DNA from: a bacterium
Lineage (GTDB): Bacteria > Patescibacteriota > Patescibacteriia > Patescibacteriales > UBA12075
Assembly (NCBI GenBank): GCA_043820875.1
Contig: JBDRDI010000034.1
Coordinates: forward strand, 11,318-75,317
DNA: 64,000 nucleotides
Direction of reading: 5' to 3'
Shown here: one piece after another, positions 1 through 64,000 of the stretch
How positions within the stretch are numbered: position 1 is the stretch's first letter
How the letters are laid out: every line of letters starts with the position of its first letter
Made by a program: the position numbers and the translations under genes
Notes under the pieces: generated by a model
Told to the model about the DNA's origin: nothing
Database searches by the model: none
Seen by the model: only the letters and a program-made list of their open reading frames with translations

Positions 1-77
1 CCACTACTTAACCTATCCTTGAAAGGGTTTTTATTGTTAGTGTTTTCTTTGTTGTTAGTATCTTTTTGTTCGCTCAT
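1..77 (-). CDS. Hypothetical protein, N-terminal part only (runs off the left edge)
   Basis: A minus-strand ATG at 77-75 opens a frame (MSEQKDTNNKENTNNKNPFKDRLSS...) that is still open at position 1. No recognisable domain. Confidence 0.2.
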   Translation of the reverse strand, partial: MSEQKDTNNKENTNNKNPFKDRLSS

Positions 78-181
78 ATTATTTTACTTAAAAATTACTA
101 TCTTTATTATACTTTACTTTTCTTTACATAGCAAGTTAATATTTTAAAATATATTTTTGTGCTAATATTAAATAAATTATT

Positions 182-1297
182 TTAATGGATTATTTTAAAA
201 GGTTTAAATTCTTTTAATTCTCTTTTTATGTCTTTTAAAAATCCCCAACTTGGTTTGGTAAAAATTTTGTCTTCAAATTTATTAAAATCTCTTTTTGCAA
301 CTTCCCAATCATTTACTTTATATTTCCAGCGACTATCAACGATTTGTCTAAAACCCCTCATTCCTTGCTCGGCTTTACATAACATATACAATCCGACTAA
401 TTTATAAGCCTTGGTGTTTTTTATTTTAGGATCAAGCATAAAAATTTTTTGCAAAATTTCTTGCGAATCGTTGTTTGCGCTGAATAAAAATTTATTATCA
501 CTAAAAAATTTATCCCAGTATAAATTTACTATTTTTTGGCACAAATCCTTTTTTAAAATATTTTTAAATAGTGGATTGGGAGAGTAGCCGACTTTTTCCA
601 ATACTTCGTTCATTTTTCTTTTTTTACTTAATCTTATCTCAAGCCGTAATATTTCAAGGCGCAGCTGTTTTTCTTTTATAAATTCAAAAATATCTAATTG
701 TTGTGCTGTTTGATCCTTATCTATCGCCCTGTCTTTTGCCTTGTTTAAATCGTTAATCTTGTCATACAAAACTATGGCGTGGGAGTTAGTATAAAATTGC
801 AATGCCTGCCCATTATTGCGGTAATTTTTAAAATCAACATCAAACTTTTTGCTTATATCAATTTTAGCTAACTCTCTAATCGCAAAGGAGGCCGTATATC
901 CGCCGGTGAGTGGTATATTTTTTGACGGATGGAAAGATAACACCTCGGCGTTTTCAATACTTTTAGTCCACGCTCTGACTCCCATATCAGCCAATCTTTC
1001 TATTAAAGTTTTAACTACCCTGTCAAAATCATCTTGTTCTAATTCGTCTAAATTATTGTTAAACAACAGCTTGGGAGCGGAAAATTGAATTTGCAGATCA
1101 AGTCCGACTCCTCGTCTGAAAATAGTCAAACACGGTTTATAAATTCCTCTTTTTTTATCTTCTGCCGTTGGATTATTTTTAAAACTCCCAAAGCCAACGC
1201 TAAAATTTTCCATTGCTTGTTTGGTTGTGTTAAATTTACTATAATCTGTAATCCAATAATTATTTTTTGGAATTTTTAAAATTATCGTGTCCAGCAT
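182..1297 (-). CDS. Putative replication initiation protein (phage/plasmid gene II/X-like)
   Basis: 371-aa ORF. The N-terminus MLDTIILKIP and the LRLEILRLEIRL segment resemble, from memory, phage/plasmid replication initiators. It sits next to a structured non-coding block. Not verified by profile search. Confidence 0.35.
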   Translation of the reverse strand: MLDTIILKIPKNNYWITDYSKFNTTKQAMENFSVGFGSFKNNPTAEDKKRGIYKPCLTIFRRGVGLDLQIQFSAPKLLFNNNLDELEQDDFDRVVKTLIERLADMGVRAWTKSIENAEVLSFHPSKNIPLTGGYTASFAIRELAKIDISKKFDVDFKNYRNNGQALQFYTNSHAIVLYDKINDLNKAKDRAIDKDQTAQQLDIFEFIKEKQLRLEILRLEIRLSKKRKMNEVLEKVGYSPNPLFKNILKKDLCQKIVNLYWDKFFSDNKFLFSANNDSQEILQKIFMLDPKIKNTKAYKLVGLYMLCKAEQGMRGFRQIVDSRWKYKVNDWEVAKRDFNKFEDKIFTKPSWGFLKDIKRELKEFKPFKIIH

Positions 1298-1324
1298 TTC
1301 ATTACATTTTTATTATTTACAATT

Positions 1325-1603
1325 TTATTGATTCAATAATTTTTCAATTTTAGAAATTATTGCCTCTTCAATCAACTTGCTTGCTTTTTTATTTATCGGG
1401 TGGTAAATGTTTATGTTTTTGTCGCTGATTTTTTTGGTCGGGTAGGTGATCCGGTAGCCCATTCCGTCCAGCTTTTTGTGTATGCCGATTGATCCCAAAA
1501 ACAGGCAATCGTCAAAAACCACGCTCCCAAAGGCCACAAGGCCGTTATTCGCCTTTATTGGGATTATTTGTATTTCCGTTATTTTCATATAATCCAACAT
1601 CAA
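1325..1603 (-). CDS. spoVG: SpoVG family protein
   Basis: MKITEIQIIPIKANNGLVAFGSVVFDDCLFLGSIGIHKKLDG..YRITYPTKK....IYHPINKKASKLIEEAI matches the SpoVG pattern (N-terminal beta strands, then HPIN). The true start may be the internal Met at 1588. Confidence 0.75.
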   Translation of the reverse strand: MMLDYMKITEIQIIPIKANNGLVAFGSVVFDDCLFLGSIGIHKKLDGMGYRITYPTKKISDKNINIYHPINKKASKLIEEAIISKIEKLLNQ

Positions 1604-1745
1604 TGTTATTTCTTATTGCAACTTTTAAAAGCAAATTAAAAAAGCCAGTCAAATTATGATTGGCTTCAAATTGTTCCGTTGATAGATTGTTGTATTTCAG
1701 ATTTTTCATTACCTTTTTCAATAGATTTTTAATGCCTATTAACAA

Positions 1746-1980
1746 AAAAACCTCTCAAGAGAGGGCACAAAGCTTTTTATTGTTTGTGTAATCTCTTGAG
1801 AGGTTTTGCCATCCTCAGCCTCTATCCTTAATATTTTTAAGGATTATGGTGGGCTCCCGAAAGGCTAACTGCGGTTTATGCCGCCGAGCTCGGGTTAATT
1901 TCCATTATGTTTTTCAGTATCCAATGCGATGTTATGGACTACCTTATTATTCTTAACGCAATGAGTTTGTTTTGCCATAT
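1746..1980. other. GC-enriched structured non-coding block (candidate replication origin/single-strand origin or ncRNA)
   Basis: Two mutually complementary near-palindromic 14-mers: cctctcaagagagg at 1750-1763 and aatctcttgagagg at 1790-1803. There is an 8-bp hairpin, atccttaa/ttaaggat, at ~1824-1844. Nested GC stems (cccga...tcggg, gcgg...ccgc) lie at ~1856-1895. No ORF. Confidence 0.35.
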
Positions 1981-2079
1981 ATTTTTTAGGCAAATTGCGT
2001 AAAGAGAATAAAACGAACTTTCAAACTTAATTATAGTATACAATATTTATTTTAAAAGTCAAGGAGGGGGCGTATTAAG

Positions 2080-2592
2080 TCAATGCAAATTGCAGTGTTT
2101 GACCCAAATTGCTACTAATGAAAAATATTCTTCTGCAAAAAATCCGAAAAATCTTGATTCATTAGAAAATTTAATTTCTTTTAAAGCGATATCCTTTTCA
2201 AGATTATTAAAAAGCGGCGTATATTCACCGTTCTCTTGTATATCATCTCTTATTAATCCACTTCTTGGCAATTCCTTTAAGGTGATATTGGTTAAATGTT
2301 TTAACTTTGATGTTAGTGCTTTTGCTAACACATCGTCTAATTTGCAAATCTCACATTGATTCTGATTATAATTTTTGAAAACTATAACAATTTTTTTATT
2401 TTCCTTTTCATCGGTTTCCGGAATGTTATTATTGATAGCAAACGATGGATTAATCAATTCCCTCACTTTATCACTGGAAGTATTCATGATTTTTTCGATT
2501 GCTTCTATTTTTGGTTGATCGTCTTGCTTTTTAAGAAGATTAAAAATTTGATTTTTAAGTTTATCAAATTTATTGTTTTGATTTTTGCTCAT
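2080..2592 (-). CDS. Hypothetical protein, candidate toxin partner of the Panacea-domain protein
   Basis: 170-aa ORF whose start overlaps the upstream DUF4065 gene by 23 nt (translational coupling). No domain recognised. The C-terminal SRFFGFFAEEYFSLVAIWVKH is faintly RelE/ParE-like. Confidence 0.5.
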   Translation of the reverse strand: MSKNQNNKFDKLKNQIFNLLKKQDDQPKIEAIEKIMNTSSDKVRELINPSFAINNNIPETDEKENKKIVIVFKNYNQNQCEICKLDDVLAKALTSKLKHLTNITLKELPRSGLIRDDIQENGEYTPLFNNLEKDIALKEIKFSNESRFFGFFAEEYFSLVAIWVKHCNLH

Positions 2593-3040
2593 AATAACTT
2601 TTCATTTCTTCGATTGTAATTTCAGCAGACGAGGATTCATAAGACATTAATCCTGCTCGTGTTTTTTGCCACGGTTCTTCACTATGCGATAATGCTTCTA
2701 AATAATTTGCATCATATTTACCATAAACATTCCAAATTGAATCCAAAACATTCTTTTCTTCTGTCGAAATGTCTGGGAAATCAGATTCTTTGACATCTTG
2801 TTTAATTTCGTTATAGCCAAACTTTTTAAATTCTAAATAAACAATCGGCACGCTTGGGCCATGTATCCATGCTTCTATTTTGTCATCAAATAGTTTTTTA
2901 TTATTAATAACTAAATTCCACGCCTGAGAATAATAAAGTAATTTTTGTAGTTTTTTATTAGTGAAATCGGGCTTTGGATTTTTGTTATTTTTTAAAATAA
3001 AATAATCAGCAACTTGTAGCACTTTAGTTTTTTTAAGCAT
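2570..3040 (-). CDS. Panacea/DUF4065 domain protein (SocA/PanA-type antitoxin-like)
   Basis: KKLQKLLYYSQAWNLV...FDDKIEAWIHGPSVPIVYLEFKKFG is the characteristic DUF4065 core. Confidence 0.75.
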   Translation of the reverse strand: MLKKTKVLQVADYFILKNNKNPKPDFTNKKLQKLLYYSQAWNLVINNKKLFDDKIEAWIHGPSVPIVYLEFKKFGYNEIKQDVKESDFPDISTEEKNVLDSIWNVYGKYDANYLEALSHSEEPWQKTRAGLMSYESSSAEITIEEMKSYYEQKSKQ

Positions 3041-3280
3041 ATTTATATATAGTTAATTTGCTAAATACTAAATATATTCAAATTTTGCTGATTGTTTCAA
3101 TATAATATATTATTACTCTTTTAATTATTATATCACACATATCATAAATATAAAATATATTATAGTATAAAAAGTTTTTATTGTTTTATGCTGTGTTGTA
3201 TTATAGTTAGTTCCTTTGTGATTTCACCCCAATCAATAGTTCTGAACACATCACATAACTCACCCCAATTGAGAAGTTAA

Positions 3281-3310
3281 TAAAAAGACAGTCTATCCGA
3301 CTGTTTTTTT
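3281..3310. terminator. Bidirectional-looking intrinsic terminator
   Basis: A-run, then stem acagtc/gactgt (loop tatcc), then T7. Confidence 0.5.
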
Positions 3311-3340
3311 ATTCAAATTTTGAATATTCGTATTTTGAAT
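3311..3340 (+). promoter_or_regulatory. C-box-like operator pair
   Basis: Two abutting 15-mers, attcaaattttgaat and attcgtattttgaat. Each is an ATTC-N7-GAAT inverted repeat. They lie directly upstream of an AT-rich -10 (tattat/tatata, 3342-3350) and the C-protein ATG at 3354. Confidence 0.5.
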
Positions 3341-3353
3341 ATATTATATAACT

Positions 3354-3572
3354 ATGACTAAGACAATATATACAAATGAATATAAACAAATAGCTGAAAA
3401 GTTGAAAAGGGCGAGGATTGAGGCTGGTTTAACCCAAAAAGAAGTTGCTGAAAAAATTAAAAAGCCCCAATCATATATATCAAAAGCTGAAAGCGCTGAA
3501 CAAAGAATTGATGCTGTTGAATTAAAATTATTTGCAAGATTGTATAAAAAAACAATTAATTATTTTTTATAA
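3354..3572 (+). CDS. XRE-family HTH controller (C) protein of the R-M system
   Basis: 72 aa. HTH segment LTQKEVAEKIKKPQSYISKAESAEQRID. Its stop lies 1 nt before the endonuclease ATG. Confidence 0.8.
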   Translation: MTKTIYTNEYKQIAEKLKRARIEAGLTQKEVAEKIKKPQSYISKAESAEQRIDAVELKLFARLYKKTINYFL

Positions 3573-3573
3573 T

Positions 3574-4743
3574 ATGGCTAGAGTAAAAAGAAAGTGGCAT
3601 AAAAAATTTATTAAGTACATGAATTTTATTGTCAAACATCCGAATTACACCGGGATGCCTGAGGCTTATAAGGCTGACGGTTCTATTAGATGGGTAACTA
3701 GCGGTAAAGGTGAAATAGGACAAAAACGACTTAAGTGGTGGGATAAAAAAAGAAAGGAACTAAAAATAGAAAAAGAGGGACCATGGATTTCAAAAGTAGC
3801 GAGAGCGATTCATCCGACAGGATTGAAGCCGTGCCAAATTTGTGGTAAGGAAATGAGCTTGGATTACATCTATCCGAATAAAAGAAGTGGATTTAGTCCA
3901 GGCGCTATGAGTAACGCCCCTGACCGCTTCGATGGTTACCACACCTACAATTTATGTTGCAGAAGTACCCAAGATACCGGAAGACATAAAGATAATTTAA
4001 ATCGCTATGGTGAAGATAGACGCGCTTATGAAAATTGGGCAGACGGGGACTGGAAAGCTGCGAGTTGGTTGATGAAAGTTTTTAATAAACATAGGGTTAG
4101 TCCTGATCACATAGGTCCAATCTCTTTGGGGTTTTCTCATAATCCTAAGTTTAATCCTCTTACTCCGGCCAAAAACTCAGCAAAAAATAACAGAATGACT
4201 TATGCGGATGTAAAAGATTTAATCAAACTAGAAAAAAAAGGTGCGAGTGTTGTTTCGTGGCATTCAAAATATATTTGGGATCTCTTAAAGAATAAAATAA
4301 AGAATGATTCTGACGCATTAAGGTTAAGCAAAATAATGCGAAAAAATTTGCATCAGATTTTAATAATTTTAGCCGAGATATCATCGAATGGATATGATCA
4401 ATTTTTGGTTTCAAATTTTTTACACCCAGAATATGCATATTTTTCGATTTCTTTCAAAGACTTTAATCCTAAAGACGGCTCCTATAAAGAGATGACTAAA
4501 ATTCCGGGGAAAAAGAAACAATATAAAAATAATGCAAAACGATATATTCGTATTTCGCTTGAATCTCTAGCGGCGTACAGAGAGGTAAAAAACAGAAACA
4601 CTCAAACTCGTCAATCAAAAAAAGTTCGAGATGCTTTAGATAAAACTTTGTTATTGTTAAAAAACAAGCATAATGCAGGAGCTAAAAAGAGCCTCTATAA
4701 AGTGTGTTCTATACTTAGTAAAGAATCGGCTAAAAATTATTGA
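3574..4743 (+). CDS. Putative restriction endonuclease, HNH (beta-beta-alpha-Me) type
   Basis: Follows the C gene directly and converges on two MTase genes. Carries CQIC plus SPDHIGPISLGFSHNP...NSAKNN (HNH-like). The ORF-track start at 3532 overlaps the C gene, so ATG 3574 (MARVKRKW) is preferred. Confidence 0.55.
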   Translation: MARVKRKWHKKFIKYMNFIVKHPNYTGMPEAYKADGSIRWVTSGKGEIGQKRLKWWDKKRKELKIEKEGPWISKVARAIHPTGLKPCQICGKEMSLDYIYPNKRSGFSPGAMSNAPDRFDGYHTYNLCCRSTQDTGRHKDNLNRYGEDRRAYENWADGDWKAASWLMKVFNKHRVSPDHIGPISLGFSHNPKFNPLTPAKNSAKNNRMTYADVKDLIKLEKKGASVVSWHSKYIWDLLKNKIKNDSDALRLSKIMRKNLHQILIILAEISSNGYDQFLVSNFLHPEYAYFSISFKDFNPKDGSYKEMTKIPGKKKQYKNNAKRYIRISLESLAAYREVKNRNTQTRQSKKVRDALDKTLLLLKNKHNAGAKKSLYKVCSILSKESAKNY

Positions 4744-5860
4744 TCAATTTTTTCGCGTATTCTTTGGGTGATAATTTGCCAGCCATAAACTCTTGATATA
4801 ATCCTTTCGCGTTTATTTTTTTATCAAAAATATTTTCACCTCCATTAACCTTAATTGAAGGAAGATTGCTTATAGCATCTTTAACGGAAATATATCTCGC
4901 TTCATCAGTTATTATTTCTTCGGGATAACAATCCTCTGGATTTCCAGATAAAACGCCAATCATCACAACTCTTTTTCTTTTTTGTGGAACTCCGAATTTA
5001 ACTGCGTGCATTTTTTTACCGTGCATTTTATATCCTAGATCAGAAAAACTTTCTTTAATACTTTCAAAAGTTTTCCCGTTATTGCTTGTTAAAATTCCTT
5101 CGACGTTTTCAACCAAAATCACTTTTGGTTTTATTTTTTTTACAACCTCAACAAACTCTTTGAATAAGAAATTTCTCGGGTCGTCAACAATTCGTTTACC
5201 TGCGTAAGAAAATCCCTGGCAAGGAGGGCCGCCAATAATAATATCAATTTTTTTACCTTTAATACTATTATAAAGTTTTTCTTTTACATCTTTATTTGTA
5301 ATATCACCCTCAATAAGAATAGTCTTTTTGTGATTATTTTTATATGTTTCACATGCATAATTGAAATTATCATTCGCGGCAACAATATTAAACCCTGCCC
5401 ATTCAAAGCCCTTGCTTAACCCTCCTGACCCACAAAATAAATCCAAAACATTTTTAGTGTTTGTTTTTCTTTTTATTTTTTTTGCGATAGAATAAGCCAG
5501 TAGAGGTGGAACCGCATTGCCAATCTGTTTACAAAGTGATGTTTTTGATCCATAAAAAATATAATCGTCAGGAAACGATTGCAATCGTGCTGCTTCACGC
5601 GCGCTTATTACCCGGTTGTCTTTTGGATGAATATAGGCTCCGTTACCCGGCCTATTAAAATAAGTTGTTATGGTATAGCTTGGTTTATTCCAACTTAATC
5701 TTCCATACAAAGTCGTTCTTCCTCCGGTTTTTCTTATTTGTTCTAGTCTTTTTGATGGTATGTGTAATGGAATATTTTTCCAATTACCACCCTCGGGAAT
5801 CGACATGACCATTTTTAGATCGTTTATACTAAGAGGGTAAGTTACATGATTATATAGCAT
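4730..5860 (-). CDS. DNA (cytosine-5)-methyltransferase, circularly permuted motif order
   Basis: Motif IX/X-like RLSWNKPSYTIT and QIGNAVPPLLA come first. Motif I DLFCGSGGLSKGF, IV GGPPCQGFSYAG, VI ENVEG and VIII QKRKR follow. Confidence 0.9.
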   Translation of the reverse strand: MLYNHVTYPLSINDLKMVMSIPEGGNWKNIPLHIPSKRLEQIRKTGGRTTLYGRLSWNKPSYTITTYFNRPGNGAYIHPKDNRVISAREAARLQSFPDDYIFYGSKTSLCKQIGNAVPPLLAYSIAKKIKRKTNTKNVLDLFCGSGGLSKGFEWAGFNIVAANDNFNYACETYKNNHKKTILIEGDITNKDVKEKLYNSIKGKKIDIIIGGPPCQGFSYAGKRIVDDPRNFLFKEFVEVVKKIKPKVILVENVEGILTSNNGKTFESIKESFSDLGYKMHGKKMHAVKFGVPQKRKRVVMIGVLSGNPEDCYPEEIITDEARYISVKDAISNLPSIKVNGGENIFDKKINAKGLYQEFMAGKLSPKEYAKKLINNF

Positions 5861-7718
5861 AATTTAAACTTTTGTTTATTGTTGTAATTAAATTTTCTTT
5901 TCGATATTTGCTAAGAACAAAATTAATTTCATCTTTCGTTAGTCGGTATAATTTAAAAATTTCAATATTGAGCTCAGCAACGTCATCATCATTTTTTTTA
6001 TTTTTTATTTTGCTAACTAAATTTTCAATTTTTGTTTTTTGATTTTCATTTGGTATTACTATCGGTAGTTCAGCAATTTCGTAATTACTTATATGATTAT
6101 TTGAGTTTGTTATTTTAAATCTCCAGTCTAGCAGTAGTGAATTTAAAACTCCTAACAAATAATCAAGAGTAATTTTTTTATCTTCAAAAAGACTTTCCTT
6201 TTTACAAATATAATTACAAGAATTTCCGAGAACCATATTGGCAGGAATTTTTGTAAACTTTAATCTTTTATTTCCATGTATATTTGATACTTGCTGACAA
6301 ACAAGTCGATCTTTTGATAAGTGTTCTTTTTTCCCGTTTAATTTTAAAATAAAATTTTCATTTACAAATAGATTTCCCAATTCAAAATTGAATTCGGCAA
6401 TATTAATGCCTCTTAACAATGGGTAGTCGGTTTTTTTCTCAGATATAAATTTTTTATCAAGTGTTAAATCTAGCTCACCTCGAAGATTATGAATGTCTGA
6501 AAAAGATTTTACTTTGGGATGGCCGTTTATTTTTTTAAGAACATTCCAGCCTTCTTCGTTTTCAGTTATAATCGGAGCTGATTCAGAAATTGTTTTAATG
6601 GTTTCGATTTTAATTTTTATACTTCTCTTTTCAAAATCAGAAGCGTTAATTACTTCAGGATTTATTTCTAACACAGCGCCGAGTTTGCTTTTATTTAATG
6701 CGAAGAAACAAAAAGCTTGCGAAATGTCAGGGAAAAATTCATTTTTTTCTGGTATAATATAAATTTTTGAAAACGAATAATTTTCCATTAATCTTTTTCT
6801 TAATTTTTCGCTTTGGCGATCGTTTAATAAAGTAACGGGAATTAATAAACCGATACGTCCATTCTTGTTTGTTAAATTTTCAATTATTTCTTCAGTAAAA
6901 ATTTTGTAATAGTTCAACGTACCCTCATTGTATTTGTAGATATTATTAATTTTGATAAAATCTACTAAATCCTTGATATTGATACGTTCATTTTTTTCGT
7001 CCACTGAATATTTATTAGAGTTTTCTTTTAATAATTTATATGGCGGGTTTGTTAATACCATATCAAAACCTTCTTCAACAAAAAATATTTTTTTAAGATT
7101 GTTTTTAATTATTATGCCATCCGATAAGTTAAAAAGTGAGTTGCCAGAATAAAAATTATTTTTATTTATACAGATAATTATTTTATACTTAAACGCTACA
7201 TATAATGGAATTATTTTGGTTAGTAATTTTATTGCATCATGATCTATGTCGGCACAAAAAATATTTTCAATTACTTTTTGTGCTTTTACTTTATTTAAAT
7301 CCGGAATGACACTAAACATATAATCAATATATGACAAAACGAAAATCCCAATTCCTGAGCATGGCTCTAAAAATTTAATTTTCAAAAGGTCTTCATCTTT
7401 TTTTACAAATTTAAAAGCCTCTTTTGTAATCTGTTTTGCAACCTCAAAATCAGTATAGTAAATGCCAAAATGTTTTCTTTCGTCGGTTTTATCAATTTTT
7501 TTATTTTCTTTGCTTTTCTGATGTATCAAGCCAATTAATTGAATAATAGAAATTGGATTTATGGAATTATCAGTTTTTAAATTTTTATACAAAAAATCAT
7601 CAATTGAGTTTTTGATTTTTGGGCTGTCGGTTAAGAAGCTAAAAAGTATATTAATGAGCTCATCATTATTTTTATATTTGGAGCAGATAGTATTATAAAT
7701 TTGAAAAATTTTCTTCAT
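5850..7718 (-). CDS. N6-adenine DNA methyltransferase (Eco57I/TaqI-like, with C-terminal target-recognition domain)
   Basis: Motif I FLEPCSGIGIFV, motif IV VLTNPPY, and a C-terminal TRD-like LLGVLNSLLLDWRF. No nuclease domain evident. It overlaps the m5C MTase gene by 11 nt. Confidence 0.85.
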   Translation of the reverse strand: MKKIFQIYNTICSKYKNNDELINILFSFLTDSPKIKNSIDDFLYKNLKTDNSINPISIIQLIGLIHQKSKENKKIDKTDERKHFGIYYTDFEVAKQITKEAFKFVKKDEDLLKIKFLEPCSGIGIFVLSYIDYMFSVIPDLNKVKAQKVIENIFCADIDHDAIKLLTKIIPLYVAFKYKIIICINKNNFYSGNSLFNLSDGIIIKNNLKKIFFVEEGFDMVLTNPPYKLLKENSNKYSVDEKNERINIKDLVDFIKINNIYKYNEGTLNYYKIFTEEIIENLTNKNGRIGLLIPVTLLNDRQSEKLRKRLMENYSFSKIYIIPEKNEFFPDISQAFCFFALNKSKLGAVLEINPEVINASDFEKRSIKIKIETIKTISESAPIITENEEGWNVLKKINGHPKVKSFSDIHNLRGELDLTLDKKFISEKKTDYPLLRGINIAEFNFELGNLFVNENFILKLNGKKEHLSKDRLVCQQVSNIHGNKRLKFTKIPANMVLGNSCNYICKKESLFEDKKITLDYLLGVLNSLLLDWRFKITNSNNHISNYEIAELPIVIPNENQKTKIENLVSKIKNKKNDDDVAELNIEIFKLYRLTKDEINFVLSKYRKENLITTINKSLNYAI

Positions 7719-7734
7719 TTTGTTAATTTAGATT

Positions 7735-8343
7735 TTATTTTGTATAAGATAAAATACCCTTTACGACTCCCTCGACTTTAAAATTATTTTTATCTGCCAA
7801 AATAGCTTTGTATGACTGGTTAAGTGAAGTAAGAAAAAATTTATCATTATCAATCTGCTGAATTTTTTTAATAAGCACTTCGTCATTGTTAACACATATG
7901 ACAATATTTCCGTCTTCAGCTTCGTTGCCCCTTTTTCCAATCACTAGATCGCCATTTTTAATTTTCGGCTCCATTGAATCTCCTCTCGCCCGAACTAGAA
8001 AAGCGTCAGCGGAAGGAAAACCTAAAATCTTGGTTGATATTGGAATTCTATCAATCGGATTACCGTCCAGCATAGATCCGTTGGGCCCGCATTGTGCCAT
8101 TCCGTATAAATTCAAAAATGCGATTTTTTTATCCGGCTCATCAGCAAGAATTTGATAGTCCTGTGAATTATAGGGATTTTTACGTAAATAACCTTTTTTC
8201 TCAAGTTGTTGTATGTGATGATAAATTACACTCGGAGAAGAAACACCTAATTCGGTCTGTAATTCCCTAATAGTTAGTGGCTCATCAATATTATTTTTCA
8301 GTAATTTTAGTAATTTTTTTTGAGTAGGATGTAATTTTTTCAT
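7735..8343 (-). CDS. LexA-like repressor (winged-helix domain plus S24 peptidase)
   Basis: N-terminal LTIRELQTELGVSSPSVIYHHIQQLEKKGYL, a cleavage-loop-like GMAQCGPNG, Ser motif ARGDSMEP and Lys in EVLIKKI. Its stop is only 16 nt upstream of the m6A MTase start. Confidence 0.8.
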   Translation of the reverse strand: MKKLHPTQKKLLKLLKNNIDEPLTIRELQTELGVSSPSVIYHHIQQLEKKGYLRKNPYNSQDYQILADEPDKKIAFLNLYGMAQCGPNGSMLDGNPIDRIPISTKILGFPSADAFLVRARGDSMEPKIKNGDLVIGKRGNEAEDGNIVICVNNDEVLIKKIQQIDNDKFFLTSLNQSYKAILADKNNFKVEGVVKGILSYTK

Positions 8344-8369
8344 AAAGAGGTTGTTGATAACTATAATAT

Positions 8370-8434
8370 ATTATATCATGTGGATAAGAAGTGCGCAAGA
8401 ACTTATTGACTTGTTCTAATATTTGTTCTATATT
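8370..8434. promoter_or_regulatory. Back-to-back divergent promoters with a shared palindromic operator candidate
   Basis: Plus strand: TTGACT (8406-8411), 17 nt, TATATT (8429-8434). Minus strand: TTGCGC (8398-8393), 17 nt, TGaTATAAT (-10 at 8375-8370). The palindrome AGAAC-N10-GTTCT (8398-8417) spans both -35 boxes, and a third GTTCT lies at 8425-8429. Confidence 0.45.
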
Positions 8435-8467
8435 TAATATAGATTAATAATTAATTAAAAGAGTCCT

Positions 8468-8740
8468 ATGACAAATGAAAAAAAAGGATCCTCTAATCGG
8501 GGCAAAGAATTAACAATTATTGTAAACGGTCGGGAAAAGATCGTAACAAGTAACGAGCTTTCGTTCGTCCATGTTGTTGAATTGGCTTTTGGTGTTATTC
8601 CGACCAATCCGAACACTATTTATACAGTGACCTACAAAAGAGGACACGGGAATAAGCCCGAGGGCATGATGGTTGACGGGGATGTAATTAAAATTAAAGA
8701 TGGAATGATTTTTAATGTCACAGCAACTGATAAATCATAG
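8468..8740 (+). CDS. Small ubiquitin-like (beta-grasp, multiubiquitin-type) protein candidate
   Basis: 90 aa. ELTIIVNGREKIV...YTVTYKRG...[18 protein letters not shown] resembles, from memory, Ubl proteins encoded next to prokaryotic E1-like genes. It overlaps the next gene by 26 nt. Confidence 0.55.
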   Translation: MTNEKKGSSNRGKELTIIVNGREKIVTSNELSFVHVVELAFGVIPTNPNTIYTVTYKRGHGNKPEGMMVDGDVIKIKDGMIFNVTATDKS

Positions 8741-9890
8741 CCCCGATCTCAAAAAGCTTAGAGATGAAGGTTTTGAAGTAAAAATTAAATCTGGTTATTT
8801 GTTGATAAGCGGTGTTCCATATTTGAATTTTAATAAAGAAATAAAAAATGGAATTCTAGTATCTAAATTAGCCTTAACAGGGGATAAGACAATAAAGCCT
8901 GATACCCATGTTGTTTTTTTTGTTGGCGAATATCCATGTCATAAAAATGGTTTAGAAATAGAACAAATTAGACATGACAGTCGTGAGCAGACACTTGTCG
9001 AGGATTTGATAATTAATCATTCTTTTTCTAACAAGCCGCGTGATGGATATACAGATTATTATGAAAAAATGAGTAGATACGTTGATATAATTTCTGCCCC
9101 GGCTCAAACGATAGATAGCTCTGTCACGGCAAAAACTTTTAAAATTATTGAATCTGATGATGAGGAATTCGTGTTTCATTATATTGATACTAATTCAAGC
9201 CGGGCAGAAATTATGTTTATATCTGATAAACTAAAAAATCAAAAAATTGGAATAGTCGGACTTGGGGGCACAGGTTCTTATATTTTGGATTTTATTTCTA
9301 AAACTCCTATAAAGGAAATTCACCTTTTCGATGGAGACATCTTCGCACAACACAACGCATTTCGCGCGCCGGGTGCTGCCTCGAAAGAAAAATTGAGCCA
9401 AAACATTTCCAAAATTCAATATTTGAAAGAAGTCTATTCGAATATGCATAAAAATATTGTTCTGCACCCAGGATATCTTAATCAAGAAAATATCAATCTA
9501 TTGCCTGGTTTAGATTTTTTCTTTATTTGCATTGATAAGGGTGAAATTAAAGAAGAAATTTTTAATCGACTAATTGATCAAAAAATTCCCTTCATTGATA
9601 CTGGAATGGGTATAGAAATCGTTGGAGATAAATTAATAGGGATTGTCCGAGCCACGTTAAGCAAAGAAAACCGAAGAGATCACATAGCTAAAAGGGTATC
9701 CTTTTTTGATCGAAAAGACGAAAACTATTCAAACAATATTCAAATCGCCGAACTTAATGCACTCAACGCTGCGTTAGCAGTGATAAAATGGAAAAAGCTA
9801 AATGGACTTTATAATGATCAAGAAAAGGAATGTCATAACACATATACTATCGATTTAAATATGTTATTAAGTGACGACCATGAAACATAA
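8715..9890 (+). CDS. ThiF/E1-like adenylyltransferase with an N-terminal Cys-containing (possibly E2-like) domain
   Basis: Rossmann/adenylation motifs [16 protein letters not shown] and [17 protein letters not shown]. The ~170-aa N-terminal domain carries GEYPCHKNG. Confidence 0.8.
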
Positions 9891-10248
9891 ATTTGTAAAA
9901 AATATACCCGAATTTTTGGAAGATGGTATTATTTATATATCCATTGATTACAGTACGGTCGCGCATAAATGTTGTTGTGGGTGTGGCAATGAAATAATTA
10001 CACCGCTTTCCCCGACGGATTGGCAACTGATTTTTGATGGCGAAACAATTTCTTTGTACCCGTCAATCGGGAATTGGAACTTACTATGTAAATCCCATTA
10101 CTGGATAACAAATAACAGAATTGAATGGAGCAAAAAATGGACGGATAAAAAAATTTACGAAGGCAGACATTTGGATAATCTTAATAAAAAAAGACATTAC
10201 AACAAAAGACAAGAAAATAAAAAAATGTTTTGGCGTTGGTGGAAATGA
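9871..10248 (+). CDS. Cys-rich zinc-ribbon-like protein (DUF6527-like partner of E1/Ubl operons)
   Basis: 125 aa. [56 protein letters not shown]. It overlaps the E1-like gene by 20 nt. The family assignment is from memory. Confidence 0.6.
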
Positions 10249-10254
10249 ATTTTG

Positions 10255-10282
10255 TTGACTAAACTTATTTAAGTGGTAAAAT
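10255..10282 (+). promoter_or_regulatory. Promoter candidate for the RelA/SpoT gene
   Basis: TTGACT (10255-10260), 16 nt, then an extended -10 TGgTAAAAT (-10 hexamer at 10277-10282). Confidence 0.4.
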
Positions 10283-10351
10283 AAAATTGGAACATTTATG
10301 TTTTAAAATAGCCCTATCTTGCAGCTATGTTTATAAAATTTATTTAAATAT

Positions 10352-11386
10352 ATGTCATTAATTAATAAATACGATTTTTTAAAAAAATATAATATTGATG
10401 AAAATAAATATAAGAAGGCAACTATTAGTTGGGATGATTTGGTAAACATATTTAATAATTACGAAATAACAAAAAATGATTTTGATCCAATTGCTCAATT
10501 TATTGTTAGCAAATTAAGAAAAGTAGAAAAAGTTCATTTTGCTCAATATAGAATCAAAAATTCAGAGCATTTAATAGAAAAGATAATTAGAAAAAAAATC
10601 GAGAAAAGTTGTGATATAAAAGTTGATAATTATAAAGAAAAAATTACTGACTTGATAGGTGTTAGAATTTTGCATCTTTTTAAAGAGGATTGGAACAAAA
10701 TTCATAAATTTATAATAGATGAGTTTGATCTATTGGGAAAACCAACTGCTTATGTAAGAAAAGGTGACGAGGAAAAATATATTGAACATTTCAAACAAAA
10801 TAATTGTGATATTGAAGAACATAAATTAGGTTATAGGTCTGTACATTATCTTATAAAATCCGCGTTATCAAAAAAACAATATATTACGGAAATACAGGTG
10901 AGGACTATATTCGAAGAAGGTTGGAGCGAAATAGATCATAAAATAAGATATCCTTATAATAAAAACAACATTATTCTTGAAAAATTTTTAACTATTCTTA
11001 ATAGGTTTGCAGGCAACGCCGACGAAATGGCTTCATTTATAAGTTTTCTTCAACGAGATCTTGATAAAAATAAAGCAATTATCCAAAAATTGAAACATGA
11101 AATAGACGAATTAAAAATTGACCACGAGAAAAAGAAAGAAATAAAAGAAAATATAGATAATGTAAGCGGCCTATATGCCAGTGCGTCTATTCTTTCAAAG
11201 TATTCGGGGCTAGTAGTAGCTGTGAAAGAAGCAAGCAATGTAATTAGCCATTCGGGATTATTAGAAGCAACAAAAATTGCACAACAGGTGGTCGGAAATA
11301 CAGAAGCTTTAACGGCGGCAAAAAATGTACAGCAAGTAACCAAGAGTTTGGGGGCTGTAAGACCAGTAATTGATGAGAATAATTAA
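10352..11386 (+). CDS. RelA/SpoT-domain nucleotidyltransferase (small alarmone synthetase / toxSAS-like) with a C-terminal coiled-coil and Ala-rich extension
   Basis: DLIGVRILHLFKEDW, GYRSVHYLIKS and EIQVRTIFEEGWSEIDHKIRYP are the RelA_SpoT synthetase core. No hydrolase, TGS or ACT domains. Confidence 0.85.
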   Translation: MSLINKYDFLKKYNIDENKYKKATISWDDLVNIFNNYEITKNDFDPIAQFIVSKLRKVEKVHFAQYRIKNSEHLIEKIIRKKIEKSCDIKVDNYKEKITDLIGVRILHLFKEDWNKIHKFIIDEFDLLGKPTAYVRKGDEEKYIEHFKQNNCDIEEHKLGYRSVHYLIKSALSKKQYITEIQVRTIFEEGWSEIDHKIRYPYNKNNIILEKFLTILNRFAGNADEMASFISFLQRDLDKNKAIIQKLKHEIDELKIDHEKKKEIKENIDNVSGLYASASILSKYSGLVVAVKEASNVISHSGLLEATKIAQQVVGNTEALTAAKNVQQVTKSLGAVRPVIDENN

Positions 11387-11425
11387 TAAAAATTGGACTC
11401 TCTTAACACTCCCACAATAACAATC

Positions 11426-11458
11426 CATAATAACCCTATCCGACATTAAATTTATAAT
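11426..11458 (+). repeat. Direct repeat copy A (core of a ~65-nt repeat)
   Basis: cataataaccctatccgacattaaatttataat. Similarity to copy B extends roughly over 11411-11477. Confidence 0.65.
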
Positions 11459-11526
11459 ATCATTTATGCAAAGAGTTCTTAATTATTGGCGGAAAATGGA
11501 GTAAAATAAATTTATAATAAAAAAAT

Positions 11527-12366
11527 ATGGACAATAAACAAAAAGAAAAACTAATAAATGATTATTTAAAAACACACTTTGAGGAAATGTTGATTAAGGA
11601 CATAGAAATGATCAAAGAAGCAAATTTAAAATTTACATTCCCTTATATCCTCTTAGTTGTTTCGGGCATAGATTTTTTAGGAGGATTGGAATTGGGATTT
11701 TATAAAATATCTAGCAATAAGGAAATTGGTAATTCTAGAGAACGATCGTGCTATTTCATTGAAAAATATATGGGCAAATTTAATGATTTATATAAAGATA
11801 GTCGAATCAGCAATATTCTTTACAGATCTATGCGTTGTGGTGCTTCACATCAAGCGATGTACGGTCAAGAAATTGAGAGCTCAAATTGGTTGTATCCCAA
11901 AGATAAACATTTAAATCATATGATAGATTTTAAAAAGAAAGACAGAATTTATATACATGCCCTTCAGTTAGCAAATGACTTCAAAGAAGCTTATAAGATA
12001 TTTAAAAAAGATTTTATCAAAATGAGCCCAAGTATAGCCTATGATAATTTAGGGCATATAATAACCAAGGCAGAAGTTGATAGCTTTCAAGAATTGTTAA
12101 AAGAATTAAAAAAGAGAGGGCTTAGTTTTGATGCTAAGACAGAAGCTGAAGCTAATCCACAGGTTAACAGAATAGACGTCGATACAGGAAGAGTTTTTTA
12201 TAATGAGGTACTAGAAACCACCGTGACAGCATTACATGAAGAGGATGATTCAAAACCAGAGGCTTCTGCGTTGCCTTCATCTTCACCTATTATTACGTCA
12301 ACGCGAACTTCATCATTGGGGATTGAGCCTGATGGTTTTATAGTTAAGAATGCTGACGATGAATAA
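11527..12366 (+). CDS. Hypothetical protein (orphan, with a disordered acidic/Ser-rich tail)
   Basis: 279-aa ORF bracketed by the direct repeats. No recognisable domain. Confidence 0.6.
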   Translation: MDNKQKEKLINDYLKTHFEEMLIKDIEMIKEANLKFTFPYILLVVSGIDFLGGLELGFYKISSNKEIGNSRERSCYFIEKYMGKFNDLYKDSRISNILYRSMRCGASHQAMYGQEIESSNWLYPKDKHLNHMIDFKKKDRIYIHALQLANDFKEAYKIFKKDFIKMSPSIAYDNLGHIITKAEVDSFQELLKELKKRGLSFDAKTEAEANPQVNRIDVDTGRVFYNEVLETTVTALHEEDDSKPEASALPSSSPIITSTRTSSLGIEPDGFIVKNADDE

Positions 12367-12424
12367 GAAAAAAGTACTATTTTATATAGCCCAAAATAGT
12401 ATTGATTTTATCACCAACTATCCT

Positions 12425-12457
12425 CATGATAACCCTATCCGACATCAAACTTATAAT
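12425..12457 (+). repeat. Direct repeat copy B
   Basis: catgataaccctatccgacatcaaacttataat has 30 of 33 nt identical to copy A. Similarity extends roughly over 12411-12475. Confidence 0.65.
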
Positions 12458-12512
12458 TTTATGCCACAAAGGACCCACCCACAAAATTAAAAAAGTATGC
12501 TAAAATAATAAT

Positions 12513-12932
12513 ATGAAAAAAATTATTCAAATTTTATCAGTAATTATTTTAATTTCAATTTTGTCTTTGATAGTTGTTTTTGTTTTTAATCCGTTTGGTT
12601 CGCGAGAAAAATTAATCGGAAGCATTATTAATAGTTATTTAAGCAGTACTATTGAAAGTTATACTCCATTAGAAAATTCTATTGGTACAACAACCAATAA
12701 TTCCGAAGTCGGAACATTATCCGCGGATAAACATCCGTTATTGAATGAAGATCAAGAAAAAAAATTGGAAAGTCTTGGAGTTAATATTGAACAACTCCCT
12801 TCAAGCATCACTCCTATCATGGAAGAATGTTTTGTTGAAAAACTTGGGAGAGAAAGAGCCGATCAAATAGCAAAAGGTGATACCCCTAGCGCCATCGAAT
12901 TTTTTAAAGCCAAAGATTGCATTGGAAAATAA
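12513..12932 (+). CDS. Hypothetical membrane-anchored/secreted protein
   Basis: 139 aa with an N-terminal hydrophobic helix IIQILSVIILISILSLIVVFVF. Confidence 0.5.
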   Translation: MKKIIQILSVIILISILSLIVVFVFNPFGSREKLIGSIINSYLSSTIESYTPLENSIGTTTNNSEVGTLSADKHPLLNEDQEKKLESLGVNIEQLPSSITPIMEECFVEKLGRERADQIAKGDTPSAIEFFKAKDCIGK

Positions 12933-13126
12933 AATAATATATTATTCGGAATTTTATCCAACCCGCTCGGCGCCATGCTGGAGTGGATTTATTTTTTATT
13001 TTTTGTCCGTTTTTTTGAAAATTATAATGACAAAACAAAAAAAATTTGTTATAATTTAATATAGTGGATAAGTACATACTAAAATTAGTAAGGCAATTTA
13101 TAGCTTTACTATTTAAAATATTTTTT

Positions 13127-13183
13127 ATGGTTGCAAAAAAGAAAGCTGCAAAGAAGAAAGCCGCAAAGAAGAAAAAAAAATAG
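13127..13183 (+). CDS. Lys/Ala-rich micro-ORF (18 aa, MVAKKKAAKKKAAKKKKK)
   Basis: An extended -10 TGtTATAAT at ~13046-13054 lies upstream. An 11-bp perfect hairpin follows at 13202-13237. Below the ORF-track size cut-off. Confidence 0.3.
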   Translation: MVAKKKAAKKKAAKKKKK

Positions 13184-13300
13184 CGGTTAATTCTTTCACA
13201 AATCAAAAGCGCTGAATTATATTTGGCGCTTTTGATTTATTCAAATGCAAAACCTTCGGATTGAGCAGGGGCTTTTTTAAAATATGTTATACTATAACAC

Positions 13301-13603
13301 ATGGGTTATTTATACAAAACAACCGAATTGCCGGATAAAACCATTATAGAAATGAGAACAAAAAATGTTTATATTTTTTCTGCGCTTGTTTTTTTGTCAT
13401 TAATTCCGGCAATCTTTATAGTCACGACTTATTTTCCCAATGACGTAAATCTTTTTAGAATTTATTATGTGTCGTTAATAATTATCATTTATGCGATTCT
13501 TGATGGCAAAGCATTTTGGAAAATATTATTTCAAAAACATAAAACCCATGAAGGCTCGGTGTTTAGTTTTAAAAATCCTATTAAATATATAATAAAAAAA
13601 TAA
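13301..13603 (+). CDS. Hypothetical small membrane protein
   Basis: 100 aa with two predicted hydrophobic helices. Confidence 0.5.
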   Translation: MGYLYKTTELPDKTIIEMRTKNVYIFSALVFLSLIPAIFIVTTYFPNDVNLFRIYYVSLIIIIYAILDGKAFWKILFQKHKTHEGSVFSFKNPIKYIIKK

Positions 13604-13607
13604 TATC

Positions 13608-13811
13608 ATGAAAAACAACAAATCATTATTTTTAAAAATAAAATGGTGGCACACATTGGTAATTGCTTTAATTTTTGCTGTTGCCTATATCAGCGTAGAT
13701 GATAACAACATTGTTTCTGATAATGTGCAAAGTACTTTCTATATCATATTTTGGCTGAGCATTCTGTCCACCATTGTTTTGGCAAGCAGAAGAAAAAAAA
13801 TAAAAAATTAA
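13608..13811 (+). CDS. Hypothetical small membrane protein
   Basis: 67 aa with two hydrophobic helices, 4 nt after the preceding gene. Confidence 0.5.
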   Translation: MKNNKSLFLKIKWWHTLVIALIFAVAYISVDDNNIVSDNVQSTFYIIFWLSILSTIVLASRRKKIKN

Positions 13812-13820
13812 GACAAAAAA

Positions 13821-13857
13821 GGCCCGCCAGCTATATTCAACCGGCGGGATTTTTTTT
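13821..13857 (+). terminator. Intrinsic terminator
   Basis: cccgcc...ggcggg stem followed by T8. Confidence 0.7.
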
Positions 13858-13906
13858 GAGATAGGCAGAATCTGCCCATGGAAATATTAACGCGCTAAAA
13901 AAATAG

Positions 13907-14128
13907 TCACAATATCTCCATTTTTTGCATTGCCACGTTTTCGCAGTAAGGACACAACAACGATATTTCTTTTATTTTTGGCGTCAGAAATTTTTTTTCT
14001 TGACGTAGATAAAACGATCTAGAGAAGATTGCCCCGCACTTCGGACATTTTTTAGGCTTTTTTGTCCAGAAGTTTATCAAAACAATCACAAAAAATATTA
14101 ACGCTCCGAAAATATAAAGAACATGCAT
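13907..14128 (-). CDS. Small membrane-anchored zinc-ribbon protein
   Basis: N-terminal TM helix, then CPKCG...CPYC. Confidence 0.45.
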   Translation of the reverse strand: MHVLYIFGALIFFVIVLINFWTKKPKKCPKCGAIFSRSFYLRQEKKFLTPKIKEISLLCPYCENVAMQKMEIL

Positions 14129-14253
14129 GTTTCAAACCCCCTCGTGAATCTTGAGTAATAGTGTTTGTATAATAACAAAAATAAACAGTTTGTCAAGTTA
14201 AAGCCTTGTTTGCTGGCGTGCGCAACGTTATTATAGTAAGATGGTAATATAAT

Positions 14254-14835
14254 ATGATAGAAATTTTTATACATTATTTAACAATATGGCGGCCGCTGGG
14301 ATATGCCTTGGTGTTTTTCAGCATGATGTTTGAGGGCGATCTTACTCTTTTGGTTATTTCTTTTTTGGCCAGAATGAAATTTTTTGATTTTTTTGACGTG
14401 GTCGGTTTTGTTTTTGCCGGAACGGTTGTTGGTGATTGTTTTTGGTTTTGGTTGGGCAGAAAGGGGAGTGTTTCTCAAATGACGGTGGTTAAGTGGCTTT
14501 TTGAAAAAGTGAAGTTTATAAATATTGATTTTGAAAATTATTTTTTTATTAAATTATTTTTTTCAAAATTTATGTATGGCACGCACCATATTGCGGTGGC
14601 GACTGTCGGCGCTTCAAAAATTTCTTTTAAAAAATATATATTAAATGAATTACCGGCAGTCGCGCTTTGGATGACAATAATCGGCGGATTCGGATATTTT
14701 TTAGCTTTTTCATATCAATATATTTGGCAACGGTTGAAATACGTTGAGATTATTTTGTTTTTGGTGATTTTTATATATTTTATAGCTAATAAAATTTATC
14801 AGAAATTTTTCAGAGATAACAAAAACCGCCCATAG
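14254..14835 (+). CDS. DedA/VTT-domain family membrane protein
   Basis: 193 aa, multi-TM. N-terminal LGYALVFFSMMFEGDLTLLV and WFWLGRKG are typical of DedA-like proteins. Confidence 0.6.
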   Translation: MIEIFIHYLTIWRPLGYALVFFSMMFEGDLTLLVISFLARMKFFDFFDVVGFVFAGTVVGDCFWFWLGRKGSVSQMTVVKWLFEKVKFINIDFENYFFIKLFFSKFMYGTHHIAVATVGASKISFKKYILNELPAVALWMTIIGGFGYFLAFSYQYIWQRLKYVEIILFLVIFIYFIANKIYQKFFRDNKNRP

Positions 14836-14846
14836 GGCGGTTTTTG
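14821..14846 (+). terminator. Intrinsic terminator overlapping the stop codon
   Basis: aaccgccc/gggcggtt stem followed by T5. The TAG stop sits in the loop. Confidence 0.7.
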
Positions 14847-14901
14847 ATTGAGAAATATATTAAATTGATAATGAATTATCTAGATAATATGACTTCTTAG
14901 C

Positions 14902-15066
14902 TTAGAAACGTCTCGGACGATTCTGCATTTTTTGCCTGTGGCAATCTCTGCAAAAAAGAGGTCTGTCTCCGCTGGGTTCAAACGGGAGTTCGGTGATTTC
15001 CGCTCCGCATTGAGAACATGTCCAGCTGCCTTTAAACATCTGGCGATCATCATTTTGATTTTCCAT
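14902..15066 (-). CDS. CxxC...CxxC zinc-ribbon protein (resembles the CxxC-x17-CxxC family)
   Basis: MENQNDDRQMFKGSWTCSQCGAEITELPFEPSGDRPLFCRDCH. The longer ORF-track start at 15147 adds an implausible hydrophobic leader. Confidence 0.65.
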   Translation of the reverse strand: MENQNDDRQMFKGSWTCSQCGAEITELPFEPSGDRPLFCRDCHRQKMQNRPRRF

Positions 15067-15230
15067 TTTGATTGGATTGTACTTACGCGCATAAAAATGC
15101 TCGTAAATAATTATTGAATTATACATACAGTATAGCAGTTGGCACATCTTTTGTCAATAGCTGCGAATATTTCCGATAAATTATGAAGTGGTGTATAATA
15201 AATATATGCTTAATTATTAAAAGTTATTTT

Positions 15231-15752
15231 ATGAAAATTTTTGTTTGCCAAATATGTGGCGAGGTGTATATTGGGAGAGAAACGCCGCATTCTTGTCCTT
15301 TTTGTGGGGTGAGAAAAGAGAATTTACGCATGGCCGACGGGTGGGAAGACAGAAACAATGTCAGCTTGAACGAAGTTGATGAAAAAAACGTTAAAGACGC
15401 GCTTGCTTTGGAAATGTCCAATACTGCTTTTTATCAGCAGGCTTCAAAAAAATTATCCAATCAAGAAGCGGTTTTAATGTTTAAGGGTCTTTTTAAGGTG
15501 GAACGAGAACACGCCAGTATTTATAAAAAATTATTAAAACTGGAAGAAACGCCAATGCTGACAGAAGATTGTCCTGATAGCGCGAGAGAATGCGCTCTGG
15601 AATCTTCAAAAAGAGAAAAAAGAGCAGTGGAATTTTATGCGCAAGCCGCGGCTGTGGCGGAAAACAGCCGAGTGAAAGAAGTTTTTACGGAAATTATGAA
15701 AGTGGAAAGTGATCACGTGGCGCTGGACGAGGAAATGATAAAAAAGTTTTAA
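15231..15752 (+). CDS. Rubrerythrin-like protein (N-terminal rubredoxin-like CxxC pair plus ferritin-like domain)
   Basis: MKIFVCQICGEVY...HSCPFCG, then E..H-type helices (EREHASIY, VESDHVAL). Start chosen at the internal Met. Confidence 0.75.
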   Translation: MKIFVCQICGEVYIGRETPHSCPFCGVRKENLRMADGWEDRNNVSLNEVDEKNVKDALALEMSNTAFYQQASKKLSNQEAVLMFKGLFKVEREHASIYKKLLKLEETPMLTEDCPDSARECALESSKREKRAVEFYAQAAAVAENSRVKEVFTEIMKVESDHVALDEEMIKKF

Positions 15753-15779
15753 CATAATTTAAATCTATAAAAATATTAT

Positions 15780-16187
15780 ATGACTACAAAAAATCAAATT
15801 TATAAATGCATGGTTTGTGGAAATATCACAGAAGTTTTACACGTTGGCGTCGGAGAATTGGTTTGTTGCGGACAGCCAATGACTCTGCAATCAGAAAAAA
15901 TAAATGACGAGGGTCAAGAAAAACATTTGCCGGTCGTGGAAAGTATGCCTCAAGATGTTTGTCGAGGAGGAGACGGATATATTGTAAAGATTGGCGCGGA
16001 CGCGCATCCGATGGATGAAGATCATCATATTGAATGGGTGGAAATAAAAACCAAAGGAGGCAAGGTCGGCAAAAGATATTTGCAACCGGACGAAAAACCG
16101 GAAACAGAATTTCACACCCGAGAAGATGTTCTGCAATTTCGTGCTTATTGCAACGTGCATGGGTTGTGGAAGAAAGCTGTTAAATAA
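15780..16187 (+). CDS. dfx: Desulfoferrodoxin (2Fe superoxide reductase)
   Basis: Desulforedoxin-like N-terminus YKCMVCGNITEVL...VCCGQPM. SOR core EKHLPVV, HPMDEDHHIEW, CNVHGLW. Confidence 0.85.
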   Translation: MTTKNQIYKCMVCGNITEVLHVGVGELVCCGQPMTLQSEKINDEGQEKHLPVVESMPQDVCRGGDGYIVKIGADAHPMDEDHHIEWVEIKTKGGKVGKRYLQPDEKPETEFHTREDVLQFRAYCNVHGLWKKAVK

Positions 16188-16250
16188 AATTTAATAATAT
16201 GCCAGAATTGTCGGAAGTGGAAATAATTAAATAAATAATTTTTATATTTT

Positions 16251-17318
16251 ATGCCTTTATCAATCGGTATTGTTGGCTTACCCAATGTTGGTAAGTCCAC
16301 TTTATTTAACGTATTAACCAAGTCCAAGGCTGAAGCCGCGAATTATCCTTTTTGTACCATTGATCCCAATGTCGGCGTGGTAAAAGTTCCGGATGAACGC
16401 CTTGCAAAAATTGCGGCTGTTTCTCATCCGGCAAAAATAATTCCAACAGCCATAGATTTTGTGGATATTGCCGGGTTGGTTAAAGGCGCTCACGAAGGAG
16501 AAGGGCTTGGGAATAAGTTTTTGGCAAATATCCGCGAGTGTGACGCGATTTGTGAAGTGGTGCGAAATTTTGAAGACGGGAACATCATTCACGTTGCCGG
16601 AAAAATTGATCCGGAAAGTGACCGAGAAACAATTGGACTGGAACTTATTTTTGCTGACATGCAAACAGTCGGAAAACGATTGGACAAGACGATGAAGACG
16701 GTTAGGAGTGGCGATAAGGAAACATCTAAGCAAAAAGAGATTCTAGAAAAAATAAAAACGTTTTTGGAAGAAGGGCACCCTGTACGCGAAATGGAAGCAA
16801 ATTCGGAGCAAGAAGAAAAAGAAATAATAAAAAGTTTTCAGCTTTTGACGTCAAAGCCGATTATTTATGTTTTAAATATTAACGAGCATTCGGCGTCTCT
16901 GGCGAGCGAGTGGCAGAATGAAACGGTGCGAATGAATATAAAAATAGAAGAAGAAATTGCCAATTTGCCGGAAGATGAGCGTGCGGAATATGTGAAAGAG
17001 CTTGGTCTTGAAGAAAGCGGGACAGACAAACTCATCAAAGCTTCATACAAACTTCTCGGTCTCATTACTTTTTTTACGACCGGTACGGACGAAACCAGAG
17101 CTTGGACTTGTCAGCAAGGAGACACGGCGCCGATGGCAGCCGGTAAAATTCATACTGATTTTGAAAAAGGATTTATTCGCGCTGAAGTGATTGATTGGAA
17201 AAAATTCATTGAAACCGGCGGAGAGCAAGTCGCTCGCGAAAAAGGACTCTTAAGAATTGAAGGGAAAAGTTATTTTGTTCAAGATGGAGATATCTGCAAT
17301 TTTTTGGTTAATAAGTAA
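16251..17318 (+). CDS. ychF: Redox-regulated ATPase YchF
   Basis: GIVGLPNVGKSTLFN, DIAGLVKGA and a C-terminal TGS-like FIRAEV... Confidence 0.95.
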   Translation: MPLSIGIVGLPNVGKSTLFNVLTKSKAEAANYPFCTIDPNVGVVKVPDERLAKIAAVSHPAKIIPTAIDFVDIAGLVKGAHEGEGLGNKFLANIRECDAICEVVRNFEDGNIIHVAGKIDPESDRETIGLELIFADMQTVGKRLDKTMKTVRSGDKETSKQKEILEKIKTFLEEGHPVREMEANSEQEEKEIIKSFQLLTSKPIIYVLNINEHSASLASEWQNETVRMNIKIEEEIANLPEDERAEYVKELGLEESGTDKLIKASYKLLGLITFFTTGTDETRAWTCQQGDTAPMAAGKIHTDFEKGFIRAEVIDWKKFIETGGEQVAREKGLLRIEGKSYFVQDGDICNFLVNK

Positions 17319-17370
17319 AAAAAGAAACAAACTATTGACAATTTTTTAAAAATAGTTTAATGTTTATAAA

Positions 17371-17462
17371 CTGACATAGTGTGAAAGGTCCGTTTCTGAA
17401 TTCCCATGGTCCTCCAGTGTGCGCAAAGCTCTTTCTTTTTCACACTATGTCGGTCTTTTTTT
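17371..17462 (+). ncRNA. Candidate small RNA 1 (own promoter, 16-bp closing stem, T-run)
   Basis: TTGACA (17335-17340), 17 nt, TAATGT (17358-17363). The stem ctgacatagtgtgaaa/tttcacactatgtcgg encloses ~50 nt and is followed by T-rich 17454-17462. It could alternatively be an elaborate ychF terminator. Confidence 0.35.
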
Positions 17463-17502
17463 ATTCAAATTGACAATTTACATATAATATTTTAAGATAA
17501 TT

Positions 17503-17610
17503 ATGGCTGGCACGGTGAGGTAAATTGTGCCGGACACCTGCCATTGGCAATGGGTCTCCCGGGCCGAGCGAATTTTCGTTTATTTCCTCATTTTGTGCCG
17601 TGCCGGCCAT
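17503..17610 (+). ncRNA. Candidate small RNA 2 or cis-regulatory leader of the downstream ORF
   Basis: TTGACA (17470-17475), 17 nt, TAAGAT (17493-17498). A long closing stem atggctggcacggtg/tgtgccgtgccggccat encloses a GC-rich interior (ccattggcaatgg hairpin, cccgggcc). It ends 41 nt before ATG 17652. Confidence 0.35.
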
Positions 17611-17651
17611 TAATTTAAAATATATAACCTCGTTCTTTAAAAGGAGAAAGT

Positions 17652-18011
17652 ATGAGAGAAAATTCTCTTGATTTGATTATAACGTTAAGAGAAAAGATAA
17701 GCATTTTATTGTTTATGGAATCTGACTTCAGAGCAAAATCCGTGGATGGAGCAATAGATCGTTATATAAATTTATTTAGTAATCCAGACGCACAAGGAAT
17801 AAGAGATTTATATAAGCATATCATGTGTCAAGCATATTATATTGTATTAACAATGTTTTATATGGACTCTCCCGACGGTGATGATTTGAGGCGCGAAATA
17901 AGACACATTCTGGATTTGATAAGCGCGGCAAAAATAAAAAGCGACGTTGTGATGGAATTGTCGCCCTCTCTCGTCGTGTATGATTATTTACGTTATACAT
18001 TATTTGCTTGA
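17652..18011 (+). CDS. Hypothetical protein
   Basis: 119-aa ORF with a good SD (aaaggaga). No domain recognised. Confidence 0.5.
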   Translation: MRENSLDLIITLREKISILLFMESDFRAKSVDGAIDRYINLFSNPDAQGIRDLYKHIMCQAYYIVLTMFYMDSPDGDDLRREIRHILDLISAAKIKSDVVMELSPSLVVYDYLRYTLFA

Positions 18012-18034
18012 TTACATATTGTGAAGCAAGATTC

Positions 18035-18069
18035 AGCCCGAGAACGATAATGTTCGTCGGGCTTTTTTA
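18035..18069. terminator. Terminator between convergent genes
   Basis: agcccgagaac/gttcgtcgggct stem followed by T6. Confidence 0.65.
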
Positions 18070-18078
18070 TTATTTTTA

Positions 18079-19245
18079 TTATTGCATCAGCACAATTTCT
18101 CTCCAAACTTTTTGTCTGGGACGTCCATAAACAATTGTGTTGCGCGCGGTGAGCACGATATTTTTTGAATTGAGAAGAGAGTCGGGAACTGAGTTTATAA
18201 TTTTAAATCCGTTTAAGTCCGGATTGATAAAATATTTATTAAAAAATACGGGAAAAATTATTGCGATTCGCCCATTGTTTTTTATTATTTTTTTAAATTC
18301 TTTTAAGGCGCGAGAATATAAAATTTCCAATTCTTTGATTTGTTTTTGTAAATCAACTTTTCCTCTTTGCTGACCAAGGTATGGCTCAGTCACGATAATA
18401 TCAACCGAATTTGGCTTAAGCTTTCTTGAAATTTCAGTCGCGTTGATATTAAATAATTGTAAATGTATTTTTTTCAAATTCGTAGTGTCGGAATTTTGTT
18501 TAATCCATTCTATATTTTTTTTCGTATCGCTGATTGCTTTTTCAGAAATATCCGAACCGATTAAATTTTCAAACCCCGCGAGCAGAGCCTCGGTAAGAAT
18601 CGTTCCTGAGCCGCAAAATGGATCAAGTAAGATTTTGTTTTTTAAATCAGCGCCGGATAAATTAATCATAATTTGAGCAAGTTTTGGCGGCAACATGCCG
18701 GATCTGTCATCACGAGCAGGACGGCCGTAATCTCTTTTTGATAATTCTTTGAATGGCTGGACTGCCGATGTTTTACCAATTAATAATTTATAGCCGTCTT
18801 CAATCAAAACAATTTCAGCTCCACTTGATGTTAATTTATTTTGTTCAACCACCACGCTTGATAATGTTTTTTCTTTGCTAATAACCCATCTGCAACTTAT
18901 ATTATTTTCGCGCAAATATTTTTTTACTTCCATGGCAATGGATTTGAAATTAAATTTTTTATGACCATAATAAGAAAATCCAAATTTAAATTTTCCATTT
19001 TTTGGATCCAGTAATTTAATGACTTCTTTTATTATTTCATTTTTGTTTTCAGCGCTTGTTTTGCTTTCAATTTTACCGATTTTAATTACCCCGCCCATTT
19101 TTTTGATTGAATCTTTGGCATTGATTTTATTTTCTGTTTCAATAATATAAACAGTATCCAAAATTTTCCCGCTCATGCCAAAGACGGCAGATATTTCAGC
19201 GACAGACAAGGTCGGGTTGTTTCCGAGTGTAAAAAAGTATTGCAT
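18079..19245 (-). CDS. SAM-dependent RNA (likely tRNA/rRNA guanine-N2 type) methyltransferase
   Basis: PARDDRSGMLPPKLAQIMINLSG, LLDPFCGSGTILTEA and IVTEPYLG resemble the Trm11/UPF0020-like family. Confidence 0.65.
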   Translation of the reverse strand: MQYFFTLGNNPTLSVAEISAVFGMSGKILDTVYIIETENKINAKDSIKKMGGVIKIGKIESKTSAENKNEIIKEVIKLLDPKNGKFKFGFSYYGHKKFNFKSIAMEVKKYLRENNISCRWVISKEKTLSSVVVEQNKLTSSGAEIVLIEDGYKLLIGKTSAVQPFKELSKRDYGRPARDDRSGMLPPKLAQIMINLSGADLKNKILLDPFCGSGTILTEALLAGFENLIGSDISEKAISDTKKNIEWIKQNSDTTNLKKIHLQLFNINATEISRKLKPNSVDIIVTEPYLGQQRGKVDLQKQIKELEILYSRALKEFKKIIKNNGRIAIIFPVFFNKYFINPDLNGFKIINSVPDSLLNSKNIVLTARNTIVYGRPRQKVWREIVLMQ

Positions 19246-19382
19246 AAAGGTTTGTAATCATTATACAAATAAGAAAATTAAAAGTCCAATACGCGCCTCT
19301 TGCCAAATTTTTTTTTGCATGCTAACATGAAAACACAGTTAAATATATTTTACCTTTCCCATATTGTCTTTTAAAAGATAAT

Positions 19383-19460
19383 GGTTATTGAAAACAAAAA
19401 AATAACCAAAGGTATTCTCAAAATAAACTCCTAATGTTAGAGAATACTTGGGAGTTTTTT
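19383..19460 (+). promoter_or_regulatory. Structured 5' leader of rpsF (candidate ribosomal-protein autoregulatory leader)
   Basis: Hairpin at 19383-19407. Two further stems are interleaved: gtattctc/gagaatac (19412-19419 with 19440-19447) and aaactcc/ggagttt plus a T-run (19425-19431 with 19451-19460). Confidence 0.3.
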
Positions 19461-19472
19461 ATTTATAATATT

Positions 19473-19994
19473 ATGTCAAAAACGAAAAAATCAACAATTC
19501 CTCACTATGAGCTTTTGTATATTATTCCGAATAAATATACAGAAGAAGAATTAAAGCCCATGATCGCAAAAATCCATAAAATGATTACGGATTGTGGCGG
19601 TGAAATTACTTTTAGCGAGGAGTGGGGAAACAAAAAGTTGGCTTATACAATCAAAAAGTTCACCAACGGATATTATAATTTGGTTGAGTTTAATTTGGCC
19701 GGAGATAAAATTTCCAAAATTGACCGAGATTTGCGAATGTCAGGAGAAATAATCAGGCACATGATTGTCTCCAGAGTTCTTAGAACCGAGGAAGAAATCC
19801 AAGAAGGAAAAAGAATTGAAAAAGAAAGACGAGATTCTGAAAAAATGAAAGCGGCTCAAGAAAAGCAGGAGGAAAAAAAGGTCGTAAAAAAAGTGGTAAA
19901 AAAAGAAGAAAAAGAAGAGGTGAAGAAAAAAGTTGACTTGAAAGATTTGGACGAGAAGTTGGATAAGATTTTGGAGTCTGACGATTTATTATAA
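19473..19994 (+). CDS. rpsF: 30S ribosomal protein S6 with a K/E-rich C-terminal extension
   Basis: HYELLYIIPNKY...EWGNKKLAYTIKK...GYYNLVEF. The ORF-track start at 19434 lies in the leader hairpin, so Met at 19473 was chosen. Confidence 0.85.
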   Translation: MSKTKKSTIPHYELLYIIPNKYTEEELKPMIAKIHKMITDCGGEITFSEEWGNKKLAYTIKKFTNGYYNLVEFNLAGDKISKIDRDLRMSGEIIRHMIVSRVLRTEEEIQEGKRIEKERRDSEKMKAAQEKQEEKKVVKKVVKKEEKEEVKKKVDLKDLDEKLDKILESDDLL

Positions 19995-20050
19995 TTTTAA
20001 TTAATATCTTGATATTTGCATAAGGGGATCAAAGTCAAGAAAACAAAGTT

Positions 20051-20521
20051 ATGAATTTAAACAAAGCTATGCTTATCGGAAACCTGACCAGGGATCCGGA
20101 AATCAGGAATATTCCTTCGGGAATTCCGGTCGCCTCTTTTGCGATTGCCACAAATTCTGTTTGGAAAGATCAATCCGGGCAAAAGCAAGAAAGAGCGGAT
20201 TTTCACAATATCGTTGCTTGGAGAAGATTGGCGGAAATTTGCGGACAATATTTAAAAAAGGGATCAAAGGTTTATATTGAAGGCCGTTTGCAAACCAGAG
20301 ATTGGGTTGGGCAAGATGGCGTGAAAAAATACCGAACTGAAATTATCGCGGAAAATATGATTATGCTTGATCGTGTTGGAGCTTCATCTGCGGAAGGATC
20401 AAACTATCAAGCACCGGCACCTTCTCAGGAGAGCGAACCGGTAATAAATATTGATGAGCCTGGAATCGGCGATATCAATCCGGCTGAAGACGAAATCAAA
20501 GTAGAGAATATCCCCTTTTAA
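20051..20521 (+). CDS. ssb: Single-stranded DNA-binding protein
   Basis: [18 protein letters not shown], an OB fold and an acidic C-terminal tip ...ENIPF. Confidence 0.95.
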
Positions 20522-20550
20522 GTATAGATGATAGAAAATAAAAAATATTT

Positions 20551-20769
20551 ATGGAAAAAAATAAAGAAAAAAAATTTTGTTATTTTTGCAAACAAGGCAT
20601 AGAGGGTATTGACTATAAAGATACTCACATGTTGAGGCAGTTTATAAATGTTTATAAAAAAATACTGCCAAGCAAAAGAACGGGTGTCTGTTCTTGGCAC
20701 CAGAGAAAATTGTCTATGGCTGTAAAAAGGTCGCGGACCATGGCGTTATTGCCTTTTACCAATAAATAA
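20551..20769 (+). CDS. rpsR: 30S ribosomal protein S18
   Basis: CYFCKQGIEGIDYKD...LRQFI...ILPSKRTGVCSWHQRKLSMAVKRSR. Confidence 0.9.
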   Translation: MEKNKEKKFCYFCKQGIEGIDYKDTHMLRQFINVYKKILPSKRTGVCSWHQRKLSMAVKRSRTMALLPFTNK

Positions 20770-20775
20770 GACAGT

Positions 20776-21333
20776 ATGTTAAGTCTAAGCGAAATAAAAA
20801 CAGGACGAGTTGTTTTGGTGAATAAAGAACCATATTTAATCATCAAAACCGACCATCATAAAATGGGTCGCGGCGGTGCCGTGTTGAAAGTAAAATTAAA
20901 GAACTTGATCAACGGTAAAGTTTTGGAAAGAACTTTTCAGGGGAGTGAAAAAGCCGAAGAAGCGGATACCAAAGAAAAGAAAGCGAATTTCATGTATAAG
21001 GATGAGGAGAACGCGCATTTTATGGACAATGAAAGTTTTGAACAATTTTTTGTGCCGTTGGAGCAGATAGGAGACAAGCAAAAATTTTTAAAAGAAGGAA
21101 CAGACGTTGATGTTCTATATTTTGAGGGAAACCCCGTGGCGATCAATTTGCCAATTAAAATTGATTTAAAGGTCGTGTCCGCTCCTCCCGGAGTAAAAGG
21201 AAATACGGCGGGCAATGTGACCAAACAAATAGAGTTGGAAACAGGCGCGATTATCAACGCCCCGTTGTTCATCAACGAAGGCGATACAATTAAAATCAAT
21301 ACTGATACGGAGGAGTACGTAGAAAGAGCATAA
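20776..21333 (+). CDS. efp: Elongation factor P
   Basis: 185 aa. The KOW-like N-domain and two OB domains follow the typical EF-P pattern. Confidence 0.9.
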   Translation: MLSLSEIKTGRVVLVNKEPYLIIKTDHHKMGRGGAVLKVKLKNLINGKVLERTFQGSEKAEEADTKEKKANFMYKDEENAHFMDNESFEQFFVPLEQIGDKQKFLKEGTDVDVLYFEGNPVAINLPIKIDLKVVSAPPGVKGNTAGNVTKQIELETGAIINAPLFINEGDTIKINTDTEEYVERA

Positions 21334-21344
21334 CGGAATAATAA

Positions 21345-21376
21345 AAAGAGACGGGTTTTAAACCCGTCTCTTTTTA
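21345..21376. terminator. Bidirectional terminator between efp and recA
   Basis: agagacgggttt/aaacccgtctct stem flanked by an A-run and a T-run. Confidence 0.75.
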
Positions 21377-21395
21377 TTATTGATAATTTTTTTAT

Positions 21396-22460
21396 TTATT
21401 CTACCACTTCTATGGATTTTATTTCTGAGATAATTCTTTTTCGTATTTCTTTCATTAATTTTTTGTCGGCTCTTAAAAATCTTTTAGCAGTTTCTCGGCC
21501 CACACCCAGTTTTATGTCTTCAAAGCTGTATGAATTTCCATTTTTTTTCACAACATTATGGACAACAGCCAAATCAAGTAAATCTCCGGAAACAGAAATA
21601 CCTTCATTATACATAATATCAAATTCACAAGTTCTGAATGGCGCGGCCACTTTGTTTTTTACTATTTTTACTTTGACCCGATTGCCGATTATTCTTTCAC
21701 CTTGTTTTATTTGCGCTGATCGTCTTACTTCAATTCGTACTGAGCTATAAAATTTCAAAGCATTACCGCCGGTAGTGGTTTCCGGGTTGCCGAAAAATAC
21801 GCCAATTTTTTGTCTGGTTTGATTGATAAAAATCACTACTGTTTTGGTTCTGGCAATGGCGCCGGTAAGTTTGCGAAGCGCTTGGCTCATCAAGCGCGCT
21901 TGTAGGCCCATGTGTTGATCGCCCATTTCGCCTTCAATCTCTCTTTGAGGAACAAGAGCCGCGACGCTGTCTATCACCACGACGTCAATAGCATTGGACC
22001 TGACAAGCGTTTCTACAATTTCCAAAGCTTGTTCACCAGTGTCGGGCTGGGAAATAATCAAGTCTTTTGTGTTGATTCCTATTTTGGCGGCATAGTCCGG
22101 ATCAAGCGCGTGTTCCGCGTCCACAAAAGCGGCAATGCCGCCCAATTTTTGAACTTCGGCGATAATATGTTGGGCAAGAGTTGTCTTGCCGGACGCTTCT
22201 GGGCCGTAAATCTCAATGATTCTTCCGCGTGGTACCCCGCCGATTCCCAAGGCAAGATCCAAAGATAGACAACCCGATGGAACAGCGTCCACGTCAACTT
22301 TCCGAGCCTCACCGAATTTCATGATTGAACCTTCGCCAAATCTTGTTTTAATTTGGTCCATGGCCGACATCGCCGCTTCCAGTTTTTCACCTGATTCTTT
22401 TTTGTTTTCCGCGTTGTTTGTTTCTTCTTCTGATGATTTTTGCTTGTTTTTTTCAGTCAT
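21396..22460 (-). CDS. recA: Recombinase RecA
   Basis: [27 protein letters not shown] and [12 protein letters not shown]. Confidence 0.98.
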
Positions 22461-22578
22461 ATAATATGTTTTATTTATTAATTATTTATGTGTAATATCA
22501 GAAATTAAAAAAAAGGGTCTGCCCTTCCCTCCCAATCTTTATTTTTTTTATTTTATACCATTTCCTCAAAAATTGCAA

Positions 22579-23244
22579 TTAACGTACAAATATGTTTTTT
22601 ATGATAATATTTTTTTTACTGTATTTTTTTTGAGCCACGATATCAAGCGTATTAACACCATTTTTCAAGTTTATTTTTTCCGCGAAAAATCCATTTTTAT
22701 CAATCAGCACCGGAGCATCGTTTATGGTTATGGATGCCATTGGATCGGTTTTGCCTTGGATTAAAATATTATTTTCGTTCGTGGCGTAATTATCTTCAAG
22801 ATTATAAACAATTAAATTTGGAGGAGTAATAATTTTTTTTACATAAAATCCAATATAAAATACGCAAACGGAAACCAAAAAGACAATTAAAATATTGTTA
22901 ATTATTTTTGGTAAAGCTAAAAAATAAGAAGCATGGGGAATTTTTTTTGAAAATAAATTTTTATTTTTATTTTTTATTTTTGTTTCTTCATCAAAAAGAT
23001 TTATGAGTTCATCCGGATTTATATTCAGAAGACAGGCATATTCGCGCAAAAAATTTTTTCCATAAAGTCCCTTGGGAAGTTCGCTAAAATTTCCACTTTC
23101 CAAAGCTTGAAGATATTTTATATTGATATGAAGTTTTGCGGCGGCTTTTTTTAAATCTATTTTCTTTTCTTTTCGCGCGTCAATAAGCCGTTTTGAAATT
23201 ATTTCTTTGCCGGCTGTGATTTTATTTAAAGTAAATGAGTCCAT
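22579..23244 (-). CDS. RodZ-like HTH membrane protein
   Basis: HTH segment IDLKKAAAKLHINIKYLQALESGNFSELP, followed by a TM helix and an extracellular tail. The start was moved to the internal Met to avoid overlap. Confidence 0.55.
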   Translation of the reverse strand: MDSFTLNKITAGKEIISKRLIDARKEKKIDLKKAAAKLHINIKYLQALESGNFSELPKGLYGKNFLREYACLLNINPDELINLFDEETKIKNKNKNLFSKKIPHASYFLALPKIINNILIVFLVSVCVFYIGFYVKKIITPPNLIVYNLEDNYATNENNILIQGKTDPMASITINDAPVLIDKNGFFAEKINLKNGVNTLDIVAQKKYSKKNIIIKNIFVR

Positions 23245-23267
23245 AAAAGTGAAAAGCAAAAATCGTT

Positions 23268-23693
23268 TTATCGAAATCCTCCGGTAGTGTCCCATCCCCA
23301 GCTTAATCCAAAAGTATCAAAGACATAGCCGATAATTATGTAACTTGTAAAAACAATAATCATGCCGATGACCGCTCCAACAATGATATTTTTTCCTTTT
23401 TCCACGCTTTGGTTGTTGCCGGCCGAAGTCATTAATGTGAAGCCGCCGAAAATAAACGCGAGTAAAACCAAAGAACCTGTAATGCCCATTATTATTTGGG
23501 CGCCTCTGGCCACAATAACCATAAAGTCGTTCAATTGGCAGTCGCCGGTTTCAACGCATCCGGCTGAATATTGTTCACCGCTACCACCTCTGTCAAAGAT
23601 TGACGGCAAGGCCGCGTAAGAGTAGCTTAATGGGATAAGGAGCATGAATGCTAGTAACGGAATAATTATAAGTTTTAATTTATTATTTTTCAT
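23268..23693 (-). CDS. TrbC/VirB2-like pilin-type small membrane protein
   Basis: Signal peptide plus two hydrophobic helices separated by a short loop (SAGNNQSVEKGK), ~140 aa, an architecture common in CPR genomes. Confidence 0.45.
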   Translation of the reverse strand: MKNNKLKLIIIPLLAFMLLIPLSYSYAALPSIFDRGGSGEQYSAGCVETGDCQLNDFMVIVARGAQIIMGITGSLVLLAFIFGGFTLMTSAGNNQSVEKGKNIIVGAVIGMIIVFTSYIIIGYVFDTFGLSWGWDTTGGFR

Positions 23694-23709
23694 GAAAATA
23701 ATATTTAAT

Positions 23710-25164
23710 TTATTTTATGGTTTGTTGCACCTTGGCCGCGCTCAAAGAAAGAATTTCCGGAAGTTGAGAGGCTTGTATCTCCTGAACATCATCAATCATT
23801 TCTTTTATAATGGTTTCGGCGGCATTGGCATCAGCTCCTTTGTACCAGCTTTTAGCTGTAAGGGCTTGGCCGGCGAATATTCCGATATCCGGATCATCAA
23901 TTTGGTCGTTAATTATTTCGCGCAAGGCAGTCGGTTTTTTTACTTTGGCAAGATATTTTTGCACTTCTGTTTTTTGGGAAATGAATCTTATAAAATCCCA
24001 GGCCGCCTCTTGCTTTACTCTCGCGTAATCAGAACCCTGCTTTAAATTTTCCGGATTGGTTAAAATTTTATTTGAAACCGCCTCCACCCAATAGTTGGCA
24101 AAATTAATAGTTTGGTTATTTTCCGGTATTTGAGGCAGTTTAGAAATCGCAAAATTCAATTTTGGTGCATTTGCTTTTATTTGCGGAAGCATATACGCGT
24201 ACCCGAACATCATGGCCAATTTTCCTTGAATGAAAAGGTTGAGTGAGTTGTCCAGCGTATTATTCCAGCTATAAACTTCTTTGGCCGGATTCGCAAAGTC
24301 TGAGTAAAATCGTAGAGCATCCAGGCCCGGATTAAAGTTTTTGTCTTTAAAGTCCGGAGGCGTTGTGTGAAACATGATTGTTTGTTGGTCACTCATCATT
24401 ACTGTTCCATTTTGCATCATCAGGGCTGACAAGATATCGGTTGATCGATCAATGTTGTTTCCTCCGCCCATTGCCACTCCTGCTTGTATTATTTCTCCTT
24501 TATTATTTTGTTTGGTTAATTTTTTAACATCTTGTTGAAATTCTCTGTCCCAATACTCCGGAGGCGTTGAAATTCCAGCATTATTGAATAAATTTTTATT
24601 ATAATAAAGCGCCAAGGTGTCAACAAAGAGAGGGAGACCGTAAATACCCTCGGAATATTGTTGTGTTTCCGCGTCTTTTGTTCTGATTACAACGTCATTG
24701 TAGACAACATCAATAAAATCCGTTTTTAATTTTGTGGTACTGAACTTTGTGGTGACTTTTTTATATTCCACGTCTTTTTTTACGCTTCCAGTGACCGTTG
24801 GAATTATTGTGGTGATTGTCGTCGGCATCGGTGAAATCAAATTTTTTCCCTGATATTTTCTTGTCCAAGTATTGTGGATTGAAAAAATATCCGGTCCTCG
24901 GTCAGTGGCAAAAGCTTCAATCAGTTCTCTTTCGTATTCCGAGTATTCAAGTTTGCGGTAATTTATTTTGATATTCGGATGCAATGCCTGATATTCGCCA
25001 ATCAGACCTTGTAAAGCATCTGTGTCGTCCCAAACTTTCCAATAATTAAGTTCGATGGGTTGCATTTTTAATGCCACTTCGGGATCAATGGTGTTTTTGC
25101 ACTTAAAGCCGGAAGTGGCTAGAAAAGTGAAAATCAAAAGAATTGAAGTAAGTTTAATTTTCAT
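23710..25164 (-). CDS. ABC transporter extracellular solute-binding protein (sugar type)
   Basis: 484 aa with an N-terminal signal and a family-1 SBP-like sequence pattern. No permease or ATPase genes are adjacent. Confidence 0.75.
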   Translation of the reverse strand: MKIKLTSILLIFTFLATSGFKCKNTIDPEVALKMQPIELNYWKVWDDTDALQGLIGEYQALHPNIKINYRKLEYSEYERELIEAFATDRGPDIFSIHNTWTRKYQGKNLISPMPTTITTIIPTVTGSVKKDVEYKKVTTKFSTTKLKTDFIDVVYNDVVIRTKDAETQQYSEGIYGLPLFVDTLALYYNKNLFNNAGISTPPEYWDREFQQDVKKLTKQNNKGEIIQAGVAMGGGNNIDRSTDILSALMMQNGTVMMSDQQTIMFHTTPPDFKDKNFNPGLDALRFYSDFANPAKEVYSWNNTLDNSLNLFIQGKLAMMFGYAYMLPQIKANAPKLNFAISKLPQIPENNQTINFANYWVEAVSNKILTNPENLKQGSDYARVKQEAAWDFIRFISQKTEVQKYLAKVKKPTALREIINDQIDDPDIGIFAGQALTAKSWYKGADANAAETIIKEMIDDVQEIQASQLPEILSLSAAKVQQTIK

Positions 25165-25244
25165 ATTTAAAAAGTTAATTCTATTCTATCCATAATTATA
25201 GCAAATATAATGTTTAGTTGCCAGTGGCGAATTTAGGATATGTT

Positions 25245-26768
25245 TTATTCCTCATGTTTTGGTCGGTATTGCAAGGCCTCGGCTGTGTGAGTGGACAGGA
25301 TGTCCGCGCTTTTTTCCAAATCAGCGATGGTGCGGGCGAGTTTCAGGACGCGGAAATAGGCGCGCGCTGAAAGACCCATTTGTTCCACAGCGCTTTTTAA
25401 AAGTTGGTTTGAAGCTGCGCAAACCGAACAATATTTTTTGACCGCCTCGGAATTCATTTCTGAATTTGTAAGAAAGGGCGCGTCTTTAAAGCGTTCCGAT
25501 TGAATTTGGCGCGCTTCCTCCACTCTTTTTTTAATATTTTCCGATTTTTCTCCGCCCTCGTTTGAGGATAATTTTTCGAATTTTACCTTTGGTACTTCTA
25601 TGTGCAAATCAATTCGGTCCAGAATCGGGCCGGATATTTTTTTTCGGTAGCTTATTACTTGGAGAGGCGAGCAAGAGCAATGTTTTTCTTTGTCTCCGCT
25701 GTATCCGCACGGACAAGGATTCATGGCGCTGATTAAAATGAATTTGGCAGGGAAGCACAAGTTGCCGGCCACGCGACTAATGTGGATTATGCCGTCTTCC
25801 ATGGGCTGTCGCAAATTTTCCAAAACTTGGCGCGGAAATTCGGCGAATTCGTCCAAAAATAAAACCCCGCGATGCGAAAGAGAAATTTCTCCGGGTCGTG
25901 GCCACGCTCCTCCGCCGACCAATGCGACTCCGGACGAAGTGTGATGAGGAGAGCGAAACGGACGGCTGGTAATTAAAGAAGATCCTGATTTTAAAAGTCC
26001 GGCCACGCTATATATTTTTGTCACCTCCAAAGCTTCATCAAAAGAAAGATTCGGTAAAATGGACGGCATGGTGCGTGCGATCAATGTTTTTCCGCTCCCG
26101 GGTGGACCGACCATGTTCATGTTGTGCGCGCCGGCCGCGGAAATTTCCATGGCGCGTTTAACATGTTCTTGCCCGCGGATATGTTCCATGTCAAAAAGAA
26201 TTTTTGTATTTGTAAAAGTAAAATTGGATTTTGCTGCCGCCGGAATTAAAGTTATTCCCTCAAGGTGTCGTCCAAGTTCTGCCAAATTTTTTACCGGAAT
26301 CACTTCCAAGTCGCCGACCAACTTTGCTTCTTCGGCGTTTCCCGCCGGCGCGTATAAAGTTTTTATGCCAGCCTCTTTGGCTTTGATGGCAATCGGCAAG
26401 ACGCCGTTCACCGGCCGTACATCACCGCTCAAAGCCAGCTCGCCGGCGAAAAAAGAATCATGAAGCGGGTGCAGAGGAATAATTCTTCCGGTCGCCGCGA
26501 GAATGCTCACGGCCACGGGCAAATCATAACTCGGGCCGTGTTTTTTCAAATCCGCCGGCGCCAAGTTGACAGTCACTTTTATTTTCGGAAATTCAAATCC
26601 GGAATTTTTTATGGCGCTCCGCACTCTTTCGCGTGATTCCGAAACTGCCGTGTCCGGCAAACCCACGACAGCAAAAAGTCCATGATCACCGCCACCTGTG
26701 TCTGCTTCCACTTCCACAATTTCCGCATCCAGGCCAATCACGGCCGCTGATAATATTTTTGAAGACAT
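25245..26768 (-). CDS. comM: YifB/ComM family Mg-chelatase-like ATPase
   Basis: Lon-protease-like N-domain, Walker A GPPGSGKT, GVLFLDEFAEF, and a C-terminal Cys cluster. Confidence 0.9.
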   Translation of the reverse strand: MSSKILSAAVIGLDAEIVEVEADTGGGDHGLFAVVGLPDTAVSESRERVRSAIKNSGFEFPKIKVTVNLAPADLKKHGPSYDLPVAVSILAATGRIIPLHPLHDSFFAGELALSGDVRPVNGVLPIAIKAKEAGIKTLYAPAGNAEEAKLVGDLEVIPVKNLAELGRHLEGITLIPAAAKSNFTFTNTKILFDMEHIRGQEHVKRAMEISAAGAHNMNMVGPPGSGKTLIARTMPSILPNLSFDEALEVTKIYSVAGLLKSGSSLITSRPFRSPHHTSSGVALVGGGAWPRPGEISLSHRGVLFLDEFAEFPRQVLENLRQPMEDGIIHISRVAGNLCFPAKFILISAMNPCPCGYSGDKEKHCSCSPLQVISYRKKISGPILDRIDLHIEVPKVKFEKLSSNEGGEKSENIKKRVEEARQIQSERFKDAPFLTNSEMNSEAVKKYCSVCAASNQLLKSAVEQMGLSARAYFRVLKLARTIADLEKSADILSTHTAEALQYRPKHEE

Positions 26769-26966
26769 AACGTTTAGTATAAATTATAAAGCATATTTTA
26801 AATCAAAATTCAGAGTGGTATTTATATTTTATATTATTTGAGATGAAGAAAAGATAAAATAATTAAAGCGCAATTGACTTTCTCTATCGGGAGTGATACT
26901 CTTTGTATATTAGTTTTATGATGGGGACATTAAATAATCAATCTGCTCTTTAAAAAAGGGGGAGAC

Positions 26967-27272
26967 ATGTTCAGTGAAAGACCATTAAGGCCTGATTTGT
27001 TTGTGCAGGAAGTCGAAAAAAGTACGATGTCTAAACAAGCGAATATCACAGTCATGGGGCAACGTGCTCAGTTGGAGTCGCTCCAAAGACTATTGCTTGA
27101 AAATGAAATTCAAAGTGTTGTAGAAGAAAGAAACGAAGGAAACTTCGTGCTTGTCATTTACGTCTTAAAACACGGGGATGGCAACGAAATAATTTTGGGC
27201 AACCTGGACTCTCCTCAGGGTACGGAAAACGCCATGCAGACCATAGTAGCATTAATGGAGGCGGATAGATGA
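26967..27272 (+). CDS. Hypothetical protein
   Basis: 101-aa ORF with a strong SD (agggggaga). No domain recognised. Confidence 0.45.
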   Translation: MFSERPLRPDLFVQEVEKSTMSKQANITVMGQRAQLESLQRLLLENEIQSVVEERNEGNFVLVIYVLKHGDGNEIILGNLDSPQGTENAMQTIVALMEADR

Positions 27273-27435
27273 GATTGCTTTTTCTTTTTTTTCAGCGTAT
27301 TTTTTCGCCGGCAATTGTCAGCAAAGAAGAACGTTTGACCATGAGGGCTATTAGGCTATCTTTTTCCTCTGAGGAGGCTAGAAAAAGAGACTTAAAGAGA
27401 TATAAATAGTATCTTAATTGTACATTTTAAAGTTC

Positions 27436-27470
27436 AAGGCTTGTGTTGCGAAACAACACAAGCCTTTTTT
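27436..27470 (+). terminator. Intrinsic terminator
   Basis: aaggcttgtgttg/caacacaagcctt stem followed by T6. Confidence 0.7.
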
Positions 27471-27517
27471 GTATTGACAAAATTTAAAAATAATGTAATA
27501 TAAAGCCACATTAGGTG

Positions 27518-27546
27518 TTGACAAAAGTTGATTATTATAATAGAAT
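27518..27546 (+). promoter_or_regulatory. Sigma70-like promoter
   Basis: TTGACA, 17 nt, TAGAAT. Confidence 0.5.
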
Positions 27547-27603
27547 AAAAGATTAAATATTTAAAAATATCTAAATTGTAATAAAAATAATAACTAAGTT
27601 TAT

Positions 27604-29451
27604 ATGAAAAAGAAAATATCTCTAATTATAGCGATTTTTGCAGCTATTTTACTTTGTGTTGATTCTGCCAGCGCAGCTACATTAAGCAATAGATTAAAGG
27701 GAAGAATCTTGTTGCAGGTGGAAGACAAAGGACAGGCTTGGTATGTTGACCAAAAAACTGAAACACGCGTATTTTTGGGTCGTCCTGCTGATGCTTTTAA
27801 TGTTATGCGTAAAATGGGAGTGGGTATAACCAATAAAGATTTGGAAAAAATACGAATTGCGGACGCGAATTTAAATAACAGCGTTGACAGCGATCTTGAT
27901 GGCTTGTCTGACAAATTTGAAGAAGCCATTGGCACCAATAAATTAAAACGTGATACTGACGGAGACGGATATAACGACAAAGAGGAAATTTTAAACGGAT
28001 ATAATCCGCTTGATAAAAACAGCACCACAAATATTGTTTTTGCGAAAAATCAAGCCGGAAAAATTTTCTTGCAAGTTGAAAGAAACGGAGAAGCCTGGTA
28101 TGTAAGTCCTGTAAATAATCAACGTTATTTTCTTGGTTCGCCGATGGATGCTTTTAAAATTATGAGTCAGTTGGGATTGGGAGTGTCTAATGTTGATTTG
28201 AATAAAATTGAACTTAATTATTTAAACGATTGGACATATTCACCGGCTAAAAGTAATACCAACACCGCAGAGCAAGAAAAAATAATTGAGCAGGTTGATG
28301 AAGCGCCGACCAGCGTTGTTGAGAGCGACAGTTTTGAAAGCGGTTTTATGAACAACTGGAGAGGGAAAATAATTAATGTCGGTCCGACAAGAAACATTAA
28401 GACATTGTCTGAGGCATTCCAAATTGCGCGCGATCGCGATATGATATATATTGATCCGGCCGAATACACGGCTGAACCGATTGTTTGGACTCAAGACAAT
28501 TTAACCATTATTGGAATCGGCGGTCGGGCAAAAATAAATGCGACAGGAATCGATATTTCCGAAAACAACGCGGTTTGGACAGTGAAAGGCGATAACACCA
28601 TTATAGAAGCCATTGAATTTATCGGCGTTGACGGCGAGGGAAAGAATGGATCGGCCCTTTCTCTTTTGGGAAATAATTATAAAATAAGATATTGTTATTT
28701 TCATAACAATGAAAAAAATATTTTTGCTCCTGACAACGGAGCCAGCGAGATAGTTGTGGAATACGGACATTTTACAAATAATGAAGAAAAGAAGGGCGAA
28801 ACCAATTTGGAAATCGGCCGAGTAAAGAAATTTATTTTGCAATACAGTTATTTGAACCATTCAGGAGTCGGTGATAATTTTATTTCTCGCGCCACGGAAA
28901 GCTACATGCTTTACAACAGGTTCATTGAATCAAGCTCGGAAAGAGCAAGTTATTACGTGGAATTTCCAAATGGCGGACAGAACTATTTGATTGGCAACAC
29001 ATTTTATCAGGAATCAAGCGCTCAAAACGTCAGAGGAATTTATTTTTCCGGTGGAGCAGACGCGAATTTTTACGCGATTAACAACACCCTTGTAAGCGAT
29101 TGGGAGAACTCTCTTTCTTTGGGACAGGCGGTTATTTTGGTGGGAGCTCCAAACGCGAAAATTATGAATAATATTTTTGAAGGATATAAAGATATTATTA
29201 CCGCGCCAACCGGATTAAAGTATGAGTACTCAAACAACTTGGAAAACAGTGGAATTCAATTTAAAAATAAAAATAACCAAGACTTTGGTTTGGCGACCAG
29301 TTCCCCGGCTATTGATACCGCAACTTCTACCGGAGCAGTCGGCACTTTCAGCTTGTCACCGGTTTATGAATATAAACATTGGATAGATAAGATTGAAAGA
29401 AAAATAAGCGGAGAGGCGATGGACATCGGAGCTTTTGAATATATTCAATAA
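27604..29451 (+). CDS. Secreted protein with duplicated N-terminal ~50-aa modules, TSP3-like Asp repeats and a beta-helix-like C-terminal region
   Basis: Signal peptide ...VDSASA. Repeated GRILLQVEDKGQAWYV / GKIFLQVERNGEAWYV modules. DSDLDGLSD...DTDGDGYND. Repetitive N/G-rich turns. Confidence 0.65.
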   Translation: MKKKISLIIAIFAAILLCVDSASAATLSNRLKGRILLQVEDKGQAWYVDQKTETRVFLGRPADAFNVMRKMGVGITNKDLEKIRIADANLNNSVDSDLDGLSDKFEEAIGTNKLKRDTDGDGYNDKEEILNGYNPLDKNSTTNIVFAKNQAGKIFLQVERNGEAWYVSPVNNQRYFLGSPMDAFKIMSQLGLGVSNVDLNKIELNYLNDWTYSPAKSNTNTAEQEKIIEQVDEAPTSVVESDSFESGFMNNWRGKIINVGPTRNIKTLSEAFQIARDRDMIYIDPAEYTAEPIVWTQDNLTIIGIGGRAKINATGIDISENNAVWTVKGDNTIIEAIEFIGVDGEGKNGSALSLLGNNYKIRYCYFHNNEKNIFAPDNGASEIVVEYGHFTNNEEKKGETNLEIGRVKKFILQYSYLNHSGVGDNFISRATESYMLYNRFIESSSERASYYVEFPNGGQNYLIGNTFYQESSAQNVRGIYFSGGADANFYAINNTLVSDWENSLSLGQAVILVGAPNAKIMNNIFEGYKDIITAPTGLKYEYSNNLENSGIQFKNKNNQDFGLATSSPAIDTATSTGAVGTFSLSPVYEYKHWIDKIERKISGEAMDIGAFEYIQ

Positions 29452-29470
29452 GACATAAAATAGATTTTAA

Positions 29471-29509
29471 AAAAACAGACCGAGGTTTAAAACCTTGGTC
29501 TGTTTTTTG
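29471..29509. terminator. Bidirectional terminator
   Basis: acagaccgaggtt/aaccttggtctgt stem with flanking A- and T-runs. Confidence 0.75.
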
Positions 29510-29521
29510 TTGCCGAACTTT

Positions 29522-30847
29522 TTAATTTGACCACTCTTCATATTTAATAACAATATTCAGAGTTAAAATAATAACACCGGCCATAATCAAGGTGAGGACG
29601 AGCGCGCCGATTATGTTCATAAAAATGAGTCCGACAATAAATATTGAAACAAAAAATATTTTTCCCACATACATATAAAGTTCTCTGTTCATGATGGCAT
29701 TGCCAATGTCGTTATGGGATCGTTTGAAAAAATTTGAATCCAGAGCTGTGTTCAAAACCCCGCTGAATATTCCGCCCATAATTTGAAAGGCGGTCATGGC
29801 GAGTATGGTTTCAAAAATTGCCCGTAGAATAAGAAAAAGGCCGTGCCCAACAGCACCGATTCTACCAAGATTTTTTGAGCCTGGTTTGTCGGTTTTTGAA
29901 CCAACGAAATAATAAGTGACTGCACTCGCAATATTGGAAAATAAATATAAAAAGCCCATGGAAATTAATTTGATGGAAATGAAAAATAAAAACAGCGGCC
30001 AAATTAATCCTGTCGCGGTATAGCCTATGCCCTGAATGGCATAAGTCATATTTTTTTTCATGTTTTTTAAGTCAATAATTTTTTCAAAATTCAGGTTCAG
30101 TTTGATTTTGATGTCACTAGAAAAAAAGAGAGCTCCCGAGGCAACAACCATCAGAGCTGCGCTAATTATAAACACGCCCTTAAAACCGGCTTGAGTGATT
30201 AAGATACTGCCAATAAACGGGCTGGCGATGCCCATGATTGTTGGTATGGCCGTCATAATACCCAATTTTTTTCCTTCATCCGCGGACCTGATAGAATCTA
30301 AAAAATAGACATGGTGCGCGCTCCAATAAAATACGCAAGGAACAATACCAAAAAAATAAACCATAGACAAAAAAGCAAAACGGCCAAAATCGGAAATTAA
30401 AGTATCAAAGAAATAAAGTATTAAAAGAAAAACAATATTTAAAAGATAACTTATAATTAATATTCTTTTTACGCCCGTGGAAATGAGATATTTTAATGTA
30501 AAGTAATAAAGGATGATAACGGCGAAGAAAGAAGCGATTTCAAAAAAACAGATATCTAAAATTGAGTAACCGGCGTCGCGGATTAAAAAAATCGGAATAA
30601 AAATGGAAAACATTGACAAAGCAATCAAACGAAAAGTATCCGCGATTACCAAGTCATTATATTTATTGTGAAAGAATCTTCCCAGTCGCCAATGTTTTGA
30701 AAAGTGGGAGTTATAAGAATATTTTTCCATAGCATCTTCCAGTCTATCATTTTTATTTCTATCATGCAAAAAAATTAGTGAAAAAAAAGAACCAATCAGT
30801 TGGTTGGTTCTTGATATGTTTTTTGAATTTGATTCATTAGATTCCAA
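29522..30847 (-). CDS. Multi-pass membrane transporter (MFS-like)
   Basis: 441 aa with ~12 hydrophobic segments. The start is ambiguous (alternative Met at 30730). Confidence 0.55.
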   Translation of the reverse strand: MESNESNSKNISRTNQLIGSFFSLIFLHDRNKNDRLEDAMEKYSYNSHFSKHWRLGRFFHNKYNDLVIADTFRLIALSMFSIFIPIFLIRDAGYSILDICFFEIASFFAVIILYYFTLKYLISTGVKRILIISYLLNIVFLLILYFFDTLISDFGRFAFLSMVYFFGIVPCVFYWSAHHVYFLDSIRSADEGKKLGIMTAIPTIMGIASPFIGSILITQAGFKGVFIISAALMVVASGALFFSSDIKIKLNLNFEKIIDLKNMKKNMTYAIQGIGYTATGLIWPLFLFFISIKLISMGFLYLFSNIASAVTYYFVGSKTDKPGSKNLGRIGAVGHGLFLILRAIFETILAMTAFQIMGGIFSGVLNTALDSNFFKRSHNDIGNAIMNRELYMYVGKIFFVSIFIVGLIFMNIIGALVLTLIMAGVIILTLNIVIKYEEWSN

Positions 30848-31301
30848 GCACTTTTACTTTTGGATAATTTTCAAAAAAGACCCTTTTTTTATTGACACGA
30901 TCTTTCGTTGTAATAACAAACAAACGATCAAAATCAGGATAGAAATCAAAAACGAATTGGTCGCCATTTGGATGACATAAAATGGTTCCGCAATCCTTTA
31001 TCGGGATAATAACATTGGCATGAATGTTTTCAGCGCGGAGGAGTTTTTGCATTTTCATTTGGTTTATTTCAAGAATGTTCCGCGCCGATTGCCTTTCTTC
31101 AAAACTTTTTGTTTCGCGATTGAGAGAACTAAAGTCATATTGAGGAAATCCTTTTTCCGCGAATGCTTGATCTATTTGTGTTTTACCTTCAACACATATT
31201 ACCACAAAATGATCCTTGCTTATTGTGCGGATCAACTTGATTATGTCTTCTTCATAGAGTATGTGGCTGGAAATTTTGATAAAGCATCTTCTTCTTTCCA
31301 T
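30837..31301 (-). CDS. Hypothetical protein (weak amino-acid-kinase-fold resemblance)
   Basis: 154 aa. CFIKISSHIL / HFVVICVEGKTQID / NGDQFVFDF..DRLFVITTKD loosely recall the AAK family. Not verified. Confidence 0.35.
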   Translation of the reverse strand: MERRRCFIKISSHILYEEDIIKLIRTISKDHFVVICVEGKTQIDQAFAEKGFPQYDFSSLNRETKSFEERQSARNILEINQMKMQKLLRAENIHANVIIPIKDCGTILCHPNGDQFVFDFYPDFDRLFVITTKDRVNKKRVFFENYPKVKVLGI

Positions 31302-31371
31302 TTAAACCTCCTAAAAACAAATTACAGGAAAATAATAAAAAAAGCAAGGTGCGAGAACGGGCTTAAAAATT

Positions 31372-32229
31372 TTATAGTTTTGCCTGATGAATAACCCTTT
31401 GTGGAAATGGAATTTCTATACCCTCTTTATCAAAGGCGATTTTAAGTCTTTTACGAAGTTCGCCGGTGACATCCCATTGTTTGAGAGGTTTTGTTTCACC
31501 AAGAATTTTAATTATAATCGTCGAATCAGCGAAGTCATCAACTCTCAGAAACTGTGGAGATTTTAAAATATGTTCTTTCCATTTCGGATCTTTTGCCAGC
31601 TCATCGCCGACCCTGTTCACCACTGAAATTACTTGCTCAAGGTTTGCATCATAAGAAATGCCGATGTTGAGATTTACTCTGGCAAAATCTTTTGACAGGT
31701 TTGAAGTTTTTTGAATTTCTCCGTGCGGTATATGATGTACTGTGCCATCAAGATCTCGCAAGGTGGTCATTCGCATGCTGATATTCTCAACCAATCCGCA
31801 AGTGCCATCAAAGCACACCACATCGCCGATGCGATATTGATTTTCCATAATAATGAAAAGTCCGCTGATAAGATCGCGAATAAGATATTGTCCTCCAAAA
31901 CCAAAGGCAAGACCGGCAATTCCGGCAGCTGCGAGAAGCGGTCCAATGGCTATTCCCACTTCTTGAAGAATCATCATAAATGCCAAAATCCAAAGTATTA
32001 TACCGAGTGAGGTTGTGAAAATGTGAGAGAGGGTGTCTTCGCGTTTTTTTTCCGCTTCTTTTGTTAAAAAGCGATCAGAAGTGACAACTTTTCTAATAAG
32101 TTTTTCAATAAAAATTCCGGCGAATTTACGAATTAAATAGGCAACAATTATAATTGCGATGATTTTAACGCCATGATCAAAAAACCAAGGTGTTATAATT
32201 TGAATAATTTCTTGTAATACATTAGGCAT
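31372..32229 (-). CDS. Mechanosensitive ion channel, MscS family
   Basis: Three TM helices, then LISGLFIIMENQYRIGDVV...GLVENISMRMTTLRDLDGTVHHIPHG. Confidence 0.85.
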   Translation of the reverse strand: MPNVLQEIIQIITPWFFDHGVKIIAIIIVAYLIRKFAGIFIEKLIRKVVTSDRFLTKEAEKKREDTLSHIFTTSLGIILWILAFMMILQEVGIAIGPLLAAAGIAGLAFGFGGQYLIRDLISGLFIIMENQYRIGDVVCFDGTCGLVENISMRMTTLRDLDGTVHHIPHGEIQKTSNLSKDFARVNLNIGISYDANLEQVISVVNRVGDELAKDPKWKEHILKSPQFLRVDDFADSTIIIKILGETKPLKQWDVTGELRKRLKIAFDKEGIEIPFPQRVIHQAKL

Positions 32230-32245
32230 ATTATTTTTTTATTAT

Positions 32246-33214
32246 TTAAAACCAATTAAAAAGTTTGGCGATGAAGAGAATGTAGACAGATAGATAAAAA
32301 GCTCCTTCCCATATGTGAATTCTTTTTGAGATGCCGGAGATAACAAAAAGAAGAGTTGCCATGGCCATGGTTGGAACGCCGATTATAAAAGTTTGATTGT
32401 CTATCGGAAGAACACGGAATAGTCCAGGCATGCCGGTGACAACCAGAGCGTTAAAAATATTTGAACCAAAAATATTTCCAATCGCGATTTCCGACTTATT
32501 TTGAAGAGCCGCTTTTGCAGATACCAGAAGTTCGGGAAGAGATGTTCCAATTGCGACAGCGGTAATGGCAATCACACCGGTCGCGATGTTCAGCATCACA
32601 GACAGATTTACCAGCGCGTCAATGAGATATTTTGCGCCGAAAATCAAGCCGAGCGTACCGGCAGCCAAAAGAATAAAATCTTTTATAACAAGTTTTGGAC
32701 GAGTAAATTTTTCTTTTTTTTCTGTCTGCGACAATAGAATCTCAGTTCCTTCATCGGCACCTTCTTCTTTATGTAAAACCGTATAAAGTAAATATATGCC
32801 GTAAGTGGCAAGCATTAAAAGAGATTCACCAAAAGTAATTTGTCTATCCGATACAACGCCCAAAAATAAGACCGTGCTGATGGCCAGAAGTGGAAGGTCT
32901 AGATCTATTAAATTTTTTGTAACTATGAGTTTTTTTCCGACGACAGCGGAAACACCGATAACTAGTAAAATGTTCGCGATGTTTGAACCTATCGCGTTTG
33001 AGGCAACAACATCCGGTACGCCTTTGAATACCGCGACAAAAGAGGAAGCAAGTTCTGGAAAAGAAGTGCCGGCGGCAACAATCGTAACACCGACGATAAA
33101 AGGCGATAAGCCGAGAGAGAGCCCAACTTTTTCCGCACTGATAATCAACCAATCAGCGCCCTTGACGAGGACTATCAATGAAACAATAAATATAATTACC
33201 CAAAAAATGATCAT
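32246..33214 (-). CDS. Ca2+/Na+ antiporter, CaCA (YrbG-like) family
   Basis: Two alpha-repeat signatures, GTSFPELASS and GTSLPELLVS, in a ~10-TM protein. Confidence 0.85.
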   Translation of the reverse strand: MIIFWVIIFIVSLIVLVKGADWLIISAEKVGLSLGLSPFIVGVTIVAAGTSFPELASSFVAVFKGVPDVVASNAIGSNIANILLVIGVSAVVGKKLIVTKNLIDLDLPLLAISTVLFLGVVSDRQITFGESLLMLATYGIYLLYTVLHKEEGADEGTEILLSQTEKKEKFTRPKLVIKDFILLAAGTLGLIFGAKYLIDALVNLSVMLNIATGVIAITAVAIGTSLPELLVSAKAALQNKSEIAIGNIFGSNIFNALVVTGMPGLFRVLPIDNQTFIIGVPTMAMATLLFVISGISKRIHIWEGAFYLSVYILFIAKLFNWF

Positions 33215-33238
33215 GCAAATTGTTTTTAATATTTATGT

Positions 33239-33323
33239 TGGTGCGGACGGAGAGACTCGAACTCTCAAGGGTTTCCCCACTTGCTCCTAAGGCAAGCGTG
33301 TATACCAATTCCACCACGTCCGC
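33239..33323 (-). tRNA. tRNA-Leu (anticodon UAG), CCA encoded
   Basis: Manual cloverleaf: acceptor GCGGACG/CGUCCGC, anticodon arm CUUGC-CUUAGGA-GCAAG, long variable arm UGGGGAAACCCUU, T arm GAGAG-UUCGAGU-CUCUC, 3' ACCA. Confidence 0.9.
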
Positions 33324-33328
33324 TGTGT

Positions 33329-33370
33329 CAGATATCGGATGTCAGATATCGGATGTCGGATATCTGATAA
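33329..33370. repeat. Heptanucleotide tandem array (CRGATRT x6) in the 5' flank of tRNA-Leu
   Basis: cagatat cggatgt cagatat cggatgt cggatat ctgataa. It shares 14-15-mers with the arrays at 47691 and 60145. Confidence 0.8.
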
Positions 33371-33474
33371 TTCATTTTTATAATATTTTTAGCCAATTGT
33401 CAACTTATTTTTATATTAATTATATTTATGTTATAATATAATTAATATTTTATAACTAATAACTAACAAACAAT

Positions 33475-33807
33475 ATGACTGAAGAAAAAAAACAATCAGA
33501 GATGAGCAATAATAAATTATGCGCCTTGCTCTCTTATCTTTTAATTGGTATCATTTGGTATTTTGCAGATGCAAATATGAGAAAAGACAGTTTTATAAAA
33601 TTTCATGTTCAGCAGGCCATTGTTCTTTTGGTGTTCTCAATTTGTGGCCAGATTATTCTTAGCGCAACATTCATTCTTATTCCTCTCGTACCGCTTTACG
33701 GATTGGCTATGTTGGTGTTATTGATTTTGGGATTAATTAACGCTTATCAAGGCAAGAAAAAAGAATTACCCTTCATTGGTAAGTTTGGTAGTTTAGTAAA
33801 AATCTAA
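33475..33807 (+). CDS. Small membrane protein (DUF4870-like)
   Basis: KLCALLSYLLIGIIWYF...KFHVQQAIVL with 3 TM segments. Confidence 0.5.
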   Translation: MTEEKKQSEMSNNKLCALLSYLLIGIIWYFADANMRKDSFIKFHVQQAIVLLVFSICGQIILSATFILIPLVPLYGLAMLVLLILGLINAYQGKKKELPFIGKFGSLVKI

Positions 33808-33866
33808 TAATATAATGTAAATCTGCCAAGACAGATTTGTATTATGTTTTATTTGAATTATAATTT

Positions 33867-36248
33867 ATGTCTAATTACATAAAATTTTTTGATGAGCTTT
33901 CAAACAAAAATGTGCCACAGGTGGGTGGTAAAAACGCTTCGCTTGGTGAAATGTATAGAAAGCTTATTCCTGAAGGCGTGAAAGTGCCAAATGGATTTGC
34001 CACTACTTCTTTTGGATATAATCATTTTATGAAAGATACTGGTTTGCGAGAAGAGATAAAGAAGATATTGAAAGGACTTAATACTCATAATGTTGTGGAT
34101 TTAATGAGGCGGGGAGCAAAAGTAAGAAAAGTAATTTTAAGAGCAGAATTGCCAGCAGAATTTCAAAAAGAAATTGCAACTGCATATAAAAAATTATCAA
34201 AACAATATAAGATGGCAAACGTTGACGTGGCAGTACGTTCATCTGCCACGGCTGAAGATTTGCCGGACGCGTCTTTTGCCGGTCAGCAAGAGACGTTTTT
34301 AAATATTACAGGAGAGGCAGACGTGGTGTTGGCCGTGAAGAGATGTATTGCTTCGCTTTTTACTAATCGAGCCATATCTTACCGCGTAGATAAAGGCTTT
34401 GATCATTTTGAAATTGCTTTGTCTGCCGGTGTTCAAAAAATGGTAAGGTCTGATTTGGCCAGCTCGGGCGTGATGTTTTCTATTGACACAGAGTCAGGTT
34501 TTTCTAATGCGGTTTTAATTAATTCAATTTATGGCTTGGGTGAAAACATTGTGCAGGGCAAAGTAAATCCGGATGAGTTTTATGTATTTAAACCAACCGG
34601 CACCATTATTTCAAGATCAATCGGCAAGAAAGCTTTAAGAATGGTTTATAATACCAAGGGAAAAAATCCGGTTAAAGATATTCCGGTTAACGAGGCAGAC
34701 AGAGAAAAGCCATCAATTACTGACGCTCAAGTAAAGAAATTGGCTGAGTGGGCCATAATTATTGAAAAACATTATCAGCGACCAATGGATATGGAATGGG
34801 CTTTGGACGGAAAAGATAATCAATTATATATTGTGCAGGCTAGACCGGAAACAGTGCAGAGCCAGCGCGATGTAAATGTTGTTGAAAAATATAAATTAGA
34901 AAAACACAGTAAAGTAATTATTGCCGGACAAAGTGTTGGCAACAAAATTGGAGCAGGCGTGGCCAATAAAATAATGAGTATCAAGGATATTGAAAAATTT
35001 AAGAAAGGAGATGTCTTGGTGACTGATATGACTGATCCTGATTGGGAGCCGATTATGAAAATTGCTTCCGCTATTGTGACAGACAAGGGAGGTCGCACCT
35101 GCCATGCCGCGATTATTTCCAGAGAAATGGGAATTCCCTGTGTGGTCGGGACGGAAACTGTTTCTAAAAAAATTAAAACAGGACGAAAAGTTACTGTTTG
35201 TTGCGCGGAAGGGGAAGATGGAGTTGTCTATGAGGGCATTTTGCCATTTAAAGTATTGAAGACTAGCATAAAAAATCTAAAAAGGCCAAAAACAAAGATT
35301 ATGATGAATGTGGGCGAACCGGATCAAGCATTTTCTAATTCTTTCATTCCGAACGATGGTGTTGGTCTCGCGCGCATGGAATTTATTATTAATAATTATA
35401 TAAAAGTGCATCCCTTGGCCTTAATTAATTATAATAAACTAAAAGACACTGAAGTAAAAAAGAAGATAGACGAAATCACAGCAGGATATAGTAATAAAAA
35501 AGAATTTTTTATAAACAAAATGGCTGAAGGCGTGGCCATGATTGCAGCCGCCTTTTATCCCAAAGACGTGATTATTCGTTTATCAGATTTTAAATCAAAC
35601 GAATATGCAAATTTGTTGGGTGGAAAAGAATATGAACCAGAAGAATCAAACCCAATGCTTGGCTACCGCGGAGCGAGCCGTTATTACTCTCCAAAATTTT
35701 TGCCGGCATTTGAATTGGAGTGCCAAGCCTTGCGAAAGGTTCGAGACAAGCTGGGTCTTACAAATTTAAAAATTATGATTCCATTTTGCCGAACCGTGGA
35801 GGAAGGAAAGAAAGTTATGGAAATTATGGCCAAGTATGGATTGAAAAGAGGAGTAAACGGATTGGAAATTTATGTGATGGCGGAAATTCCAACGAATATT
35901 ATTCTGGCGCATGAATTTGCAAAGCACTTTGACGGATTTTCCATCGGCTCCAACGACCTCACTCAACTCACTCTCGGAATTGATCGCGACTCGGCCGGCT
36001 CTTTGGAGATTGCCGGAGTTTCCAATGAAAAAAATACGGCTGTAAAAACTTTGATAAAATATTTGATTGAAGTTGGCAAAAAAACCAAGACCAAGGTCGG
36101 CATCTGTGGCCAAGCCCCGAGCGACTTTCCTGATTTTGCCGAATTTTTGGTGGAGTGCGGAATTGATTCAATCTCTCTCACGCCGGATACTGTTATCAGC
36201 ACGACCATCGCGGTGAATAAAAAAGAAGTGGGGATGAAGAGAAAATAG
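33867..36248 (+). CDS. ppsA: Phosphoenolpyruvate synthase (pyruvate, water dikinase)
   Basis: VGGKNASLGEM, phospho-His motif GGRTCHAAIISREMGIPCVVG, and a C-terminal PEP-utilising TIM barrel. Confidence 0.95.
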   Translation: MSNYIKFFDELSNKNVPQVGGKNASLGEMYRKLIPEGVKVPNGFATTSFGYNHFMKDTGLREEIKKILKGLNTHNVVDLMRRGAKVRKVILRAELPAEFQKEIATAYKKLSKQYKMANVDVAVRSSATAEDLPDASFAGQQETFLNITGEADVVLAVKRCIASLFTNRAISYRVDKGFDHFEIALSAGVQKMVRSDLASSGVMFSIDTESGFSNAVLINSIYGLGENIVQGKVNPDEFYVFKPTGTIISRSIGKKALRMVYNTKGKNPVKDIPVNEADREKPSITDAQVKKLAEWAIIIEKHYQRPMDMEWALDGKDNQLYIVQARPETVQSQRDVNVVEKYKLEKHSKVIIAGQSVGNKIGAGVANKIMSIKDIEKFKKGDVLVTDMTDPDWEPIMKIASAIVTDKGGRTCHAAIISREMGIPCVVGTETVSKKIKTGRKVTVCCAEGEDGVVYEGILPFKVLKTSIKNLKRPKTKIMMNVGEPDQAFSNSFIPNDGVGLARMEFIINNYIKVHPLALINYNKLKDTEVKKKIDEITAGYSNKKEFFINKMAEGVAMIAAAFYPKDVIIRLSDFKSNEYANLLGGKEYEPEESNPMLGYRGASRYYSPKFLPAFELECQALRKVRDKLGLTNLKIMIPFCRTVEEGKKVMEIMAKYGLKRGVNGLEIYVMAEIPTNIILAHEFAKHFDGFSIGSNDLTQLTLGIDRDSAGSLEIAGVSNEKNTAVKTLIKYLIEVGKKTKTKVGICGQAPSDFPDFAEFLVECGIDSISLTPDTVISTTIAVNKKEVGMKRK

Positions 36249-36267
36249 AATATTTTAAATTTATTAA

Positions 36268-36296
36268 AAGAGGCACGAAATTTCGCGCCTTTTTTG
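36268..36296. terminator. Terminator between ppsA and tsaD
   Basis: aggcacgaaa/tttcgcgcct stem followed by T5. Confidence 0.6.
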
Positions 36297-36314
36297 TCTG
36301 AATCCTAAAAAATC

Positions 36315-37340
36315 TTAGTTCAAAGCAAGACAGCAATCAACTTTTAATTTTCGCCAGTCAGCGAATTTTTTATTGTGTGTTTTAAAACATCCGGCCGCGG
36401 CGATCATGGCTGCGTTGTCTGTTGTGTAGGCCAAATCCGGCATGACAAATTCTATGTCCGATTTTTTAACTGCTGAAGAGAGTTGCGCGCGCAGTTCGCG
36501 GTTCGCGGAAACGCCCCCTGAGAGCATGATTGTTTTTGCTTTGTATTTTTTGCTCGCGTTTATAGTTTTATGAATCAAAACATCAATCACGGCCTGTTGC
36601 AATTCGGCACAATACTCTGGAATTTTATTTTTCCAAAGTTTATCTTTTTGCAAAGCGTAACGAAGCGCGGTTTTGAGACCGGAAAAAGAAAAATCAAAGT
36701 TGGGAGAGTCCAACATCGGTCGCGGAAGTTTTGTGATATTTTTTTTCGCGCGCTTCGCGTATTCGGAAATAATCGGTCCGCCAGGATAGCCGATTTCCAT
36801 AAGTTTTGCGGATTTATCAAAAGCTTCACCGGCCGCGTCGTCGCGCGTTTCGCCGATTGTTTCTATCTTTCCATTCTTTTTCATTAAAGCAAGCAAGGTA
36901 TGTCCGCCCGACACTGTCAAAACAAGCGCTGGAAATTTTATTTTTCCATAATCGCCGATGAAATTGGCACGAATATGACCCTCAATATGATTGATACCGA
37001 CAACCGGCACGTTCCAGATGTATGACAAAGTCTTTGCCGTTTCAATTCCCGCGATTAAAGACGTGACCAATCCTGGTCCGATTGTCACTGCAATACAATC
37101 AATTTTTTTCGGCGCCTCGCTTTTTTTTATTTTCGCTTTTTCCAGCGCCTCATTGATAACCGGCAGAATATTCAAAACATGCTCCCGCGCCGCGACCTCG
37201 GGAACAACTCCGCCGTATTTTTTATGTATTTCAATTTGAGAAGAAACAATGTCGGATAATATCTTTATCTTTCCGTTTTTATGCTCCGCGATTGCGGCCG
37301 CGGTTTCATCACAACTTGTTTCTATGCCAAGTATTTTCAT
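36315..37340 (-). CDS. tsaD: tRNA N6-adenosine threonylcarbamoyltransferase TsaD
   Basis: ILGIETSCDETAAAI, HIEGH and SGGVSAN. Confidence 0.95.
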   Translation of the reverse strand: MKILGIETSCDETAAAIAEHKNGKIKILSDIVSSQIEIHKKYGGVVPEVAAREHVLNILPVINEALEKAKIKKSEAPKKIDCIAVTIGPGLVTSLIAGIETAKTLSYIWNVPVVGINHIEGHIRANFIGDYGKIKFPALVLTVSGGHTLLALMKKNGKIETIGETRDDAAGEAFDKSAKLMEIGYPGGPIISEYAKRAKKNITKLPRPMLDSPNFDFSFSGLKTALRYALQKDKLWKNKIPEYCAELQQAVIDVLIHKTINASKKYKAKTIMLSGGVSANRELRAQLSSAVKKSDIEFVMPDLAYTTDNAAMIAAAGCFKTHNKKFADWRKLKVDCCLALN

Positions 37341-37498
37341 ATTAATATTTAAGCATGAATTAGTTTTAAAGTAAAATAAAAACCCGAACGTTATTCTGTT
37401 CGGGCTCGAAGATTAAACCACCCAATTCACGCATCTATTAAAAATAAATAAGCGAATCGGAAAGTTTAAAATTATTTTGCCAATGAATTGTCCCCGCT

Positions 37499-37533
37499 GA
37501 CTTTCGACTTTCGACTTTTGGCTTTCGACTTCG
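37499..37533. repeat. Heptanucleotide tandem array (GACTTTC x5) in the 3' flank of tRNA-Glu
   Basis: gactttc gactttc gactttt ggctttc gacttcg, ending 3 nt from the tRNA 3' end. Confidence 0.8.
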
Positions 37534-37536
37534 TTG

Positions 37537-37608
37537 TGACGCCACGGGGAATCGAACCCCGATTACCAGGATGAAAACCTGGTGTCCTAACCGTTAGACG
37601 ATGGCGCC
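37537..37608 (-). tRNA. tRNA-Glu (anticodon UUC), CCA not encoded
   Basis: Manual cloverleaf: acceptor GGCGCCA/UGGCGUC, anticodon arm CCAGG-UUUUCAU-CCUGG, T arm CGGGG-UUCGAUU-CCCCG. Confidence 0.9.
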
Positions 37609-37769
37609 TTTTTATAAATAATAAAGTCCTTGAATAAGGACTAATGTGATTATAAGCCAAAAGAACGAGAAAGTCAATATATATGATGCAAATTTACGAA
37701 TGATGCACGAATCTACAAATATAAAATTATTCGTATATTTACAAATTTACATTGAATTTGCGGATTGGC

Positions 37770-38840
37770 TTATTTTAATTGTTCTTTAAACCAATCCACC
37801 CAAGGAATTTTTATCGGATCAACTTTGTTTAAAATGCCCAAGTAATACGTAATCCATCCGCCAAGCTGTAATAACTCAAAAGCTTGTTCCAGTTTTGTTT
37901 CGCCCCGAAGTTCGTGAGAAACAGTTTTGATTTTATTTTTTTCCGCGACTTGTTGGGTGAGCTTGCTTCTTTTTTGAATGCGCGGATTGTAAAGCGCGGA
38001 ATTGAAAAATACAAAGATTAAGTTCTTTTGATTATTTTTTGGATTAGAAAGTCCTTCCATGGTGTAATGATTCAGTTCGGGGAGAGTAAGGTAGCTTGCG
38101 AAATTTTTGGAGCTTTCGCAAGTCTGATTTCTGATCACATGCAGGTTACCACTCAAAAATTCAGCGCCAACATAAATCGCTTCTCGTCCGTGAATGCTTT
38201 GCGCCAACTGTTTGGCAATATTATTTTTTGTTTTTATTTCCAAACCCAATTGTTCGCCCCACGCTTTCATTTTATTCAAAATAACGTTCATCTCATCATT
38301 ACCTAATTTAAAAACGCCTGCTTTTGCGAGCATACTCATTATGCCAAAAACACCGTATCCCACGCCAAGACGTGGTTGATTGGACGGATTCTCTTTTGGC
38401 AAAAAACGATATCCGGGAATATTATGCTCATCCATTATCTTTGCTAATTTATTTTCACTGTCCGAAGTAATGGTCAAAATTTTCGCGCCTCTTTTTTCCA
38501 CTTCCGAAAAAACAGAAATCGGCTCTTCGGTTGTGCCGGAGTAGGAAGAAATAATATAAAGAGTTTTGTCATCCACATGATTTGGCACGGAATATCCAGG
38601 GCAGATTTCCAGCGGAATTTTCAACTTATCTTCCAACGCCGCTTGAATAAGGCGCGCGCCCAAGTTTGAACCGCCCATGCCATTGACGACAACATGCGTG
38701 ATGTTTTTATAGTCTTCCGGAATAACAATGGAATCAATTTCTTCTTGAACATGTTTAATCTGCGCCGGCAAGCTTTCAATTGATTTGGCAACAACCAACT
38801 CTTTGTCCAATTTTTTGATTTTTTCAATATTGTCTAACAT
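37770..38840 (-). CDS. Bifunctional phosphoglucose/phosphomannose isomerase family protein (SIS domains)
   Basis: VVVNGMGGSNLGARL and ISSYSGTTEE. The size and C-terminal region are typical of the PGI/PMI family. Confidence 0.75.
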   Translation of the reverse strand: MLDNIEKIKKLDKELVVAKSIESLPAQIKHVQEEIDSIVIPEDYKNITHVVVNGMGGSNLGARLIQAALEDKLKIPLEICPGYSVPNHVDDKTLYIISSYSGTTEEPISVFSEVEKRGAKILTITSDSENKLAKIMDEHNIPGYRFLPKENPSNQPRLGVGYGVFGIMSMLAKAGVFKLGNDEMNVILNKMKAWGEQLGLEIKTKNNIAKQLAQSIHGREAIYVGAEFLSGNLHVIRNQTCESSKNFASYLTLPELNHYTMEGLSNPKNNQKNLIFVFFNSALYNPRIQKRSKLTQQVAEKNKIKTVSHELRGETKLEQAFELLQLGGWITYYLGILNKVDPIKIPWVDWFKEQLK

Positions 38841-39045
38841 AATTTTATTTTAGCATAGTTAAGGATAAAGTTTAAATAAAATTTATTTTGCTTAACAAGC
38901 CATATCCAAACTATTTGATTCCTTCTTTTTGCATTATATAATGATTCATCCCGCTTTGGCAAATAAGAATTATAAAAATATTCTATTGCTTTTTGTTTAA
39001 TTAAATGTTAAATTCTGTTATAATATTAATACTTTATACTTTTGT

Positions 39046-39768
39046 ATGTCCGGACATTCTAAATGGTCAAAAATTAAAAGGAAAAAAGGTACTGCTGATG
39101 TAAAGCGGGGAACTTTATTTACAAAGTTGGGTAAATTGATAACTATGGTGGCCAGAGATAAAGGTGGGGATTTAGATACAAATTTTGCTTTGCGCATGGC
39201 CGTGGAAAAAGCTCGCGGAGCGAATATGCCGAAAGAAAATATTGAAAGAGCGATCAAAAAAGGTATTGGAGGAACAGACGGGGAGCAAATTCAAGAATAT
39301 ATTTATGAAGGAGTAGGGCCACTTGGCTCACAGTTTATTGTTAAAGCTTTGTCAGATAATAGAAACAGAAGTGCTTCGGAAATTCGCCATATTTTTTCCA
39401 AACACGGCGGATCATTATCCGCGGTAATGTGGAATTTTGAGCTGAAAGGAGTGATTGAGATAGATAAAAAAAAGTTAAAAGAAAAAAATATAAAAACAGA
39501 CGAGTTTGAATTGGAATTGATTGAAGCCGGCGCGGACGATATTAAGACTAACGAGGATGTAATAATTGTTTTGACCAAGGCGGGAGACTTACAAAGCGTG
39601 AAAAAGTTTTTGGAAGAAAAGGGTGTTGAAACAGAAAGCGCGGAAATTGAATATGCTGCCAAAGAAGAAGTTGAAATTTCCGAATCGGACCGCGAAAAGA
39701 TTGAAAGTTTTATTGAAGAATTAGAAGACAATGAAGATGTGGGGGATTATTACACTAACGTGAAATAA
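39046..39768 (+). CDS. yebC: YebC/PmpR family DNA-binding regulator
   Basis: MSGHSKWSKIKRKKG...KLGKLITMVARDKGGD. Confidence 0.9.
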   Translation: MSGHSKWSKIKRKKGTADVKRGTLFTKLGKLITMVARDKGGDLDTNFALRMAVEKARGANMPKENIERAIKKGIGGTDGEQIQEYIYEGVGPLGSQFIVKALSDNRNRSASEIRHIFSKHGGSLSAVMWNFELKGVIEIDKKKLKEKNIKTDEFELELIEAGADDIKTNEDVIIVLTKAGDLQSVKKFLEEKGVETESAEIEYAAKEEVEISESDREKIESFIEELEDNEDVGDYYTNVK

Positions 39769-39794
39769 TCATCAGTCATCAATATTTTATTATT

Positions 39795-40283
39795 ATGAAA
39801 AAAATAATTTTGGGAATTGATCCAGGCATTGCCGATACCGGTTTTGGGGTTATTGAAAAAGATGAAAGAAGTAAATTAAAATGCCTTTGCTACGGTTCAA
39901 TAAAAACAAAAGCCAAGAGTCCCTTGCCTGACCGATTGGAAAAATTAAGCGTAGAATTGGATGAAATAATAAAAAAATATAAACCCGATTTGATTGCGGT
40001 GGAGCAATTGTTTTTTTGTAAGAACGTAAAGACAGCATTGATTGTTGGGCACGCGCGCGGAGTGGTTTTGCTTATTGCCAGAAAAAATAAAACGCAGATT
40101 ACGGAATTTACTCCGTTGCAAATCAAGCAAGCAGTATCTTCTTATGGTCGCTCCGAAAAAGCGCAAGTTCAAAAAATGGTGAAATTAATATTAAATTTAA
40201 AAGAAATACCAAAACCGGATGACGCAGCCGACGCTTTAGCAGCGGCCATCTGCGCGTCCTCTCAAATATGCAAAAAAAATTAA
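39795..40283 (+). CDS. ruvC: Holliday junction resolvase RuvC
   Basis: ILGIDPGIADTGFGVI, AVEQLFF and a C-terminal DAADALAAAIC. Confidence 0.9.
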   Translation: MKKIILGIDPGIADTGFGVIEKDERSKLKCLCYGSIKTKAKSPLPDRLEKLSVELDEIIKKYKPDLIAVEQLFFCKNVKTALIVGHARGVVLLIARKNKTQITEFTPLQIKQAVSSYGRSEKAQVQKMVKLILNLKEIPKPDDAADALAAAICASSQICKKN

Positions 40284-41743
40284 AAATAGTTTCCATATCT
40301 TCCGAACTCTCACCGTTTTTCAAGGCGGGAGGGTTGGCTGATGTCTGTCGCAGTTTGCCGAAAGCTTTAAAGAGATTGGGACACGATGTTATTGCCATTA
40401 CACCTCTTTACGGCAAAATAATTGATGTGAAAAAAAATAATTTCAAGCTCATTTATGAAAACGTGGAAATTTTTTTGAATTCGAAAGAGTCCATAAAAGT
40501 AAATTATTGGAAAGGATATTCAATGAAAGGCCTGCCGGTTTATTTTATTGAAAATAAAAAATATTTTTCACAAAAAGTAAATCTTTATGGCTCAAAGCAT
40601 GAAAATGTTCGTTTTTTGATTTTTGATGTTGCGGCCTTGAAGCTTTTGTCGCTCTTAAAGTTTGAAGCAGACATTGTCCATTGCCATGATTGGCCAACAG
40701 GACTTATCCCTTTTTATTTAAAAACCGATTTTAGATATTCAAAAACTTTGAGAAACGCCAAAACGGTTTTTACCATTCATAATTTGGTTTTTCAAATGGG
40801 CATGAACTGGTGGGAAGTGCCTGTTGAAAAAAAAGATGACGGAAAAAAAAGAATTCCTCATATTGGCGATCCCAACATTGAATATATAAATTTTGTAAAA
40901 AGAGCCATTCTTTCGGCAGATATTATCAGTACGGTTAGCGAGCAATACCGTGAGGAAATTATGACCAAGAATTTCGGCCAAGCCTTGCAAAAGATTTTAA
41001 AAAATCGTGAAGATAGATTATTTGGTATTATTAACGGTATTGATTATAACGCCTATAATCCGGAAAAGGATAAAGGAATTTATAGAAAATATAATCATAA
41101 AAAAATACACCGGAAAAAATTAAACAAAGAATATCTGCAAAAAAAATTCGGTTTGCCGGTTGACGCCGATATCCCGATAATAGCCGCCACTTCGCGCGTG
41201 ACTTTTCAAAAGGGATTTACATTGATTTTGGAAATTATAGATTCGCTTTTAAAATTGGAAATGCAGTTTATCGTTATCGGCGCCGGCAGTAAAGATTATA
41301 TAAGCGCTTTAAAAAAAGCGGAAAAGAAATATCCAAAAAAACTTGTGGTCATTCCGTCTCATGAAGAAAATCAAAAATATGAAACATTGGTTTACGCCGG
41401 TTCGGATTTCTTTCTCTTGCCTTCGCACCACGAACCTTGTGGCATCAACCAGCTGATTGCCATGCGCTACGGATGCGTGCCGATTGTGCGAAAGGTTGGA
41501 GGATTGCGTGATACGGTAAAGAATTTTGATCCGACCATAAACAAAGGCACGGGATTTTCTTTTGCGCAATTTGATAAATTTTTATTGTTTGGAGCCATTG
41601 AACGCGCTTTGGAAACATATAAGCATAAACACATTTGGAGAAATATTGTTGTCCATTGTATGAAAGAATCAAGCTCGTGGGAAATCCCGGCCAAAAAATA
41701 CGTCGCGCTTTTTAGAAAAGCGATGCGTTTTGAGAAAAAATAA
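40268..41743 (+). CDS. glgA: Glycogen/starch synthase (GT5), copy 1
   Basis: SELSPFFKAGGLADV, HCHDW, the C-terminal GT-B motif PSHHEPCGINQL, and GGLRDTV. It overlaps ruvC by 16 nt. Confidence 0.9.
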   Translation: MQKKLKIVSISSELSPFFKAGGLADVCRSLPKALKRLGHDVIAITPLYGKIIDVKKNNFKLIYENVEIFLNSKESIKVNYWKGYSMKGLPVYFIENKKYFSQKVNLYGSKHENVRFLIFDVAALKLLSLLKFEADIVHCHDWPTGLIPFYLKTDFRYSKTLRNAKTVFTIHNLVFQMGMNWWEVPVEKKDDGKKRIPHIGDPNIEYINFVKRAILSADIISTVSEQYREEIMTKNFGQALQKILKNREDRLFGIINGIDYNAYNPEKDKGIYRKYNHKKIHRKKLNKEYLQKKFGLPVDADIPIIAATSRVTFQKGFTLILEIIDSLLKLEMQFIVIGAGSKDYISALKKAEKKYPKKLVVIPSHEENQKYETLVYAGSDFFLLPSHHEPCGINQLIAMRYGCVPIVRKVGGLRDTVKNFDPTINKGTGFSFAQFDKFLLFGAIERALETYKHKHIWRNIVVHCMKESSSWEIPAKKYVALFRKAMRFEKK

Positions 41744-41746
41744 TTT

Positions 41747-42910
41747 ATGCGTTGGATAAATTTTTTACATTGCTACCAGCCGGCAAACAGTAGCGCTCAG
41801 ATGATTGAAGAGGCGACTGAAAAAAGCTATATGCGGATTGTTCGCGCGCTGGAAGAGCATGATAATATAAAATTTAATATGAACATCAATGGATGTTTGT
41901 TTTTGCGCTGGGAAGAATTGGGCTACGGAGATTTAATCAAAAGAATAAAAAATTTAGTGGAAAAGAAAAAAATTGAATTGACCGGCACAGCTTGTTATCA
42001 CCCCCTCTTGCCTCTTGTCCCGAAAGAAGAGATTGAGGCGCAGATTGAAGAAAATGAAACAATTTTAAAAAAACATTTTGGAAAAGATTTTAAGCCCTTT
42101 GGATTTTTTCTGCCTGAGATGGCTTATAGCAAAGAAGCCGCCAGAGTTATCAGAAAAAAAGGATATAAGTGGATTATTTTGGACGAGATTGCCTATGACG
42201 GCAGATTGAATCAGCCACCAAACAATAAAATTTATCTGGACAAGGCCAGTGGATTAAAAGTGATTTTTCGTCAGCGCGCATTATCCAATAAATATGTTCC
42301 GGAAGCCATATTGAAACAACTTGAAGAAGATGAGGATAATTTGGCGATTACGGCGACTGACGGAGAGCTTTATGGATTTCGGCACATGGATCACACAGCT
42401 GAATTTGAAAAACTTTTAAAAAATAAAAATTTACGCACTGAGTTGATTAGCGATTTTATTTCCGATAATGAAGACAGGGAAATAAAAATTGTTCCTTGCA
42501 GTTGGGAATCAACCGAAGAAGATTTGCAAGACGGCCAGCCGTACGCTCTATGGATTAACAGCAAAAATCAAATTCAAAAAAAACTTTGGCAATTGGCGGA
42601 ATTGGCTTATCGGGAAGTTGACGCGCATCGGGCGGATAAAAATTATGATTGGGCTCGGTGGCACCTCTCTCGCGGTTTGGCCAGCTGTACTTTTTGGTGG
42701 GCGTCCGAGAGGGATTTCAGAAAAACTTTCGGACCTTTGGCTTGGAATCCTGATGAGATAGAGCGCGGAGCGAACGATTTATTGCGTGCCATCCGATCTT
42801 TGGACGAAAAAAGCACCTTGTCCGCGAAAGTTCAAGCGGAAAAAATTTTTGCAGATATGCTGGAAAAAATTTGGGAAAAGCATTGGACGCGGTATTGGCG
42901 GGTTGTCTGA
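41747..42910 (+). CDS. Glycoside hydrolase family 57-like protein
   Basis: N-terminal INFLHCYQPAN, FLPEMAYS and ATDGELYGF resemble GH57 conserved regions. At 387 aa it is short for a GH57 branching enzyme. Confidence 0.65.
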   Translation: MRWINFLHCYQPANSSAQMIEEATEKSYMRIVRALEEHDNIKFNMNINGCLFLRWEELGYGDLIKRIKNLVEKKKIELTGTACYHPLLPLVPKEEIEAQIEENETILKKHFGKDFKPFGFFLPEMAYSKEAARVIRKKGYKWIILDEIAYDGRLNQPPNNKIYLDKASGLKVIFRQRALSNKYVPEAILKQLEEDEDNLAITATDGELYGFRHMDHTAEFEKLLKNKNLRTELISDFISDNEDREIKIVPCSWESTEEDLQDGQPYALWINSKNQIQKKLWQLAELAYREVDAHRADKNYDWARWHLSRGLASCTFWWASERDFRKTFGPLAWNPDEIERGANDLLRAIRSLDEKSTLSAKVQAEKIFADMLEKIWEKHWTRYWRVV

Positions 42911-42952
42911 ATCAGGATTCAAGACAAAAATAATCAAAATTTAGACAATTAT

Positions 42953-43987
42953 ATGAACATAATTTTAAATCTATTTGACGAAAAATACGTGATTGGTTTG
43001 TTCACGAAAGAAATTTTGCCGAAATATCCGGAATTCAAGAAAATTGAATCCGTCAAAATAAAAGGCCATAAAGAAATGATTTGGGAAAAAACCTATCATG
43101 TGGTTGTTGAATTCAGAACCGTTTTTTTGGCTCACGACGGCAAGAAAAAAACTTTGCCCATTTTTTGTTCGGCGCATAGTGAAGAGCCGAGAGAAAATGT
43201 TTATGTTGCTTTGGATTTTTTATGGAAACGCGGATTTGGCCGCGGATGTTTGACCATTCCGCACCCTTTGTTTTATTCAAAATATTTCAGAGCAGTTTTT
43301 TATAGGGGGGCGCCTGGAAATGATCTCTACCATTATATTGGAAAATCAGATTTTGAAAACATTGAGGCGGTAATTGTAAAGGCTGCTTTGTGGTTTTCCA
43401 AATTGCACAGCATTAACACGGTAGGCGCGGAAAATTTTAATAAAGAAAACAGCCGTATTCGAACAGTCTTTCCGGGAGTGGAACATATTTTTTTCAGAAT
43501 AAAAGAAGATTTTCCGGAATACTTTGATATTTATGAAAAATTTTATAAATTAGCGATTGAAAAAGAAGAAAAATTTTTAAATTCCGCTCCGAAGCACTGG
43601 TTGATTCACGGTGACGCGCATCCGGAAAATATTATTAGAATGGACAAGAAAAAAATCGCGGTAATTGATTTTACGGACATTTGTCTGGCGGATTTCGCCC
43701 GCGACCTCGGTTCTTTTTGTCAGCAGGTTGAATATATGTGTGATAGAAAAATCGCCGATAAGAGCTACGCGCAAAAAGCGAAAAATATTTTTTTGGAAAA
43801 CTATTTGAAAGATAGAAAAATAGAAATGGACGATAGTTTGCAAAAACGTATGGACATTTATTATTATTGGACTGCGATGCGCACTTCCACTTTCTTTTTG
43901 ATAAAAAGCGGAAACGAACCGGAAAGGGCTCGAAATTTGATTAGAAAAGTGAAAGAAGCAATCAGCGATGGGTTGTTTGATTTTTAA
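42953..43987 (+). CDS. APH-fold kinase (phosphotransferase family; maltokinase-like role possible)
   Basis: LIHGDAHPENII and AVIDFTD catalytic/Mg motifs. Confidence 0.65.
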   Translation: MNIILNLFDEKYVIGLFTKEILPKYPEFKKIESVKIKGHKEMIWEKTYHVVVEFRTVFLAHDGKKKTLPIFCSAHSEEPRENVYVALDFLWKRGFGRGCLTIPHPLFYSKYFRAVFYRGAPGNDLYHYIGKSDFENIEAVIVKAALWFSKLHSINTVGAENFNKENSRIRTVFPGVEHIFFRIKEDFPEYFDIYEKFYKLAIEKEEKFLNSAPKHWLIHGDAHPENIIRMDKKKIAVIDFTDICLADFARDLGSFCQQVEYMCDRKIADKSYAQKAKNIFLENYLKDRKIEMDDSLQKRMDIYYYWTAMRTSTFFLIKSGNEPERARNLIRKVKEAISDGLFDF

Positions 43988-44002
43988 AATAATTTTAATT
44001 TT

Positions 44003-44878
44003 ATGTTTATAGACTTACAGCTTCATTCAACTTATTCGGATGGATATTTGACGCCAACCGAATTGGCCGGATTTTGCGTTAAGAATAATATCAAGATTGC
44101 TTCGCTCACCGACCATAATACTGTGAGCGGTTTTGGCGAATTTAAAAACGCTTGCGCGCGAAAAGGTATTAAGCCGATTTGTGGAATGGAGCTTTATTGT
44201 AAATTGGCGCACAGAAGATTTAATATCCTTTGGTATAATTTTGAATATAAAAATCCGGAACTTCATAAAATGTTGCGTGACAGTCAAATAAGAAGAAGAA
44301 GATGTATGCGGTCGTTTTTACAAAAGCTTTCCAAGCGTGGTTTAAAAATTAATATTGACCGTGTACTTGATAAATACACTCATTATATTCCGATTAATCA
44401 CGTTATTGATGATATTATGGCTGAGAGTAGTAATGTAAAAAAAATAAAAAAACATTTTGGGAAAAAAATAATCAGAGAAGAAAATATTATTAAAGAATAT
44501 TTTTATAATAAAGAAATCGGCATACTTCGCGACAACCTTATTGATTTTAAAAAAATTGTGAGACTTCGAAAAGAAATCGGTGGACAGCTTGTTTTGTGCC
44601 ATCCGGCGAAACACCGCACGATTGATATCGTTTTTTGGGAGAAATTGAAGAAGCTTGGCTTGGATGGAATTGAAGTCCTGTCTCCGCATCATTCCGTTGG
44701 ATCGGTAATGGCTATTCAAAATTTTGCCAAAACGTCAGGACTTGTTGAAACCGGAGGATCTGATTTTCATCGGGTTGAAAGATCGGAATTCTCATTGCAA
44801 AATTCTTGGCAGTATTTTAAAATTGACGCGAAAAATTTAAGAGGCGTGGAGAAAGTGGTTGGGAAAATAAATAAGTAA
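44003..44878 (+). CDS. PHP-domain phosphoesterase
   Basis: MFIDLQLHSTYSDG...LTDHNTVSG...CHPAKH...GGSDFH. Confidence 0.75.
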   Translation: MFIDLQLHSTYSDGYLTPTELAGFCVKNNIKIASLTDHNTVSGFGEFKNACARKGIKPICGMELYCKLAHRRFNILWYNFEYKNPELHKMLRDSQIRRRRCMRSFLQKLSKRGLKINIDRVLDKYTHYIPINHVIDDIMAESSNVKKIKKHFGKKIIREENIIKEYFYNKEIGILRDNLIDFKKIVRLRKEIGGQLVLCHPAKHRTIDIVFWEKLKKLGLDGIEVLSPHHSVGSVMAIQNFAKTSGLVETGGSDFHRVERSEFSLQNSWQYFKIDAKNLRGVEKVVGKINK

Positions 44879-44880
44879 AA

Positions 44881-45930
44881 ATGAAAAAAAGATTAAAAAT
44901 AGCGCATATTCATGTTTGGGATAAAAAAAATAAAGGAGACCTCGGGATAGTCTTGGCCGTGCAAGATATCTTAAAAAAACATTTTCAAGGCGCTTGTTTT
45001 TTTGATTTTCCGGTAGAGACGCTGAAAAAGGCGGACAAAAAAATAATAGACAAAATAAATAAGCAAGATTTGCTAATCATCGGCGGTGGCGGAATTTTAT
45101 ACAGATATTTTTTGCCTTTTGATAAAAAAATAATTTCTTCCATTAAAATTCCGATTGTAATTTTTGGCATTGGCTATATTAGGGAATCCGGTTCCAAAAA
45201 ATTAAACGAAGAAGAGGTAAAAAGCATCAAGCTTCTCGTCGAGAGAGCGAACTTGGTGGGAGTGAGAGACTATTATACAAAAATATTTTTAATAAAATCT
45301 GGAATACAAAAAGATAAAATAAATCTGCTTGGCGATCCGGCAGTGTTGCTCGGTGAAGAAAGGCCAAAAAATTTCAAATTAAAATCAGGCGTAAAAATCG
45401 GTCTAAATTTAAATTATTCAGGTTGGCTGGGTTTTGGTCCGCGGGAGGAAGATATTTTAAAAGCATACAATGAAGTGGCTCATTATTTTCAAAAAAAATA
45501 TGACGCGCAAATTTATTATTTGATGCACCACCCGGGAGAAAAAAATATAATTGGCAAGCTTGATATTTCAAACATGAAAGTAGTTGATTTAAATGCTTAT
45601 GAACAGAAATATATTTATGGACAGTTGAATTTAGTGATTGGTATGATGTTGCATTCCTGCGTGATGGCTTTTGGCGCCGGAACTCCGGAAATAAACGTGG
45701 TGTATGATCTTAGAAATAAAAATTTTGCCAAATTTATCGGTTGTCCGGAATTAACAGTAGAGCTTTCCGACTTGAAGTCTGGCGAGCTGATTAAAAAAGC
45801 GAAAATGGTGTTTGGAAAAGAAGTGGAATATAGAAAAAAATTTGCCAAACGAAAAAAGGAAATTATAAAAATGCACGAAAAATATCTTCAAAAAATTGAA
45901 AGATTATTAAATGAACAAGAAAAAAAATAA
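44881..45930 (+). CDS. Polysaccharide pyruvyl transferase family protein
   Basis: The N-terminal KNKGDLGIVLAV and the IIGGGGIL pattern are typical of the family. Confidence 0.6.
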   Translation: MKKRLKIAHIHVWDKKNKGDLGIVLAVQDILKKHFQGACFFDFPVETLKKADKKIIDKINKQDLLIIGGGGILYRYFLPFDKKIISSIKIPIVIFGIGYIRESGSKKLNEEEVKSIKLLVERANLVGVRDYYTKIFLIKSGIQKDKINLLGDPAVLLGEERPKNFKLKSGVKIGLNLNYSGWLGFGPREEDILKAYNEVAHYFQKKYDAQIYYLMHHPGEKNIIGKLDISNMKVVDLNAYEQKYIYGQLNLVIGMMLHSCVMAFGAGTPEINVVYDLRNKNFAKFIGCPELTVELSDLKSGELIKKAKMVFGKEVEYRKKFAKRKKEIIKMHEKYLQKIERLLNEQEKK

Positions 45931-47338
45931 ACTTAAAATTTTAATGCTTTCCGCTGAAGTAGCACCATTCGCCAAAGTCGGCGGATTGGCCGATGTGGTT
46001 GGCAGTTTGCCGTCCGCGCTGGAAAAGGTTGATTGTGACGCGCGCGTGATTGTGCCACTTTACGGCGTTGTAGATAGAAAAAAATATAATTTAAAAAAAA
46101 TTTATTCCAATGCCGTTGTTGTTTCCGACAAGAAAAAGGCGGTTTTTAATTTATGGCAATCTTTTTTTCCGGGAACAAACACGCCGATATATTTTATTGA
46201 GTCTTTAAAATATTTTGCCGGCGAGAAAGTATATAGCGGAAGAAATGACGAAGAAAGATTCTTGTTTTTTTCTTCGGCCGCGCTTCATGCCTTGTCGCTT
46301 ATCAAGTTTGTTCCCGATATTATCCATTGCCACGACTGCCACACGGCGCTCGTGCCGGATATTTTAAAAGTTGGGAATTTTGAAAATCTTAAAAATGTCA
46401 AAACAATATATACAATCCATAATTTCGCATATCAGGGAAAAACAGATGTCGAAACTTTAAAAATCGGAAATTTAAAAAAAGATTCTTTAAAATCTTTGGC
46501 ATACGACGCCTTGGACGGGGATATAAATTTTACCGTGCAGGGAATATTAAACGCGGACATTGTCACGACCGTGAGTCGTCGATACGCGCGAGAAATTTTA
46601 ACAAAAGAGTACGGAGCGGGGCTGGATAATATTATTAGAAAACGAAAAAAAGATTTATACGGAATTGTGAACGGTATAGACATTGATTTTTTTAATCCCG
46701 AGAAGGATAAATTTATCAGTAAAAATTATTCCGTAAAAACTTTGAAAGAAAAAATAAGAAATAAGACAGCGCTACAAAAAGAGGTGGGTTTGCCGGTTGA
46801 CGCCGACGTTCCGCTCGTTGGCATGGTGTCGCGATTTGTCAGTCAAAAAGGAATTGACTTAATTTCTGATAAATTCGGGAGTTTGGACTGCCAATTCGTT
46901 TTTTTGGGAACCGGACAAAAAAAATATGAAGATATGCTGAAAAATTTTGCCAAAAAATTTCCAAAAAAAGTGAGCGCAAATATTTCTTTTAATATTTCTC
47001 TGGCTCAGAAGATTTATGCGGCCAGCGATATGTTTTTGATGCCGTCGCAATTTGAGCCATGTGGCCTCGGGCAAATGATTGCCATGCGCTACGGCACAGT
47101 GCCGGTTGTTCGCGCGACAGGAGGGCTGGATGATACCGTGGACAACACAGTCGGCTTTAAATTTAAGAAAATGTCTTCCGCGGAATTTTATAATAAACTG
47201 AAAGAAGCGATTACAATTTATAAAAAAAATAAAAATAAATGGAAAAATATGCAAATAAACGGCATGAAAAGAGATTTTTCTTGGAATAAATCGGCAAAAG
47301 AGTATCTGACAGTATATAGAAAAGCATTGAAAAAATAA
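45911..47338 (+). CDS. glgA: Glycogen/starch synthase (GT5), copy 2
   Basis: SAEVAPFAKVGGLADVVGSLP, HCHDCH, PSQFEPCGLGQM and GGLDDTV. Confidence 0.9.
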   Translation: MNKKKNKLKILMLSAEVAPFAKVGGLADVVGSLPSALEKVDCDARVIVPLYGVVDRKKYNLKKIYSNAVVVSDKKKAVFNLWQSFFPGTNTPIYFIESLKYFAGEKVYSGRNDEERFLFFSSAALHALSLIKFVPDIIHCHDCHTALVPDILKVGNFENLKNVKTIYTIHNFAYQGKTDVETLKIGNLKKDSLKSLAYDALDGDINFTVQGILNADIVTTVSRRYAREILTKEYGAGLDNIIRKRKKDLYGIVNGIDIDFFNPEKDKFISKNYSVKTLKEKIRNKTALQKEVGLPVDADVPLVGMVSRFVSQKGIDLISDKFGSLDCQFVFLGTGQKKYEDMLKNFAKKFPKKVSANISFNISLAQKIYAASDMFLMPSQFEPCGLGQMIAMRYGTVPVVRATGGLDDTVDNTVGFKFKKMSSAEFYNKLKEAITIYKKNKNKWKNMQINGMKRDFSWNKSAKEYLTVYRKALKK

Positions 47339-47390
47339 TTGTTTTTAATAAAATATATTTAATATTGGCAAAAAACCTGACTTATCAACA

Positions 47391-47419
47391 TTGACAGAAA
47401 CGAGAATATTTGATAGAAT
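47391..47419 (+). promoter_or_regulatory. Sigma70-like promoter in the glgA-smc intergenic region
   Basis: TTGACA, 17 nt, TAGAAT. Confidence 0.45.
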
Positions 47420-47579
47420 GAGAATAGAGAGTAAAAAACAAAAACTGGTTGTATATATTGATTAGGTAAACTTGATAAACAATAAATTCAAATAGATAAA
47501 CAAGGCTAAAAAAATTATATTTTGGCGCAAAATAAAAAATATCTTTTGAATTTTATATATAATTTGTTCTTTTAAATTT

Positions 47580-47668
47580 ACGCCGTCAAACCATTCGGGC
47601 ACAGGTTCCAAGATAAATATAGTTTTGAAACCCGTTTCCAAATGGCATGACGGCGTTTTTATTTTTTT
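47580..47668 (+). terminator. Long imperfect hairpin plus T-run (terminator of a ~240-nt non-coding transcript, or of glgA)
   Basis: acgccgtca..ccatt...aatgg..tgacggcgt followed by tttttattttttt. Confidence 0.45.
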
Positions 47669-47690
47669 GGAAAATATTGTATAATAAGAC

Positions 47691-47780
47691 CAGACATCGG
47701 ATGTCAGATATCAGATGTCGGCTTTTAGATAAAACGTTTTAATTAAAAGCTGACATCTGATATCTGACATCCGACATCTT
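47691..47780. repeat. Inverted pair of heptanucleotide arrays forming a ~35-bp hairpin immediately upstream of smc
   Basis: The left arm cagacat cggatgt cagatat cagatgt cggcttt matches the right arm at roughly 32 of 35 positions in reverse complement. T8 follows, and ATG 47787 is 7 nt after the hairpin. Confidence 0.8.
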
Positions 47781-47786
47781 TTTTTT

Positions 47787-50438
47787 ATGTATTTAGAGAA
47801 ATTGGAAATTCAAGGATTCAAATCTTTCGCCACGAAGAATGTTTTGGTATTTCCGGGTATTACCGATTTGGACAAAAGAGGGCTTACTTGTATTGTCGGT
47901 CCAAACGGCTCCGGCAAGTCAAACGTTGCGGACGCGGTACGCTGGGTACTTGGAGAACAAAGCATGAAGGCCTTACGAGGTAAAAGATCTGAAGATGTTA
48001 TTTTTTCCGGTTCGGATAAAAAAGGTAAACTCGGCATGGCCGAGGTTTCTTTGTTTTTAAACAATGAAGATCGGACCGCTCCGGTTGATTATTCGGAAGT
48101 CGTCATCACCAGGCGCCTTTATCGCAATGGTGAAAGCGAATATATTTTAAACAACAGTCGTGTGCGCCTTGCGGATATTCAAATGCTTTTGGCCAAATCG
48201 AAATTCGGTCAAAGAACATACAGCGTCATTGGGCAAGGAATGGTGGAGGGGTTTTTAAATACATCACTTCAAGAAAGAAAAGAATTTTTTGATGAGGCAA
48301 CCGGCGTTAAGCAATATCAAATTAAAAGAGATGATTCGCTTAATAAATTATGCTTGAGTCATGAAAATCTTACTAAAACTCAAATGCTTCTCGCGGAAAT
48401 TGAGCCGCGTCTTAAAAGTTTGACTCGGCAGGTTGGACGTTTGCGCAAGAGAAGCGAATTGGAAAAGAGTTTGAAAGAATTACAACTTGATTATTACGGT
48501 TTTGTTTGGCATGAGATCAGCGATAAATTTGTGGAATATAATAATAAATATTTGGAATTGGAAAAAACAAGGAATAGTAAAAATAAAAAATTGGAAAATG
48601 CGAATCATGAAATGGATAAATTAAAAATTAACGGCGGGAAAAATAATAATTTTGAAAAATTGCAAATTGAACTTGCGGGTGAGCAGAAAAAGAAAGATGA
48701 GTTGAATAAAAAATTGTCCAAGCTGGAGGCGCAGGTAGAACTTAAGCTTGAATCGCAAGGTAATTTTGATTTGTCGTTTTTGATAAATAAAAAAGAAGAA
48801 CTTGCCAAGAGTATTGAAACAATAAAAAAAGAAATTACCAATTTAAAAAATATTGCGGAAAACGGCGCGAAAACCGAAAAGATTTTAAAAAGTGAAATGG
48901 AGGATATAAGTCGTCGTATCGCCAAGCTGAACAGCGAATTGGCGGAAGCGCCGTCTGAAGAATCAAAAAAAATCGGCAATCGCTTGAGCGGTATATTGAA
49001 AAAATTGGAACGTTTGGACGAATCAAGCGATATGGAAGAGGTAAAAAAAATTATTTACGAAGCAAAAAAAGAAATCGAAAAAATTATTAAAGAAGAAGAT
49101 GATGATGAAGAAGAGAAAAAAGTTGGACAAAAAGGGGCATGGCGAGAAATACAGCTGGCAATTCAATCTTTGGCTCAAAAAAAAGAAGAAGCGACCACAA
49201 AAATAAACGAAAATTTTTTGGCGCAAAGTGCGTGTGCTGAACGCATTCGCCTCTTAGAGGAAAGAGAAAGCGATTTGCAAAAAGAATTTAAATCAGTGGC
49301 GGAGAAAATCAGTCAAAGTTCCAAAAAAATAAATTTTTCGGAAATTGAGAAAGAACAAAACGAACTTAAAAAAGAAATCACAACGGTTGATAAAAATATT
49401 GAAGAAGTCAGAGAAAAAATAAACAATATAAGTTTCAGAGAAGAAGACGAGAGAAATAATCTTTTTAAATTACAAAAAGAATTGCAAGATTTGCAGGGGG
49501 AAGCGAATTTGCTGAACAGCCAGCTTGGTGAGATCAAAGTAAATTCCGCGCGATATGAAACGAAGCTGGAAGATCTGGAAATAGAAATCAGACAAGAGCT
49601 CGGGGCGTTAAAAGAAATTCAAGAACAAAAAATTGATGCCGATATTAATCAGGAAGATTTAAGAGAAAAAATTAAGCAAGCCAAAAGACAACTTGAACTT
49701 ATCGGCGGCATTGACCCGGCAGCCGAAAATGAATATCGTGAAACAAAAGAACGCTATGACTTTTTATCAGGACAAGTTGATGATTTGCTTGCGACCACGA
49801 AATCTTTGGAAAAAATTATTAAAGAGCTGGATTTGATAATCAAAAAACAATTTGATGAAGAGTTTAAAATTATTGCCAAAAAGTTTGAAGAATATTTCCG
49901 TATTTTATTCAGCGGTGGAAATGCGAAGATTGTTAAAGTTATGGACAAGGTTGAGGAAGATGAAGACTCTTCGGAAAATTTGGAAATGGAAAACAGCAAA
50001 GAATCAAAAGAGAATGACGAGCAAAAAGCGCAAGGCGAAACAAATAATGGAAATAAAAAAATAAAATTTTTACAAAAACACAACGCCACGGGCCTTGCCG
50101 GAATTGAAATTCACGCCACTCCGCCCGGAAAAAAAATTGCTTCTATAGCCATGCTTTCCGGCGGTGAAAGGGCGTTAACAGCCATTGCTTTGATTTGCGC
50201 AATCATTGGAGCCAATCCATCGCCATTTGTAATTTTGGATGAAGTGGATGCGGCACTTGATGAAGCGAATTCTGAAAGACTGGTTCGTATTTTGGACGAA
50301 CTTTCTCACAAGACTCAATTTATTGTTGTTACTCACAATCGCGCTTCTATGCGTCGAGCTAATATTTTATATGGCGTGACCATGGGAGACGATGGTATGA
50401 GCAGATTGATTTCCGTGAAGTTGGAAGATAAAAAATAA
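47787..50438 (+). CDS. smc: SMC chromosome partition protein, short form without a recognisable hinge domain
   Basis: Head motifs FKSF, GPNGSGKSN, LSGGERALTAIAL and FVILDEVDAALD. Only ~470 aa of coiled coil lies between the head halves. Confidence 0.85.
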   Translation: MYLEKLEIQGFKSFATKNVLVFPGITDLDKRGLTCIVGPNGSGKSNVADAVRWVLGEQSMKALRGKRSEDVIFSGSDKKGKLGMAEVSLFLNNEDRTAPVDYSEVVITRRLYRNGESEYILNNSRVRLADIQMLLAKSKFGQRTYSVIGQGMVEGFLNTSLQERKEFFDEATGVKQYQIKRDDSLNKLCLSHENLTKTQMLLAEIEPRLKSLTRQVGRLRKRSELEKSLKELQLDYYGFVWHEISDKFVEYNNKYLELEKTRNSKNKKLENANHEMDKLKINGGKNNNFEKLQIELAGEQKKKDELNKKLSKLEAQVELKLESQGNFDLSFLINKKEELAKSIETIKKEITNLKNIAENGAKTEKILKSEMEDISRRIAKLNSELAEAPSEESKKIGNRLSGILKKLERLDESSDMEEVKKIIYEAKKEIEKIIKEEDDDEEEKKVGQKGAWREIQLAIQSLAQKKEEATTKINENFLAQSACAERIRLLEERESDLQKEFKSVAEKISQSSKKINFSEIEKEQNELKKEITTVDKNIEEVREKINNISFREEDERNNLFKLQKELQDLQGEANLLNSQLGEIKVNSARYETKLEDLEIEIRQELGALKEIQEQKIDADINQEDLREKIKQAKRQLELIGGIDPAAENEYRETKERYDFLSGQVDDLLATTKSLEKIIKELDLIIKKQFDEEFKIIAKKFEEYFRILFSGGNAKIVKVMDKVEEDEDSSENLEMENSKESKENDEQKAQGETNNGNKKIKFLQKHNATGLAGIEIHATPPGKKIASIAMLSGGERALTAIALICAIIGANPSPFVILDEVDAALDEANSERLVRILDELSHKTQFIVVTHNRASMRRANILYGVTMGDDGMSRLISVKLEDKK

Positions 50439-50553
50439 AATGTAAAATATATTAAGAAACAGGCTTATGGTCTGTTTTTGTGTTTTTTAATTTTTATAAT
50501 TATTTCATTTTTTCTTTATCTTTTCTTCATAAGTTTTTCTTTACTATATAATT

Positions 50554-51996
50554 ATGAAGAAAAAGAATCTTTATAAATTTTCTTTGTTTTTATTTTTTGC
50601 CTGTCTTTTGGGAGCCATGCCGGCCGCGGCCGCATTTAGTAAAACTGAAATCAAAGGAACCTTAAAAGGAACTGTTTTGGCAAGTGACGTTTATAATGGG
50701 AATGACGTTTCTATCAATGAATTTGTGTCTGATCCGGCAGATGGCGGAGGCGAATGGATTGAATTATACAACAACACGAATAAAATCATTGATTTGGCGG
50801 GTTGGACGATTGAAGACGGCACGGCCAAAAAGACAATTTTATCCGGAACAATATCCGAAAGCGGCGCGAGCCGTTATTTCGTGGTGGAAAAGCCGAAGGG
50901 TAGTTTGAATAACGCGGGCGATTTGATAATTTTGCGTGATACGAGCGGAAAAATTATTGACCGAGTTGTTTATGGAGACTGGAACGACGGTAGCGCATCC
51001 AACAATGCGCCGATAGCTCGCGCGCCATCTTCTTTGGCCAAAAAATATGACGGCCAAAACACCGGTAATAATAAAAATGATTTTTTTGTTGCCTTGAAGC
51101 CGACCAAAGGCGCGAAAAATATTTTTGTTATGGAAAATTCTGAGGCGGTTGCCGACGAAGCAAACAGTGAACGAGATGAAGAATATTTATCCCCAGACGA
51201 GGTTGAAAATTATCTTGGAGATTATAATTATAACGGACAAATTATTACGGCCGGAGCGGATTACTACGAAGTTGAGCTGGCTGACGTGAAAAGATTGGAA
51301 ATTGGTGATTATGTAAAGACCAGGGGTATTGTGGCGGTTTTGCCGGGAATATTCGGAGTACAATATTTTTATATTGTATCAGGTGAGGGTGGCGTTCAGG
51401 TATATAATTACAACAAAGATTTTCCAGAAATGGAGATTGGCAGTTTGGTGGAAATTTTGGGAGAAATATCCGAAAGCGGAGGAGAAAAGAGAATTAAAAC
51501 AAAGTATCTTGAAGACATTGAAGTTTTTGGAAAAACAAGTCCTCCTGAGCCGGTTGATTTGGAATGTGGTGAAATTAATGATGAAGTTGTGGGACAATTG
51601 GTGCGCGTATTTGGAGAGATTATTGACAAGAAGGGGACGTCTTTTTTTGTGGACGACGGCACGGAAAAATTGGAAGTTCAAATCAAAACAAAAACAAATA
51701 TAAATTTATCTTCATTGATAGACGGAATGATCGTATCTGTTGCCGGCATCGTCAGTAAAACAAAAAGCGGTTTACGGCTTTTGCCGCGTTCGGGTGAAGA
51801 TATCATATTGGAAAGTGAAGACGGGATTTCCGATAAAGAGAGTGTTTCAGCAGAAGAAAAGATGGGTGATGAAATCAATATTCCGGCGCGCAACAAAAAA
51901 ATATTATTGGGTTATTTTATTGTTTTATTGATTGGCGGCGTGGTTTTGGTTGGGGATTGGTGGTGGAAAAAATTTAAAAAAGAAAAACCGCTCTAA
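50554..51996 (+). CDS. Secreted, C-terminally anchored lamin-tail-domain (LTD) protein with OB-like region
   Basis: Signal peptide ...AMPAAAA. LTD segment SINEFVSDPADGGGEWIELYNNTNKIIDLAGWTIEDG. C-terminal TM helix followed by KKFKKEK. Confidence 0.7.
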   Translation: MKKKNLYKFSLFLFFACLLGAMPAAAAFSKTEIKGTLKGTVLASDVYNGNDVSINEFVSDPADGGGEWIELYNNTNKIIDLAGWTIEDGTAKKTILSGTISESGASRYFVVEKPKGSLNNAGDLIILRDTSGKIIDRVVYGDWNDGSASNNAPIARAPSSLAKKYDGQNTGNNKNDFFVALKPTKGAKNIFVMENSEAVADEANSERDEEYLSPDEVENYLGDYNYNGQIITAGADYYEVELADVKRLEIGDYVKTRGIVAVLPGIFGVQYFYIVSGEGGVQVYNYNKDFPEMEIGSLVEILGEISESGGEKRIKTKYLEDIEVFGKTSPPEPVDLECGEINDEVVGQLVRVFGEIIDKKGTSFFVDDGTEKLEVQIKTKTNINLSSLIDGMIVSVAGIVSKTKSGLRLLPRSGEDIILESEDGISDKESVSAEEKMGDEINIPARNKKILLGYFIVLLIGGVVLVGDWWWKKFKKEKPL

Positions 51997-52047
51997 ACAG
52001 GTTTGTTCAGAACGGTTATTTAAGAGAACGATTGATGTTATTTATTT

Positions 52048-53154
52048 TTACTTCTTCCGCGCTTTTTCCCAGCGAGCACGTTTCGCTCTGTTTTTTTCTT
52101 GCCGGAAATGATCGGCGATTTTCAGGACCATGGCACCCTCTTCCTCAAAGACATAAGGCTCTTTAAACGACCCTTCCTTGATGCACCATTCGCTGGCGAT
52201 TTTGAACCCAGCGACAGGGGCCGACAGCCTGTAGAAACGCGGAGCGCCGAAACGACTCTTGTCTTCATACGCCGGCACCGACGTGTTTTCGTTCTGCAGA
52301 ATATGGTCCTTGTCGATGAGCAGTTCAATCGTGCCGTCTTTGACCATGAGGGCGAAGAGTTGTTGCACGAATGAGGCAACAATCCATTTGTTTGCTCTGT
52401 AGCGGTAAAGAGAGAAATCAATTTTATTCGGTAATTGTTTCTCTTGTCCGACAGGAAACCCGCGCCAAGCTTTTTGAATCTCGTCCCACGAACGTCTCCA
52501 GTCGCGCTTTGAGACGATGTACCATTCCACGCGCTTGATCCAGTAACTATCGGTTGATAGACGGGAAGTGAAGCTCGTATTTTCAGAAAAAAGGTCTCCG
52601 TAGTGGCCTTTGAGGAGATATTCGAAATCCTCAGCTTTGGCGAAGTGCTTTGCCACGAACCTTGCGTCGAGTTCAGCGGAACTCCATTCTTCTTCCTCCA
52701 GTGCCACTACTGCGTCAAGAAGCTCAAACCTTCTTTTTTCGTCTTTTTCCAGCACTTGGTAGAGAGCTGAGAAAAGACGATTTTGGTAATTGAAACTTTC
52801 CTCTTCATCTCCGATGAATTCTTCGGAAGAAGAAAGGACGCGATTCAACAATTCTTCCGCGCGCATTCCCTCTTCCGCAAGCTTCATGATAATACTTGCC
52901 GCAGTTTTGATGGACACTTCAATAAAACACTCCGATTCTTCTCTCGCGAAGCAGAGAAGGGAATCTCTTCGCTCATCGTCAGAAAACTCTTCTTCAGGAC
53001 CTTCGCCGAATTCGCTGTCGTTGACGCTTTTGATACTATTGTCGATCCATTCAACATCGTCCGGATTGAAATCTCTTTCGATAACTTCGCCTATGGACCC
53101 TCCTCGTTTTTTGAGGTTCTCGCAAGTATTGGGATTTATACGCCTTTTTCTCAT
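52048..53154 (-). CDS. Hypothetical protein (orphan, acidic N-half, basic C-terminus)
   Basis: 368-aa ORF, relatively G+C-rich by eye. No domain recognised. Confidence 0.55.
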   Translation of the reverse strand: MRKRRINPNTCENLKKRGGSIGEVIERDFNPDDVEWIDNSIKSVNDSEFGEGPEEEFSDDERRDSLLCFAREESECFIEVSIKTAASIIMKLAEEGMRAEELLNRVLSSSEEFIGDEEESFNYQNRLFSALYQVLEKDEKRRFELLDAVVALEEEEWSSAELDARFVAKHFAKAEDFEYLLKGHYGDLFSENTSFTSRLSTDSYWIKRVEWYIVSKRDWRRSWDEIQKAWRGFPVGQEKQLPNKIDFSLYRYRANKWIVASFVQQLFALMVKDGTIELLIDKDHILQNENTSVPAYEDKSRFGAPRFYRLSAPVAGFKIASEWCIKEGSFKEPYVFEEEGAMVLKIADHFRQEKNRAKRARWEKARKK

Positions 53155-53393
53155 ATTTTCCCCCTGTTCCCATGGAACAATCTGAGGTTGTTAATGTGCC
53201 TGCGGATTATCCGCAAGATCATGAATTTTTTATATCATGTTTTAAATAAAAAGTCAAGAGTAGGCGATAATTCTATATTTATATGAATAGAGAATCTTTA
53301 CTTCTTGTTGATATGCATTTAAATATGTTATATTATAAACAGACAGGTATATTGAAATACCTTGTTTTGTATAAACTATAATTTATAAATATT

Positions 53394-55895
53394 ATGCGTC
53401 GTCGTAGAAGAAGAAGAAATCTTTTGGATTATATTCGCTTACCTAGTTTGCCCGAAGTTGATTTGGATTCGGAAACAAAAAAGGGTGTTTTTATTGTGCT
53501 GATTGTGGCCCTGGGCACCATCGGCCTTTTGGGGCTTTTCGGCAAGGCCGGAATGATTGGTGAGTATTTTAACAGTTGGCTCATACTGGGCTTCGGCTGG
53601 GGTAAATGGCTTGTGCCAATGATTTTAATTTTTTGGGGATATATGCTTTACAGTGAAAGGTTTGATGTGCGAGGCATAAATTATTTTGGACTTATTCTAT
53701 TTATTTTTTCTTTTCATTCTTTACTTTTTTTATTGATTGAACAAAATCAATGGGATACGGTGTTGGAAATCGGGCGTGGTGGAGGATACGCGGGTTTATT
53801 TTTGGCAGAGTTGTCTATAAAATATATGGGATTGATTGCGTCGTTTATTGTTTTGTTTTGTTTTGTGATTATTTCGTTTCTTCTGATATTCAACGCGACT
53901 TTAATGGAAATATTCGGTCCGGAAAGTTATCTTGCGCGCCTTTTTTATCCGCTTATTTTTTTATTGAAAAAAGTGTTTAGTGAAAGAGAAGAGGAAGAAG
54001 ATGATGATGAAGATGAAGAAGAGGACGATGAAAAGAGCGATGATGAAGAAGAGGAAGAAGAGGAAGAAGAGGACGATCATGAAGAAAACGAAGAAGAGCA
54101 TGAAGAAGATGAAGAAGAAGAGGAGGAAACTGGGGCGCCGGAATTTGTTGCCAAATCCATCAAGGAGAAAAAACAAATTGAAGAGGTCTGGTGGAAGCCG
54201 ACCGGAATAAAAATTGATTTGCCATTAGGACTACTCAAGGGAAGAGGTGGAAAGCCAACCAGCGGCGATATTAAAGAGAATAAAGAAATAATTAGAAGGT
54301 CGTTGGAGCATTTTGGAATAGATGTGGAGATGGGAGACGTGAGTGTCGGTCCGACTGTCACACAATATACATTCAAGCCGGCCGAAGGAGTAAAGCTGTC
54401 GCGCATTACAAACTTGAGCAATGATTTGGCTTTGGCTTTGGCGGCGCATCCGATTAGAATTGAAGCGCCGATTCCCGGAAAGTCATTGGTGGGAGTGGAG
54501 GTTCCAAATCAGGCCAAAGTTATTGTCGGCTTGAGAGAGATTTTAAAAGCCAAATCATCAAAGAAGAATAACCACAATATGATGTTGGCTCTCGGGAAAG
54601 ACGTTTCCGGCAATCCATGGTTTGGAGACATTACCAAGATGCCTCATCTGTTGGTCGCGGGCGCGACCAATTCCGGCAAGTCGGTTTGTTTAAATACTAT
54701 AATTGTAAGTTTAATGTATCAAAATAATCCTGATGATTTGAGATTTGTTATGGTTGATCCAAAGAGGGTGGAGTTTCAAGTATATAATAACATTCCGTAT
54801 TTGTTATGTCCGGTAGTAACCGATATTGGCAAAACAGTTAATGCGTTAAAGTGGTGTTTAAATGAAATGGACCGCCGGTTTGATATTCTTTCAAATTCAG
54901 GGCACCGGAATATCCAGTCATATAATGAAAGCATAAAAATAAAAATGCCGTATATTGTGGTGGTGATTGACGAATTGGCTGATTTGATGGCGGCCGCGGC
55001 CAAGGATATTGAATCCGGCGTAATTCGTTTGGCGCAGATGTCTCGCGCCGTGGGTATTCACTTGGTACTTGCCACTCAGCGCCCGAGCGTTGATGTTATT
55101 ACCGGTTTGATTAAGGCCAATATGCCGGCTCGCATCGCTTTTTCAGTTGCTTCAGGCACGGATTCCCGCACTATCCTTGATATTTTGGGCGCGGAAAAAT
55201 TGTTGGGACGCGGGGACATGCTTTTTGTGGATGCGGAAATGTCCAAGCCGGTTCGTTTGCAAGGCGCGTTTTTGAGCGATGAAGAAATCAAAAAAATAAT
55301 TAGACATGTTAAAAGGCAAAGCGATGGACAAACATGTTTTATTGACGCCATAACCGATCGGCAAAAAGTGAAAGGATTTGATGGCGTTGGATTTGGTGGT
55401 AGCGGAGACGATGATGAATTGCTCAGCGAGGCGAAAGAAACAGTAATTAACATGAATCGAGCTTCGGCCTCTCTTTTACAGAGAAAATTAAGAATCGGCT
55501 ATGCTCGCGCCGCAAGTATTTTGGATGCCTTGGAGGCGGAAGGTGTTATTAGTGCGGGAAACGGTTCCAAGCCGCGTGAAGTTTTGGTTTCCAGAGAAGA
55601 GTATGAGGCTGGATTATCGCAGGGAATAAGCGGTGTTTCTTTACATAAAAAAGAAGAGGCGGACACACAGAAATCATATTTGGGAGAAGAAAGCGATACC
55701 TCGTTGGTTTTCGACCCTTCGGCAAGCTCAGGGCAAGATGATGATGAAGAAGATGAAGAAGATGATTATGAAGAAAACGAAAGCGAGCACCAAGAAGATG
55801 TAGAGGAAGAGGAAGAAGAGGAGGAGGAGAAAAAAGGTAGCGACGAAAAAGACGAAGACGATGATGAAGATGAAGGAAAATATTTTTCAAGATAA
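53394..55895 (+). CDS. ftsK: DNA translocase FtsK with D/E-rich linker and C-terminal tail
   Basis: Four N-terminal TM helices, Walker A GATNSGKSV, VVVIDELADLM and gamma domain LLQRKLRIGYARAASILDALE. Confidence 0.95.
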   Translation: MRRRRRRRNLLDYIRLPSLPEVDLDSETKKGVFIVLIVALGTIGLLGLFGKAGMIGEYFNSWLILGFGWGKWLVPMILIFWGYMLYSERFDVRGINYFGLILFIFSFHSLLFLLIEQNQWDTVLEIGRGGGYAGLFLAELSIKYMGLIASFIVLFCFVIISFLLIFNATLMEIFGPESYLARLFYPLIFLLKKVFSEREEEEDDDEDEEEDDEKSDDEEEEEEEEEDDHEENEEEHEEDEEEEEETGAPEFVAKSIKEKKQIEEVWWKPTGIKIDLPLGLLKGRGGKPTSGDIKENKEIIRRSLEHFGIDVEMGDVSVGPTVTQYTFKPAEGVKLSRITNLSNDLALALAAHPIRIEAPIPGKSLVGVEVPNQAKVIVGLREILKAKSSKKNNHNMMLALGKDVSGNPWFGDITKMPHLLVAGATNSGKSVCLNTIIVSLMYQNNPDDLRFVMVDPKRVEFQVYNNIPYLLCPVVTDIGKTVNALKWCLNEMDRRFDILSNSGHRNIQSYNESIKIKMPYIVVVIDELADLMAAAAKDIESGVIRLAQMSRAVGIHLVLATQRPSVDVITGLIKANMPARIAFSVASGTDSRTILDILGAEKLLGRGDMLFVDAEMSKPVRLQGAFLSDEEIKKIIRHVKRQSDGQTCFIDAITDRQKVKGFDGVGFGGSGDDDELLSEAKETVINMNRASASLLQRKLRIGYARAASILDALEAEGVISAGNGSKPREVLVSREEYEAGLSQGISGVSLHKKEEADTQKSYLGEESDTSLVFDPSASSGQDDDEEDEEDDYEENESEHQEDVEEEEEEEEEKKGSDEKDEDDDEDEGKYFSR

Positions 55896-55933
55896 TACAA
55901 AAGAAGAGATCTAAATAATTATTTTTTAATTCT

Positions 55934-56581
55934 ATGATTATTACTTATTTCGGACATTCATGTTTTAAAATTCAAGACAAGACCGGTACGGACAGTATAG
56001 AATTGACTACTGATCCGTTTGACGAATCAGTCGGGCTTAAAGTCCCCAATTTTAAGTCGGAAATCGTCACAGTGAGCCACAAACATCAAGACCATAATAA
56101 TATCAAGGTTATACGCGGAAATCCGTACATTGTACAAAGCGCTGGCGAGTATGATATTTCCGGTGTATCAATCCACGGCGTAGAATCGTTTCATGACGAT
56201 AATAACGGTAAAGAACGTGGTATAAATATAATTTATCGGATTGAGATGGACGGTGTTTCTGTTTCGCATTTGGGCGACTTGGGGCATTTGTTGAACGAAA
56301 AACAATTGGACGTTTTGGTTGGTACGGATGTTTTGCTTGTTCCGGTTGGCGGCAAATATACATTGGACGCGAAAAAAGCCGCGGAAGTTGTAAACCAAAT
56401 AGAACCGCGCATAGTGATTCCGATGCATTATAAGACCAATGGATCAAAAGTGGATATTGACGGTGTTGATAAATTTATTAAAGAACTTGGTGTCAAGCCG
56501 ACAGAGGAAGAAAGATTAAAAATTTCCAAAAAAGATTTACCGCAAGAAGATATGCGCCTCGTAATTTTAAGTTGCTTATAA
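55934..56581 (+). CDS. MBL-fold metallo-hydrolase (UPF0173-like)
   Basis: MIITYFGHSCFKI and VSHKHQDHNN. Confidence 0.8.
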   Translation: MIITYFGHSCFKIQDKTGTDSIELTTDPFDESVGLKVPNFKSEIVTVSHKHQDHNNIKVIRGNPYIVQSAGEYDISGVSIHGVESFHDDNNGKERGINIIYRIEMDGVSVSHLGDLGHLLNEKQLDVLVGTDVLLVPVGGKYTLDAKKAAEVVNQIEPRIVIPMHYKTNGSKVDIDGVDKFIKELGVKPTEEERLKISKKDLPQEDMRLVILSCL

Positions 56582-56723
56582 TTTTTAAATTCGTCTCTCA
56601 TTGTTCTAATATTAGATAAAATATTATCTATTTTTGCTCTTTACTTTTCATGAAAATTTTGTTAATATAAAGACAGAAAGCACTCTTGTTTTTAGAGTGG
56701 TTTTAATTTTAAAAAGTAATTAT

Positions 56724-57380
56724 ATGGCCAAAGGAGGAGCAACAAGGCCGGCTAAAAATAAAACGCATTCGCCAAGAGCCTCAAAAGTGGTTAAATTAAA
56801 TGTTCGGCGCATTGCGGAAGAAAAACCTTCTGTCAGCTTAGTCGCACCAGTCAAGAAAAGAAAATCAGTTAGCTTAAGAAAGAAGAATAGAACAAAAGGC
56901 GTTGAGAAGCGAAAAGAAGAGGAGATGAAGAAGCACGTGGAAGATCTTGTTAGAAGAGAGATAGTTCGCGCAAGAATAGAAAAACAAAAACGAATAGTTT
57001 TGTGGACTGGCGTTATTTTTTTTATGTCTCTTATCGCTTTCGGCTGGGTTTTTAGTTTAAAGAATTCATTTCAGGAAATAAGTGCTGAGGAAACAGCGGT
57101 CAATTTGAACGGTATGTCCAAGGATATAGACGGTCAAATTAAAGAGTTGAAAGACAACATGGAAAAAGCAAAAGAATCTTTCGGTTTGAAAGATCCGGGT
57201 GAGTTGAATGGTGCGAGCTCCACAGTCGATGAATTGTTTGCAACAAGCTCGGAAGCAAGTGTGGAGGTTGTTGCTCCAATAAGCGCCACTTCAACAGAAA
57301 TCAAAACAGACCAGAAAACATTGGATGAGATTGAAAGTTTAAAATTAAAAATAGACGAGCTGGAAAAGAAGATGAAATAG
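56724..57380 (+). CDS. Hypothetical single-pass membrane protein
   Basis: Basic N-terminus, a TM helix LWTGVIFFMSLIAFGWVF and a coiled-coil tail. Start chosen at the internal Met (MAKGGATRP). Confidence 0.5.
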   Translation: MAKGGATRPAKNKTHSPRASKVVKLNVRRIAEEKPSVSLVAPVKKRKSVSLRKKNRTKGVEKRKEEEMKKHVEDLVRREIVRARIEKQKRIVLWTGVIFFMSLIAFGWVFSLKNSFQEISAEETAVNLNGMSKDIDGQIKELKDNMEKAKESFGLKDPGELNGASSTVDELFATSSEASVEVVAPISATSTEIKTDQKTLDEIESLKLKIDELEKKMK

Positions 57381-57415
57381 AATTTAGAATTTAGGATATA
57401 GAATTTGGAAATTTT

Positions 57416-60142
57416 ATGAAAAAAATAATCAAAAAAATAATAAAGAAGAAACCGGAAAATAAAAAGAAAGCAAAAGTTTCTCGTGTTCAGGCTGTAAAAA
57501 AACCCTTCGACAAGCTCAGGGCAGGGAAAGAAAAAATAGTTAAAGAAAAAAAAGTTTCCTTGATAAATTCTAAACAAGAAGAAAAGGTGAAAAAAGTTGA
57601 TGAAAAGAATGTTGTAAATAATGATTTGCCGGAGAATGCGGAACAAAAGATAGAGAGCGTTAATCGCAACGACATTGTTGCCGGAGATACCATGACTGAG
57701 TTTGGTTTGGTGCGTCCGATGCCGATTACAGAGGAAATGAGCAAGTCGTATTTGGATTATGCCATGAGTGTTATTGTTCAACGCGCCTTGCCGGACGCTC
57801 GAGATGGATTGAAACCTGTACATAGAAGAATTTTGTATGCCATGTGGAGCGTGGGATTAAAAAGCAGCGCGAAATTTCGAAAGTCAGCCACCGTGGTCGG
57901 AGAAGTTTTAGGTAAGTATCATCCACACGGCGATTCTGCCGTTTATGATTCCATGGTACGGCTTGCGCAAGATTTTTCCATGCGCTACCCACTCGTGAAC
58001 GGACAAGGAAACTTTGGTTCAATGGACGGCGACAGCGCGGCTGCTATGCGTTATACGGAAGCGAAAATGACTCAGGTTGCAGAAGAATTGTTGGCTGATA
58101 TTGAAAAAGATACAGTTGATTTTATTCCGAATTTTGACGGTTCCCATCAAGAGCCGAAAGTTTTGCCGGCCAAATTGCCCAATTTATTATTGAATGGAAC
58201 AATGGGCATCGCAGTGGGCATGGCCACAAATATTCCGCCTCATAATTTGCGGGAGCTTATTCAGGCAATCGTTTGCTTGATTGATAATCCGGACGCGACC
58301 GTTGACGATTTGATGGAATTTGTAAAAGGACCGGATTTTCCAACCGGTGGAATCATATATAGCCATGATGACATCAAGCAAGCGTATGCCACAGGAAAGG
58401 GCGGTGTGGTTTTGCGTGGTCGGGCCGAAGTTGAAGAAACGAAAAATGGAACATTCCGCATTATCATTTCAGAAATACCTTTTCAATTGAATAAAGCAAC
58501 ACTCGTGGAAAAGATTGCGGATTTGGTTAAAGATAAAAAAATAGAAGGCGTTAAAGATTTGCGCGATGAGTCTGATAAAGACGGTGTGCGCGTTGTTTTG
58601 GATTTGAAAAAAGAATCTTACCCCAAAAAAATATTAAATAGTTTATATAAATTAACATCGCTTCAAGAGACATTTCATTTGAACATGTTGGCCTTGGTGG
58701 ACGGCATACAGCCGAAAGTTCTGACTTTAAAAATGGCCTTGGAAGAATATATTAAACATCGGCAAACGGTTGTTCGACGTCGAACCGAATTTGAATTGGC
58801 TCGAGCCAAAGCACGCGCGCATATTTTGGAAGGATTAATGATCGCCTTGAATAATATTGACGCGGTAATTAAAGTCATCAAAGCTTCTCGTGACAAAGAA
58901 GTCGCCAAAATAAATTTAATAAAAAAGTTTAAACTTACAGAAGTTCAAGCTGTGGCCATTCTGGAAATGCGCTTGCAAAACCTTGCCAATCTTGAAAAGA
59001 TGAAAATTGAAGATGAGCTGAAGGAAAAAAAGAAATTAATTAAAGACTTGGAAATAATATTAAAATCAAAAGAAAAAATCAGCGATATTATTAAAAAAGA
59101 GCTTGCGGATATTGAGGAAAAATACGGAGATGATAGAAAAACGCAAGTTATCGCGCGAGGTGTAAAAGATTTTTCCGTGGAAGATCTGGTACCGAACGAA
59201 GAGACAGTTGTGTTTATGACCCGCGACGGCTATATCAAAAGAAACGCGCCGGATACTTTCAAAGTGCAGGGCCGTGGCGGAAAAGGAGTGATTGGTTTGA
59301 CCACCAAAGAGGAAGACATGATTGAATTTATGTTTACCACCACCACTCATTCCGATATTTTGTTTTTTACAACCAAGGGCAGGGTGTTTCAGCTTAAGGT
59401 ATATGAAATTCCGGTGGCAACCAGAACCGCCAAGGGGCAGGCTATTGTAAATTTTTTACAGCTTTCCTCCGGAGAAAAAATAACCTCCACGCTTCCATTG
59501 GATAAAATTACCAAAAGCAAGTATTTGTTTTTCGCAACCGAAAAAGGTTTGGTGAAAAAAGTAAAGCTGGAAGCGTTTGGCAATGTGCGTCGTTCCGGAC
59601 TGGTGGCCATCAAAATTAAAGAAAATGACAAGCTCATTTGGGCCAAACCGACCATGGGCGATGATCAAATACAACTTATTACCGCGCACGGCCAAGCCAT
59701 TAGATTTAAAGAAGCGGATGTACGCGATATGGGCAGAGGAGCAGCCGGTGTTCATGGCATTCGGTTAAAAGGTAATGACGCTGTAGTGGGTATGGGCGTG
59801 ATTAAAAACGATAAAGAAAAAATGAAAAGATATCAGATTTTATCAATCATGGAGCAAGGTTTTGGTAAGCGTACAGCTCTTAATCTGTATAAAGTGCAAG
59901 GTCGTGGCGGATCCGGAATCAAAACAGCGAAAGTGACGGAAAAAACCGGCAACTTGGTGAGCGCCTATATTGTGAACAACGAATCCATGGCAGAAAAAGA
60001 TTTGATTATTATTTCTGAAAAAGGGCAAGTCATCAGAATCTCATATAAAACAGTAAATCAATCCGGACGCGATACCGTTGGTGTGAGATTAATGAGACTT
60101 AAAGAAGGCGGAGATAAGATAGCCTGCGTTACATGGGCGTAG
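57416..60142 (+). CDS. gyrA: DNA gyrase subunit A with a ~95-aa Lys-rich N-terminal extension
   Basis: [30 protein letters not shown], the active-site Tyr in AAMRYTEAK, and the C-terminal beta-pinwheel repeats. Confidence 0.97.
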
Positions 60143-60144
60143 AT

Positions 60145-60179
60145 CGGATTTCGGATTTCGGATGTCGGATATCAGATGT
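60145..60179. repeat. Heptanucleotide tandem array (CGGATNT x5) directly after the gyrA stop
   Basis: cggattt cggattt cggatgt cggatat cagatgt. Confidence 0.8.
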
Positions 60180-60220
60180 TGAATATTAATTATTTTATTA
60201 ATTTATTAAATATTTCTTTT

Positions 60221-61168
60221 ATGAAAAAAGTTATTTTTGGAGGATTGTTGTTCATTTTAATTATCTCCGGATGTACTAAGCAGAATAATGAAGCAATAAG
60301 TGTTATTTTGGGGCTGGATGAAGCCAAGGCGTTGGCATTAAGTTTTATTAATGAAAATTTGGTCAATCCGGGTTCAGAAGTGACAATTAAAGAGATTACG
60401 GAAGAAAACGGATTGTATAAAATCGTAGTAACGCCCCAAACCGGAAATGACATTAATTCTTATATGACCCTTGACGGCAAAATGTTTTTTCCGCAAGGCA
60501 TAGACATTGATGAATTGGCGCAGGAGAACGAGGCTCAAGAAGAAGCAGCACAAGGAACAGTAAACGCTGTTTCCAAAACAGATCAGCCGGAAGTTGAATT
60601 ATTTGTGATGAGTTTTTGTCCATACGGCACTTTGGCCGAAGATGCCATGTCGCCCGTTGTTGATTTGCTACAAGACAAAGCCAATATCAAGGTGCGTTAT
60701 ATAGCGAGCGTTTCAGGAGATGATATAGACTCAGTAAAGTCTCTCCATGGCGTTATTGAGGGAAAAGAAGACGCGCGCCAATTATGTGTTGCTCGCGATT
60801 ACGGTCAAGAAATATTTTGGAAATATGTCGGCGCCATTAATAAAGATTGCGCGTCTCTCTATGGCGATGAAGAAAAATATGAAGAGTGCTGGCGAGGAGC
60901 AGCTGTCGCCTCGGGCGTGAGTGCCGATAAAGTTGCGTCTTGTGTGGATAAAGACGGCGCAAGCTTGATCAGCGCTGAGGACGTGGAAGCGCAAAAATAC
61001 AATGTATCCGGTTCCCCGACTTTGGTTATCAACGGCACAATATCAAACGCAAGCCGAACGCCGGAAGGATATAAACAAGCAATTTGCGCGGCCTTTAACA
61101 CAGAGCCGTCAGAATGCTCACAAACTCTGAGTAGCGCCGGTGGAACAGCAGAGGGAGGATGTAATTAA
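60221..61168 (+). CDS. Thioredoxin-fold lipoprotein (DsbA/GILT-like) with CPYG in place of CxxC
   Basis: Lipobox LIISGC. FVMSFCPYGT...SGSPTLVINGT. Start chosen at the internal Met (MKKVIFGG). Confidence 0.55.
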   Translation: MKKVIFGGLLFILIISGCTKQNNEAISVILGLDEAKALALSFINENLVNPGSEVTIKEITEENGLYKIVVTPQTGNDINSYMTLDGKMFFPQGIDIDELAQENEAQEEAAQGTVNAVSKTDQPEVELFVMSFCPYGTLAEDAMSPVVDLLQDKANIKVRYIASVSGDDIDSVKSLHGVIEGKEDARQLCVARDYGQEIFWKYVGAINKDCASLYGDEEKYEECWRGAAVASGVSADKVASCVDKDGASLISAEDVEAQKYNVSGSPTLVINGTISNASRTPEGYKQAICAAFNTEPSECSQTLSSAGGTAEGGCN

Positions 61169-61223
61169 TAGATTTTAATATTGGAAGTCTATATAAAATA
61201 ATTATTATATAATTTAAAATAAT

Positions 61224-61532
61224 ATGGAAAACATAAAACCAATGGAAGTAAAAAATCCAATAGAAAGTTCAATAGAAAAAACGCCTCAAGAGAAACGCAA
61301 AGAACTTTTTGCGAAACCGCGTACGCAGGCAGACTGGAAAAATTTAATTAATGGTATGGCTGGGAGGAAAGTTATCGCTGGGGTGCAAAGCAATAATGAA
61401 GATAAACTGCTCACCTTTAAGGATCTTAATAGGGCGTTGCTCGTAACTACTAATTTTTTTACCGCGGAGGATCTTCGAGAACGTAGCAATGTGTTGCAAA
61501 TTATTCAAAGCATTATTGATGATAAAAATTAG
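61224..61532 (+). CDS. Hypothetical protein
   Basis: 102-aa ORF. No domain recognised. Confidence 0.4.
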   Translation: MENIKPMEVKNPIESSIEKTPQEKRKELFAKPRTQADWKNLINGMAGRKVIAGVQSNNEDKLLTFKDLNRALLVTTNFFTAEDLRERSNVLQIIQSIIDDKN

Positions 61533-61743
61533 CATTTATATAAAAAATTAATTTAAAATAAAATTAGGCGTGCTGCCTCTTGCTTTATTTTTAATAATAG
61601 TATATAATATTTTTAATAACTAAATATTCACGCCTATAATAAATTTCTTGATTTCAGGCGGTCAAGAGACTTTCCGACATACTGGAGGGTTAAAAAGACT
61701 TTTTTTATTTTAGAAATTAGAAAAATAAAAAAAATATAAAAAA

Positions 61744-63027
61744 ATGAAAAAAATAATTGACAATCCAACTTTGCAGGACAGCGCGTTTGGAAAATTATTG
61801 AATAGTGACGATTTTCAAATTCCCAGCGCTGGAGACTTGATTAAAGGAACTGTGCTTTCCGCTTCCAAGGCGGAAGTAAAACTTGATATCGGCGGTGTAA
61901 TGACCGGTGTGGTAAGAGGCCCGGAACTTTATGAAGAAGATGATGATTATGCAAAAATTAAACCTGGGCAAGAAGTTGAAGCCACGGTTATTGAAGGCGA
62001 AAATGAAAATGGTGAATTGGAATTATCATTTCGTTTTGCCGGACAAGAGCGCGCATGGGAGGGATTGAGAAGCGCGTATCAAGAAAGCGATAATATTAAA
62101 GTAAAAGTGGCCGATGTTAATAAAGGCGGACTCTTGGTTAAATATCGTCAGATCGCCGGATTTTTGCCGGTGTCTCAGCTGGCTCCGGAAAATTATCCGC
62201 GAGTCTCAGGCGGAGACAAGGGAAAAATTTTGGAAAAATTAAGATCTTTTGTCGGCGCGGAATTTGAAGTTAAAGTTTCCACGCTTAATGAGAGGGAAGA
62301 TAAAATTATTTTTAGTGAAAAGGACGCTTGGAATGAAAAACAAAAAGACGTTATTTCAAAATATAAGATTGGCACGGAAGTGGAAGGAACAATCGCCGCC
62401 ATTACCAATTTTGGCGTGTTCGTAAATTTCGCCGATAATTTGGAAGGATTGATTCATATTTCCGAGCTGGCTTGGCAAAGGATTGACGATCCGGCGGATT
62501 TATTTAGAGTGGGAGACAAGATAAAGGCGGAAGTGATTGGTGTTGAAAATTCAAAAATATTTTTAAGCGCCAAAAAGCTTCAAAAAGACCCGTGGGAATT
62601 GATTGGAGAAAAATATAAACTTGGCCAAACCGTTCAAGGAAAGATTATCAAAGTGAATCCTTTCGGATTGTTTGTTTCACTGGATGATGATATTCACGGA
62701 TTGGCGCATATCAGTCAATTGAAGCTTTTGCCAAAAGAAAAGATCAATGACAAATTCAAGGTCAATGAAAAAGTAAATTTTGAAATTGTTTCCATGAAGC
62801 CGGAAGACCATCGTTTGGGATTGGCTTTCTCAGGAGACGGAGCTCAAGAAGAAAAAAGTGGCGAAGATGTTTCTCAAGATAAAGAAGATAAAAAAGAAGA
62901 GAAATCAGTGAAGGTAAAAGAGAAAAAGAAAGAAGAGAAGTCAGAGAAGCCGGAGAAGAAAGAGAAGAAGAAAGAAGAGAAGTCAGGGAAGCCGGAAAAG
63001 AAAGAGAGTAAAAAAGAGAAGAAATAA
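61744..63027 (+). CDS. rpsA: 30S ribosomal protein S1 (four S1 domains) with a K/E-rich repeat tail
   Basis: Repeated S1 OB signatures (GDLIKGTVLS, GTEVEGTIAAITNFGVFVNF, GQTVQGKIIKVNPFGLFVSL). The tail reads KKEEKSEKPEKKEKKKEEKSGKPEKKE. Confidence 0.85.
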   Translation: MKKIIDNPTLQDSAFGKLLNSDDFQIPSAGDLIKGTVLSASKAEVKLDIGGVMTGVVRGPELYEEDDDYAKIKPGQEVEATVIEGENENGELELSFRFAGQERAWEGLRSAYQESDNIKVKVADVNKGGLLVKYRQIAGFLPVSQLAPENYPRVSGGDKGKILEKLRSFVGAEFEVKVSTLNEREDKIIFSEKDAWNEKQKDVISKYKIGTEVEGTIAAITNFGVFVNFADNLEGLIHISELAWQRIDDPADLFRVGDKIKAEVIGVENSKIFLSAKKLQKDPWELIGEKYKLGQTVQGKIIKVNPFGLFVSLDDDIHGLAHISQLKLLPKEKINDKFKVNEKVNFEIVSMKPEDHRLGLAFSGDGAQEEKSGEDVSQDKEDKKEEKSVKVKEKKKEEKSEKPEKKEKKKEEKSGKPEKKESKKEKK

Positions 63028-63051
63028 AAAAGAGAAAAAATAAAAAAGAAA

Positions 63052-63105
63052 ATCACCCCGTTCTTGGTTCTTGAAGGACGGGGTGATGCTGTTTTGTTTT
63101 TTTTG
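63052..63105 (+). terminator. rpsA intrinsic terminator
   Basis: atcaccccgt/acggggtgat 10-bp stem followed by a T-rich tract. Confidence 0.75.
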
Positions 63106-63121
63106 TTTTTATTAAAGATAG

Positions 63122-64000
<879 letters not shown>

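Follow-up and report, generated by a model that had tools for sequence, protein, structure and literature searches.

CapH+CapP, CapW/BrxR, and CapK+CapS regulate immune operons (PMC9122588, PMC13228613, PMC13373217), and these three regulator types are known to couple such operons to DNA damage, their presumed input. They are encoded directly upstream of, and divergently from, CBASS, Bub, YegP, or TIR cargo, and CapK+CapS is often sandwiched between a restriction-modification (R-M) system and an abortive-infection operon. About half of the catalogued Bub operons, meanwhile, are without an assigned regulator. R-M units can themselves be headed by a small repressor with an autoregulated promoter, as in systems governed by C proteins or by methylase autoregulation (reviewed in PMC3874152). 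S24 self-cleaving control of divergent promoters on mobile elements is exerted by CI/SetR-type repressors of phages and integrative elements, and a CI-like, non-canonical LexA is found in Bacteroidetes (PMC8565304). Lastly, canonical LexA (TIGR00498; PDB 1JHH, 3JSO) combines a winged helix with an S24 domain and a Ser/Lys dyad in about 200 amino acids, and has an operator in its own promoter.

Here, we analyzed a 64,000-nucleotide stretch of patescibacterial DNA (the window, to which all coordinates refer) in which a LexA-family repressor gene shares features with each of these systems. As described for the Cap regulators, it lies directly upstream of, and divergent from, a Bub operon; as described for CapK+CapS, it is sandwiched between this operon and an R-M system; and its presumed input is, again, DNA damage. 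It heads an R-M unit from a putatively autoregulated promoter, and the divergent promoters of a mobile module appear to be under the control of an S24 protein. We consider it reasonably likely that positions 7735–8467 constitute a self-contained, horizontally mobile cassette, in which the repressor and a bidirectional promoter/operator act as a local and probably RecA-inducible switch. This proposal builds on what was observed: the domains and catalytic residues, an operator and promoters that are unique and conserved, sharp module boundaries, and recurrent linkage to methylase and defense genes. From these we only infer that the repressor binds DNA and represses, that it depends on RecA, and that it is co-transcribed with the methylases.

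The repressor gene (7735–8343, minus strand) encodes a protein of 202 amino acids. Pfam assigned residues 1–59 to LexA_DNA_bind (PF01726, E = 8.5e-12; score 45.1 bits, cut-off 23.7) and residues 79–194 to Peptidase_S24 (PF00717, E = 4e-23). The protein aligned end to end, from residue 1, with E. coli LexA structures, and Ser123 (in GDSMEP) and Lys159 (in VLIKKI) fell at the positions of LexA S119 and K156. A preliminary description of this DNA had read the same elements, namely a winged helix plus S24 with the GDSMEP serine and a downstream lysine, and both Pfam and the LexA alignment agree with it. The homologue search returned 1,138 matches, the best 120 of which are 60–100% identical, have about 200 amino acids, and derive largely from uncultured lineages, Patescibacteria among them; the identical protein in NCBI is named 'S24 family peptidase'. 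We found no homology to CapW (WYL), CapH/CapP, or CapK/CapS, and Pfam and PADLOC reported only LexA/S24 and generic winged-helix matches. The repressor thus differs from the Cap regulators in belonging to an unrelated family and in combining DNA binding and putative proteolytic inactivation in one polypeptide. It also differs from the CI/SetR-type repressors and the CI-like LexA, which have a multi-helical Xre/CI-type N-terminal domain rather than a LexA winged helix. An origin as a prophage or plasmid repressor was considered and rejected: matches in IMG/VR, INPHARED, and PLSDB were distant (at most 41% identity, often partial), and were to S24 proteins or canonical LexA.

Between the repressor gene and bubA lies a divergent regulatory region of 124 bp (8344–8467). 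A promoter scan placed the Bub operon promoter at 8406–8434 on the plus strand (−35 TTGACT at 8406–8411, 17-nt spacer, −10 TATATT at 8429–8434; 10 of 12 matches). The repressor-methylase promoter, read from the sequence, occupies 8370–8398 on the minus strand (−35 TTGCGC at 8398–8393, 17-nt spacer, extended −10 TGATATAAT at 8378–8370), and the two divergent −35 boxes are separated by 7 bp. The spacer of the Bub promoter is filled by a tandem repeat, TGTTCTA-N5-TGTTCTA (8412–8430, plus strand), which forms the conserved core of the putative operator. The inner unit of this repeat, together with an inverted half-site at 8398–8402 that abuts the repressor −35 and overlaps it by 1 nt, makes up a palindrome, AGAAC-N10-GTTCT (8398–8417); a third GTTCT is found at 8425–8429. 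Both the divergent promoters with their 7-bp separation and the palindrome with its additional GTTCT had been proposed in the preliminary description, and our coordinates are identical to those given there. The palindrome scan suggested at that time, run on the 64-kb window only, returned no second exact copy (0.03 expected), and the tandem repeat likewise occurs once in 64 kb (0.00 expected). In view of this uniqueness, and of the conservation in relatives described below, we rejected the idea that the palindrome is a chance product of AT-rich DNA. A Gram-positive GAAC-N4-GTTC box, which was also considered, does not occur in the 64-kb window. The promoter-like hexamers, on the other hand, occur at chance frequency in the AT-rich sequence of the window, hence a private promoter for the methylases is not excluded.

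Approximately 20 independent relatives (54–89% identical; Patescibacteria, Margulisiibacteriota, Kiritimatiellales, and Bacteroidota) shared one architecture 5′ of the repressor gene, for which placement of upstream regions in register gave the consensus TAGAACA-N5-TAGAACA-(a/g/t)GTCAA-N3-GTTCTTGnnC ... TGnTATAAT ... ATG. GTCAA in this consensus reads as TTGAC on the opposite strand, where it forms the −35 of the divergent promoter; of 16 loci that allowed placement in register, 13 keep it, among them some whose cargo is CBASS or TIR. The GTTCTTGnnC ... TGnTATAAT portion was found again in most close relatives. The tandem units of the consensus occupy the 17-nt spacer of the divergent promoter and run into its −10, and the inverted unit lies directly 5′ of the repressor's own −35 with a one-base overlap, an arrangement for which there are no binding data. 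Conservation extends to the half-sites, their spacing, the extended −10, and the back-to-back placement of the −35 boxes, but not to the intervening bases, which vary.

Taking the repressor gene as the reference for orientation, we then examined 41 related loci, with 412 kb elsewhere as background. Of these loci, 29 have tandem sites (AGAAC-N7-AGAAC or AGAAC-N6-AGAAC) no farther than 220 nt upstream, compared with five sites elsewhere in the 412 kb, two of which are merely farther upstream of the same gene. Exact AGAAC-N10-GTTCT preceded the gene in 11 of the 41 and was absent elsewhere in the 412 kb; the upstream copies have at least six distinct spacers, and loci L218–L221 bring four further copies. 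Since some of the 41 loci are closely related, these counts overstate independence. Upon inspection of other subgroups (L214, L216, L013, and Turneriella), the inverted unit was 11 or 21–24 nt away, and the L006-type loci carry the whole element in flipped orientation, placing the tandem repeat within the promoter of a repressor-M-R-Vsr operon. Because the inverted unit shifts or the element flips among subgroups, the tandem repeat, and not the palindrome, is the constant element. The palindrome of the preliminary description stands insofar as it is conserved upstream in relatives, but the most conserved element is the tandem repeat GAAC-N8-GAAC. We conclude that the conserved motif is a real operator, binding being inferred from conservation alone; whether a dimer reads the tandem or the palindromic arrangement is undecided. 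Like canonical LexA, the repressor would have an operator in its own promoter, although this operator consists of a tandem TAGAACA repeat and one inverted half-site rather than a simple palindrome. A change of operator specificity was considered for L217, which has TAGTACA repeats, but no conclusion was drawn since the recognition helix is unchanged.

To define the limits of the module, the island was compared with related loci by blastn. The DNA homology with L001 (protein 88% identical) was confined to 7735–8459 and that with L054 (81% identical) to 7734–8458, in other words to the repressor ORF and the intergenic region, ending a few bases short of the start codon of the cargo; the flanks of both loci are unrelated to the window on either side. 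The restriction of homology to about 725 bp indicates that the gene and the intergenic region form a discrete module. Homology with L003 ran on into Bub only (7732–10140) and homology with L221 into the methylase only (6024–8483), while that with L216 spanned the endonuclease, its two methylases, and the repressor gene but left the intergenic region uncovered. The gene itself lies inside a low-GC island that makes up the first 14 kb of the window (~0.27–0.33, compared with 0.36–0.43 in the remainder) and that also contains a SocA/Panacea pair (2080–3040, minus strand). Beyond the island, the genes of the window are of housekeeping type (recA, ssb, ruvC, gyrA, ftsK, smc, efp, and rpsF). Neither the palindrome nor the tandem operator was found upstream of recA (21396–22460, minus strand; Pfam RecA, E = 1e-134), ssb (20051–20521), or ruvC (39795–40283), and no further operator was found anywhere in the 64 kb, matches in relaxed searches being at chance level.

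These observations bear on the possibility that the protein is the housekeeping SOS LexA, in which case R-M and Bub would adjoin it by chance or through an integration hotspot and the operator would serve only lexA autoregulation. The protein is, after all, a full-length LexA homologue that scored 99.3 bits against TIGR00498, the lexA equivalog for the SOS master repressor, close to the cut-off of 110.95, and members of the Dojkabacteria type clear that cut-off, the relative L013 at 120.9. It is also the sole LexA-like ORF here, as no second LexA or S24 ORF was found in the 64-kb window, and a direct-repeat LexA motif is cited for Patescibacteria in PMC7739468. Moreover, the relative in L219 has housekeeping neighbors, that in L220 adjoins umuC/umuD/SRAP (with no operator found before umuD), and the Turneriella group (44% identity) lies in a chromosomal neighborhood of conserved synteny, next to a family-B DNA polymerase; the family therefore also holds probable ordinary LexA proteins. 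We nevertheless regard this explanation as unlikely. The gene sits in the low-GC island, below the equivalog cut-off, and the operator is missing in the window before recA, ssb, and ruvC, all of which set it apart from canonical LexA. Furthermore, homology with close relatives ends exactly at the module edges with different flanks on both sides, and the tandem repeat is placed in the spacer of a cargo promoter whose −35 is conserved across different cargos. Homologues from Bacteroidota (Ilyomonas limi, Chitinophagaceae, and Salinimicrobium) adjoin CBASS or Ubl cassettes, in a phylum whose SOS response is reported to be under a different, CI-like repressor (PMC8565304). The preliminary description had favored an island-dedicated regulator over a global one, partly on the grounds that no GAAC...GTTC palindrome precedes recA, ssb, or ruvC. 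The upstream sequences and motif scans agree on the latter point, and the low-GC island, the shared 725-bp module, the exchange of cargo, and the lack of another operator in the window support the former. Again, there is the caveat that the view of the genome is limited to ~64 kb, hence operators or a second lexA elsewhere are not excluded; nor, given the few family members in housekeeping or SOS-like neighborhoods, is a wider role in this genome.

The cargo on the divergent side is a Type II Bub operon (8468–10248, plus strand; Pfam). It consists of the ubiquitin-like protein BubA (8468–8740, plus strand; Multi_ubiq, PF14452), the E2-E1 fusion BubBD (8715–9890, plus strand; DUF6791+ThiF, PF20590+PF00899), and the serine protease BubE (9871–10248, plus strand; DUF6527, PF20137). 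Type II Bub is defined by a BubA Ubl, a BubBD E2-E1 fusion, and BubE without a JAB peptidase (bioRxiv 10.1101/2024.11.21.623953), and the operon matches this definition in both the order of its domains and the absence of a JAB peptidase. We also noted a RelA/SpoT-domain gene after BubE in the island. Among 21 distinct loci with proteins at least 54% identical, defense-type cargo was divergent from the repressor in 12: Type II Bub in the window and L003; a CBASS CD-NTase, with a 1TM effector or Cap2, in L001, L012, L218, and L017; TIR plus a caspase-like protein in L221; ThsB-TIR in L217; a caspase-helicase in L220; Ubl-ThiF-JAB in L018 and L057; and DUF1508/YegP in L016. The cargo differs even between repressors that are 88–89% identical, being Bub, CBASS, or TIR plus caspase. 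This range of cargo, like the placement between R-M and immune genes, closely resembles that reported for CapK+CapS, CapH+CapP, and CapW.

On its other side, the repressor gene is followed after 16 nt by an Eco57I-type N6-adenine DNA methylase gene (5850–7718, minus strand; Pfam PF07669), the repressor stop ending at 7735 and the methylase starting at 7718. This gene overlaps by 11 nt with that of a C5-cytosine DNA methylase (4730–5860, minus strand; Pfam PF00145, E = 1.5e-78 in two stretches), whose motif order, judged from the translation, is circularly permuted. The 16-nt gap and the methylase overlap had been noted earlier, and the former is confirmed and the latter now sized. Convergent to the two methylases is a C-R pair: an Xre-type HTH C protein (3354–3572, plus strand; identified from translation and sequence), whose gene is preceded by an 11-nt repeat and ends one base 5′ of the ATG at 3574 of an Alw26I-family type IIS restriction endonuclease (3574–4743, plus strand; Pfam RE_Alw26IDE, E = 1.8e-126). 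The Alw26I-family endonuclease is the partner of both methylases, and the restriction gene is under separate control by its own C protein, a point that was not part of the preliminary description. An operator near the C/R promoter was sought, and the only candidate, a tandem match with two mismatches at 3182–3200, was within chance expectation and was rejected. In 11 of the 21 loci, the gene directly downstream of, and co-oriented with, the LexA-like gene encodes a DNA methylase, which is of the m5C type in L001, L006, L010, and L214, an m5C+m6A fusion in L054, of the N6_N4 type in L012, and of the Eco57I/N6 type in the window, L015, L216, L217, and L221. The gap between the two genes was 5–50 nt across loci, except in L217 where they overlap by 11 nt, and the order of repressor and Eco57I-type methylase was the same in L216 and L221. 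The partner restriction enzymes vary (Alw26I, NgoBV, BsuBI/PstI, and unknown families), some with Vsr. Together with the lack of a terminator between the repressor and methylase genes in the window, this recurrence of four kinds of methylase supports the earlier proposal of a repressor-M1-M2 operon. Co-transcription itself is inferred; at least the m6A methylase is probably co-transcribed with the repressor.

One might then argue that the protein is a dedicated R-M controller, which would drive a burst of methylase in a new host and a maintenance level thereafter, and that its adjacency to Bub is without regulatory meaning. L216, from the Margulisiibacteriota, has an identical repressor-m6A-m5C / C-R cassette without Bub, the downstream methylases of the 11 loci are accompanied by five different restriction enzyme families or candidates, and the tandem repeat of L006-type loci lies in the promoter driving the repressor-M-R-Vsr operon. 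Five loci (L003, L218, L017, L018, and L057), however, pair the repressor with defense cargo in the absence of a methylase. In addition, the best-covered promoter in the window-type arrangement is that of the divergent cargo, and the restriction gene already has its C protein. We therefore judge this explanation to be rather improbable, and slightly more so than that of a housekeeping LexA. The comparison with C proteins is still instructive, as both they and the repressor would favor methylation before restriction in a new host; C proteins, though, are Xre-type HTH proteins upstream of a restriction gene, as is the one at 3354–3572, whereas the LexA-like protein has a different fold, precedes the methylases, and has a self-cleavage domain.

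Returning to a local switch, its inducibility depends on the S24 domain. The predicted cleavage bond is Cys85-Gly86, at the position of Ala84-Gly85 in LexA and thus a further difference from the canonical protein. No Ala-Gly scissile bond is present in the linker of the repressor, and in all of the best 120 of 1,138 homologues Cys-Gly takes its place and is invariant, as are the Ser and the Lys. Such conservation in the best 120 indicates that the self-cleavage apparatus is under selection. The natural RecA-stimulated cleavage bond of UmuD is also Cys-Gly, hence self-cleavage of the repressor at Cys85-Gly86 is still plausible, though there is no biochemistry to support it. RecA induction is likewise inferred, from the invariant Cys85-Gly86, Ser123, and Lys159 and from the presence of recA, the presumed co-protease. 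The weakest alternative, to which we attach little credence, is a constitutive repressor or one with a non-RecA trigger (a phage protein or pH) and an S24 domain for dimerization only: the Cys-Gly bond in place of the Ala-Gly of LexA, the low identity to E. coli LexA, and the lack of experimental data on RecA dependence would permit it, but the invariance of Cys-Gly, Ser, and Lys in the best 120 of 1,138 homologues, which argues for selection on cleavage, the Cys-Gly bond of UmuD, and the recA gene in the window speak against it.

We propose that a repressor dimer would bind TAGAACA-type half-sites, two of which, the tandem copies at 8412–8430, lie within the spacer of the Bub promoter, and the third of which, the inverted copy at 8398–8402, is next to the −35 of the repressor promoter. 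From the placement of the tandem units in the cargo spacer and of a single half-site at the repressor's own −35, we infer that the cargo promoter would be shut tightly and the repressor's own promoter more weakly. In undamaged cells, all three half-sites would be occupied, Bub would be tightly off, and the repressor-m6A-m5C operon would be autoregulated at a maintenance level. On entry into a naive host there would be no repressor; the methylases would be made first, and the nuclease would be delayed by the C protein. DNA damage, phage infection, or self-restriction would generate RecA-ssDNA filaments, and these would stimulate self-cleavage of the repressor at Cys85-Gly86. Cleavage would, in turn, derepress Bub as a second line of defense and raise methylase output.

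By analogy, the best reading is that the repressor is a functional analogue of CapW, CapH/CapP, and CapK/CapS, with derepression on damage being inferred. Its signal would be RecA filaments, rather than ssDNA sensing by a WYL protein, a metallopeptidase, or a kinase, and it additionally heads a methylase operon. LexA and S24 are not mentioned in the text or accessible supplements of the papers reporting CapK+CapS, CapH+CapP, and CapW, and our literature search turned up no report in which Bub, CBASS, or R-M systems are regulated by a LexA-type protein. While LexA-family repressors and Cap-type immune regulators are already known, our results suggest that a LexA-family plug-in regulator of R-M and abortive-infection cargo, presumably responsive to DNA damage, is new. 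Extending this, the cassette might represent a fourth, RecA-coupled class of immune-operon regulator with a second function as a self-restriction homeostat; it would coordinate layered immunity and spread, as a plug-in module, among CPR bacteria and other phyla. We put this forward only tentatively. In such a homeostat, breakage of phage DNA or of under-methylated host DNA by the linked restriction enzyme would produce RecA filaments and hence repressor cleavage, which would raise methylase while switching on the second-line system (Bub, CBASS, or TIR).

If the proposal is true, a single-protein LexA-type module would directly join the RecA co-protease signal to immune gene expression, and this would be the first such link to an R-M methylase operon, of interest to specialists in both phage defense and the SOS response. 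The module offers a defined 20–30-bp operator and a 202-amino-acid protein, testable in E. coli, and thereby a regulatory handle on the defense islands of uncultured CPR bacteria, whose gene control is almost unknown. It would also exemplify how a LexA lineage can move from global to local control, or in the opposite direction. Of the possible histories, the likeliest is the capture of a CPR-type LexA lineage, with its tandem-repeat operator, for use as a portable regulator. In a neighbor-joining tree, the members of the window clade (at least 68% identical) are all found in R-M or defense contexts.

The whole cassette of the window (repressor, m6A methylase, m5C methylase, convergent Alw26I-type restriction endonuclease (REase) and C-protein genes) is also present in a related locus from a different phylum (L216, Margulisiibacteriota, 6001-10949), where it shares 66-69% DNA identity with the window copy. 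The L216 cassette has no Bub operon. At another related locus (L220, 5765-8115), a 63%-identical member of the repressor family adjoins a convergent cluster of umuC, umuD and SRAP genes; the TAGAACA tandem site is absent upstream of this umuD.

We also noted operator variants among relatives of the repressor. In L217 (Kiritimatiellales, 5830-6000), both tandem units read TAGTACA in place of TAGAACA, the inverted unit is still GTTCT, and the recognition helix of the encoded protein is unaltered. In L006 (6070-6125), the operator is flipped (AGAAC-N10-GTTCT-N7-GTTCT) and lies immediately 5' of the -10 element of a repressor/m5C-methylase/Vsr operon; upstream of it is a transposase gene, with no defence cargo in that place.

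Within the window, the Xre-type controller (C) protein gene (3354-3572, plus strand) ends a single base before an ATG for the REase at 3574, and the listed REase start, a TTG at 3532, probably lies too far 5'. Upstream of the C-protein gene, the 11-nt sequence ATTTTGAATAT occurs as a direct repeat (3317-3327 and 3332-3342), which is a candidate C-box. The C5-cytosine methylase (4730-5860, minus strand) has a circularly permuted motif order, with motifs IX/X (QSFPDDY...GNAVPP) preceding I (DLFCGSGG), IV (GPPCQGFS) and VI (ENV), and is matched by Pfam in two separate stretches. No Shine-Dalgarno sequence was recognisable 5' of the repressor gene (8344-8360, minus strand; AACAACCTCTTT-ATG) or the m6A methylase gene (7719-7734, minus strand; AAATTAACAA-ATG); for BubA, AAAAGAG is present.

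At the left side of the island, a SocA/Panacea antitoxin-domain gene (2570-3040, minus strand) and an overlapping 170-aa ORF of unknown function (2080-2592, minus strand) look like a toxin-antitoxin pair. Downstream of BubE by 104 nt, on the same strand, lies a gene for a 344-aa RelA/SpoT-domain, small alarmone synthetase-like protein (10352-11386, plus strand); the Bub operon of the related locus L003 lacks such a gene. This protein could be an effector or the product of a separate toxSAS-like gene.

Follow-up and report, generated by a model that had tools for sequence, protein, structure and literature searches.

A small alarmone synthetase of probable FpRel type with a conserved helical extension and a hypervariable tail, beside a Type II Bub operon on a low-GC island

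The window analysed here, a single stretch of DNA of 64 kb, carries on its + strand an ORF at 10352..11386 (stop codon included) that encodes a 344-aa protein and is a real gene. Pfam places RelA_SpoT (PF04607) over aa 67-204 with 68.1 bits against a cutoff of 27; the Pfam scan returned no second domain in the protein and, RelA_SpoT being the sole match, no TGS or ACT regulatory domain. Further, no HDxxED hydrolase motif was found within the window, and a family HMM detected no other RSH-type gene elsewhere in its 64 kb. These sequence features mark the product as an RSH protein of the stand-alone kind, with a synthetase but no hydrolase domain, which makes it a small alarmone synthetase (SAS). 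A preliminary description of this DNA had drawn the same picture, and the motifs that it quoted (GVRILHLF, GYRSVHYLI and EIQVRTIFEEGWSEIDHKIRY) are all present in the 344-aa protein. The gene, its parts and its immediate context are as follows.

8468..10248, + strand: Type II Bub operon (context), from Pfam and NCBIfam matches and the definition in PMC11601596
8468-8740, + strand: BubA, a Ubl (Pfam Multi_ubiq)
8715-9890, + strand: BubBD, an E2-E1 fusion (Pfam DUF6791 and ThiF; NCBIfam PRK06153.1-4, 582 bits)
9871-10248, + strand: BubE, a DUF6527 protease (Pfam DUF6527)
10255..10282, + strand: promoter-like element TTGACT-16-TAAAAT (with TG) in the 103-bp upstream gap, from a consensus scan; weak evidence
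10352..11386, + strand: gene for a small alarmone synthetase of probable FpRel type, 344 aa (ORF, Pfam, 3,926 homologues, clustering with WP_001176696.1)
10352..10519, + strand: N-terminal helical region, aa 1-56, conserved in the family (alignment A1, AF2, family profile)
10520..10966, + strand: synthetase (SYNTH) catalytic core, aa 57-205 (Pfam aa 67-204, RelP alignment, invariant columns, Foldseek)
10967..11176, + strand: long C-terminal helices of predicted coiled-coil character, aa 206-275 (AF2, heptad periodicity, family consensus)
11177..11383, + strand: hypervariable Ala/Val/Ser-rich tail, aa 276-344 (pLDDT, column frequencies, tail identity, protein search)
11527..12366, + strand: orf279 (context), a 279-aa ORFan-family gene without a Pfam, PADLOC, NCBIfam or PHROG match

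The preliminary description had the feature begin at 10255 with its own promoter. Position 10255 is the first base of the promoter-like element, and the gene itself starts at 10352. Because this AT-rich region holds 18 promoter-like sites against 23.7 expected from shuffled sequence, the element is weak evidence for a separate promoter. The gap between the DUF6527 gene and the synthetase gene (hereafter rel) spans 103 bp (10249-10351) and contains no terminator-like site, and no small ORF fits in either of the gaps that flank rel (103 and 140 bp).

The N-terminal region is conserved: F9, W27 and I33 are invariant in the family alignment (A1), the AF2 model sets helices at residues 6-12, 17-22 and 27-56 with a pLDDT of ~95, and the family profile aligns from position 10 onto RelP, residue 29 onwards. 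In the core, the motifs YRIKnsehLIEKiiRK, DLIGVRILHLF, GYRSVHYLI and EIQVRTIFEEGWSEIDHKIRY are intact, and R67, K69, K77, R80, D100, G103, R105, Y161, R162, S163, H165, E180, Q182, R184 and T185 are invariant columns of A1. A residue-by-residue alignment to S. aureus RelP likewise finds the catalytic motifs intact, from the basic ATP-binding residues and DxxGxR to the G-loop GYRSxH and ExQxRT. RelP and RelQ are the nearest solved relatives by sequence (E 2e-10 with the single sequence, 1e-12 with the family profile), and a Foldseek search with the predicted fold retrieves RelP at E 2e-10 and RelQ with a target-normalised TM score of up to 0.75. Neither sequence search, single sequence or profile, matched FaRel2, Tas1 or a long RSH at E<=1. 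By alignment, no synthetase motif is missing from the RelP-like catalytic core (aa 1 to ~235), and its enzymology is probably that of RelP and RelQ, in which ATP and GDP or GTP yield (p)ppGpp.

The charge of this core departs from the family norm: a typical core of the family is acidic (median pI 6.1, net charge -5), whereas that of the window protein is basic (pI 9.0, net charge +6). This basic character may reflect a Lys-rich, AT-rich genome, but with it nucleic-acid substrates are conceivable too. According to the toxSAS paper, RelP and RelQ are charge-reversed where FaRel2 has a basic tRNA-binding patch; its authors also hold that tRNA-modifying and nucleotide-modifying SAS cannot be told apart by any clear sequence signature.

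Beyond the core, AF2 predicts two long helices (207-253 and 258-283), with pLDDT 85-91 over aa 241-270 and low confidence over the conserved stretch 191-235. Residues 206-275 have a heptad periodicity (power 2.16 at a period of 3.5, below 0.6 at the other periods tested), the family consensus stays conserved to about aa 275, and the helices are a probable oligomerisation or regulatory element. The tail that follows is of a different kind. Its pLDDT lies below 50; across 259 family members its columns have a top-residue frequency of 0.18-0.28 with 42-56% gaps; and its identity to the window protein is 5-13% even in relatives with 55-60% core identity. A search of 1.84 billion representative proteins with the tail returned only 2 weak matches, and the Pfam scan recognised no domain in it. 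The tail has a net charge of +1 and a pI of 8.4, and a CxxC..CxxC zinc ribbon occurs in 21/259 family tails. The AF2 model suggests that aa 276-344 are probably disordered and that, as modelled, the tail is not a folded domain like that of CapRel. Because it is hypervariable, of low confidence and essentially unique, it would fit a lineage-specific regulatory or interaction module; the preliminary description had thought of an autoinhibitory or sensor module, and the tail may be one. The preliminary description had noted a ~110-aa coiled-coil and Ala/Val-rich extension and called it unusual; helices and heptads are indeed there, but by comparison of sequences an extension of this length is typical of the family, since most of the 120 homologues listed are 320-410 aa long and have the helical stretch in common.

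The protein has 3,926 homologues at E<=1e-3. Its core is 45% identical to that of the B. anthracis pXO1 protein WP_001176696.1 (349 aa), and both fall in one cluster of 207 members at a 40%-identity cutoff; this is an average-linkage clustering of p-distances, and the FpRel assignment depends on WP_001176696.1 as a single anchor sequence. That anchor is labelled FpRel in the supplement of Jimmy et al. (2020), B. anthracis is listed with fpRel by Atkinson et al. (2011), and FpRel has been reported to be paraphyletic. The window protein resembles the FpRel subfamily, as represented by WP_001176696.1, in architecture and size, with a conserved N-terminal region, a helical stretch after SYNTH and a variable tail. 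The known occurrence of FpRel is also accessory (a plasmid, prophage-like regions, single strains). The two differ in their tails, which are unrelated in sequence, and in their hosts, a low-GC MAG here and Firmicutes or Proteobacteria for known FpRel. The preliminary description had held that clustering with housekeeping RelP/RelQ-type enzymes would count against its proposal. RelP and RelQ are nearest among the solved structures, but on sequence clustering the protein belongs to a different, patchily distributed subfamily.

The family is patchy over many phyla and is found on plasmids and prophages as well. Plasmid records number 104, of which 95 are from Bacillus, and 56 viral or prophage contigs carry family members; 46 of these 56 matches lie in a sister proteobacterial clade, outside that of the window protein. 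The family also matches phrog_2211 among the PHROGs (E 4e-53). Around rel, the GC content is 0.27-0.33 across 1-14 kb, against 0.36-0.43 downstream, and this low-GC island also carries an Alw26I-type restriction-modification (RM) system, a Panacea antitoxin and the Bub operon. The closest relatives (P0002, P0003 and P0011) adjoin RM genes, T5orf172, integrase or NERD genes. At genome loci the neighbours are mostly ordinary metabolic or regulatory genes and in some cases Hachiman, Lamassu, PARIS or mad genes, and two relatives (P0008 and P0009) have a conserved chromosomal neighbourhood of ordinary genes in common. Because of these mostly ordinary neighbours and that conserved neighbourhood, some lineages may use the enzyme for housekeeping.

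One may ask whether the window protein is itself a housekeeping SAS like RelP or RelQ, making (p)ppGpp at a basal level or under stress, possibly as the main synthetase if the host has no long RSH, with its place at the island edge owed to chance. The intact catalytic motifs, the kinship to the housekeeping enzymes RelP and RelQ among solved structures, the ordinary neighbourhoods just described and the lack of another RSH gene within the 64-kb window would all suit such a role, as would the statement in PMC7146990 that P. syringae DC3000 depends on RelA, SpoT and fpRel to produce (p)ppGpp, fpRel adding to the pool. But organism tables list fpRel for DC3000 and not for B728a, making it strain-specific in P. 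syringae; rel lies inside the low-GC island (0.285 at 10-12 kb), between the Bub operon and another island ORF; its nearest relatives occupy differing mobile contexts in unrelated organisms; and the family is patchy over phyla and travels on plasmids and prophages. We consider a housekeeping role quite unlikely for this gene.

A dedicated partner gene was sought by all-against-all clustering of the ±3 neighbours at 85 and then 139 rel loci. Across the 139 loci no gene family recurs as a conserved neighbour within ±3 genes; the biggest neighbour cluster comprises 12 loci at inconsistent positions, overlapping loci with C5-methylase matches. The toxSAS toxin-antitoxin modules (FaRel, FaRel2, PhRel, PhRel2, and CapRel with a trans antitoxin) are bicistronic or tricistronic, with the antitoxin gene adjacent; with no conserved antitoxin neighbour in 139 loci and no ORF in the gaps of the window, we rejected such an arrangement here, and the claim in the preliminary description that rel has no small antitoxin gene beside it is supported. 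The downstream neighbour was also rejected as a partner: orf279 belongs to a family of 7 proteins, its homologues were found in other islands, of RM or defence type, that have no RelA/SpoT gene, and tblastn found none of them in 141 rel loci.

The upstream neighbours deserve closer attention. PMC11601596 defines Bub operons by the trio BubA, BubBD and BubE, and a rel gene is not among the components. Judged by its domain matches, the Ubl/E1/zinc-ribbon cassette that the preliminary description had seen upstream on the same strand (103 bp away, not the 104 it gave) is a genuine, self-contained Type II Bub operon. Conservation of the trio extends to 22 further loci, of which 18 are metagenomic and 4 viral (in the viral scan the single BubBD sequence matched nothing, and the scan was repeated with an alignment), and the slots that flank it differ from locus to locus.

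Two reciprocal surveys bear on a link between rel and this operon. In 141 RelA/SpoT-family loci (85, then 56, each with ±8-10 kb, queried by tblastn with BubA, BubBD, BubE, the LexA-like protein and orf279), BubA, BubBD or BubE within 8-10 kb was found at 0/141; conversely, a RelA/SpoT-family gene was found at 0/22 Bub loci, including by family HMM at E<=1. The preliminary description had likened the layout to type II CBASS, had proposed co-occurrence with the Ubl trio as a check and had named its absence as evidence against a link; none across 141 rel and 22 Bub loci is what we observe, and a CBASS-like link finds no support. The main text of PMC11601596, on 544 Bub operons, likewise reports regulator associations only. 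A shared LexA-type operator was also rejected: the island has a single GAAC-N4-12-GTTC palindrome, in the lexA-like/bubA intergenic region (the bubA promoter), the window-wide count is at chance level, and no such palindrome lies upstream of rel.

The likeness to type II CBASS, in which the E1-E2 protein Cap2 acts on a CD-NTase, is that a nucleotidyltransferase-type gene adjoins an E2-E1 fusion in a defence island; the nucleotidyltransferase of type II CBASS is a CD-NTase (SMODS), whereas the enzyme here is an RSH synthetase with RelA_SpoT as its only domain. A CBASS-like system was rejected on both grounds, the missing operon linkage (0/141, 0/22) and an enzyme that is not a CD-NTase. Cap2 conjugates CD-NTases through a small C-terminal residue, for example Gly or Ala. 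The synthetase ends in …VIDENN, which is unconserved and offers neither. One might still suppose that BubBD conjugates BubA with the synthetase, or links the synthetase to some target, much as Cap2 primes the CD-NTase. The shared strand, the 103-bp gap and the lack of a terminator-like site after BubE would fit, and an accessory effector would be attractive for a system without known targets, of which no operon tested protected E. coli from phage (PMC11601596). But besides the enzyme class and the C-terminus, the absence of co-occurrence in both directions, the variable slots beside the trio, the regulator-only associations of the published survey and a bubA-promoter palindrome that is not repeated upstream of rel all argue against such a partnership, which we regard as very improbable; that Bub conjugates its Ubl to the synthetase in this one island is, at best, an outside chance. 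That rel lies beside the Bub operon is, to all appearance, a coincidence of position within a defence island.

The absence of a trans antitoxin invites a comparison with fused sensor-toxins. If the protein worked as CapRel does, its synthetase would pyrophosphorylate tRNA CCA ends or drain ATP, and its extension would be a cis antitoxin that senses a phage protein, so that binding of the trigger frees the toxin and aborts infection. A hypervariable tail is what an arms-race sensor would be expected to have; the gene sits in a defence island, with close relatives in RM or integrase islands and Hachiman, Lamassu, PARIS or mad genes beside some family members; the family is present in prophages and PHROGs; the core of the window protein is basic; and the zinc ribbon in 21/259 tails loosely recalls the C-terminus of CapRel, which contains a zinc-finger-like domain. 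Against this, CapRel (PDB 7ZTB) is structurally distant (rank 41 in Foldseek, TM 0.35, 14% identity) and gave no match by single sequence or family profile, the predicted tail is disordered, where docking on the active site would call for a folded domain, and an acidic core is typical of the family. The window protein has no meaningful match among the PADLOC defence models, and most genome contexts of the family are not defence islands; the PADLOC matches to Cas11b (E 4e-4) and PDC-M40C (E 6e-3) were dismissed as weak and as lying over helical, low-complexity stretches. With a tail of pLDDT <50, no domain in it and CapRel only distant, we did not class the protein as a CapRel-type fused toxin-antitoxin, and we judge that mode of action unlikely.

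The reading that we favour, with a fair measure of confidence, is that rel encodes an FpRel-type SAS that is an independent, mobile cargo gene of the island, outside the Bub operon, and is regulated by its C-terminal extension. Going by its family, the enzyme would take pyrophosphate from ATP and attach it to a purine nucleotide at the 3'-OH (GDP or GTP most likely, ADP or ATP possibly), giving (p)ppGpp or (p)ppApp; the part that fpRel plays in P. syringae DC3000 lends this indirect support. By analogy, the heptad-periodic helices (aa 206-275) would mediate oligomerisation and keep the enzyme regulated, probably at low activity, and the tail (aa 276-344) would be a lineage-specific module that binds a regulator, a trigger or a cellular structure. 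Activation would then release a burst of alarmone and slow growth, which could help the cell to adapt to stress or to abort a phage infection. The analogies behind this mechanism are Pag1B/GRel of PANGU, the TPR-bearing Tde-SAS, and CapRel. A defence role for the window protein is plausible.

A more specific version, which we put forward tentatively and think doubtful, is that FpRel-type synthetases are single-gene abortive-infection or stress sensors: oligomers held inactive by the coiled coil, in which the tail captures a phage protein or a displaced host factor and so sets off a burst of (p)ppGpp or (p)ppApp. Such sensors would be alarmone-making, partner-less counterparts of CapRel and of the NAP-GRel pair of PANGU, with tails that are disordered, Lys-rich or zinc-ribbon-bearing according to lineage.

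If the assignment to an independent, mobile FpRel-type gene holds, the protein adds one more to an SAS subfamily on record since 2011 but hardly studied, and FpRel enzymes would also circulate in low-GC uncultured lineages, on islands with restriction-modification, toxin-antitoxin and Bub systems. Because a conserved coiled coil and a hypervariable tail come together with the lack of a fixed partner and with members of a sister clade that adjoin NA37 genes, FpRel is a reasonable candidate for an alarmone "switch" under regulation, acting in stress or in defence against phage. The locus gives no basis for counting RelA/SpoT enzymes as accessory or effector genes of Bub.

Several characterised synthetases help to frame the protein. 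RelP (SAS2) and RelQ (SAS1) have the Syn motifs RxKxxxxxxxKxxR, DxxGxR, GYRSxH and EIQxRT…W…HKIRY in common with it, at an identity of ~20-24%. Unlike the window protein, they comprise only ~210-240 aa, ending about where its extension begins, and they are core genes of Firmicutes, whereas its family is mobile and of patchy occurrence. The fused toxin-antitoxin CapRel(SJ46), a tRNA pyrophosphokinase, is likewise a single chain (343-344 residues in PDB 7ZTB) that begins with a SYNTH fold, varies in its C-terminal region and lacks a separate antitoxin, and it too occurs on prophages and islands; its C-terminus is a folded domain, whereas the tail of the window protein is a low-confidence prediction.

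The synthetase of type I PANGU offers another point of reference. GRel/Pag1B is its toxSAS effector and makes (pp)pGpp; alone, Pag1B is an inactive tetramer whose C-terminal domain binds the activator (bioRxiv 10.64898/2026.04.06.716658). In the sister clade, the members L121 and L124 (38% identical to the window protein in the core) have genes for NA37/YejK-type nucleoid-associated proteins as immediate neighbours, and on this likeness their loci may be PANGU-like pairs. Membership of the window protein in type I PANGU was rejected: three NA37 queries run by tblastn over the window reached nothing below E=3, and where type I PANGU has an acidic, DNA-mimicking C-terminal domain on its synthetase, the tail here is neither acidic (net +1) nor a folded domain. 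The layout of a SYNTH domain, a helical linker and a C-terminal module is nevertheless common to Pag1B and the window protein, and in Pag1B that module is the control point; occlusion of the ATP site has been proposed for Pag1B.

DsRel proteins such as Tde-SAS of Treponema denticola are built along similar lines. The Pfam scan found no TPR family match in the window protein, and membership in DsRel (SAS-TPR) was rejected; all DsRel carry a TPR domain of ~180 aa, which in Tde-SAS brakes synthesis (PMC10434055). In both, however, a RelP/RelQ-like catalytic domain is followed by a C-terminal extension, and in DsRel/Tde-SAS it is this extension that restrains synthesis.

The synthetase gene lies within the window's first 14 kb, where GC content is 0.27-0.33 against 0.36-0.43 downstream, among the following features.

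Features of the low-GC island
2080-3040, - strand: Panacea antitoxin and putative toxin
3532-7718: Alw26I-type restriction enzyme and two methylases
7735-8343, - strand: LexA-like repressor
8468-10248, + strand: Multi_ubiq, DUF6791+ThiF and DUF6527 genes
10352-11386, + strand: synthetase gene, a 344-aa ORF
11527-12366, + strand: ORFan-family gene

The pair at 2080-3040 is probably a PanA-type toxin-antitoxin with an unclassified toxin: the SocA_Panacea antitoxin gene (2570-3040, - strand, 81 bits) is overlapped by a downstream 170-aa ORF at 2080-2592, for which neither Pfam nor PHROG gave a match. The span 3532-7718 encodes a complete Alw26I/Eco31I/Esp3I-type type IIS restriction-modification (RM) system, with an endonuclease (TTG start, score just under the NCBIfam cutoff) and separate C5 (4730-5860) and N6-adenine methylases.

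RelA_SpoT is the sole Pfam domain of the synthetase (aa 67-204, 68.1 bits against a cutoff of 27), the 64-kb window holds neither an HDxxED hydrolase motif nor, by family HMM, a second RSH gene, and the motifs quoted in the preliminary description are present, which bears out its stand-alone synthetase core with no hydrolase domain. On the NCBIfam model for RelQ-type GTP diphosphokinases the protein scores 41.5 bits, short of the threshold of 320, and it has no meaningful defence-model match in a PADLOC scan. The promoter claimed for the gene fared less well: a promoter-like TTGACT-16-TAAAAT element does occur at position 10255, the start given in the preliminary description, within the 103 bp that separate the DUF6527 and synthetase genes, but such sites are no commoner in the region than in shuffled sequence. 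The same gap contains no terminator-like site.

Sequence searches of the PDB matched only RelP and RelQ (E 2e-10 with the single sequence, 1e-12 with a profile), and neither search returned a long RSH, CapRel, FaRel2 or Tas1 chain at E<=1. Foldseek also ranked RelP and RelQ first (E 2e-10, TM up to 0.75 normalised to target), followed by long Rel proteins. In alignments of 36 and 259 sequences, from which we defined the zones of the protein, residues 1 to ~235 are strongly conserved and match a complete RelP-like enzyme, and the family profile aligns from its position 10 onward with RelP from residue 29. The RelP-like synthetase core is intact.

Residues 206-275 form long helices with heptad periodicity, a pattern that is conserved; beyond ~275 conservation collapses, with a top-residue frequency of 0.18-0.28 and gaps at 42-56% of positions. 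Family tails span 0-195 aa (median 77), and their identity to that of the window protein is 5-13% even where the relatives' cores are 55-60% identical. At least 5 Lys/Arg fall within the last 15 residues of 85 of 248 tails, and a CxxC..CxxC zinc ribbon ends the tail in 21 of 259 family members. The 69-aa tail drew two weak matches among 1.84 billion representative proteins, both long repetitive proteins. AlphaFold2, run on a shallow alignment of 36 sequences, gave pLDDT >90 for residues 1-190, 85-91 for 241-270 and <50 for 278-344. The coiled-coil stretch is conserved and the tail hypervariable and low in confidence; the C-terminal extension called unusual in the preliminary description exists, but is typical of the family. 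It could also be read as part of a CapRel-like fused toxin-sensor; CapRel ranks 41st among the Foldseek matches, at 14% identity, and we regard this alternative as improbable. The tails are also modular: one subgroup has a conserved C-terminal motif (…GRK-D/E-FVSIMDI-L/I-N…KK) and others finish in Lys-rich runs, as read from the 36-sequence alignment and homologues P0008, P0009, P0010 and P0012, and P0030, P0034, P0037, P0053, P0055 and P0106.

The family comprises 3,926 proteins at E<=1e-3 and is represented in no fewer than 515 species genomes from many phyla, the genome scan covering the best 80 of these matches. By tblastn it is found in 104 plasmid records, 95 from Bacillus, among them B. 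anthracis pXO1, whose 349-aa protein WP_001176696.1 adjoins XerS. We file the window protein as putatively FpRel-type, by clustering with this labelled protein rather than by subfamily HMMs, because the supplement of Jimmy et al. gives WP_001176696.1 the label FpRel; because the two share 45% core identity and one 207-sequence cluster, beside a sister cluster of 51 mostly proteobacterial or prophage-derived sequences (clusters reflect p-distances and average linkage, not a phylogeny, and the FpRel group is reportedly paraphyletic); and because B. anthracis is listed with fpRel (Atkinson et al., 2011), the same tables placing fpRel in Idiomarina loihiensis and P. syringae DC3000 but not in strain B728a, and DC3000 (p)ppGpp production relies on RelA, SpoT and fpRel (PMC7146990).

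The preliminary description also proposed a CBASS-like functional link to the adjoining Ubl/E1 cassette. This trio (8468-10248) matches the Type II Bub operon, given in PMC11601596 as BubA, a BubBD E2-E1 fusion and the serine protease BubE. No BubA, BubBD or BubE homologue lay within 8-10 kb at any of 85 genomic or metagenomic and 56 viral loci carrying the synthetase (rel) gene. The trio is kept at all 22 other Bub loci, wherever the contig allows, and none of these has a RelA/SpoT-family gene, even by family HMM at E<=1. Genes flanking the trio vary between loci, and among 544 Bub operons the main text reports regulator associations only (PMC11601596). The AGAAC-N10-GTTCT palindrome of the bubA promoter has no second copy ahead of the synthetase gene, its motif count across the window being at chance level, and homologues of the 279-aa ORF downstream (11527-12366) lie in other RM or defence-type islands with no rel gene. 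For these reasons the best reading of the adjacency of synthetase and Bub is that cargo genes independent of one another share a location. The CBASS-like link is not supported, co-occurrence with the trio, run as a check, amounting to 0/141 rel loci and 0/22 Bub loci; a Bub-linked enzyme, for which the adjacency itself would speak, is very unlikely.

BubA (8468-8740), like 19/19 homologues examined (loci L086-L101 and L163-L166), ends in …V-T-x-T-(D/N)-(K/R)-S, a conserved ending with Ser last; a C-terminal Gly is described for Type I BubA. The LexA-like repressor gene (7735-8343, - strand) is divergent from bubA; its product combines a wHTH with an S24 peptidase and scores under the TIGR00498 cutoff. 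The palindrome (8398-8417) overlaps a promoter-like -35 element. CapW/BrxR and CapH+CapP are already published as regulators beside Bub, and the LexA-like repressor would add a third kind, likewise damage-responsive. At Bub locus L092 the upstream gene also appears LexA-like, its N-terminal sequence judged by eye. The 279-aa ORF is one of an ORFan family of 7 members, and it may serve as an accessory gene, so far uncharacterised, of RM or defence systems. Its homologues (loci L177-L182) lie directly 3' of an MmeI/Eco57I-type methylase and ResIII helicase, or have DUF4238 on one side and SNF2/NOV_C plus Schlafen-AlbA genes on the other.

With genes at the fetched loci called by a simple longest-ORF procedure, no neighbour gene family is conserved within +-3 genes across 139 rel loci; the largest cluster, at 12 loci (e.g. 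L030, L074, L116, L139, L146) and in inconsistent positions, overlaps the loci with C5 DNA methylase matches. Neighbours on viral contigs include terminases, portal and baseplate proteins and integrases, the family matches phrog_2211, and the sister clade holds 46 of the 56 viral loci. In species genomes, ordinary genes make up most of the neighbours (148 proteins with 190 Pfam families), and genuine defence genes such as Hachiman, Lamassu, PARIS AriA and mad3 form a minority. A housekeeping SAS might be expected among ordinary genes, and two of the nearest relatives of the window protein, P0008 and P0009, do have a common conserved chromosomal neighbourhood. Most of these relatives, whose cores are 50-60% identical to that of the window protein, are carried on islands: P0002 and P0003 lie downstream of an RM methylase and T5orf172 gene, and P0011 has an integrase gene on one side and a NERD gene on the other. 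We give the housekeeping reading slightly less credence than the CapRel-like one. Among the closest relatives, the synthetase gene is preceded at a distance of ~45 bp by a T5orf172/MUG113 gene, itself after an RM methylase; the two may form a local module.

T5orf172/MUG113 and synthetase gene pairs
L001, 7360-9098
L002, 291-2029
L161, 4154-5907

The window gene is real and encodes an accessory small alarmone synthetase, putatively FpRel-type, a kind already known; it is island-located, lacks a hydrolase domain, and has neither a fixed partner gene nor a Bub linkage. We consider it fairly probable that such an enzyme would make (p)ppGpp or (p)ppApp, be regulated through coiled-coil oligomers, engage a lineage-specific interaction through its tail and cause growth arrest, with no link to Bub. 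According to the toxSAS authors, SAS that modify tRNA share no sequence signature that sets them apart from those that modify nucleotides, and the core of the window protein is basic; the substrate is therefore the least certain part of this explanation.

At two sister-clade loci, an NA37/YejK-type nucleoid-associated protein (NAP) gene stands directly beside the synthetase gene; the YejK query sequence was approximate, and its two matching loci are the two NA37 neighbours flagged independently by Pfam.

NA37 and FpRel/GRel-like synthetase gene pairs
L121, 6882-9014, divergent
L124, 7902-10148, convergent

PANGU type I is a NAP and GRel pair (bioRxiv 10.64898/2026.04.06.716658), published as bicistronic operons, whereas these pairs are divergent and convergent. 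We rejected the window as a PANGU system because it has no NA37 gene and its synthetase tail is not acidic. In the PANGU GRel toxSAS, Pag1B, the SYNTH domain is followed by a helical linker and then by a C-terminal domain that binds the partner; alone the protein is an inactive tetramer, and NAP binding leads to (pp)pGpp (bioRxiv 10.64898/2026.04.06.716658). The layout common to Pag1B and the window synthetase supports the idea that the C-terminal extension may be a control point.
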